The translations under genes were made by a program, and so were the position numbers. Of a stretch of DNA of 64,000 nt, positions 1 through 64,000 are shown one piece after another; the first letter of the stretch is position 1; each line of letters starts with the position of its first letter. Source of the stretch: Anolis carolinensis (taxonomy: Eukaryota); NCBI RefSeq assembly GCF_035594765.1, contig NW_026943824.1, positions 248,001-312,000 on the forward strand, read 5' to 3'. The notes under the pieces are model-generated. The model did no database searches, was not told the origin of the DNA, and saw only the letters and a list, made by a program, of their open reading frames with translations.

Positions 1-11019: not shown

Positions 11020-11800
11020 CTATATTATTATTATTATTATTTTCTATTTTATTCTTTTGTATTATTATATTAATAGTATTTTCTATTATTTCAATATTAT
11101 TTCATGTTTATTATTTTATATTTTTGTTCTTGTGTATTATTATATTAATAGTATTTTCTATTATTTCAATATTATTATTTCTATTTTAATATTATTATGG
11201 TATGTTTATTATATTTTATTCTTTTGTATTTTTATATTAATATTATTTTCTATTACTTCAATATTATTATTTCTATTTTAATATTATTATTGTATGTTTA
11301 TTATATTTTATTCTTCTGTATTATTATATTAATATTATTTACCATTATTTCAATATTATTATTTCTATTTTAATATTATTATTGTATGTTTATTATATTT
11401 TATTCTTTTGTATTATTATATTAATATTATTTTCCATTATTTCAATATTATTATTTCTATTTTAATATTATTATTGTATGTTTATTATTTTATATTTTAT
11501 TCTTGTGTATTATATTAATATTATTTTCTGTTATTTCAATATTATTATTATTTCATGTTTATTATTTTATATTTTTTGTTCTTTTGTATTATATTAATAT
11601 TATTTTCTATTATTTCAATATTATTATTATTTTATGTTTATTTTATATTTTTGTTCTTGTGTATTATATTAATATTATTTTCTATTATTTCAATATTATT
11701 ATTTTATGTTTATTTTATATTTTTGTTCTTGTGTATTATTATATTAATATTACTTTATATTATTTTGCTATTATTCTTCTCATTATTTTATGTTATATTA
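11020..11800. repeat. AT-rich low-complexity tandem repeat in NATD1 intron 1
   Basis: Repeated attttctattatttcaatattattatt...ttcttgtgtattat units. Confidence 0.8.
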
Positions 11801-11802
11801 TT

Positions 11803-12092
11803 AGTGTCTCGCTTATCCAAGCTAAACGGGCCAGCAGAAGATTGGATAAGCGAATATCTTGGATTTAAATCAAATTGGGTTATGATTTTACAAATTAAGA
11901 ACCAAAACTTCATGTTATACAACAAATTTGACAGAAAAAGTAGTTCAATACGCAGTAATGCTATGTAGTAATTACTGTATTTACGAATTTAGCACCAAAA
12001 TATCACGATATATTGAAAACATTGACTACAAAAATGGCTTGGATAATCCAGAAGCTTGGATAAGCGAGGCTTGGATAAGTGAGACTCCACTG
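11803..12092. mobile_element. Tc1/mariner-type (pogo/Tigger-like) MITE, degenerate copy
   Basis: gtctcgcttatccaa ... ttggataagtgagactccactg|TA. Confidence 0.7.
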
Positions 12093-12825
12093 TATTCTTC
12101 TCATTATTTTATGTTATATTATTGTTATGTTATTAAATTATTATTAGTACTATTCTGTTATATTTTATCCTTGTGTATTATAATATTAATGTTCTTTTAT
12201 ATTATTTTAATATTATTCTTCTCATTATTCTATGTTCTATTATTATGCTGTATTCTTTATTTATTTATTTTTATTTATTTTACAACACCCCAAAGAGGAC
12301 TCAGAGTGGCTTACAAGTTATATGTGCATACAATATATTATTACCTTAGCATTATATATCACCATATTGTACTATACCACTATACTGCAATATTATTAGT
12401 CGTATTACATGTAATATATAATTATTGTATTATTATTAGTATTATATTGTATTGCAATATTATGATCAATATTATATGTGCATACAATATATTATTAGCA
12501 CGTCACAATATTAGCATTATATATTACCATATTGTACTATACCACTATACTGCAATATTATTATATTGTATTATTATCAATATATGGCTCAAAGGGAGAT
12601 GCGTTCGGACAGGTAAGCCAACTCGATTGAAACACAATTAATTAAAAGCATAGTACAATGCACAAGGTAGAGCCTTTGGGCCTTCAATTTTGAACTGTTT
12701 TCCAATGACCCTGAGTAGACATGCTTCCATTTGTTAACACCTTTCTGAAAACATCTATGTTATCGGGTGCTTTAAAGGATACATTGGAATACTCTATACA
12801 TCCATTCTATACATCAAATCCCCTG

Positions 12826-13090
12826 TTTTGCAAAAAATTCCAAAACAAAATCCCACATTTTTTTTGCAAAAATTCCAAAACAAAATCCCACATATTTTTT
12901 TGCAAAAATTCCAAAATAAAACCTCCCACATTTTTTTTTGCAAAAATTCCAAAACAAAATCCCACATTATTTTGCAAAAATTCCAAAACAAAATCCCACA
13001 ATTTTTTTTGCAAAAATTCCAAAATAAAACCTTCCACATTTTTTTGCAAAAATTCCAAAACAATACTCCACATTATTTTTTGCAAAAGCA
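12826..13090 (+). repeat. ~36-bp minisatellite (ttttgcaaaaattccaaaacaaaatcccaca)
   Basis: About 7 tandem copies visible. Confidence 0.9.
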
Positions 13091-13625
13091 ATAGAGCAAA
13101 GAAGATGGAAGCAGGGCGAGGAGCCAAATCCCAAACTTGGTACAATTTGCAAAACAAAAACTAACAAATCCCAGAAACTAAAGAATAGGGGGATACAGCC
13201 TTCCGGGAGCCGGAGGTGGCTACAGAAATCCCCAATTTTGCACAATGGCAAGTGCCTTTATCCAAGGCAATTCTCCTGTTGTGGCGCGTTTGCCGGCTTC
13301 TCCTTTGGCCACTTTGCAAACCGGGCTCTGCTTTCCTTTAAGCCTCGGCCCCGGCTGTGTTGGTTGGTTACTCCCCGGTTGGTAGGGGAACACCTGTCCA
13401 GCCCAGGGCTATTTTTAAATAAACTGGTGGAGGTTGACGCCCCAGGATTCCCGTCCAGTTTTTCTTCCGTTTCTCGGTTGCCACCTTTCTCCCATATTAT
13501 TTGAGTAATGTGCAGGCCTTCCCCAAGTTAACAAATAATCCAACTTGAAAACGACTCCTAGTTCAGAACGGGGCTGGACTAGATGGCCTTTGGGGATCCC
13601 TCCCAAATCTGTGCTACTAGACCTA

Positions 13626-14088
13626 TCTATCTTCTATATATATAAAAGAGTGATGGCATCACGGCGACCCACAAAACAACAAAACTACAGGCCCCCCAAC
13701 CTTGAAATTTGACAACACAACCCATCATCCACGCCTCTAGGTTGATACATCAAAAAGAAAATAAAAATAAAGTCCTAATTAGAGAGAGAGGAATAATTGC
13801 TTTTATCCAATTGCTGCCAGTTAGAAGGCTAAGCTCCTCCAACTTGGTCTCCTAGCAACCCAATAAAAAATAATTAAAAACAATAAAAAAATTAATACAA
13901 TAAAATACTATAATAACAGAAAATAACTAAAAATAATACAAGAAAATAATAAAATATAATAAATAAAAATATAACTTACAATAAAATTAATAAAAAAATG
14001 CAAATAAAGTCAAATAAAAATTACACAACAATTTTTAACCAATACCACCACCACTTTGCCACAGCAACGCGTGGCCGGGCACAGCTAG
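13626..14088 (+). mobile_element. Non-autonomous Helitron
   Basis: 5' A|TC...tctatatatataaaa; subterminal hairpin gccac-agcaacgc-gtggc (14058-14075); 3' CTAG|T at 14085-14089; no TSD. Confidence 0.75.
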
Positions 14089-14247
14089 TATACCTATATT
14101 CCTTGTTCAGAATGGGGCTGAAGCAACAGAAAGCGAGAGGTATCTTATATCATGTATTTGTAGTATTATGGTATTATATTGTTATATTGCATTATTATTC
14201 GGCTTGGGAGTGACGTTTCTTGCTTCTTCCCTCCGCCTCCCTCCCAG

Positions 14248-14366
14248 GCTGCCACGACAAAGCGGTCCTCTTGTACGAATACGTGGGGAAGAGGATCGTG
14301 GACTTGCAGCACACGGAGGTCCCCGATGCCTACCGCGGGAGAGGAATCGCCAAGCACCTGGCAAAG
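14248..14366 (+). CDS. NATD1: NATD1 exon 2 of 3
   Basis: cag|GC TGC CAC...: [39 protein letters not shown] (GNAT acetyl-CoA motif RGRGIA); donor gtac; 119 nt. Confidence 0.93.
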
Positions 14367-14768
14367 GTACGAGCTTCCCAATGGATCGTCAGAGGCTGTC
14401 ATGGCCGGGATCTCTGGGTTGCTGTGGGGTTTTCGGGCTGTACGGGCATGCTCCGGGAACCTTCTCTCCTGACGTTTGGCCTGCATCTGTGGCATCTTGG
14501 TTGCTTCTGTTAGAGGGGAGGCAAGTGTGACTGTTGCAGTTCGCAATCTGGAATAGCATTGAGTGGCTATGAAGCTGCAAAGTCAATCAGTGAGGGTCTC
14601 TGCATAGAGGTAGCAGGTGGAATGTGTGTATTTACACAACACACACTGTATATACTTGACTATAAGCCTAGTTTTTTAGCCTTTTTTAGGGCTGAAAAAG
14701 CTCCCCTCGGCTTACACTCGAGTGAGGGTCCTGGCCGGCTTATATTCAGGACGGCTTATACTCAAGTA

Positions 14769-15043
14769 CAGTAGAGTCTCACTTATCCAACATAAACGGG
14801 CCGGCAGAATGTTGGCTAAGCGAATATGTTGGATAATAAGGAGAGATTAAGAAAAAAGCCTATTAAACATCAAAATAGGTTATGATTTTACAAATTAAGC
14901 ACCAAAACATCATGTTAGACAACAAATTTGAGAGAAAAAGTAGTTCAATACGCAGTAATGTTATGTTGCAATTACTGTATTTACGTGTGTTGGATAATCC
15001 AAAACGTTGGATAAGCGAGTGTTGGATAAGTGAGACTCTACTG
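14769..15043. mobile_element. pogo/Tigger-like MITE
   Basis: TIR cagtagagtctcacttatccaac at both ends, TA TSD. Confidence 0.85.
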
Positions 15044-15175
15044 TATATAGATAATCAGAGTTGGACAGTCTTACCTTATTAAAGTCTTATTATTATTATC
15101 TTAAATTACAGTTTTATATAAATATTCAAAAACATTCAAACCCCCAATGTCTCAAAAAATGTCATTTTATTAATA

Positions 15176-15498
15176 CAGTAGAGTCTCACTTATCCAACAT
15201 AAAAGGGCCGGCAGAAGCTTGGATAAGCGAATATCTTGGATAATAAGGAGGGAGTAAGGAAAAGCCTATTAAACATGAAATTAGGTTGTGATTTTACCAA
15301 TTAAGCACCAAAACATCATGTTATACAACAAATTTGACAGAAAAAGTAGTTCAATACGCAGTAATGTTATGTTGTAATTACTGTATTTATGAATTTAGCA
15401 CCAAAATATCACAATATATTGAAAACATTGACTACAAAAATGGCTTGGATAATCCAGAAGCTTGGATAAGCGAGGCTTGGATAAGTGAGACTCTACTG
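15176..15498. mobile_element. pogo/Tigger-like MITE
   Basis: TIR cagtagagtctcacttatccaa at both ends, TA TSD. Confidence 0.85.
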
Positions 15499-15993
15499 TA
15501 TCTATTTTTATTTTTGAAATTTACCAGTAGCTGCTGCATTTCCCACTCTCATCTTATACTGGAATCAATAAGTTTTCCCAATTTTTGTGGTAAAATTAGG
15601 TGCCTCGGCTTATATTTGGGTCGGCCTATACTTGAGTATATATATACAGGTGTGTGTGTGTATACGTACAGCACGTTAATGTTGGCCTGATACCTTCTTA
15701 CTTAGGGTCTTTTCCCATCCCAAATCAACCTCCGATTAATTTGTAGCACTTTATCTGTTGAGTTTACAACTTATAACAAAGTGCACTTTAGCTAGTCTAT
15801 TACTCAACTTTGTTGTTTTTAATTCCATGTTTATTAAGTGTGTTTTATTTTCATAGGTTAGTGTTTAAATTTTTATAATTTGGTGTATGTTTTTGTTTAC
15901 TGATGTATTATTTATTGTCACTGTTTTCATCTAATATTATCTGTGTGCCGCCCTGAGTCCCCTTTGGGGGAGATGGAGGCGGAGTATAAATAA

Positions 15994-16043
<50 letters not shown>

Positions 16044-16118
16044 TAGGATCTTAGGTCTCGGTTGCATTGACGTACAGGACATTAACGTCGGTCTGATACC
16101 TTCTGTCTTGTTTTCCAG

Positions 16119-16235
16119 GCAGCCTTGGATTTTGTGGTGGAAGAGGACTTGAAGGCCCACCTGACCTGCTGGTACATCCAGAAATACGTGAAGGAGAACC
16201 CGCTGCCGCAGTATCTGGAACGTTTGCAGTCTTAA
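16119..16235 (+). CDS. NATD1: NATD1 exon 3 of 3 (total 114 aa)
   Basis: ttccag|[38 protein letters not shown]; 109+119+117=345 nt in frame. Confidence 0.93.
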
Positions 16236-16673
16236 TGCGGCCGCGGAGGGGTCGGCGCAGCTCCGGGAGATCCCGAAGGACAGTAACAATCGGCCTTTTG
16301 CCGCTTCTCGGGACGCCGGTTGCAACGTCCGCACTCAAAAGTTCTTATTTTTGTAACAACGAAGGCGCGGCTCCTCCTCGATTCTTCCACCTGGTTCTCG
16401 CAATAGTTTGGCTGGGATCTGTTGTTTACACTCTGGGCTTCTCTTCGAAAGGAGCGGTCGATCCAATGCCAAGACCGGATCTTCTTTTCCTGGGTTCGCC
16501 GATGCCGCTGTGACAACGTTGCTCCTTTCCGTTCTTCAGGAAGGACACTCTTTGCAACTCGGAGTGTTTCTTTGCAACTCAGCCAAGTCGGGCAAACTGG
16601 ACGATGAGAGCTCCCAACGTAGGACGAGGAGACGGTCTTGTGCGCGCCCGGACACATTTTGGGGAGAGTAAGA

Positions 16674-16733
16674 AATAAAACTCACACTCTTTGGAGGAGA
16701 AGGAAGGGGCTTTTTGGTGCTAAACGCAATAAA
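16674..16733 (+). terminator. Candidate proximal NATD1 polyadenylation signals (a distal one lies at 18299-18304)
   Basis: AATAAA at 16674-16679 and 16728-16733. Confidence 0.4.
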
Positions 16734-16920
16734 CACTTGACTTTAAGGGCCAGGAGGGTTGTGGACGTTGTGGACACTGCCTTGCGTCCTTCCAAGCCAT
16801 CGCGGGGAAATGGGGCGGCTTCTGGGGTTTGGAAAGGAGGGAGCCGGAGAAGGAAGGGGCCGGTTGGCACCTGCTTTCCCATTCGTTTGGTGGGATTTCT
16901 GTCCCTAATCTGTCCTGAGT

Positions 16921-17128
16921 AGAGGGAGGGAGGGAAGGGAATGGAGAGAAGAAGGAAGGAAGGAAGGAAGGGAAAGAGGGAGGGAAGTCAGGAGGAAGGA
17001 AGGAAGGAAGGAAAGAAAGAAAGACAGAAAGAAAGGACAAGGAAGGAAAGAAGAGGAAGGAATGGAAAGAAGGAAAGGGAGGAAAGAAAGACTGAAAGAA
17101 GAAAAGGAAAGAAGGAAACAAAGGAAAG
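16921..17128 (+). repeat. Polypurine (GAAG/GAAA) low-complexity tract
   Basis: Directly visible. Confidence 0.85.
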
Positions 17129-18744
17129 ATTCAATTGCAGTGTGCTGAAAGCAATCTGTAAACTTTGGGTGTCTTCACAATTGCCAAACCGGTTATGATC
17201 TACGAACCACGTTTGGTTGCAAATGGTGATGGGCAGAGCGATGGCGAGTGAGCGGCAGAGGGACAGACGCCCTTCCGGGAAAACGCGAAAAGGCCAAACG
17301 GGATTTGCTCTGCTCTTTCCAGGCACGCACTCACACCACGGACGTGGCTCGGTCTTTGTCTCTCTCTGTGTTTAGAGGAAGGAAGGTTCCCGCTTGATGT
17401 TTTAAGCCTGGCACATCCGCATGGAGGGTGGTTTGGGCCTCCAAATTGTTTACATGTTGCAAGGTGAGCATCTCTTATCTGAGAGGCCCGGGAGCAGGCG
17501 TATTGGGGATTTGGGCACACCTGCCTTTGCAAAAGGAGGGTATTTGGGATTTTGGAGTATTTCAGATTTCCAGACAAGTTAAGGGATGCTCAGCCTCAAC
17601 GGCAGAGCCGGTTCCAGGTCTCTTGTTCGTTCCGCTCTTTCTCTGTCTCTCTTTGCCATAATTCTCGGCCAAGCGGGGAGACTGAAGCACATTTCTTGGC
17701 GGTCCGCACTAGAAATGGGGTTGCCATGGCAGTTGGATCATTATCCCCATTGTCGTCCTTGCGTCCTCTCCTCCGGACTCCCATCCCTGGAGAAAGAAAG
17801 GCAGGTCAAAGCAATGAGACGAAAGCAACATTTGTGTCCATGCTTCTGTTTGGTGCGCCAGAGTTGGCCCGTGCCTGCCTTAAACCAAGCTCGGCATTGC
17901 AACGGTGCTGCGGCTTTATTTTCCGAGGTGCTACGACCGTCTGACCCGACGGAGACGCTTTTTGTGGCCGCGATGCGCTCCATCCCTCCCTTTCCTCTAT
18001 GTGTCGAACCACGACACCCGCCTGTTGTGCGTTGCTTTCAGACCGTGAAGCCGGTGTAGACACCCCACCCAAACACTGCCCAGCATAGAAACCTATGAGA
18101 AGGCAACGTCTTGGCTGCGGATTTACTTGACTCTTCCTTTTTCTCGTTCAATTATAAAGTGGTAAATGATGTGCCTTTCCTACTCAGGACCTCTTTGGAA
18201 ACTACAACGACACCCTTTCTGTTGCTGTTTGTGTCTCATGTTCTCCCCCCGTTTTGTCACATTCTTAAATGAAACCCGATCCCGTTTGCATGGAATACAA
18301 TAAAAACAAGTGTGGCTATAAAATAAGTGGCACTGGCTGGTGTGGGCTAGAAAAAGGAGGTATTAGGCCTGTGTCATCAAGGATAAAAATGTTTTAATGC
18401 TCATTACGAAATTAGAAGGTGGGGAAATGGTTTCTAAAGTGGGTGGTTGTGCATTTTCTGGGCTGTGTGGCCATGTTCCAGGAGCATTCTCTCCTGACGT
18501 TTCGCCTCTTGCTCAACCATTTCTAAGTAAGTAAGTAACTTTATTTTTCTATCCCGCCACCATCTCCCGGCAGGGACTCGGGGCGGCTAACACGGGACAA
18601 AAGCCTGAAAATTCAGGACAAGTAAAACAGTTAAACATATTGCAATAAAAACACGGCAAAATCGACAATTATACAAAACAATTACCTTAAACAAAACAAT
18701 CCATAAAAACTCTGTTGACATATATAATCAGTTAAAAATAACTG

Positions 18745-18960
18745 GGTGGTGATGGCACGATCGTTAGCATAGGTGAAACTCCCTTCTCTTCTTCCTTTGT
18801 GATATTGTAAGTTTTTCTCAGGAGGAGGAAATGATTGACAGTCATAAGCTGTTGACAGGTCTAGGAAGACCGCTCCTATCTGACTGATAGATGGAGGTTG
18901 GAGAGGCTTCATACTGTGTCTGTAGGATGAAGTATTTGGACACACTCGCGCATTGCTCCC
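18745..18960 (-). mobile_element. Decayed Vingi/Ingi-like LINE RT fragment
   Basis: GAVFLDLSTAYD and SFTYANDRAITTQ (degenerate YADD); homologous to 33210-33413. Confidence 0.55.
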
Positions 18961-18989
18961 TGGGAAATGGAGTCCTGGCCTGCCTTCCC

Positions 18990-19210
18990 CCTTTGAATGG
19001 AAGCAGCGCGGGAACTACAATGCCCAAAAGGGGGAGGGAGAGGGCTCCGCCTCCCCCGCAAAGCACCCTGGGCCTTGGAGTCCGAGCCCTTCCCGCGCGC
19101 GGGCCTGCCTCCTGCCCCCGCCCCCCTCGAGGACTACATTTCCCGTCGGGCGCCGGGCGGCGTCCCCTAATTTCTCCCACACGGCGGAGGCATTTGCCAA
19201 GATGGCGGCC
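18990..19210 (+). promoter_or_regulatory. TMEM11 CpG-island promoter
   Basis: Two ACTACAnnTCCC-type motifs (gaactacaatgccc ~19012; gactacatttccc ~19132); YY1-type CAAGATGGCGGC overlapping the ATG. Confidence 0.6.
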
Positions 19211-19296
19211 TGGGGACGGAGGCGCGCGGGGCCCGGCAGCGGAGGCAGCGCAGGAGCCGCGCTCGGGGCGGGAGGCGCGCTCGCGGCCCGGGAGAG
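19202..19296 (+). CDS. TMEM11: TMEM11 (mitochondrial transmembrane protein 11) exon 1 of 2
   Basis: aagATGG Kozak; MAAWGRRRAGPGSGGSAGAALGAGGALAARE-R; donor gtgagc; 95 nt. Confidence 0.92.
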
Positions 19297-19384
19297 GTGA
19301 GCCCCGCCCGCACGGGCCCCAAAGGCCTCCGCCCGGGCCTCCTCGCGGCCTGCCGGCCTCGGCGGGGATGGAGGGACAAAGGGG

Positions 19385-19650
19385 ACGGGGCCTCGAGTGG
19401 GAGAGAAGGCCTCACGAGGGGGACGAGGCCTCAGATGAGGGAGGGATGCGGGGAAAGGCCTCAAATGGGGGACCAGGCCCCAGACAAGGCCTCAAGTGGA
19501 GGAGAAATGGGGGACTAGGCCTCAAATGGGGGACCAGGCCTCAGACAAGGCCTCAAATGGGAGAGAAATGGGGACTAGGCCTCAAATTGGGGACCAGGCC
19601 TTCATGCCTCCGCCCAGCCCTCCTAGGAAACTACAGGCCTCAACAGGGCT
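19385..19650 (+). repeat. Degenerate minisatellite (aggcctcaaatggg...) at start of TMEM11 intron 1
   Basis: About 10 recurrences of ggcctca. Confidence 0.7.
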
Positions 19651-22600
19651 GGAGGGACGAGATTGTGTTGTTAATTAAGGAGGAAACTCATTTTTGGAGA
19701 AATATATATATTGGGTTGCTGTGATTTTTTCGGACTGTACAGCCATGTTCCAGTAGCATTCTCTCCTAACGTTTCGCCAGCATCTGTGGCTAATGGCATC
19801 TTCAAAGGTGATTCCGGCTATGAAAACCTTTGACAACATATATATTCCTATAGAGTTGGAAGAGAGAGACCACCTGGACGTCTAGTCCAGCCCCAATTTG
19901 CCATGCAGGAAAAGCACAGCCAAAGCACCCCCTCAACAGATGGCCATCCAGCCTCTGTTTAAAAGCCTCTAAGGAAGGAGATAGATAGATAGATAAATTT
20001 TCAGTATTATAAGCAGTTAAAGGTGTATTTATATATATCATACATATATACATACATATCTTTCGGGAGGGCAAAAGAATAAGGGGTGGGGTGCCCCATG
20101 GAGAATGTTTGTGGGGAGGTGTTTAGGGTTGTATATTTAACAGGGTACACATTTCGGGAAAACACACACATACACACATATACATACTATAATTCCCGTT
20201 AATATTTGGGAGAGGGAGAGACTATCTGTGGGGAGATGCCTTGAGGCTTGTATTTAATTTTAGAAAAGAAGTGTGTGTGCATATTATAATTCCAGAATTG
20301 TAAGCAAGTAAAGGTGTGTGTGTGTGTGGTAGGGCCGCTCTTTGGATAATATCTCTGGGGAGGTGCTTAGAGGTGTTTAATTTAATGGTGTATACATTTG
20401 GGGGGGAATAATTGCTGTGTATCTGTCTGAGAGAGAGAGAGAGATCTGTCTAATACAGAATTATAGGCAGTTGAAGATTTATATCTTTCTGGGACCCCTT
20501 AAATATATTATATGTTTATTATATAAATATAAATGAATGGAAGAGTTCAAAGGGGAATAAGCAGTAAGCCACCTCTTGAAGAATGTGTGTGGGGAAGTGT
20601 TTGAAGGAGTGAAAGGCTGTTGAAGTCAGACCCATGGGGTGAGGGAGAGTGAGGTTCCATGTTGGTATAAATCTATATATATATAGAATAGCTGAAAGTT
20701 ATGGGAGAGGAGAGAAGTAGCAGGCATTTGGTGTCATCCCACACATGGGTTAGGGAGGAGTTTAGCAAAGACCTTGAGGCTGAAGGACTTGGGGGTGTGA
20801 TTTTGTTTTAAAGGGCTGGGAATGAAGATTCAAGGTAGAAGGGATGAAAGTGGGATGAGGAAGGGAATGAAGATCGGAACTGGTGCAAGGAAGGCTTGTG
20901 GTTGTAAGGTACTTGGTGGAGGGCTCTGGGGAGGGGGGAATGAGAGACCAGCTTTGGGTTTTTGCAGCCATTAATTGATTTTCCTGAAGCCATCAGCGCG
21001 TGAAGTTTGTGCCTGCGTTGGGTGCAGGGCAGAGTCCGGAGTCTGCTCGCATCGCACAAGAGAGAGAAAACAAAACCGTGAGGACTTGATTGTCTGTTGA
21101 TGTCTCTGCTGTTGGGATAGGAAGGGCACCCGTCCTGAGCAAAGGAAGGTCATTCTCTAGAGTGAACCTTGACTGAAAGCAGACATGGGCAAACTTCGGC
21201 CCTCCCTCCAGGTGTTTTGGACTTCAACTTCCACAATTCCTAACAGCCGGTAGAGAAGGAAGCTTTCACACTTCCCAGATGTTAGGTCTAGAGTTGCAGA
21301 GCTGCCTCTCTGGAGTCTATAAAAATGCCCTTGGGTGTGCTTAACATCTATTTTTGAGAGCTGCGAATGTTCCCCCCAAAGACCTTGTTCTGCCAATGGC
21401 CTCTTGGTGCACAGTTGTTAGCGCTGGCTGAGTGACTTGTGTTTTTAGGGCGTTGATGCATTGTTCTGAATTTGGAAGGTATGGGCAGAGAGCTGGTACT
21501 GGATTAATCTGACGCCTGTTGGCTTTGGCCGTTTCCCTCCTTCCCTCATTCTGTGTCACTTGGCTTTTGTAAGAGAATGGGATGAAGTGAAACGATTCCT
21601 GCCTTTGGAGTTCTTTTGGGATATCAACTTAAGTTTGTTACAATTTAGAGAGTTTAAGTTTTTCAGTTTGATTACTTCTGACTTCTGCAAGATTAATACT
21701 GTAGGTACAAGGCAAACATGTTGGGCAGGCCTCGTAATGGTTAAAGCTGTTTTTATTCGTCCCTGAGCTTGCAGCCTTTCCATTATGAGCGAAATTCTGC
21801 TATGCCTGATCACATTCTTCACTCTATTGTTTCCCCTTCTCTGTCCTCTTTCTCTTTTAGCCTGGCTTTGCATTGAGGGCTGATATTGATGGGCTGACAA
21901 TGGGCAAATGCATGGATAGATGCTGGGGTGTGTGTGTGTGCTTGCTGCTCTCTGGTCTGATCTCCACTTCCACATTTACTGTTTCAGCACCAAACTGTCC
22001 CAGACATTTATCTCAAATCACCTACAAATTTGGGCAAACTGAATTATTTTGCTATAGACCGGCCCAGTTTTATTGTGTTTTAGCGTATTGTTTATTGCTT
22101 GTTGTTTATACTGTTTTAATTGTTTTTAATTTGCCTTTTGTTTTGTATTGTTATATTGTGTGTTGAGGCCTTGGCCTTTGTAAGCCGCATCGAGTCCTTC
22201 GGGAGATGCTAGCGGGGTACAAATAAAGTTTAATAATAATAATAATAATAATAGTTAAACGTTTTATATGGAGGACTGCAACAGCATTTGAGCCTAGACT
22301 ATTCAGTTGGAAGTTGCATCCAACTGTCCAACTCCATTTGTGTCAGGTAGCATAAACCTATAATGTTTGGTTACAGCTTCGTCTCAAGACGAAGTGATTC
22401 AAGTCTTTTGTGCTGTGAGCTGTTGGAATGTGTCTGCATGCCAGAGCTCAGGGAATTCCTCTGATAGGCTGTTGAATGATAGCAGTGAGGTCCCAGAAAT
22501 AAGAGCTCATGCCCTTCTAAGAAGCAGCAGCAGAAGGGTCTGTATAGCCTTGGTTTGCAGTTTAAGGAATGCTTCCTTTTAACAATGGATTCACACAACT

Positions 22601-24091
22601 ATGACTGCAGTCACTGTATTTGTGTGATAATGTGTGTGTGCATGTGCCTAATTTGCATTTGCAGTTGTGTATCTGCTGAGAGCTATCATGATTTGAGCAT
22701 TGGACTGTGATGCTGGAGACCAAGGTTCAAATCCCCACTTAGCCATGGAAACACACTGGCTGATCTTGGGCAAGACTGATGAGAGGCCTGGCCGGGGTGT
22801 CTGTGTGTTTTTGCTGCAGCACTAATGTTCACATTGTCTCTCCCCATGTCACTGATGCAAGCATTATTCCAGACGGTTGTTGAACAAACTCTGCACACAC
22901 AAAGCTTCCTTTTGTTTGTGGTGAGGGGCTCTGGAAAATGAATGTGTAGCATACACAGCTGCTCCAAAGCTTTGTTCCATCCTGTCACAAACAAAGGTGT
23001 CCTTTGGCTATTTGGTATCCCTCAGGATCTGGAAAAAGCTTTCCCCTAACATGGTGACTGTAAAATGTGCTAAGCTGATTATCAGCATTGTGTCCCAAGT
23101 CCAATGCTGGCAGAGTGCGCCCCTCATTTTTGTGGCAACAAGAGGAATTTTGAAACCCTACGTTTAAGCATTTGTTCCTAGCGATTTGTTCGACAAAAGA
23201 CCCCTCTTTTGCTCTTCAGACTTGAGACTCCTTAAACCAAAGAGACAGACTTTTCCTAGTTCTCCAGAACAGAATGTGGCCCAACTTTCATAATTTTCTC
23301 ACTTGACCATATATTAATATTTCAATTGAATGTGTGTTGATTTTTCCCTCTGGTTACAGACATGATTTTCGTTCAAAATCCTAATTCTTGGATTCTCAGT
23401 TTTTCCTTCTTCCTTACTATCTGTGTGCTTGGGAGCCATTTTCTAAACACTGGCTCATTTTTACTCACATAAAATGAACATATACAAATTCCATTCAGTA
23501 TTTATTTTTTGGTTTGACCCACAAGACGGCTTATAATTATAACTTGTCTGTTAAAATAAACAGAATAAGTTTTCAAAAGCATGGCATGTAGAGTTGGGTG
23601 GAAGGAATGCTGGAGTGCTGGAGAAAATATCTTGTCCTTCATACTGCTTTTTCTTCTATAGGTTATTTAAGCACAGATTCAAGAAAGATTCATTATGAAA
23701 ATAGGAAAGCACACTTGCAGTTGCACAGAGGGAATGCTTTGAAATAAGAAATAAAATAATAATACCAACAACAACAACAATAATTTGGCTCTAGCATCGT
23801 AGGCATGGACTTCTGTGCAAATTGGGCATCAGCTGCAGAGGTTCCTAGTCCGTACAATTAAGAAAGGGAATATATGACCACCATCTGCTGTGAAGACTTG
23901 GCATGTTGCAGCTAGGAAGAGTTATGAAAAGCAGGCATTTTCTTAAAATAGTATTGAGCAAAAAGATTGTTGTTTTAGTGCACAACTTGGGTGTATCAAA
24001 AAGGAGAGGCGAGGATCCTAAGCAGGCATAGGGCCGCGGAGGATGAGTTCCCAAAGCCTTGAGTAGTAACTCTCCCCTTTCGTCCCAACAG

Positions 24092-24608
24092 GGCCAGCCT
24101 CTCTGCCACAGACTGTTATATTGTCCATGAAATCTATAACGGGGAGAATGCTCAGGACCAGTTTGAATACGAGCTCGAGCAAGCCTTGGAGGCCCAGTAC
24201 AAATACATTGTGATTGAGCCGACGCGCATTGGCGACGAGACGGCCCGCTGGATCACGGTGGGGAACTGCCTGCACAAGACCTCGGTGCTGGCGGGCACGG
24301 CCTGCCTGTTCACCCCGCTGGCGCTCCCGGCCGACTACTCCCATTACATCTCGGTGCCGGCGGGCGTGCTGAGCATAGCCTGCTGCACCCTGTACGGGAT
24401 CTCCTGGCAGTTCGACCCCTGCTGCAAGTACCAAGTGGAGTACAACGCGTACAAACTCTCTCGCCTGCCGCTGCATACGCTCACCTCCTCCACTCCCGTG
24501 GTCCTGGTGAGGAAGGATGACCTGCACAGAAAGAGACTGCATAATACGATAGCACTGGCGGCCCTGGTGTACTGTGTAAAGAAGATTTATGAACTCTACG
24601 CAGTATGA
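24092..24608 (+). CDS. TMEM11: TMEM11 exon 2 of 2 (total 203 aa)
   Basis: aacag|G GCC AGC...: ASLSATDCYIVHEIYNGENAQDQFEYELEQALEAQYKYIVIEPTRIG...VKKIYELYAV*; 95+517=612 nt. Confidence 0.96.
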
Positions 24609-26259
24609 TTGCGGCAGGGGAAGGAGAAACAACCTGCAAAGACAGAACAAAAAAACAAAAACAAGTGTATTAAGGACTCCCACAGTTAACATTCAACTTT
24701 TCCTCTTGAAGTGGCGGTGCCTGGGAAAGCAGTCTGGTTCATCCATATATTTTTTCTTTCCTCCTTCTGGTTATTTTCTAAAATAACACACATGTCACTG
24801 GGTGCATCAAGGGATGTTTTTTTCCAGTTCTTTCCTACACCTCAAGACATGGATCTGCAGTGAAATGGGACGCTGTGGGAGCCAAAGTCAGCAAAGGAAT
24901 GTCAATGAAAGGAAGCGATACACAGGTGGGGACGGGGTGTTAGCTTATTTTTTTTCTTTTTGAAAAAACCTTTTAAGTATATTGTTTAATTGTATTTTAC
25001 AGAAGCAGCTCAAAATATCACTGACCATTCATTAAAGGACGAGAATTTCAAAACGTTTTCTTTCTTTGGGGCGCCAGAATTCACTTGCGGGGCAATGAGC
25101 TTCAAGAAGAGCTATTCTCACAGCTACAGCTCGAGGGTGCATCACTGCAGAGTCTGTGGTGAGACTTGGCCTCTTGAATAGTTGTGGTTCTTTCCTTAAT
25201 CATTGCGCCAGTAGAGGAATCCCCTTGTCTTTTCCAAAATGTTAACTTTTCTGGCACGTGTACTACTTGACTGTTAAAAAGTAAACAAGGCTTCTTTCAG
25301 GTAGCTTACCCCACCTTGCACTTGAATAATTGTGAAGTCAAGAGCATTGAATAATTCTGAGGTCAAGCCAAGTGAGGTAATGAGAGGAATTGACAACTTG
25401 CTGTCTTTCAGATACTGGAGTGCAACTACCATTATCCTCCACCATTGACCATGCTCCTTAAGGAATGTCAGTTCCACATAAGTAGGACTGTCAGTTATTC
25501 ATTCCTTCGGGTTGTGCTATTCAGCCTGCTGACACTACTACTCCATTGGGTCACTGTGAGTTTTTTGGGCTGTCTGACCATGCTCTAGAAGCATTCTCTC
25601 CTGATGGCAGGCATCCTCAGAGGTTGTGAGGTTTGTTGGAAACTAGGCAAGTGGGGTTTATATATCTGTGGAATAATGTCCAGGGTGGGAGAAAGAACTA
25701 TTGTCTGAGGAAAATGTGAGTGTTGCAACTGGCCAACTTGAACAGTAAGGAAGTGTGCAACCTTAATCTTCCCACCCGCAGGTAGATTCCCGGCTGGACG
25801 TGGGCGCTGAAGCCTGACCTTTGTGCCCTGTGGTGCGGGACCTTGCAATGGCATCCTCCAAGGCCAAATACGATACTAATTTTAGCCCTGGGAAATGTAG
25901 CAGAGCTTACTGTTGCATTGCTTCTGTTTGCAAGGTCAGCTGGGCTGAGGGCTGAGGTCCTGCAACTTTCTTGTAAGGAAGTGGCTTCGGAACAGAGGAC
26001 ACGGTTTTACTTTTTGCAATAATCCCTCCCTCCCTGAGGCTGGTCTTAAAGGATATGATCTCTGGAAGACCCAGTCCCCATTGTAAAACTACACAGCACT
26101 TTGAGTATTCACAAAGTATTGTTGCCTTGCTCTGTCTTCATGCGGGCTGGAACCAGAGTCTGTGCAGCTATCTGTATTTAGCACATGGGATGCATCTAAA
26201 CGTAGTGAAGTTTTTAGTAGTTGGCAAGAAAAGACAAAAGGGACACTTTAGGACTACAT

Positions 26260-26587
26260 AGAGCCCAGCAGCGCAGCGGGTTAAACCACTAAGCTACTGA
26301 CTGAAAGGTCTGTGGTTCAAATCCAGGGAGTGGGGTGAGTTAGCCCCAGCTGTTAGCCCCAGCTTCTGCCAACCTAGCAGTTTGAAAACACACATGTGAG
26401 TAGATCAATAGGTACCACTCTGATGGAAAGGTAACATTGGCGCTGCATGCAGTCATGCCAGTGGCCACATGACCTTGGAGGTGTCTACGGACAAAGCTGG
26501 CTCCTTGGCTTAGCAATGGAGATGGGCACCCACCCACCCCCAGAGTCGGACACGGCTGGACTTCTGTCAGAGGAAAACCTTTACCTT
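26260..26587 (+). mobile_element. Sauria SINE
   Basis: tRNA-like head (gcgcagcgggttaa...ggttcaaatcc), body gccagtggccacatgaccttggaggtgtctacggacaa, (ACCTTT)n tail. Confidence 0.75.
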
Positions 26588-27348
26588 AGGGCTCATAGAT
26601 ACTTATGCAAATGGCAAACCAGGCACAAGTTGTGTGACTTCTTGCATGATGGTCACCCAACACCAATTGATGGTAGCACACACAGAGAAAACATTCTTGT
26701 TAATGTTGCCCATTTTAATTAGCAAGTCAGGATTGGCTGTAAAGCTGCCTTCCATTTCACAACTAGTCTTGCAATTACAATGTATGGCTGCTCCTTTCTC
26801 TGACCTCTAGTAGAAAATCTACCGAGCAGTAAGCCAGTCATATTCTGACGCGGTTGAACATACTGTTCACAAAGGCTTGGGATGCTGATAGCTCTCCTGT
26901 TCATGATCGCTGCATAACATGTAGAAGTGCGGTGGGCACACATGCATGACGGGAGACATTTCCAGGTAGAGATGCTGGTAGGAAAGGCAACAGAGAGCCT
27001 GCACTTTACTCCCACCCAACCCTTAAATGCAATGACATTAAGAGACATGTAAAAATATCGAGCTGTTATTTACACACTCTTCCAAAGAAAGCCCAGCATG
27101 AATGAGTGGAAACGTGTTGGAAGTGCAGCTGATGTTTTAGTTTAGCGCACAGAGCTCCCTTTGGGTTTCTTGACGTTGAGAAGAACCCCTTTTCAGGAGG
27201 ACAACGGCTAATCTTCAGATCTCATGCTGGTATCCAACGGGATACAGCTCTTCAGGGAAGAGATAAATGCGAGTGTCCATGCTTCCTGCACACGCAGCCC
27301 TGCACGCCTTCGGTCTGGCCTCTTCTGCTCACGGTCCGTGGTCTGGGG

Positions 27349-27554
27349 CTAGGAAGCCTTGGCTTTTCTCTCCTTCTGGGCCCGGGAGGCCATGATGGCG
27401 AAGAAGAGCCTGGGGCACAGCGTTCGGAGGTAGACCACCAAAGAAGGCAGAAAACCCGCCACCACCACCTCCTTCCTCTTCTCTCCCACCGCATCGAGCA
27501 CCACCTGCGCCACCTCTGCTGCCGCCTTGCCTCTGGCCGTGGCCTTGTCCATCA
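27349..27554 (-). CDS. DHRS7B: DHRS7B exon 7 of 7
   Basis: [34 protein letters not shown]...[11 protein letters not shown]; acceptor tttcag; 206 nt. Confidence 0.92.
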
Positions 27555-28006
27555 CTGAAAGAAGGAGAAACAAGGGAGCGTCTTGAACCACAGGCACGTA
27601 CGGGGACCAGAAAATGCGCCTTGCCCAGAATGGTTTACCCAGCTGGGGGATTTTAAGAGCTGCTGTCCCAAAAGGTAAATCCATGAGGCACCTCTGTCAA
27701 ATAGATGTGTGATTTATAGTTCTCTCATTCCAATCATGCCCTCCCTAAATATGCTGATTGTCTCAGAGGCAAGCCAGGAAAAAATAACCTATACACTGCA
27801 GAGTCCTTATCAGTTGTCAGCAGAGTTTTACTGCATTGCCTAAACTTGAGCATGCAAACAGATTAGAAAATTAAAACCCCAATCCTGAGCCTCTAGGCTG
27901 CCGTCTGCGAAGATAAGATGTTCACATCAGATTTGATTGCCTGGGTTAAGAGCTAGTCAGGCATACACAGTTCAGAAATATATTGCAAAGGCAGCACACT
28001 GCTCAC

Positions 28007-28159
28007 CTCCATACTGAGATCCATCTGCGGTGATGGCATTCAGCGACAGGTTGGTCTGGATGTAGCCGGGGCTCACCACGGTCACCACCACACCGTACTG
28101 CTCCACTTCTGCTCTTAAGCAGTCGAAAAAGGCCTGGAAGGCATGCTTGGAGGCTGCAT
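28007..28159 (-). CDS. DHRS7B: DHRS7B exon 6 (catalytic YxxxK)
   Basis: [39 protein letters not shown]...; 153 nt; GT-AG. Confidence 0.95.
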
Positions 28160-28496
28160 CTGGAAGACCAAAGAGGGAGAGGCTCGGTTGCTGAACTACT
28201 TGGAACTCAATCATTTCTGCAAGTTTGTAGTCCTCGTCAAGGACTTAGTTGGCAGTGAAAATATTATTTTTTTCTCTCCACTTATTGCTGGCATGGCCAC
28301 AAACCCCTGTTCTGCTCAGAATTATGGAATCCTGGAATGTCTATACTGTACTTTCAGGTCCCAATCCTGATCTCTTACCTCTGGGACAATACTGAGTTGG
28401 TGGCACTTTTCCTGAATGCTGAAACTTCCAAAGCCCATAATAGGAGGAAAGTGTCATTCCTGAATTCGTTGTGGTGCTTGCAAAGAAAGTACTTAC

Positions 28497-28589
28497 ATGC
28501 GGACCGGAATGGAAGCCCGAATTTCCCTTGAACGCTGCTGATGGCGACAACGTGGCCTTTCCTCCTCCTGATCATGGAAGGCAGAAGAG
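28497..28589 (-). CDS. DHRS7B: DHRS7B exon 5
   Basis: [30 protein letters not shown]; 93 nt; GT-AG. Confidence 0.93.
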
Positions 28590-28737
28590 CTAGAGAGAGG
28601 ATGAGAACGGTGCCATGAGAAGCGGCCCTTGGTTGCATCCAAGGAGATGCACGTTGGACGCCCGGCCACTGTGGGAATTGAATTCCCAAACACCTGGAGC
28701 AGGGCCAAAGCTGGCCCATGCCTGCACTAAACCTTAC

Positions 28738-28948
28738 CTTTGGTCAAGGCAATGGGGCCAAAGTAGTTGGTCTCCATCACTTTCCTGTCGACCTCTATCA
28801 CCGTCTCCGCGATGGAGCCTCGGTAACTGATCCCAGCGTTGTTGATCAAGATGTCCACGTGATCCACACACTTCAGGATCTCCTCCGCGGCACTCACTAC
28901 CGCCTTGATGTCCGAGAGGTCAAAGACCACCGTGTGATGCTGATGAGG
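28738..28948 (-). CDS. DHRS7B: DHRS7B exon 4
   Basis: [13 protein letters not shown]...[14 protein letters not shown]...[13 protein letters not shown]; SDR NNAG motif; 211 nt. Confidence 0.92.
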
Positions 28949-29225
28949 CTGGTAAAGGGAGAGGGATGGGAGTCAATCACACCGGAAGCTGCACTGCCGC
29001 AGAATTGGCCTGGAAGCATTACGCTGTGTCTGTTTTTGTTCCCTGTTATGTATTTTATTGGGCAGTTCGGAGGCGCGAACAAGGCAAGGATGGAAATTTG
29101 CCATTCCATGTGTTCCTAATAACCAGATCATACCAATCTTCAAATTGCAAAACGGACCTCCGAAGCTGCACAGTCCTAATAAATAGTGTTTGCAGTTAAA
29201 CTGCCCGAGGATGAAGTTGACTTAC

Positions 29226-29341
29226 GTTCTTTGTGGGGTCGGCGGTGGCAGAGAGTTCCCGGAGAAGGTCCCGAAGCCTCTCCCCATTCCGGCCACACAG
29301 TACCAGTTTCGAGCCAGCGGCATGGAAAGTTTTGGCACACT
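29226..29341 (-). CDS. DHRS7B: DHRS7B exon 3
   Basis: [39 protein letters not shown]; 116 nt; GT-AG. Confidence 0.93.
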
Positions 29342-29454
29342 CTGAGCAAGAAGGAAAGAGCCAGGGAAGAAACAGACACAATCATAATGTAGGAAGAAAA
29401 AACACGTGACTTGCTCCTCCTGTGCTGTGACAAACGTCTCTGAGGCAGATGTAC

Positions 29455-29630
29455 CTTTCCCGAGTCCGGACGTTGCTCCCGTGATCACCACCACCGCGTC
29501 CTTGAGGTAGGCCTTCGCCCGCATTCGCCGCAGCAGCCAGAAGACGCCATAGAGGCCCAGGCTGCCAAACAGCAGCGGAAGAACGGCCGCGGAGGGGAGA
29601 CCCATGAGCCGGGCTTTGTGGCTGCTCCTC
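29455..29630 (-). CDS. DHRS7B: DHRS7B exon 2 (signal-anchor + TGxxxGxG)
   Basis: RSSHKARLMGLPSAAVLPLLFGSLGLYGVFWLLRRMRAKAYLKDAVVVITGATSGLGK; 176 nt. Confidence 0.92.
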
Positions 29631-32036
29631 CTGGATGTGTGAGAAGGAAGCAAAGCAGGAGAACGTCACACCCGGCATTTGCAAACTTCCAACCCTTGCA
29701 CTGTTTCTGCGTGTTGTTTTCCAGCTTAGCAGCATTTCCCGTTTCTGTTTTTGCCTTGGACAAGAGTCCAAGGAAGCGACTTGGGTAAGACAACTTGCCA
29801 CCAACTCTCACTGAGCACTTGGACAATGCTGCCTTGCGCCACCTCTCAAATGGATCCACCAGAGAGCCCAGAACATGGCCATACAGCCCGGAAAACACAC
29901 AGCAACCCAGTGGTTCTGGCCATGAACGCCTTCGACAACCAATATCCTAATGCAAAGACATGCATCAAAACCAGGCTTTGAAGCGGCTGAGGGGGAAAAG
30001 GAAGGGGCCTGAGGCTGTTAGGAATGGTGGGAGTTGGAGTACAAAACACCTGGAAGGAAAGTCCAAGTTTGCCCAAGGCTGCTTTAGGGAGAGAAAAAAC
30101 ATGGAAGGGGAAAATATGAAATCCTGCACCTGCGGTACATGGAGTAAATTTGCACACATTGGGTACGTTGCACAGTTTATCCTCTCGGGATAAAAACTAA
30201 CATCTTTTGCAAGCTTTATCACTTTGGGGTTAGATTTTAGGTGGGAGTAAAATGTTATCCAACGGAACGCCTCTGCAGTTCTTTCCTGGCTTTGGAAATG
30301 TCAGAAAATGTTACTCATGCACCTCAGGGTCCAGAGGCCTGTGGTTTTTCAGAGGGAGGGGAGCGAGAACATTGTGGCTTTCCAGGTGCCGAATCCGGCT
30401 CCGCCTAACGTTAACACCTGTGCTCCGTAATCACAGCCCAAGGCGAGATGACTAGGAACACGAGAGGCTGTTGCAACACGTTCTGGCCTTCCCTTCTGCA
30501 GGAACATCCGTTTCCTATGGAGACAGTCCCAGGTCCAAAAAAAGGAGTGCGAATATTACGTGGTGAAAAAGTAATCCGTCTATATGACTTCACTTGACTG
30601 GAAGCCAAGTAAGGCCCTGTAGCTTCAAGGGGTCAAGGGTGATCAGGTGAGATAAGGGGGACACTAGGCAAGGAATGGTCAGGGAGAGTTTGGAGGAGGA
30701 ACCGATAGTAGAAGGCTCAGCAGTAGAACCAGGGCCTAGCAATGAACAGCAACTCCTTCAGCCAGGTCTTGAGAGAACATCTGGAGAAGGAGCAACAACT
30801 CACCCTGCTGCTTAAGGGGGAAAAGAAGGGGCCTGAGGCCAGGAATTGTGGGAGTCGAAGTCCAAACTCCTGGAGGGACGATGTTTGCCCATGCCTGGAG
30901 TATACTCTGCCTGTAGTTGGGGGCAGTGGCCCTGGCAGGAATACTAAAACACCATTTTGATTACCTGAAAATAGGGGTGCAGCTTTATGCAAGAAAATAC
31001 AGCATTTATCTTTGCAAATACCTCCCAGCCCTGTTCTGGGGGCTACAGGTTGCTCTGTTCAAAACAACCCTGAAATATAGCAGGTCTCAGACACATCAAC
31101 CACACTTCAAGAAACAGCACACCAACCCAAATGCAACAGGCATTTGTAAACAACCAAGGCAGAGCGCACACAGCAAGTGGGGAGCCAACATTTGGAGCCA
31201 AAGAAAACTTGCTTCTTCTGCCAGCTATCTGTTAAAACCTACTCTGGAGCTCTTTCTCTTTTCGGTTCTCTAAGCAGCATTTGCATGGAATATATGGCAC
31301 AGCAAGTGCCCTCTTCACCTGGCAATGTTGCTGGACTACATCTCCCATCATTGCCTATCACTGGCTAGGCAGGCCAGGGCTAATGGGAAACCCAGATAAT
31401 AATTGAGTTCTTTGCAGAATCCTGTATTCAGGGAATGCATACCTATGCAGCACCAGGTAAATTCGCTAGTCACAACTATGAGACAAACTCCAGTTAAAGC
31501 AGAAGGCAGCTACATGCACAGAAAGGGAAGGGGGAGTGATAGACCACCTTTTCAATGGCTGGGCCCAAGTGATACAAGCCTCGGGGTCCGCACTCAGAGA
31601 AAATGCCTTACCACAGACTTCAGGAGAAAGGTTTGCCTCGGCTAACCATGGTGCCAGGTCAAGGAGCTCCATCTCATTGCTTTTAGAGGCTCAGTTCTTC
31701 TACAGGGAAAAGGTTCAATCAGCAGCATGTTAGGAGGAAATACCGGCACTGCCATTCATGCAACAAAGCCATTTCTACTCCACACTGCATCACCCCGGTG
31801 ATTGCCAATGTGTATTGTCAAGTGAACCATGCTCAGTTTTCCGTATTATAGCTTTAGGAGAGGAAAGAAAACAAGCTGCTTACGAAGGTGCGAGAAAGTT
31901 AGGATTTGATTGGTTTTGTTATCATCAATTATAGGATATATTTAGGAAAGACCATAAAATTGGGTTTGATGAAAAGATATCGGGAGTTGGAAAATATCTT
32001 GTAAGTCAGAGCACGGTCCAGAATAACTCCCAGGTA

Positions 32037-33205
32037 CAGTAGAGTCTCGCTTATTCAACATAAGCGGGCCGGTTGAATGTTGGATAAGCAAATATGTTGG
32101 ATAATAAGGAGGGATTAAGGAAAAGCAGTTCAATACACAGTACAGTAGAGTCTCACTTACCCAACACTCGCTTATCCAACGTTCTGGATTATCCAACGCA
32201 TTTTTGTAGTCAATGTTTTCAATATATCATGATATTTTGGTGCTAAATTCGTAAATACAGTCATTACTACATAGCATTACTGTGTATTGAACTACTTTTT
32301 TGTCAAATTTGTTGTATAACATGGTGTTCTGGTGCTTAATTTGTAAAATCATAACCTAATTTGATGTTTAATAGGCTTTTCCTTAATCTCTCCTTATTAT
32401 CCAACATATTTGCTTATCCAACGTTCTGTCGGCCCGTTTACGTTGGATAAGTGAGACTCTACTGTAATTACTATGTAGTGATTACTGTATTTACGAATTT
32501 AGCATCAAAACTTCGCAATGTATTGAAAAATTGACTACAAAAACATTGACTACTAAAAGGCAACTTGTGTTAGATAATACAGAACATTGGATAAGCGGAT
32601 GTTGGATAATTTATTATTTTATTATTTATTACATCATTTCTACCCCGCCCTTCTCACCCATCAGGGGACTCAGGGCGGCTTACAATATACATCAGAAACA
32701 CAGTTTACATCAGATTAAAAGTCATCCAAGATTAAAAATTACAATAAAAATTAAAATATAAATTAAAAACCAGCATAATTATACATCTAAATATACATTT
32801 CAGGCGCATTTTTCATGTCCAGGTGGGGGTCTGCCAATGAGTCATATATTCATATTGCAATTCTGCTGTTACTCATGCTCAAATGCCTGCTCCCATAACC
32901 ACGTTTTTGTTCTTTTTCGGAAGGACAGGAGGGAGGGAGCTTCCCTAATTTCGTTTGGGAGGGCGTTCCATAGGCGGGGGGCCGCCACTGAAAAGGCCCT
33001 GTCCCTCATCCCCGCCAGCCGCACCTGTGAGGCTGGCGGGACCGAGAACAGGGCCTCCCAGGAGGATCTCAAATTCCGTGATGGGACATAGCGGGAGACA
33101 CGTTCGGACAGGTAAGCTGGGCCGGAACCGTTTAGCGCTTTATAGGCTAAAGCCAGCACTTTGAATTGTGCTCGGTAATTGTGCTGGATAAGCGAGACTC
33201 TACTG
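32037..33205. mobile_element. pogo/Tigger-like MITE containing an inverted copy of the same family (32143-32464) and an L2 fragment
   Basis: Outer TIRs cagtagagtctcgcttat (32037) / ataagcgagactctactg (33205); inner TIR pair with TA flanks. Confidence 0.75.
32611..33176 (-). mobile_element. L2 LINE 3' fragment
   Basis: YKALNGSGPAYLSER...RAFSVAAPRLWNALP...SFRKRTKTWLWEQAF (L2 ORF2 C-terminus) plus 3'UTR tail. Confidence 0.88.
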
Positions 33206-33209
33206 TATT

Positions 33210-33413
33210 TTGGTGTGCTGCCATACTCCAGTGGGATTCCTTCCCAGGTCAGACTCAGAGCTCAAACAGAAGAGCGGCCTGCCTCCGGGGAGTGTGCTTG
33301 CTCCATCAATGTTCAACATTTACACAAACGGCCAGCCACTGCCAGAAGGGACAGGGAGTTTCATCTATGCTGATGATCATGCCATCACCGCTCAAGCAGG
33401 GAGCTTTGAATGG
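33210..33413 (+). mobile_element. Vingi/Ingi-like LINE RT fragment
   Basis: KQKSGLPPGSVLAPSMFNIYTN...FIYADDHAITAQAGSFE. Confidence 0.7.
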
Positions 33414-33639
33414 GTTTTTCATTATCTGTTGCAGAATCAAAGATTTATGCAGACGAATCTGTGGATCCCTGGGGACAACTATAACGTGTTGACATTGCGG
33501 TCGGTGCTCTTTAGTTTTCACCCAAATGTTACTGGACAACATCTCCCATCACTTTTGGTTATCTGCCATGCGGAACTGGGGATAATGGGAATTGCACTCC
33601 AACAGAATTTATGGCTCTGATTTGATTTTCAGCTTAAGC

Positions 33640-33838
33640 CAGGCCTGGGCAAGCTTGGGCCCTCGTCCCGGGTGTTTTGGACTCCAACTCCCAGCATTCC
33701 TCACAGCCTCAGGCCCTTTCCTTTTCCCCCTCAGCCGCTTAAGCGGCTGAGGGGGAAAAGGAAGGGGCCTGAGGCTGTGAGGAATGCTGGGAGTTGGAGT
33801 CCAAAACACCTGGGACGAGAGCCCAAGTAGGCCCAGGT
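33640..33838. mobile_element. Palindromic hAT-like MITE
   Basis: Starts caggcctgggcaagctt; spacerless inverted repeat centred on ccgctt|aagcgg; relatives at ~21181, 29977-30082, 30808-30898, 57042-57183. Confidence 0.7.
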
Positions 33839-34432
33839 GTCAAAGAGATGACTTCATGAGTCCATGGTCGGGCCTGAGGCTGTGAGGAATGCTGGGAGTT
33901 GGAGTCCAAAACAGCTGGGACGAGAGCCCAAGTAGGCCCAGGTGTCAAAGGGATGACTTCATGAGTCCATGGTCGGGCCTGAGGCTGTGAGGAATGCTGG
34001 GAGTTGGAGTCCAAAACACCTGGGTCGAGAGCCCAAGTAGGCCCAGGTGTCAAAGGGATGACTTCATGAGTCCATGGTCGGGCCTGAGGCTGTGAGGAAT
34101 GCTGGGAGTTGGAGTCCAAAACACCTGAAGGGAAGGCCCAAGTAGGCCCAGGTGTCAAAGGGATGACTTCATGAGTCCATGGTCGGGCCTGAGGCTGTGA
34201 GGAATGCTGGGAGTTGGAGTCCAAAACACCTGAAGGGAAGGCCCAAGTAGGCCCAGGTGTCAAAGGGATGACTTCATGAGTCCATGGTCGGGCCTGAGGC
34301 TGTGAGGAATGCTGGGAGTTGGAGTCCAAAACACCTGAAGGGAAGGCCCAAGTAGGCCCAGGTGTCAAAGGGATGACTTCATGAGGCCTTGGTCGGGCCT
34401 GAGGCTGCGAGGAATGCTGGGAGTTGGAGTCC
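33766..34432. repeat. 105-bp tandem repeat, ~6.3 copies, in DHRS7B intron 1
   Basis: ggcctgaggctg recurs at 33766, 33871, 33976, 34081, 34186, 34291, 34396. Confidence 0.95.
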
Positions 34433-34544
34433 ACCCATTGCAGATCTACCCCAACCCCCTGCTGCCCCCCACCCGCCCAACTCTAGGTCCCATCCTCCCC
34501 CACGCGATCCCTTCCCCTAAAAGCCTCCCACTTCCACTCATTAC

Positions 34545-34564
34545 CTGGCAATCACAGTCACCAT
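34545..34564 (-). CDS. DHRS7B: DHRS7B (dehydrogenase/reductase SDR family member 7B) exon 1 of 7; total 324 aa
   Basis: ggcATG GTG ACT GTG ATT GCC AG|gtaatg (MVTVIAR); phase 2 matches the exon 2 acceptor; exons sum to 975 nt. Confidence 0.8.
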
Positions 34565-34790
34565 GCCAAACCCGGAAGCGCCTCGGCTCGCTCGCCTCCC
34601 GCCTCCTCCAATGAAAACGCGGCGATCCAGCATGGAGGCGGGGCTCGCAGGGCACTGGCCAATAGGAGGCGGAGAACGCCTTGGCATGACAGCATCCGAC
34701 CAAAGGGTGTGTTTGGAAGGTGGTGTGCTGCGCTATTTAGACTCCGTCGGGAAACACGGCTCGTCAGTTTTAGTTCCGGCTCAGTAGCCC
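34565..34790 (-). promoter_or_regulatory. DHRS7B promoter / 5'UTR
   Basis: CpG-rich; ETS CCGGAAG 34572-34578; CCAAT 34608-34612 and 34659-34663; GC box. Confidence 0.6.
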
Positions 34791-35004
34791 TTCTGCAAAC
34801 TGCAAATCCCAGAGTGGAACGATGGCAGTTACGATGGCGCTATAATTCTGTAATCTGGATGGACTCACAATGAAGGATAAGTTTTTAAAACCAACTGGTT
34901 TATTGAAAGACTGGAGGCCTTGGTACACTCCTGTAATAGCCACTGAAGAAATATAAACTGATAATATAAGATACATACAGACTGAATTAACTAATAATTA
35001 TCGG

Positions 35005-35062
<58 letters not shown>

Positions 35063-35924
35063 CTGGGCCAAAGTGAATAAGGGGGGGGGGGCAGGAAGAC
35101 ACCATTCCACCATGTCTCCTGTTTCAAAATAACAATATAATAATATATAATACTAACATTATGCTATACTAATAGTATAATATATTGTATATACATATAA
35201 TATTGATAATAATATTATAATGTAATACAATATAGTAATATTAATAAACTGTTATAACTACATCATATATTACATGTAATATAATATTGCAGTAACAGTG
35301 GTATAGTACAATATAGTAATATATAATGCTTATATTCTGCTATGCGGATAATATAATATATTGTATGTACATATATTGATAATATAATCAAATACAATAT
35401 AATACTAATTATAATACAATATAATAATAATTCTATATTATGTATTACATATAATATTACTTCTAATATTGCAGTAATAGTGGTATAGTACACTGTAGTA
35501 GTATATAATGCTTATATTGTGCTATGCTAATAATTTATTTATTTATTTATTTATTTCCAACATTTATATCCCGCCCTTCTCACCCGAAGGGACTCAGGGC
35601 GGCGTACAAAATTGGCAACAATTCGATGCCTATACATAATTAAAACAGCTATAAAAAACCAATAAAACAATTAAAACAATATAAAAAATATAAAAACTTA
35701 TGATTAAAATCCATTCCTCCAAAATCCTCGTGCTGTAGCCGTAAATCATATATATATTGTATGTACATACAATATATATTGTATGTACATACAACTTGTA
35801 AGCTGCGCTGAGTCCCCTTCAGGGTGAGAAGGGCAGGATATAAATTTAATAATAATAATAATAATAACAACAACAACAATAAATCTTTATTTATATTCTG
35901 CTTTTCTCCCTCACAGGACCCATA

Positions 35925-36380
35925 GTGGGCTGCTGTGAATTTTCCGGGTTGTCTGGCCATGATCCAGAAGCATTCTCTCCTGACCTTTCACCCACATCTC
36001 TGGCAGGCATCCTCAGAGGTTGTGAGGTCCGCTAGAAATAGGCAAGTGGGGTTTATATATCTCTGGAATAATGTCCAGGGTGGGAGAGAAAACTGTTGTC
36101 TGCTGGAGTAAAGTGTGAATGTTACAACTGGCAAGCTTGATTAGCATTGAATAACCTTGCAGCTTCAAAGCCTGGTGCTTCCTGCCAGTGTTAGCTGGCC
36201 TTGATTGTTTCCTGTTTGGAATTCCTGTTTTCTTAGTGTTGCTTTTTATTTACTGCCCTGATTTTAGAATTCGTTTAATGCTGGTAACCAGATTGTGTTC
36301 ATTTTGATGGTTTCCTCCTTTCTGTTGAAATTGTCCACGTGCTTCTTGTGGATTTCAATGGCTTCTCTGAGTAGTCCTTT
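35925..36380 (-). mobile_element. Penelope-like element 3' fragment (ORF end + pLTR)
   Basis: Minus strand LLREAIEIHKKHVDNFNRKEETIKMNTIWLPALN (GIY-YIG region end) followed by pLTR with a hammerhead-like core. Confidence 0.75.
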
Positions 36381-36759
36381 TCTTCTTCTTTATGCAAAAA
36401 GAAAAAGATCTGCCAAGGGTTTCCAGCTATTCAGAAACCTGTCCTAATCCCGTCGTAGTCGTGCATTGCCGAACGGACACCAGCATCCCTGCATCTGCCA
36501 GCCCTGCAAAGTTCAAACCCAGCCTTGAGCCCCAGGCGTTTTCCCCAGCTGGATGCTCCATATGGCCGCTTGCTCACCGAGCACCGACTTTGAGTTTAAA
36601 TCACATTTATAACACTACTTAACACATTGGTTGTTCCTGGGTTATAAATGTCATTTCCTAATTGTTTCAATCATAAAAATATTGAAATAGTTGATTAAAC
36701 TGCCAAAACTTGGGACAACCTGCAACACATTTTGCTCTGGTTTTTCAGTGAATATGTAA

Positions 36760-39555
36760 TTGGGGCTGCTGTGAGTTTTCCCGGCTGTCTGGCCATGTTC
36801 CTGAAGCATTCTCTCCTGACGTTTTGCCCACATCTAAGGCAGGCATCCTCAGAGGTTGTGAGGTCTGTTGTTAACTCAGCAAGTGGAATGATGTCCAGGG
36901 TGGGAAAAAGAATTCTTGTCTATTGGTGGCTCCCCGGCTGTGGAACACCCTCCCCAGAGATATACGGCAAGCCCCAACCCTTTTGAGTTTTAGAAAAGGC
37001 TTAAAAACATGGCTATGTGCCCAGGCTTTTAATGAATAAAGGAGAAAGACAACCCAGACTGTTATATGAATAAAGTAAGAGGATACTGGACGAACGGATT
37101 TTAAGCATATGTTTTATATTTTATACTATATTTAATTGGTTGTAATATATTTTTATATGTTGTTTTTAATGATGTGTCGGCATCGAATTGTTGCCAATTG
37201 TACGCCGCCCTGAGTCCCTTCAGGTGAGAAGGGCGGGATAGAAATATTGGAAATAAATAAATAAAATAAATAAAGTGGAAATGTTGCCATCGGACCGCTT
37301 GATTGGCACCTCTGAGGATGCCTGCCATAGGTGTGGCTGAAATGTCAGGAGAGAATGCTTCTGGAACATGGGAAACTTAGACTAGCCCAGTGAATCCAGC
37401 CATGAAAGGCTACGACGAGACAATGATCTGCCTCTTTTCCCGTAGCCAAGAAGCAGAGAGAGAGAGAGGGGAACACTATGCGCTTCCTCCGTTAGGTGGT
37501 GCTTTTGGTCCACGTCTGGTGGGGCTGCAGCTCTGCCGGCTGGTTCCCATCAGCCGTGTCCCACTCCCTTGTCCGCCTCCTCCGTCCCTCCATCCCTGCC
37601 AAGGAAGGGCTTTGGGGCCGCATATGGCGGGTGGGCACACGAGGCAGGTGTCATGGGATGCAGCCCACTCTTGGAAGGCTCCTGCTTGGCAAAGCAACGC
37701 ATCAAGGCAGTGCCTCCCTTCCCATCTTGCAAGGAAACAGATCTCATACATGAACACCCCTCTTTTGATACATCTATATTTAAACATTTAAAGAAACGCA
37801 GCTTAAGCAATCCTTGCCTCTTTCCTTTTGTGTTTGAAGCAGCAGCTCATGCTCTCGCATCTGCTTTGGAATTCAGGCAGCGCATCATGCCTCCTCAAGG
37901 TCACGGTCCCTTTGCCTTTCGCAGCCCTTCCCTCCTCTTTCAAAAGCTTGAGCAATGGTTTTAGGGTGCGTTTTTCTCCCAGGTAAGCTTCACTCATTGG
38001 AAGGCATAGATCTGTTCTGCTAAAATAAAAAAGGACATTCTCATTGCTTAGTTTCTCCATACCTCACAACCTCTGAGGATGCCTGCCATAGATGTGGGTG
38101 AAACGTCAGGAGAGAATACTTCTAGAATATGGCCATACAGTCCGGAAAACATACAACAACCCTGACATTTTCATTGTGTTGTTGAAGGCTTTCATGGCCA
38201 CGATTACTGGGTTGCTGTGAGGTTTTTTTGGGCTGTATGGCCATGTTCCAGAAGCACCCCCTCCTGACGTTTTGCCCACATCAGTGGCAGAGATGCTTCA
38301 CAACCTTAGAGGACATCTGCCACGGATGTGGGCGAAGCGTCAGGTTCTGGAACATGGCCATAAGGCCCAGAAAACTCACAGCAACCCAGGCATTTTCATC
38401 TCTGGCCCAAAGAAAGGATTTTTAAATAAGCTAAAGCTAAAGAAATACATTACCCAGAAAGGGAAGCTCGACACAAATCATTCTCAGAAACATAGGCCTT
38501 ATTTTTTAACTTTTCATGGATTTTAACTGAATTTTAATACTGTTAGGTTTAATTTTGTTTTAATGTTTGCATATTTGTATATTTTAAAGTATGCAGTCAT
38601 ACGTTTAATTGTAAGCCACTTTGAGTCTCCTTCAGGAGAGATAAAGCGGGGTATAAAGAGACATAATAATCATAATAATATAAAATAATTCAGTTTCAGA
38701 ATGCAGATTGAACTGGATTATATGAGTTTACACCAGGCATGGGCAAACTTCAATAACACTGGAAAAAAAGGGGAATTCCAGACAGGAAACAATCCGGGCT
38801 AGCTAACACCTCCCAACAAAGGATTCCCCCAGGCAGGGAGCAGCCAGGATTTGAAGCTGCAAGGCCATTCAGTGCTAACCAAGGTGGCCAATGGCAACAT
38901 TCATACTTATAGCACTTTTAACTTCCTCATGTTTACAAGACTTACTTAACGCACTTTTGACCAGTTCATTTTTATGACTTTATTGCTGGGTTTTAACTTG
39001 TGTTCTATTAATGATTGTGATTTTACTTTCTGCCATTTTTTTTCTTTTAAATTTCATTCGCGTGTTTTTCAGCAGGTGATGTTATTGTATGTTCGTTTCG
39101 TATTTGTAAGCCGCCCCGAGTCCCCTCAGAGAGATGGAGGCGGGGTACAAAAATAAAATGATGATGATGATGATTGCCTCCAGCAGACAAGAGTTCTTTC
39201 TCCCACCCTGGGCATGCCACACCTCCCAACAAAGGATTCCCTCAGGCAGAAAGCAGCCAGGGTTTGAAGCTGCAAGGCTATTAAGTGCTAACCAAGGTGG
39301 CCAATGGCAACATTCCCACTTGCCTCCAACAGACAAGAGTTCTTTCTCCCACCCTGGGCATCATTCCACAGATAAAGAGTTCCCAACGGACCTCTCAACC
39401 TCCGAGGATGTCTGCCAACACCTGTTTCGGCAGGCTTTTGATTCCTGTTATTGATGTTTTTAAAATATGTTTTTAAGATGTTTTTAAGACATTTTTAAAT
39501 TGTTAGGTTTTAGCCTGTTCTTGTAAGCCACCCTGAGCCCTAGGGGAGTGGCGGC

Positions 39556-39616
<61 letters not shown>

Positions 39617-40440
39617 TAATAATAACAACAACAACTTTATTCTTATACCCCGCCCCATCTCCCCGAAGGGACTCGGGGCGGCTTACATGGGGCCATGCCC
39701 GGACACAACAGTATAAAAGCAAAAGCAGAACAACGTACGAATTTAAAAAAGCTTGAATTTGGAAGGATTATCAAATTTCAGTATGTTTCAAGGTTCACCA
39801 AGTGGCATTAGATAAGGACACATGTGAAATGAATGCATTTAACCTTAATATAAGTTTGAATAATAAATAAAAAAAAAAAAATAAATAGATGTGGGTGAGA
39901 TGTCAGGAGAGAATGCTTCTGGAACATGGCCAGACAGACTGGAAAACTCACAGCAACCCATTTTAACAACATTTTCTTTTTTTAAAAAAAATAAGGCTCC
40001 AAATGTGCCTGAAAGGCATAATTGGGAGATATTTCCAAGAACTTTCACAGGGGCTTTTTGGAGTCTGCTTTGCGGCTGCTCAGATGCCTGGAGAGCCTTG
40101 CCGGAATGAATGGCTGTGGTCCCCAAAGGCCGCGGAGCCATGTGCTCAATGGCAGGCAATGAAATCCAACCGTGCATTAGCCAGGCCTTAATGGGCTCGT
40201 GCGGCACAAACCCCGGCTCTCTTCAGCCGTCGGGAAAACCCTGAAAGTTAATGATTTAAATGCCGGGAATTAAGGCGCATTGGGTTACCCACTGGTGGCT
40301 CTTTTCCCTGCCAAGCTCTCCCATTGATATCTATTGTCTTTCCTGGGAATCTTTCGGACTGTCTGGCCATGCTCCAGAAGCATTCTCTCCTGACGTTTCA
40401 CCCACATCTGTGGCAGGCATCCTCATAGGTTGTGAGGTAT
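36760..40440. mobile_element. Cluster of Penelope pLTR fragments in both orientations, mixed with L2-tail fragments
   Basis: Repeated ggccatgttccagaagcattctctcctgacgtttc(g/a)cccacatc...ggcaggcatcctcagagg or its complement at ~36760, 37309, 38061, 38185, 39887, 40355. Confidence 0.7.
38070..38110 (+). ncRNA. Minimal type I hammerhead ribozyme motif (Penelope pLTR)
   Basis: cct-CTGAGGA-t-gcctgccatagatgtgggt-GAAA-cg-TC-agg: core boxes, helix I cct/agg, predicted cleavage after C38107. Activity untested. Confidence 0.6.
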
Positions 40441-40707
40441 ACCTTATTTATTTATTTTATTTATTTATGGCAGTATTTCTTCCCAGCCCTTCTCACCCAA
40501 TAAGGGGATTCAGGGCGGCTTACAAGTATGAAACACACATATAAACAATTACAATTTAAATTATTCATTCATTCATTCATTCATTCATTCATTCATTTAT
40601 TATTTAAACTTATATGCCCGAGGGGAGTGGCGGCATATAAGTTTAAATAATAAATAAATAAATAAATAAATAAATAAAGATTTCAATTCAATTTAAAATT
40701 AAGTTAC

Positions 40708-41012
40708 AGTAGAGTCTCACTTATCCAACATAAACGGGCCGGCAGAACGTTGGATAAGTGAATATGTTGGATAATAAGGAGAGATTAAGGAGAAGCCTAT
40801 GAAACATCAAATTAGGTTATGATTTTACAAATGAAGCACCAAAACATCACGTTATACAACAAATTTGACAGAAAAAGTCGTTCAATACGCAGTAATGCTA
40901 TGTAGTAATTACTGTATTTATGAATTTAGCCCCAAAATATCACAATGTATTGAAAACACTGACTACAAAAATGCGATGGATAAGCGAGTGTTGGATAAGT
41001 GAGACTCTACTG
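40708..41012. mobile_element. pogo/Tigger-like MITE
   Basis: TIRs cagtagagtctcacttatccaac at both ends, TA flanks. Confidence 0.85.
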
Positions 41013-41501
41013 TATTTCTTCCCAGCCCTTCTCACCCAATAAGGGGACTCAGGACGGCTTACAAGTATGAAACACACATACAAACAATTACAATAACATT
41101 TCAATTCAATTTAAAATTAAGTTACATTAAAACATTCATAAAATACACATGTAAACACACATTTAGGCACTTCACCCACTACACTGTCAAATTAACGCAG
41201 TTCGACACCACTTGTAGCTTAATATAGATCGCATTAGTTATGCCGGTTTTTCGTAATAACTCTCGAGCAACCAGAAACTGCATTTATCTAGCAACTATCA
41301 TTTATTATTATAATTGATTTCTAATTTTTTTTCGCTTGTGTTGGTTAGATAATCCATTGCATATCACTTTTTTTCCTTTTTAAAATGTATTATTACTTTC
41401 TTTTTAATTTTGTTTACCTTGAATTAAAGAAAATACTTTAAAATCCTTAGATCACACATACATATACATAAATATATATAATTAACGATCATGGAAACTA
41501 G

Positions 41502-41698
41502 NNNNNNNNNNNNNNNNNNNNNNNNNNNNNNNNNNNNNNNNNNNNNNNNNNNNNNNNNNNNNNNNNNNNNNNNNNNNNNNNNNNNNNNNNNNNNNNNNNN
41601 NNNNNNNNNNNNNNNNNNNNNNNNNNNNNNNNNNNNNNNNNNNNNNNNNNNNNNNNNNNNNNNNNNNNNNNNNNNNNNNNNNNNNNNNNNNNNNNNNN
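41502..41698. other. Assembly gap
   Basis: Run of N. Confidence 1.
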
Positions 41699-41799
41699 AA
41701 TAGATCTCTATACTGTAAATATATATATATATACAGATCTATTTCTCCTTTAATATCCCAGTCTATATCATAGTCCATCTATCACTAGGGTAACCAAGT

Positions 41800-43019
41800 A
41801 GCTGCAGAGAAAAGCGGATATGACAGCAGCACCGATTCGCCCCTCCCACTTCCAATGGATTCAGAGGCCGTCCTCCGTGTGACATCTTTCAAGCTGACCA
41901 ATCAGCGCCGCTTCCTACCCTCATGACGCGAGAGCGGCAGCCGGTTCCTCCAATCACAACACGCTTCTCCTCCCCCCGCCCTTTTCCTTAACTCCCTTTG
42001 TCAATCAACGGGGGAGAGGGAACGGCTGTGGTTTTTTTGTCTCTTTTTGAGGGGCAGCGGGTTCCACCAATGGGAAATAGGAGAGGGCGGGACTCCGTCG
42101 GAGATGCACCAATAGCGCCTCCGTCGTAGGCGTGGTTGTTTTTTTTATTATCTCCCCCTCCTTTCATTTCGGATTCCTTTTGAGGGGCAGCGGCTTCCAC
42201 CAATGGCAAGCAAGAGAGGGCGGTACGCAGTGTCGGCGGCGCACCAATACGGTTTCCCTTTTGGTTCTTTTTTTTTTTAATAATCCCCCTCCCTTTTCCA
42301 CTCAATACACCCCTATTCCTTGGGTGACTTGGTTCGTGCCGCGTATGTGCTCCGGGCTGAGGCGGACGGTGCCATTCAGCGCAGAAGGGGTGTTGAAAGC
42401 AGCGTAGGCGACGCTTCCTCTCTGGTGTTATTTTTTTTATTATTATTATTACCACCTCCCCGTGGAAGACCCCCCTATTCCGTGGGTGGACTGGTCCGCG
42501 CCGCCTGTGCGGGCCTGGCTGAGGCGGACGGTGCCATCGAGCGCGGAGGGGGGCTAGCGGAGGAGGTGTGGAGATTTAAAGAGACAGCGGCGCCTGAAGA
42601 GAGCGGAGGCGGCGGAGGCGAACACACCCCTCGGCAGCGGCGGCCTCCATGAGGTAGAAGGCGCCCCCGTCGCCACTGCCGCCGCTTTGTTCCGGATTGG
42701 GGCTGAGGAGGAGAAGGAAGGAAGGAAGGAAGGAAGGAAGGAAGGAAGGAAGGAAAGGAGGAGGCGGAAGAGGAGGAGGAGGAGGAGGAGGAAGGCGCCG
42801 CCGCCGCCGCCGCTCCTGCTGCTGTGCTTCTCCTCCTCCTCCCTCAGGGGCGCTCCTCACTGCGGCGGAGGCGGACCAGGCCCCGGCTGAAGAGGGACTG
42901 ACGGAGGGCCTCCGCCTCCCTCCCTCCCCGCCCGGTTCCGGCCCCGGCCCCAGCCCCCTCCTCGCTCGTGGCGGCGGGGCGGGGGCCGAGGGAGGGTTGA
43001 TGTCTCCGGGCCCCCGGAC
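41800..43019 (+). promoter_or_regulatory. USP22 CpG-island promoter and GC-rich 5' leader
   Basis: At least 7 CCAAT boxes (about 41852, 41898, 41950, 42067, 42109, 42200, 42244), GC boxes, (GAAG)n-(GGA)n-(GCC)n tract 42714-42812. Confidence 0.7.
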
Positions 43020-43140
43020 ATGAGTCCGCCGGCCGCCGGGTGCTGCCATGTGACCGGCTTCAAGGTGGAGAACTGGAAGCAGAACCTGCGCGTCATCTAC
43101 CAGTGCTTCGTCTGGAGCGGGTCCGCCGAGGCCAGGAAGA
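43020..43140 (+). CDS. USP22: USP22 (ubiquitin-specific peptidase 22, SAGA DUB) exon 1, 3' end lost in gap
   Basis: [40 protein letters not shown]... Confidence 0.92.
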
Positions 43141-43281
43141 NNNNNNNNNNNNNNNNNNNNNNNNNNNNNNNNNNNNNNNNNNNNNNNNNNNNNNNNNNNN
43201 NNNNNNNNNNNNNNNNNNNNNNNNNNNNNNNNNNNNNNNNNNNNNNNNNNNNNNNNNNNNNNNNNNNNNNNNNNNNNNNNN
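43141..43281. other. Assembly gap covering the USP22 exon 1 donor
   Basis: Run of N. Confidence 1.
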
Positions 43282-45185
43282 CCTTTATGTACATAAACAC
43301 ACACACAGGCTTCCTCCTTTACATACACATACACATATATACACACACACACAGGCTTCTTCCTTTATGTACATACACACATACACATATATATACACAA
43401 ACACAGGCATCTTCCGTTTACATATATACACACACACATACATATACACAAACACAGGCTTCTTCCTTTATGTACATAAACACACACACAGGCTTCCTCC
43501 TTTACATACACATACACATATATATACACACACACAGGCATCTTCCGTTTACATATATACACACACATACATATACACAAACACAGGCATCTTCCTTTTA
43601 CATATATACACACACATACATATACACAAACACAGGCATCTTCCTTTATGTACATAAACACATACACAGGCTTCCTCCTTTACATACACATACACATATA
43701 TACACACACACACAGGCTTCTTCCTTTATGTACATACACACATACACATATATATACACAAACACAGGCATCTTCCGTTTACATATATACACACACACAT
43801 ACATATACACAAACACAGGCTTCTTCCTTTATGTACATAAACACACACACAGGCTTCCTCCTTTACATACACATACACATATATATACACACACACAGGC
43901 ATCTTCCGTTTACATATATACACACACATACATATACACAAACACAGGCATCTTCCTTTTACATATATACACACACATACATATACACAAACACAGGCAT
44001 CTTCCTTTATGTACATAAACACACACACAGGCTTCCTCCTTTACATACACATACACATATATATATACACACACAGGCTTCTTCCTTTATGTACATAAAC
44101 ACACACACAGGCTTCTTCCTTTACATACATACACACATACACATATATATACACAAACACAGGCTTCTTCCTTTACATACATACACATACATATACACAA
44201 ACACAGGCATCTTCCGTTTACATATATACACACACATACATATACACAAACATAGGCTTCTTCCTTTATGTACATAAACACACACACAGGCTTCTTCCTT
44301 TACATACATACACACATACACATACATATACACAAACACAGGCTTCTTCCTTTACATACACACACACATACATATACACAAACACAGGCATCTTCCTTTT
44401 ACATATATACACACACATACATATACACAAACACAGCCTTCTTCCTTTATGTACATAAACACACACACAGGCTTCTTCCTTTACATACATACACACATAC
44501 ACATACATATACACAAACACAGGCATCTTCCTTTACACACAGACACTGTAGAAGGCCTTGTAATAATCATAAAGAGAGGTGGGTAATACATATTACTGTA
44601 TTATTATATAGTAATATATTGTTATTATTATTATCATCATCATTATTATTATTGGGAGCATGCACCCTTTGTATTGTATCCATAAAGTGAGGTGTGTAAT
44701 ACATAATGATAACACCACACAGGCATCTTCCTTTATATACATAAACACACACACACACAGGCATCTTCCTTTACATACATACATACATACATACACTCAC
44801 ACATATACACACACAGGCATATTCCCTTAACATACATACATACACACAGGCACCTTCCTTTACATTCAGACACTGTTGAAAGCCTTGTAATAGTAGTGAT
44901 AATAATAATAATAATTTTGAAACCATAAAGAGGTGGGTAATACATATTATTATATTATTATAGATGATGATGATGATTATTATTATTATTATTATTGGGT
45001 GCATGCACCCTGTGTTGAAAGCCTAATAATAATAATAACAACAACAACAAAAATGCATAAATAAAGTGAGGTAAGTAATACATAGTAACACACACATACA
45101 GGCACCATTCTTTACATACACAGACACACAGAGGCGTCATCCTTTACACAAACACACAGGCATCTTCCTTTACATATACACACAC
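43282..45185 (+). repeat. CA/TA-rich minisatellite with ~361-bp higher-order repeat
   Basis: Units caggc(a/t)tcttcc(t/g)ttac + (AC/AT)n; near-identical pseudo-ORFs 361 bp apart (43365-43667, 43726-44028); decays after ~44540. Confidence 0.9.
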
Positions 45186-45186
45186 T

Positions 45187-46155
45187 TTATTTATTTACTT
45201 ACTGCATTTTTAACCTGCTCCATCTCAACCCCAGAAGGGACTCAGAGTGGCTTCCGAATTGGCTATATTCAATGCTGTATTCAACATAAAAAGATACAAA
45301 TACAGTATGCATTAAAATCATAAAATATTATTATATAAATACATGAAATAAGCAGTTAAACATTGCACATAGACCCGAAATCATAATCCATAAACGTTCC
45401 TATTATTATTTATTTTTATCCTGTTTTTCTCCCATGGGTGGGATTCAAAGTGGTGAACAGTGATTAAAACAACAAAAATGTACATGACACAAGAAGTGCA
45501 ACACCATAACCCCAAATGAAACGGGTAATCAAATAGCACATTGCATAAGCCATATACAACAAGCTTAATAAATATGACATGTACCATTAAAATTCCTTGG
45601 GCCTCAGGCCACTGAGGTTATTCATAAAAACATTGTACTAAAGATCCTAGAAGCTCCACTTCTTTAGGCCGTGTAAACATTGCCAAGTCCAGTGATGTGC
45701 CTTATCAATAGCTGCCTGGTCATTGTCTATTACAGGTTATCGGGAAAGGCCTGATTCCACAGAAAGTTTTTTACTTGTGAGCAAAAGGCCTGTAACGAGG
45801 GGGCCGCTTGCACCTTTGTTACTGGCCAGAGCTGCGGGGCCACCACCAAGAAGGGAAGGCTTTCTCTCTCTCTCGTTCCCACCAACTGCACTTGTGACGG
45901 TGGTGGGACTGAGAGAAGGGCCCCTCCTGATGATCTCAGGGCTCGTGTGGGCTGGTAGGAGGAGATGTGGTCCTTCAAGTAGGCTGGGCCCGAACCGTTT
46001 AGGACTTTATAGGCTAGCACTAGCAGCCTAAATTGCACCCAGAAACAAACTGGGAGCCAGTATAGCTTCAGGAGCCAGTGTAGCTGCTTCAGGAGCAGAG
46101 TAGTTCTTTCCCTATATCCTGCCCCTGTAAGCAGTCTAGCCACTGATCGTTGTAT
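45187..46155 (-). mobile_element. L2 LINE 3' fragment (decayed)
   Basis: IQRSVARLLTG...LHWL...YKVLNGSGPAYLKD...; L2 tail at ~45190-45255. Confidence 0.8.
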
Positions 46156-46269
46156 TGTCATGTGCTGTTCTGTAAACCGCCCTGAGTCCCTTGTGGGAGA
46201 TAGTGGCAGGATATAAATGAAGTTATTATTATTATTGTGTTACATTCCATTCACTTCATGGCTGCATGT

Positions 46270-46930
46270 TGCCCTGCACTACTCTCCAAACGCTTGGTTC
46301 CATACCCAGGTTTTAACTTTCATCCTAAAGGCCAGGAAGGAAGCAGGGAGCGAATCTGATTTCGCTACGAAGGGACTTCCACTGTTGAGGGCCCACCACT
46401 GAGAAGGCCCTGCCCCTCGTCCCCACCAGATGCACCTGTGCAGAAGGTGTGACTGAGAGCAGGGCCTCCCCAAAAGATCTTAATGTCCGAGCTGGTTCAT
46501 AGGGGAAGATACGTTCGGACAGGTAAGCTGGGCCGGAACCCTTTAGGGCTTTATAGGCAAAAGCCAGCACTTTGAATTCTGCTCGGTAGCAGACTGGTAG
46601 CCAATGGAGCTGATGCAGCAGGAGAATTGTATGTTTCCAATGAGAAATCTGGCTGCTCCCCGTTGGACTACTTGAAGCTTCTGAACAATCTTCAAAGGCA
46701 GCCCCACGTAGAGCGTGTTGGAGTAGCCTATTCGAGATGTAACAACAGCGTGGACCACCATGGCCAAGTCTGGCTTCTCAATGTATGGGCGCAGGAGTTT
46801 TAATTGTGCAAAATCTGCCCTGGCCACTGCTGGAACATGGGATTCCGGGCTCAGCGATGAATCCAGGAGAACTCCAAGCTGCAAAGCTGTATTTTCAGGG
46901 GGAGTGTAACCCCACCCAGCATAGGCTTTA
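46270..46930 (-). mobile_element. L2 LINE fragment (decayed, frameshifted)
   Basis: LGVLLDSSLS...VHAVVTSRIGYSNTLYVGLP...; YKALKGSGPAYLSER. Confidence 0.8.
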
Positions 46931-46939
46931 CATATACAC

Positions 46940-48200
46940 ACAGGCATAGCCTTTTCTTCCTCCACCCCCAAAGTAGGGCCCAGACAGGCAGTGCCTCTCT
47001 CCTTCCCTCCCCAACCCCTGCTTGGGTTGGGGGTGGGGGTGGGGCAGGATTCCGCCTCCTCCTCCACCCTGTTTCCAAATAGGCCTCCCTTTGGAGACCC
47101 CCAGGACCCCCCACCCCTTCATCTTCCTCCTTCTGTAGTAATTTGGGAGAGAATGGAAGTGGGAAGGGGTTTCTAGTGTCCTTTAAGTTTAGAATGTAAG
47201 AGATGGAGGAGGAGAAGGGGGGAGAAGAGACCCCCTCTTCTTCATCCTCCTCCTCCTCCTCCTCTTGTAGGTGTTTGGTAGAGGATGGAAGTGGGAAGGG
47301 GTTTCCAGGGGGTCTTTTGTTTAGGGGAGGGGGTTGAAGAAATGGAAGAGGAAAAGGACCCCACCCCTTCATCTTCTTCCTCCTCTTCCAGGGGTTTCCA
47401 GTCCCTCAGGAGGGGGTTTTTTTTCCAGGGAGGAGGATGAACTGATAGAGGAGACTCCCCTTCCTCTTTCCTCTGCTGTAGATGGTGGGAAGGGGTTTCC
47501 AGCCTCCCCAGGGGTCCTCTTGTCCGAGAGAAGAGGGGCTTCAGTGATGGAGGAGGGAAGGAGAGTGAGAAGAAGGGATATCCAGTCCCTCTTGAGAGGA
47601 AGGGTGGGGTAAAAGATAACAGAGGAGGCTCCTCTTCCTTTTCCTCCTCCTCTTCATGCTCCTGTAGGCGTTGAAGGGAAATGGGAAGAGATTTCCAGTC
47701 TTCCAGGGGACCTTTTGGGGTGAAAAGGTTGCTTTCAGAGACAGAAGAGATTCCTCCTCCTTTCCATCCTGTTTCTGCTTCTGTTGGGAAGGGAATGGGA
47801 GTGGGAAGGGGTTTCCAGTCCCCCAGAGGGGCCTTTTCCGAGAGGTGTGTGTTTTTTTAAAGAGATGGATGAGGAAGGGGAGGTGTCCTCTCCTCTTCCT
47901 TTTCCTCCTCTTCCTGGTGCTGCTGTAGGTATTGGGAAGGAGGGAGGCTTTCCCGGAATCAGACAACTGCAGAGCAAGGGGGGGGGGGAGAGGAGGAGGA
48001 GGGATAAGCAGGAGGGAGAGAGATTTGGGAGGACCCAGGGCTTTCCCTGGGCAAATGACACCTCCGGCCTGCTTTTGTGCAGGGGACGGGGTTGGCTTTG
48101 GCGTTGGAAGAGGGAGTTTATTTCAGGCCTGATCAGGGCAGAGAAAGATCAATATTTGTATGTTTATAGAAGGAAGGGGTGAGGAGCTGGAGCCTGTCTT
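46940..48200. repeat. Degenerate purine/pyrimidine-skewed tandem repeat
   Basis: Recurrent gtgggaaggggtttccag and cttcctcctc...ctgtag motifs. Confidence 0.6.
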
Positions 48201-51200
48201 TCCCCTCCAGTGGGTGGTTCTCTTGGGTTGAGTTATTGGGATGGTTTGGAGGGGGATGGGGTCAGATGGTTGTCCAGCGGTTGAGGGAAAGGATGCGGGA
48301 GAAGGCTGGACTGGCAGGCAAAGGAAATAAATCATGCCTCCAACATCACAATAGCTGGAAATGGGTCTGCGAACAATTTCTGTTGAGCAGTTTCCCCACT
48401 CCTCCTTTTGCATCATATGCGTCATACAGGAGAGCAGAGACCTCAGCAGGAAGGAAAAAAAAATATATTAAGCAATTCATTAGGAGGTGTTTCAGTTATG
48501 TTTACTACCTTATTGTCTAGCTTGTGTAGACAATAAGGAAAATCACATTAAAGGTGCATAGTAAAGTGCTTTTGTTTGATTGACCGTTATATGCTGTATA
48601 CATTTCCCTCCGCCTTACATGTTTTCTAACAATTTCTTACATGCTTCTTCCTCTTCCTTTCCCATGATACTGTTTTTTGTTTGGAGCGGGCCTTATCTAC
48701 AATGTCATGCATGAACATTTATGAAAGCCAGGCCCATAAATTGGGAAGCAATATATTCAATTTTTTAAAAGTTCCAATGACTACACTAATATAGATGCAC
48801 ATATTCAAGGTTTTGTTTCATGGTAGGGGTCAGTATCGTGATGTTGGTACTAGGAGTGAATAATTTAGGATTCTGATGTGTTTGTGTAACATTTGTAGGT
48901 CAGCAAAATGTAGTGATTTCTTTGAGAAACATTGCCAGTACATGGATAGTGGCATATACTGCGTCTGGAGTAGGGTGGGGTGGGCTCTGTCTTTGGAGGT
49001 CTTTAAACCGGGATTGGATGGGCATCTTTCAGGAGTGTTGTCCTGTGATTCCATATTTGTGCATGGCACAGGATTAGATTACGTGGTCCTTGCAATTTTC
49101 CCAAGAGTCTATAAACCTATGAAAAGGGCCTTGAGAAGATTATGCAGTCACCGTTATACATCAGGTGATATTCTGTGAGACAGGCCTTTCTTTTGATGTT
49201 AGTAAGGCTGTGAGGTATTTGCCTGCTTATCCAAACTGCCATGACTATGTGTTTTTCTGCCTAGCGTTCAGTTGTTTGCGAGTTTTAAAATTTTGGCAGT
49301 GAGCCATTCCTATCCACCTATTGGAGTCCTAAAAGATCTGCAGATTACTAAACCTTGATCTTCACATGCAGTAGAATGTGGAGGGATAACAGAGTGGTCT
49401 GTGCTCCTTTAGACTGCAGGCATGGGGCAGCATTTTTGAACGATTCCTCATCACAAAAAGCCTTTCCTGTTGATGGAAAATGAGCATAATAGGGGGAGGG
49501 GTCTTTGCTCAGACTTTCTCTGCTGTGTCTAGGTCTTCTGATGTAGAGGGAATTCATGAATGTGATAGCCTGCCTGCGGTCTCAAGGCTAGCAATCTCCT
49601 TTCCACCTCATTCTGCTGCATGAGTAGATCCAGATAATTCCATTCAGGACTGAGAGCTAACAGCCCATGTACCCTTTATGGTAGTTCAAAAGAGAGTTTA
49701 AATGTCTTGCTATGTTTGTTGACAATCGTCATTGTGGAAGTTATTTGGATGTTCAATCAAGAGATGAAAAAATGGGATTCTTAATGTTTTATGTTTCCAG
49801 CAGTCTATTCAACGTTTAGCAATATTTATTTTCAGTCTTTATTTTCAGTTTTACTTTGTTATAAAAATTAAAACAATACTGATTTGAGAGTCTGAACCAT
49901 TAAAAGAAATCGACTTTTGCTCTCAGCTAAGATGATATGTATTCTTGACATCAGTTTCATCATGGGTGATTAAGAGTAGGGGGAAAAAAACAAGCATTTT
50001 TGGTAGTAGCATCTTGACGATTCACTGTTTCCTTCTACAAGTTCATACTGGACAATGTAGATGTGATTTAGGAGATGATTCTTTGTTATCTGTCGTAATA
50101 AAACATAATTTTAATGCAAAAATTGAAAGAAAAAATGAATTACAGAGGCCTGAAATCATAGGCCTGCACTCAGAAACTGAAGGAATGCATACATGCCACC
50201 CTCTGGTCAGTTCATACTAGTGATATTATGAAGAGCTTATAATATAAAACCAGTAACTTAAACTGTTGTGGTCTAAAAGAAATGAAACCCTGGAAAAGCC
50301 TGTATTTCTATGTACTATTCAATGAATTATATAGGCATTGTGTCATTTGATTTTCAGGTATCCATCTTCCTTTTTTCTTTCTAGGTCTTGTATCTTAAAA
50401 ATCCAGATATCAGTTTAAACTGCAGGGGGCAGAAAGTGTCAATTTTTGCTTCCTTGTTTGGCTGCTAACATTGTTTTTTGCCTTACATTTCAAAACGTTG
50501 TTTGGGTACTGTTAGGTTTTAAAAAATACATTATTCCCTATATACCCTCCCTAGTTAAGACACTTCCCTTGGCTTGAATTCTTAATCTATTGCTTTATGA
50601 ACATAGAAGCAGTATCATCTTCTTGGATAAGGGAAACTGAATATTTAGTCAAGTGACAGTATGAGTTCTTGATTCTTGACTTAATGCAAAAGGGAGAAAG
50701 ATATGCGTTGGCAATCAGGTTGCATATTAAGAAATTGATAATGTATGTGACTATCAGAATTGCTGCCACTGACAATTTCATTTATGCAAATACACATTTT
50801 GATGGTGGAATCTCTTTAAGGTTGACATGGATGCATTTTACTGTAAGGATTCGAAATGCATGTTTCTGAAGCATTTTACTCTTAGAAGGGTGATGTAAAT
50901 AGAACTGACTGGAAAGAAAGGAAGAGTGAGTAAGCTGACTTAATTTGTCCAATCTGTCTGTAGCTTCTGGGATTTGTATACTTCCCTCTGGAACTGTGGT
51001 GGATTTTGATCCTTTGCTCATGGCTGATATGTCTCTGTACTTTACAGTATGGTGAAATGAATCCTGTGGATGGTTATCTTGTGCTTTGTACATTCAGCAC
51101 TGAAGAGCAAGTTGACCTGACTTCTCTGAATGCTGCGGTGATGGAAAAGATAGGACTCGTATACCAGTTGATTACTGCCTATTATTTGACTCATCAGTTT

Positions 51201-52266
51201 TAGACAACTTTTTAGAGATAGGACCTTGTCTTTTATATTTAAAAAGTTCATCATCATGTACTTGATTATAAAGGCTAGGATGCTTATTTAGGAACAAAAA
51301 CCACCTTTAAAAAAAGTTTTTATGTTGTTAGTGATCTAAACAATAAAAAATACAGATGCTGAATTGTTTGGACTTTGAATTTATTACAACTAATTATATC
51401 TTATGTATGTATTTTAGTGCGATTATATTCTATGATATTGATCGGGCTTGTCCCCATGTAATCCGCTCCGAGTCCCGTTGGGGAGATGGAGGCGAAATAC
51501 AAAAATAAAGTTGTCATTTTATTATTATCATCTTATATATAATTGCTGTATAGCTTGATGGCTGAGATCCTACATCCTTGTCTAGCTCCGCGTGCACAGT
51601 TTCATGTCCTTCTGTGACCCGGCAGATGTTGAGACCTAGGAGCGGCTTCTGCTGTTGTTACTTACTGGTGGAGAAGGGAAGGAGGGGAGGCCATTCAGAC
51701 CATGGAGAAGCAGCTGATCTCACTTCAGTTGCAGAGAGAGGAAATGAGGGTCCACTTTCACATGGAGCCCAGCTGCCTTTTCCTTTCCTTGGAAGCTCAG
51801 GATAGTAGCTGCATCATCGTGGACTTCTTCTCTCCTCCCCTTCTGTACCGTCTCCTCCCAGGATTTAATGCTGCTGGATGGTGGGAGGTTTTGAATCCAA
51901 GTGCAAGGGCAAGTGAATAGCCCTCTTTTCCCCATCCAAATCAGGTCTAATATACACATAATAAACTAGCAGCCAGTGTCATGTTATATTATTAGAATGG
52001 AAACATATTGGTTGGAATTCTTTTATTGATATATTTATTTATTTATTTATTTTTCAAACTTATATGCCGCCACTCCCCTAGGGCTCTGGGCGGCTTACAA
52101 GAACCGGCTAAAATCAACAATTTAAAAACTTCTTTAAAACATCTTTAAAAAACATCTTAAAAACATCCTAAAAGCACCTTTTAAAACATCAATAACAGAA
52201 CTCAAAAGCCTGCCGAAACATTCAACAGCCTGATTTATTCTGTCTAAAATGCTGTTATCAGAATAC

Positions 52267-52514
52267 CGTATATACTTGAGTATAAGCCAAGGCACCTAAC
52301 TTTACCACAAAAAAACTGAGAAAACATTGACTCCAGTATAAGCTGAGATACCAATAAAATTACATTAATTGAGGCATCAGTAGTGTAAATGTTTTTGAAC
52401 CTTTACATCAAACTGTAATTTAAGATATAACCGTTCAACTTTGATTAAATCATTATTTTCATCTTCTTCAATGTAAATGTGCTTATGTTCCCTTTTAATG
52501 ATAGAGTGAAATAA

Positions 52515-52551
<37 letters not shown>

Positions 52552-52640
52552 TGCAGTAAAATAATAAATGTATTAATAATAAAAATAGAGTAAAATAAAT
52601 GTAAAAGTTACAACAATAATAGAGTAAAATAATACATGCA
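52267..52640. mobile_element. Fragment of the Tc1/mariner-type element family seen at 14646-15649
   Basis: TA|ccgtatatacttgagtataagcc terminus. Confidence 0.55.
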
Positions 52641-55600
52641 CATGTAATTTTAAGTTACATGTATGCATGCCTTGTTTGGATGGGGCTATCACTGACCCTT
52701 TTGCACTTGATCTGAAACCTCACTGACAATATGCCCCATGCAAGAGTACACACACATATATATATATCATATATATATGATGGCTGTTAAACGGCAGTTC
52801 TTGCTGCTTGATCACTCCTCACCAAGAGTTTAATAACCATAGCTACCCCAGTTGTATGCTAATTTGTTTGGAGCTAATTTGTTGACTGTAGGAATCAAAA
52901 CAGATGTTATTGCATATGTCCGAGTGACGAATTACAGAAAAATAACCCCATCTTGTTAGCGTTTCCCAACATGTTTTGTAGGGATTTTGTAGGAATTGTT
53001 CTTCTAAGCCTATTTTTCAGAAAGTCATGAGGCAACATGGCTTCTAATTTCAACATGATTCTGGATGCTTAGTCTTTGAATGTAAACCATGTTAGCAATA
53101 GTTGTAGGATAAAAAAATGAGAAACTGCTTTTCTGTGATTGAGGAACTTTATGGTCTTCCGTTTTCAGTCGTTAGTATTGCAACATTCCCAATGTTTACT
53201 TAATTGCTACTTAAAATATCTTCAGTGAGGAAGATTGCTAGGCAACATATAACACTGCCCAGTAAGCAGTTACAATAATTTATATGAAATCTACTTTTCT
53301 GCAGACTCTGGTGCTACTGAGAGTAGGGACAAACATTGAAAGTAGCCTTTTAAATAATGGAGGATTATATTTCATGCTGCTTGTTCTAAAGATGCTTTCT
53401 TTTGTCTTTGCTTCGTGACATTTTCTTGTTTTCTCATGTGTTTTAATATTTTAGAAGCTCTTCTGTCCAGTCTCTTTGCAGCTCTCAGAATATTTCACAG
53501 TGTGAATTCATGTTATGCTTTTTAAAAAGATGCACAACATGGTTAATTTTGATTATTGTCAAGGTCTTGTTTGTGTTGTAGTATTTTTTTTGAATATCTC
53601 ATTATAAAAAATGTTAAAACTTATTAAGGTGGAAGGCAATATGACAAGAAGAAAATCACACTATGCCTGGATACATTCAGTCAAGGAAGCCACAGATTTC
53701 TTGATGGTGATGATGATAATAGTAATAATAATAATAATTTACCATGCTACAGTCTTATGTTCCTTTTAAATTTTATATAATCTTTTCCATATCTTTTTCT
53801 GTGGGACAACATTATGGATTCCGTCACTAAAAAGAGGAGGTGCTGTTGTGTTCATCACAGGAATATCCATGTATGTGCTTACATATTTATAGAAATGTTA
53901 GAAGTTTTATCCTCCTTTTCCCATAAATCCCAAAGCTTCTTACAAAATATTAAGACTATAACAGCCAATATAGAAAGCATCATAACCTACTTTCTGTATC
54001 CACATCAAGTCTTTGTGGCGGAGGAAAATCTTAATGTTCTTGTGTCTGTCTTTTTGGATAAATATGCATATGAGAAGATCATGCAGTACAACTTGCAAAT
54101 TGTGCCTTGATTGGCACACATTCCTCAGTTCTACTGAGGAACATTGTTGAAATGGACTTGCTTATCTGAAGTGACAATTACAAGTGGTCTTCTAAACTCA
54201 AAAGAATAGCCCTCAAATTGGGTCAATCATGCGTGTCTATTTATGAATTATTAATAACATCATTTCTGCGCCATCTTTTAGGTTGAGTGAGGGCATACGA
54301 CAGTTTAGAAAACAAAATGACAAGAACCCATTCAATACATCAACATATGAACAAACGTAACTATTTTATATCAAGTCAGAAGAGACAATGTTTTCAATTT
54401 TTGCTTTCTTTCTTTCTTGGGTTTGTGCAGTTTACAGCAGCGTAGTAAACATAAACATTCACACCAGACTTGTAACAATATTAGGATGTGTTAAATTCTA
54501 GTTGTGAAGCAACCAGTGTGGACGTTTCCTCTTCTCTCCCAGCGCCATTCTTGTACAAAAGGACCGCCTTGGGCTTGCTGGACACTTTGCAAGCTGGCAG
54601 CCACCGCTTGTAGACCGCCAGTGAAGGGTAGCTGGTGCGCAGCCATGCTTTGGCAGTAACCGGTGCTTTAACCCTCCACCTTGTTCAGGGCAGTGAAATT
54701 TGGGCAAGCCAGCAGGTTTGGGTCTATGCCACATGGCAGGGTTGTTCTCCAAGTCTTCTTGCTGCTTTTCTTGTTGCTTTCTGCTTTCACAGCCATGCAA
54801 ATCTGCCAGATTTGGCAAGTCAGCCAAACCGAACATTGTAGGTTAGTTATTTCTACAACCGGAGGTTGTAAAGGCTTATGTCTGACACTGAGAAGTGAAC
54901 AGTTGAATGTATAAGGATAAAGTTTTTCAAAAGCTGCTCTTTCCAAGCCATTGAAATATATACAACCTGTATATAAATACTTGGAAAATGTAGTAAGTTT
55001 TTGGTATGTTCATAAAACAAAAAGGAATTGCATAGTTATCCTCATTTGTATTATGTATCAGTACGTTTTTAGTGTTAGGTTTCCAGAATGGCTGAAAATT
55101 CTAATTGCTCATATCATAACATTTTAGTATGGAATCTTTACCCATGCAGGTCAAAATGTGTGTGTTGTTAAATGAGTATTTGTTAACAACTCAATGTTAT
55201 TTCTAATACTGCATTCTAGCTATTATCATGGTAGATAATCTGATTTTAAGTTTCAGTTCTTCTTACGAGTTGCCAGGTGAAAATAAAGGACAGGATTTCT
55301 GTACCTTTCATTGTTATGTGGAGGGGGAGTTAGAATAGGCGAATCTTGCTTGACCTGCATCACGTGTGAAATTCCCTCTTCTGCACAATTATTAAAGCCT
55401 TGAAAGGAGTACTCTTCCATCGCCCGTAGTCATTGTTTGACATCATCATTGCAGTATTTTGCAAATGTTATTGATTTTTGCTGGGTCATTCTTAATCAAA
55501 GAAAGAGATCTCTGTTTCGTTCCAGGTAAATGCAAGATGGGTAGTTTAAATTATTGCAGTCTTTGATGAACTTTCTTGGCTACCTGTCACACAGGGGTTT

Positions 55601-58600
55601 CAGACTCATCTATGGCCCTTTTGAGGTTTAAATATAAAGTCATATGTCTTTTATTAAGATGGGTATAGGCCTAGTGAGCAGATTGGAGTGATCATTGAAT
55701 TTAGAATTTTTAAGCTTGTATATGTTCCGTTGTTCACGTATACATGAATATTACAGTTTTCTGTTGACGAGAATTAGCAATTTAACAATTTCAAAAGGCA
55801 AATATCAGAAGACTGTGCTATGGTGACAGTGGTGAGACTCCTATGAACACTAAAGATTATTGTGTGAATAATAAATTTCTTATAAATTTATTCTTATATT
55901 CTTATATCCCGCCCCATCTCCCCGAGGGGACTCGGGGCGGCTCACAACAATAATAAAAACAGTGACAAATTACACATTGTAAAATCAAACATGAAAAGCA
56001 GTCATACAATCAATACATACATCACATGTTAAAAACAAGGAGATAAAACAGTTCTAGGCCGAAATAGAGGATATTCAAATGTTCATTAGTAATCCTATTT
56101 GAAGTGCAAATTTTTATGTTCAGAAGCAGTTATAAAGCTTTCTAATACTGCTGGATAAAATGCCATGTGAGTATAATGAATTGTACTGTCTCTGAAAGCT
56201 AATCACATTTTTAGTTAGACTTGTGCTAAAAATAATGCAAAGTGATTAAATAATGAGGTGGCCTGATGTCTTGCATAGTGCACTGGTCAGCCACTAGGTT
56301 CAATAGACATTCATTTTCAGAGGAAATTCCAAATCCAGTGGCTATTCTTGTCTCTTGTGTTGTCAAGCGCGCTTGGTTTTGGTGGGTTTTTTCAATTATG
56401 AAGTCTGTGAAGTCTGTAGTGTTATTGCATATATACGATATCCCATTGTTTTAGTGTAGTGCATTTTTAAAAAAATTTGGAAAGTCTCGGTATTATTTAA
56501 GTGCTTTAAATAATATATCAGTTACGGTAGTTTGAATTGCAATCTTTGAGAACACTTCCTCCATGAAAGTGTATAATCCTTCAAAAACAAGACATTCAAA
56601 TTGGGACATTGTGTGACTCAGATGTTTTACATGTCTGAACAGTTCTGTGTGATATTTGAATCAGAGGTGGTGGTTGTTTGCAGTAATGGTCAGGGCTGTA
56701 GTGTCAGTAGGCCAGATCTTCAACTCCGGCACCATTTTTCTGTAGTCCTTTACAATTGGCAAATGTGTATTACCGTAATTAGTAATAACTAGATAACAAA
56801 TTTACTGTTGTCAAATGGTAGCCCAAGGCATTTCGTCACCACCACATGAATCTATATATTTATTTGCTTAACATTTTTGAACTGCCATCACTTTCTAGGA
56901 AAATAAAGGTACAATACAACTAAGCATTTAATATTATATGCATTTATTGTGAAGCTGGGTGTGTTCATATCTACCAATTCCAACTCCACCAAATTGCTTC
57001 CAACTCCAAGCCTAGCTATTTATTGATGAAGATTTCCTAAACCAGGAATGGGCAAACTTCGGCTCTCCAGGTGTTTTGGACTTCAACTACAGGTACCACA
57101 ATTCCTATCAGCTTACTGGCTGTTAGGAATTACGGGAGTTGAAGTACAAAACATCTGGAGGGTTGAAGTTCACCTATACCTGCTCTAAACCATATCACCA
57201 TTCTCAAAAATGGTGTGTAGATTTTGAATTTTGTCAGGATCGGAAAATTGGATTTTTCTTTTTCAGAAGAAGTGTATAGGTAAAAGTTGATTTTCCTTTC
57301 TGTCCTTTTAAATTTTTTTATGTCATATAAATAAATCATTTGAACTGGAGCTCTGTTTTCTGCTAGCAGAATTGCAGTGACTTTGATGTGGACTAATTAA
57401 GTTCATATTTCCTATGGACGGCTTATGGTGCTTAAAAAGAATCAGCTGAAGCCACGGCTTTCCTAAATAATATCCTGTGAGTTGTTAAGCTTTGATCTAT
57501 ATTTCTCTTAAGATTCTTTTGCAAAAAAAAATATATTGCTAGGAGTAGTTCCATCAAAGTAGCAGACTCTGTATCCCAAGAGCCCACCTTCCTTCCTCCC
57601 CTTTCCATAGGAAGAATACGAATTTTATTCAGCGTGTGATCTTGCCTTGGAAATAGCTCCTTCGAATCATGGGCAGCACTGAAAGAAATACTCTGCACAG
57701 TGTCAGGTAGACAAGGCTGCTTAACTAGTCTGCTGCATTACTTCTCCTGCCACGTGTCCCTATAGATTAGATCAATGCATCACCTAATAAGATGTTTAAA
57801 AGCATTTTCACGATTTGCTGACACAGGGGGATGATGAGGGAAAGGAATAGATTTTTATACTGTATCTTAGGACATGCTACTGCAGCATTGGCAGTCATCT
57901 TGTTCACATGTAAAATTGGCTGCTGCAGTGGTGCATTGCAGGAAGAGGATAAACTCAGCACACTGAAATGTAATAACTACAGCAAGTGCATATATGTAAC
58001 TATTGGAACAATTTTCTGGAAGGAGAATGAGTTGCAATCTGAAACCCTTTTCCCTTCTTGACTTCGTAAGAAAGGGAAGCTACCTTTTCCATTCACAACG
58101 ATGCAGTTGCACATATTGAACATATCTTCACACTACGCTAGGGGTTTTTTAAACCTTAGTCATTCCTTATGATGTTAATTTATTAAGCCTTTAAAACTGT
58201 GAGTGTGGTTCCTAATGCACTGGATATTCTAGTATTGAGAATTGATGGTAAATTTTGAATTTCTGGTAAAGATAATGGATTACTCTCTGATGGAACATAC
58301 AGTATCACAAAGAAGGTAAACTTCTGCTCTGAATGCATCTTAACAATCATATTTAGCCTTGGCTTAAGTATATTTAGATTTATAGCAAGAAGTGATCTCT
58401 GTTTTTCTTCAGTAATATCAAGTTATTTTTGATCACATATTTTTCTTTCACCAGGCCAGGATTGAATATTTATTCCTCTTCAGACATTTGGTAATAAACA
58501 TTTCAAGGAGCTTCCATTAATGTATCAGATATCTTTGCGTCTCTTGTTCTAGTACGAAGCAGACAGAACTCCTGAGTGATAACCAAAGGGCATGTTTCAA

Positions 58601-58740
58601 AGTCCTCCCTTAGGGACAAGGACCCTGTGTGATGAAAGTACTGTCTCTCATGGTTAGATTTCATAAATGTAACTTGTGTGGATTAATGTATATGACACAG
58701 CAGTTGATGTTTCTAATGATCCTCTTTTTCCCCGTTTCAG

Positions 58741-58873
58741 GCAAAGTCGTGTATCTGTCATATGTGTGGTGCACATCTGAACAGACTCCATTCTTGCCTA
58801 TATTGTGTCTTCTTTGGCTGTTTCACAAAGAAGCACATTCACGAGCACGCAAAGGCAAAGCGACACAACTTAG
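58741..58873 (+). CDS. USP22: USP22 exon 2 (ZnF-UBP)
   Basis: ttcag|[44 protein letters not shown]|gtaagt; 133 nt. Confidence 0.96.
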
Positions 58874-61800
58874 GTAAGTAATCTCCCTTGACTCTTACAG
58901 CAACATAACTTGTTTACTAGTGCATGCTTTTACTACGTGGAAATATTTAGATCAGATGAACCCAGACAGCGTGTCTGCTCTTGTCATACAATCCAATTTG
59001 TTCTTATAATATTTTAGTCTGAAGTTACATTATAATCCTGACAATGATTAATTGAGGCTGTGGTGCTAAATCTGTAAAAATAACATGAGATGAACTAAGT
59101 AGCACAGTTTATAACTGGCTCCTTTCTAGCAGGGTTTAGACATATGTTCCCCATTTTAACATGTTGGATAGCCCATTAGAAATCATGAAAATATGGATGT
59201 ATCTAAGGATTAGAAAGATTGCCTCTTTATTTTGGCCAAAAAGTGAACATTTGATTCCTCTAGATTCTCAATTATGACAGTATATATTCAGTAATACAGT
59301 TGTTTCCTGCCTAAAACCAAATGGCCTTAGCTATTTGTTCTGTGAGGCCTCTCTCTTTGGTTAATCCTCAAATCATTTTCACCTATGGAGAGGCAAATGT
59401 GTTTTTTAGTTTACCCAGAGGGATTTCCTTACAAACCAGCATGTAAAATCTATGGTTGGTATCCCATTCTAATCCTGAGTAGAGTAGATCCATTGATAAC
59501 ATACCGAGTAAATATTGACTCTGGGTAGCTGTACTGTTTAGGAATTACTATTATTTTTCAATAGATATATCTTGAGTAGTGGTCCTCGATCTGTGAGTCC
59601 CCAGGTGTTTTGGCCTACAACTTCCAGAAATCTGAGCCAGTTTACCAGCTGTTAGGATTTCTGGGAGTTGAAGGCCAAAACATCTGGGGAGCCACAGGTT
59701 TGAGAACCACTGGGCTAGAGAATTGGACATGAAACTTCCTTGTCGATGTTTTGAGTATTTTTAAAATGGATTTTGACTGTCGTGTATTTACTTCGTTAGT
59801 TAAAAACTTTCCATCTACTGCCTCACCTTCCCAGACTTGTCTGATGCTCAGCCTGGTAGGATTCAGCAAACAGTATGTCATCTTCTCTTATTGCTGTCTA
59901 TGCAAATGTCCTAGTTTTAAAACATGATGATTATTATATAATCCCGATTCCACTTGATGTACATGTTGAAAAGGCTTAACTGTGGCCAAGAGGCATGAAT
60001 TATCTAGTCGTAAATCATAAAGTCTTAAATTTGTTGCAATAATTTTCAGAACACTGATGTTTAGGCAGCTCTTCAAAAAAGCCAAAAGCCCAAAGATCCA
60101 GTCTCCTTCACACATTGAAGGAGGTTCTTTATTGTAGGTTTTATCTTCATTTGTTGCAGACTGTATGATAAAGTCCCAAAGGGGTGAGTGCATAGCCTAC
60201 AGTGAATTGTGTTGGATGAATGTCTTTGAAGGACACTTGCCTGTCATTACTGACCTTACCCTAGGAAGAACGCTTTTGAACTTCAGAAGGAAACGTATTG
60301 TAGTTCATTTCATAGGAGTATAAAAAAATTCATTATTATATAATAAATCAGCTTCCTAATTGAATATGGCACATTTCTTTCAAATAGCTTCTGCCTCTTG
60401 TACATTTTTTAAAACGCTGTGTTGCTTATTGCTGTTACAATGAGAACATAAGTTGGAGAACCTGGATAGAGACAGGAGCCCTCCTCTTTTAAGTCTGTTA
60501 TCTCTAGTACTTAGTATCTCACCAGAATTCGGTCGGCTGGAGGACCTGCAGAAGTATACAAACACATAGCAACATGTCAGTTCTTACATTTGCAGCCCTG
60601 TAGTAGAAAAGTCATATATCTCTTGTGACTTTCATCTGTTTTGTGTGGTCTTGAGGAATGGGCCATTTGGGATGGAGAGGAGTGCCACACGAGAGCTGAA
60701 AGTCATTTCTAGAGCATTCTTCATTGAGAGACAAGGTTAACACGTTTTGTTTATAATGATTTGATACAAGCCACCCAGAGGCTCATATGATGGTGAAATG
60801 GAATATCTTTTTTTTTAATTGTATGTATATGTGTCAGTCTTATGGCTTTCCAAGATATACTTGTTAGCAGAGGATATTTGGGAACCTGGAGCTGCAACTG
60901 CTACTGTGTCCATAGGCGATGATGGCATTTGATCCCCCCGAAAAGCCTGTCTAACTAACTGCATGCACATCTTAGAATGCATAGAAATTATTTTTGAAGC
61001 AGTGACTTTCACTGAGCTAACATCGGTCTCCATGGAGACAAGGAGAAACTGAAACTCCAGACACCAAATTCTGTAGCTTTAGCAGCATCAGCTTCATGTG
61101 TGATGTGGGATGAAGTATTTGCATCTACTAGTGGCCAGAGGCTTGGGTTGCTGTGAGTTTTTCAGGCTGTATGGCCATGTTCCAGAAGCATTCTCTCCTG
61201 ATGTTTCTCCCACATTTATGACAGGCATCCTCAGAGGTTGTTTTCTCAGTAAGAGGCACACGTTTTCTGGAACTCCCTTACCTTAAGGATGCTTGGCAAG
61301 ACCTGATCTCGCCTTGGTTTTGTATCAGTTCAAAATCTTGCTTTTTAGACTGGTGCTTCTGAATTTCATGTTGATCTCCTGACAACTGCCTTATATATTC
61401 CAGTAGTTGATTAAATGTGTCTCAAGCACCTTTTACACTAATATATAAAACCCAGATTAACTGCTGTGGATTATCTGAGTCTGCACAGCCATATAATCCA
61501 GTTCAGAGCAGATAATCTGGATTGTATATGGCAGTGTAGAAGGGGCCTCAGTTAAAAGGTGGGGATTGAGCCTTAGTTGTATAGAAATTGATGGGACAAG
61601 ACACAGATTGTGTAGTGGCTGCTTTGAGTCTCCTTGTGGAGAGACAAAGCGAGGTATAAATAAACATCATCATAATCAGACAATTGGAATGGCTAAGGGG
61701 CATTTGAGCATCAGACTTACATAGCAAAGATATTTAGAGAGACCATCTCAATGGTTGTTTCCAGAAAGATTGTTCATGACTTTTCAATGCACATTGCTGG

Positions 61801-63264
61801 ATACATTAGTGGGATTAGTCAAGTTTGCTCAGGAATTATTGGTCAATATTAGCGGCCTCTGTTATCAGTTGATAGACCTTGCATGAAATAACTATATTAA
61901 CTGAGAACTAAATGGATCATAATAGAACGCTGTTAAGCAACAGGAAATGTTGTGTGGGGTTTTTTTATGATGAAAACTCTTCACAGTGTAGCATAAAAAG
62001 AGAGCCATTTCTATCCAGATTCTTTTCATCATCAGGTTTAGCAATCTGGTACTGGAATACCTTGTAGTAACAGTGTGATTTGTTTGTTTTTAATTTAGAC
62101 TGCAATTACGAAGATTGTGCTGATTTCCAGCTGAGTTGCGGAACAGAATATATAGCAAGGGTTGCAATAATCACTGCATTTAAAAAAAATCTTGAGGCTT
62201 TATTTTAAAACATAACATTCAGATATTACTTTGTAAGTCTCTTGCTATCCATCCACCCACCTATTGCTATAGCAACGGTTACTTTATATGTAACTGTTAT
62301 ATAAGCAAGAATGATGTTCTGTGCAAAATAGATAACATTGGTGTTTTTTGTTAAAATTTATCTCTGTCCTAAATGTTGGTTCTGACAAAAACGAAAGGTA
62401 CAGAAAATCAGCTGTTTGGGTAGTATACTTTCCTGCTAGTATAATTTACTTATATGTGAATATTTCTTTGTAAACTCTATGGGTCCATACTTGAAACAAA
62501 ACAAGAGATAGGTGCCTCCTAAAAATATAGATTTTATTTATTAAGAGGTAAAGCTCATGAGAAATCTTTGGTAACTGATTTCTGGCACAGGTTGCTGCAG
62601 AAGACGTTGTCATCCTCATCACCACCACCATCGTCATGGTCATCATTTAATTATTTATAGAGCACTATCATTATACACATGGCATTTCACATGCATGGTT
62701 TACGATTGTTAATTTGACAGTTCCTTGACCTCAGGCTTACAGTCTAATAAAGAGGTTCTTCAGTCTCTTCCTAGCATACATGGAGTTCTCTTCGTACCCA
62801 TTATTCTTGTACCTGGAGGTTTGAAAAGATATTATATGTTCATGATTCTCAGTCCATTATCATTCTTTCTCCTAAGTTTCCATAACAATATCTTTTAAAA
62901 AGCAGTGTGCCGTCACTTTTAAGTATCTCATCATGCAGTCCTTGTGTCTCAAAGTGCCAGGCTGGTGCTGAAAGTTAGTAGGTCTTAAAATATTTTCAGG
63001 GTTTATCTGTTTTTAAGTTTTGTCATCTAATTCTTTCTGATACCAGCTGGAGAATGGAGCATTTTCTTTTGTAAAATAAAATGGAAGAGTGACCCCCTGC
63101 CTCTGCCTTAACCCTTTCCTATGGCACATACATGTTAAGCCTTGCTATTTCCATGCCTGTTTGCCCTGGTAAAGCGGCTCCGTTATGGAACCCAAAACCT
63201 TTACTTACTGTGTTTTCATCGTTGTTGCTTTTTCTCTTTCCCCCACCATCTTCTGTTTCTGCAG

Positions 63265-63378
63265 CCATAGACCTTTTGTATGGGGGTATATACTGCTTTA
63301 TGTGTCAAGATTACATATACGACAAAGATATGGAACAAATTGCCAAAGAAGAACAACGAAAAGCTTGGAAGCTACAAG
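63265..63378 (+). CDS. USP22: USP22 exon 3
   Basis: gcag|[38 protein letters not shown]|gtttgg; 114 nt. Confidence 0.96.
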
Positions 63379-63834
63379 GTTTGGTTTTCTTTAAGTTTCT
63401 GCCTGAAAGAGTGCTCACTTTAATTCGTAGATATATCTGGCCTTCCCATCCAAATGAAGATAGACTTCAGTCTGAGGGAGGCTGGCCTTTCTGACTGAGA
63501 TGAATGTAGAGAATGACTCTCTTCCAAGACTAGTTTGTTTACTATACACACATCACTAAATCACAATAGCAACAATAAAAAGTAACGTTATTGTGCAGAG
63601 CTAACCATAATAAAACAGAATAAATCTGCCCGTTTCAACCTAGTAGTTGAGACCATTCTGCCCCATATGAAAGGCAACATTTTCCCTGTGTGATTGTCTT
63701 GTAGAATATGCCATCTAAGCACATGCTATTGTTTTCACATACAGTATGTATATCTGTCGATTTTAACACACAAGTATATGTACACACATTTGTTTTATTA
63801 TTCAGTTTGCTTTCCCTAATTTTTTCTTTTTTAG

Positions 63835-63879
63835 CCTTCACCCCAACAATGGTTTCTCACTACCAGTGTACAATGACAG
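63835..63879 (+). CDS. USP22: Probable USP22 45-nt cassette exon (AFTPTMVSHYQCTMT)
   Basis: Branch point CTAAT 63816-63820, T-rich tract, TAG acceptor, CAG|gtaaga donor, symmetric phase 1, open frame. Confidence 0.7.
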
Positions 63880-64000
63880 GTAAGATGTGTGAGTTGGTGA
63901 CGCATTTCACTAACAAGCGTCCCTTTGCTGATTATCTGCCATTTTAGTCAAGAACCTTCCATTTATAATGCCACCTTACATATTGCTTTCCCTTTGTGTC

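Follow-up and report, generated by a model that had tools for sequence, protein, structure and literature searches.

Positions 63835..63879 of the Anolis carolinensis sequence analysed here are a real exon of USP22, an optional exon that we term exon 3a. Taking the evidence jointly, we consider the following account of its history probable. Exon 3a would have arisen in early tetrapods, the likely time of its gain; a single retrocopy of the exon-including mRNA, made on the placental stem, would have given rise to both USP27X and USP51; and the placental USP22 parent would then have stopped using the exon. The included form would in this way have passed to the retrogenes and the skipped form to the parent, a case of splice-form subfunctionalisation.

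The window, by which we mean the whole stretch of 64,000 nucleotides (64 kb), ends within intron 3 of lizard USP22, with exon 4 lying beyond it. The gene is identified as USP22, the histone deubiquitinase orthologous to Ubp8/Nonstop, by the peptides of exons 1 to 3a, which match the A. carolinensis RefSeq protein P0328. Coding exon 1 (43020..43139, + strand; coordinates derived from motif positions) encodes the N-terminus of P0328, matched by translation, and enters an N gap. Boundaries read by eye place exon 2 at 58741..58873 (+ strand, 133 nt), where it encodes the first part of the ZnF-UBP domain and ends in phase 1, and exon 3 at 63265..63378 (+ strand, 114 nt), where it encodes the end of that domain and the following helix, with the donor AAG/GTTTGG and a peptide contained in P0328. 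Pfam assigns zf-UBP to residues 48-108 and UCH to residues 176-517 of this protein; the catalytic exons are outside the window, and the UCH domain used for USP22 membership is the one read from P0328. Elsewhere in the window, the open reading frames at 10600-11000, 18900-19400, 24063-24608 and 27300-29700 encode peptides that we take to be those of NATD1, the start of a further gene, TMEM11 and DHRS7B, and the TMEM11-like coding sequence looks intronless.

Exon 3a (+ strand) adds 15 residues, AFTPTMVSHYQCTMT, to the linker between the ZnF-UBP and catalytic domains, where they form residues 125-139 of P0328. The first-pass annotation described a 45-nt, phase 1-1 exon with textbook splice signals, separated from the end of exon 3 at 63378 by a 456-nt intron, and every one of these elements is in place. 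The conserved upstream intron element (63786..63834, + strand) carries a CTAAT branch point at 63816, the pyrimidine tract TTTTTCTTTTTT at 63821-63832 and a TAG acceptor. On the other side, the exon ends in CAG/GTAAG, and the conserved downstream intron element (63880..63947, + strand) holds, after the GTAAG donor, the ACTAAC at 63909-63914 that the same annotation had pointed out and that may be of QKI type or of branch-point type. Canonical splice signals, a length that is a multiple of three, symmetric phase and the lack of a stop codon together give exon 3a the structure of a cassette exon. When the whole window was scanned on both strands for small exons of this kind (branch point, pyrimidine tract, YAG, an open in-frame exon of 21-90 nt and GTAAG, criteria chosen after exon 3a was known), it was the single site returned. 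At 45 nt it does not belong to the microexon class, given as 3-27 nt in PMC8187152.

Evidence of splicing comes from sequencing runs and from protein models. In X7, which we guess to be an RNA run, one contig (depth 26.5) runs from 63378 directly into 63835, with a GT..AG intron removed, thereby showing the junction by which the first-pass annotation had proposed to check the exon; an unspliced contig (depth 15.6) lies alongside it. This junction is a single contig in one of four runs, and contigs yield no inclusion level. Cover of exon 3a was absent from the other three runs (X22-X24, all of one sample). Most run contigs were attracted by high-copy repeats in intron 2 (59590-59720 and 61140-61700). 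The peptide is also present in the RefSeq protein of Anolis, so that exon 3a is already annotated. No skipped USP22 model for Anolis itself was seen among the protein rows listed; included and skipped models, mostly predicted (XP_), are both found in platypus, chicken, Mauremys, Erythrolamprus, Podarcis, Pogona, axolotl, Rhea and Rissa. Because these nine species show both forms, exon 3a appears to behave as a cassette exon.

To describe its distribution we drew sequences from three protein searches and two cluster look-ups, and assigned the named rows to clades by hand. These rows are isoforms and cluster members rather than independent species, and clustering at 90% can hide isoforms, so that all counts are among the cluster members listed, at most 15 for each cluster. 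Unnamed rows were left out, apart from P0134 and the fragment P0409, which were placed with USP27X. Also excluded were four COP9 rows that had been clustered wrongly, together with P0137, P0141 and P0311; four NCBI 'USP22-like' rows were assigned to USP27X by sequence. Exon 3a is carried by 9 of the 13 squamate rows listed, 28/36 from birds/archelosaurs, 3/5 from turtles, 7/9 from platypus, the single opossum row (1/1) and 25/29 from amphibians, which bears out the conservation in sauropsids and amphibians on which the first-pass reading depended. The one crocodilian row, a skipped X2 model, lacks it (0/1). From lizard to opossum the peptide is near-invariant, differing at 1-2 of 15 positions; amphibian versions are diverged. 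Among the amphibian rows listed, only axolotl contributes skipped forms. The named frog rows comprise 25 of 27 that include exon 3a and two without exon 3, none of them skipping it; the exon may be near-constitutive in frogs, axolotl and amniotes having both forms.

Outside tetrapods the exon was not found in the rows listed for ray-finned fish (0/73), chondrichthyans (0/13), cyclostomes (0/2) or lungfish (0/1), 0/89 combined, nor in a further 15 chondrichthyan rows (0/15). The exon had been called ancestral, a description that, on these rows, applies to tetrapods. Its origin looks like a tetrapod gain, a dating that rests on a single lungfish isoform in a sample from which coelacanth is absent. 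A scan of 13/64 parts of a metagenome collection recovered no tetrapod DNA; the one relative among 597 matching stretches was a teleost-type contig, with an intron 3 of 103 nt and no similarity to exon 3a. Two viral-contig pattern matches of 19-20 nt showed no wider similarity and were treated as chance. The exon had further been proposed to be skipped or lost in the main mammalian USP22 isoform. At the protein level this fits placental USP22, where annotated proteins give 0/41 rows listed (38 direct, 3 unrelated gene models) and 0/9 further named rows (eight direct and one lacking exon 3), several X1-X4 isoform models included, but not for platypus and opossum, which keep the exon.

Other variation in this part of the protein was also seen. 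Two rows from the frog Rhinoderma (P0431, P0436) have an extra segment after exon 3a, and two from the ray Narcine (P0062, P0064) have an unrelated long insert after exon 3. Further optional segments occur at other exon junctions in USP22 models of platypus, axolotl, elephant shark and lungfish (P0107, P0355, P0034 and P0373, respectively), making USP22 splicing appear richer outside placentals.

USP27X and USP51 are X-linked intronless retrogenes of a USP22 ancestor (Vlasschaert et al. 2017, PMC5381560). The first-pass annotation had pointed to a segment of the same length in both proteins at the place of exon 3a, and our comparison agrees. USP27X has a 15-residue segment at this position in 26 of the 27 rows listed, the remaining row being a fragment. 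It is identical to the lizard peptide at 7-9 of 15 residues, and no other of the protein's 424 windows scores as well; 2/200000 shuffles reach its score (p ~1e-5). For 13 of the 15 residues, the lizard codon needs at most one base change. USP51 is more diverged. Its spacer measures 54-57 residues in 37 of the 40 rows listed where measurable, the USP22 spacer being 57 residues in the included form versus 42 in the skipped form. The human USP51 segment matches the lizard peptide at 6/15 residues (173/50000 shuffles reach the score) and the USP27X segment at 9/15; over the USP51 rows, fixed-register identity is 0-6/15 with a median of 5/15, and there are small indels. Identity of only ~50% for USP27X and 35-40% for USP51 might be taken to mean that the segments are an independent insertion unrelated to exon 3a, but the same position, the same 15-residue length, the shuffle statistics and the short codon distances leave that explanation effectively refuted.

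The two retrogenes appear to descend from one event. In a tree calculated under LG+G4 on 17 of 30 aligned rows, with the insert columns removed, they form a clade with support of 100/99, to which long branches may add some pull, and the data reject (p-AU 2e-5) an alternative that joins USP27X, but not USP51, to placental USP22. USP27X and USP51 have 22 derived residues in common, of which eight fall within the ZnF-UBP region (residues 63-109), and they share an insertion of one residue close to the N-terminus; both retrogenes also have long N-terminal extensions. Judged on these sequence characters, a single retroposition followed by duplication is the most likely origin of the pair. Grouping of the retrogenes with placental USP22 is weak, with support of 53/85. 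Four placental-derived residues are also found in both retrogenes, and at seven placental-derived sites at least one retrogene has the old residue, a pattern that fits retrocopying partway along the placental stem. This timing rests on the four common residues and on the fact that all named retrogene matches are placental; such retrogenes have been dated after the marsupial split (PMC5381560).

Given that exon 3a is absent from the placental USP22 proteins examined and permanent in the retrogenes, the two ancestral splice forms have likely been split between genes. At the protein level, the retrogenes correspond to one isoform of the unduplicated outgroup gene and the parent to the other, a pattern that fits splice-form subfunctionalisation. 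The same history can nonetheless be told with no functional hand-over, differing from our account only in the isoform-partition step: placental USP22 would have lost the exon by drift or through an unrelated cause, and the retrogene segment would be a tolerated fossil spacer. We give this version somewhat less than an even chance. It draws on the variability of the segment in USP51 (0-6/15, with indels) and on the 6-8 of 15 sites that differ in USP27X, when the amniote exon is near-invariant. Against our own account, a Ser/Thr-Pro pair present in the tetrapod exon 3a versions seen has been lost from both retrogenes; with the Thr-Pro gone and the sequence diverged, the retrogene segment may not act as the tetrapod exon does. 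What the version without a hand-over explains poorly is that the USP27X segment has kept its exact length and is nearly constant across Afrotheria, Xenarthra and Boreoeutheria, and that an exon near-invariant from turtle to opossum is then gone in the one lineage bearing the retrogenes.

A partition would also be overstated if placental USP22 kept exon 3a as a rare or tissue-restricted event that escapes annotation. Our sample was of annotated proteins only, and the derived residues common to the retrogene segments could have arisen in the parent exon, both of which leave room for such an event. We regard it as very unlikely, given the 0/41 and 0/9 placental rows listed, isoform models among them, and given the outcome of a search of exon 3a with its downstream intron against 1.84 billion representatives. 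That search, which is weak for a diverged remnant, gave four true relatives among six matches, all of lizard or bird type; P0428 and P0429 were rejected as chance matches to repeat proteins.

How inclusion is controlled was considered from the flanking intron. In the read-through ORFs P0056 (turkey) and P0425-P0427, lizard- and bird-type genomic sequences known as translations only, the intron on either side of exon 3a is almost unchanged, over ~50 nt before it and ~60 nt after it. Conserved flanking intron is a hallmark of regulated conserved cassette exons, and exon 3a displays it. Inclusion may be regulated by tissue through this conserved sequence, with QKI on the downstream ACUAAC as the lead candidate activator. 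ACUAAY downstream of an exon is an activating position for QKI (PMC9786888, PMC8187152), and the ACTAAC at 63909-63914, one of five on the + strand of the 64 kb, is of this type. In three of the four relatives the translation is compatible with ACTAAC (Thr-Asn in P0056, P0426 and P0427); lizard-type P0425 has Ile-Asn. The QKI rule includes a UAAY half-site within 20 nt (PMC9786888), and none was seen at that distance from ACTAAC. The missing half-site, the altered motif in one relative of four and the identity of the hexamer with the branch-point consensus count against it, and from the sequence we would put QKI control of exon 3a at about an even chance.

Several further features of this intron deserve description. 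CACTAAC, in the stretch 63908-63947, lies 33 nt after the exon 3a donor and is also a branch-point consensus; a TTTTAG follows it at 34 nt, 72% of the bases between the two are pyrimidines, and the stretch appears conserved in turkey (P0056). The pair could act as a decoy, or 63948 could serve as a second acceptor, and no junction to that acceptor was seen in the runs examined. A hairpin of 8 bp is predicted at ~63893-63914 and has ACUAAC in its 3' arm; judging by the bird-type translation, its stem may contain one mismatch. The region 63790-63960 as a whole folds no better than shuffled sequence (z -0.45).

At the level of the protein, the exon 3a insert sits in the linker between the ZnF-UBP and UCH lobes. 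AlphaFold models of the protein were of low confidence both with exon 3a (mean pLDDT 45.5) and without it (41.5), and a PDB sequence search had no vertebrate USP22, USP27X or USP51 among its 35 matches, the closest being fungal Ubp8 chains. The insert would lengthen the linker, taking the spacer from 42 to 57 residues, and would add a Ser/Thr-Pro site, a putative proline-directed phosphosite on the basis of its residues. In doing so it may tune the deubiquitinase (DUB) module without deciding its assembly.

The partners of USP27X and USP51 include ATXN7L3 and ENY2 but neither ATXN7 nor SAGA (bioRxiv 10.1101/2021.05.13.444038, PMC13744548), and this raises the idea that the insert is a switch keeping ATXN7, and hence SAGA, off, such that in non-placental tetrapods the included USP22 would form the SAGA-free USP/ATXN7L3/ENY2 module that the two retrogenes provide in placentals. 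Both ATXN7-less enzymes do carry the insert, the placental SAGA enzyme is without it, and its place between the two lobes is suggestive. We nevertheless hold the idea to be unlikely, because frogs seem almost always to include exon 3a (25 of 27 named rows, with no skipped form) and would presumably still need USP22 in SAGA, and because the zinc-finger lobe of the retrogenes is much changed, any of the 22 other common derived residues or the N-terminal extensions being able to exclude ATXN7. A modulating role is more likely for the insert than ATXN7 exclusion. Improbable too is the fuller proposal that exon 3a is an ancestral, QKI-regulated switch between SAGA-bound and SAGA-free H2B deubiquitinase modules, both of which non-placental tetrapods would obtain from USP22 by splicing, and of which one retrocopy hard-wired the SAGA-free form in placentals; if true, it would explain why USP27X and USP51 leave out ATXN7. 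There is evidence against the strong forms both of QKI control and of an effect on the SAGA DUB module.

Exon 3a is annotated in databases but apparently undescribed. Annotated USP22 isoforms of Anolis (XP_003226563.1), Xenopus (NP_001090240.1), chicken, platypus and opossum already contain it; they are database models, for which we found no account of regulation or evolutionary meaning. Neither the exon nor its link to the retrogenes was found described in the literature searched (on USP22/USP27X/USP51, retrogene isoform partition and QKI, subscription papers and most supplements aside). Vlasschaert et al. 2017 (PMC5381560) likewise place the USP22-derived retrogenes after the marsupial split and describe a brain-enriched cluster with USP22; the consulted portions of that paper make no mention of the segment in the linker, of a cassette exon in tetrapods that placental USP22 lacks, or of a single shared retrocopy. 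USP22 does not appear in the main text or four supplements of Mazin 2021 (PMC8187152), whose gained-exon list (Supplementary Data 10) may tabulate this exon for chicken and opossum.

Known systems resemble parts of this history. In zebrafish cnnm2a/cnnm2b against human CNNM2 (Lambert et al. 2015, PMC4417111), as here, one paralogue corresponds to the included isoform of the outgroup gene and the other to the skipped one; unlike those cases, the duplicate of USP22 arose as a retrocopy without introns, which is a class that one analysis in that study removed, and the outgroup is the non-placental tetrapods. The isoform-archive or orphan retrogenes of Carelli et al. 2016 (PMC4772013) similarly preserve a transcript form of the parent, whereas the USP22 parent survives and one isoform alone is 'orphaned'; USP22, USP27 and USP51 are absent from the main text of that paper. 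Skipping of USP4 exon 7 (PMC4735762) is another instance of an alternatively spliced USP linker exon with a lineage-specific pattern, but it is described as retained and skipped in therians rather than lost, and it involves no retrogene.

What makes the USP22 case useful is that the species that retain both forms provide a natural control. USP27X is an X-linked intellectual-disability gene, and the lizard, chicken and platypus USP22 forms differ only by the 15 retrogene-type residues, so that they allow its effect to be measured free of the remaining retrogene substitutions. The probable history set out here would also give a clear-cut case, in vertebrates, of an isoform that persists solely as retrogenes.
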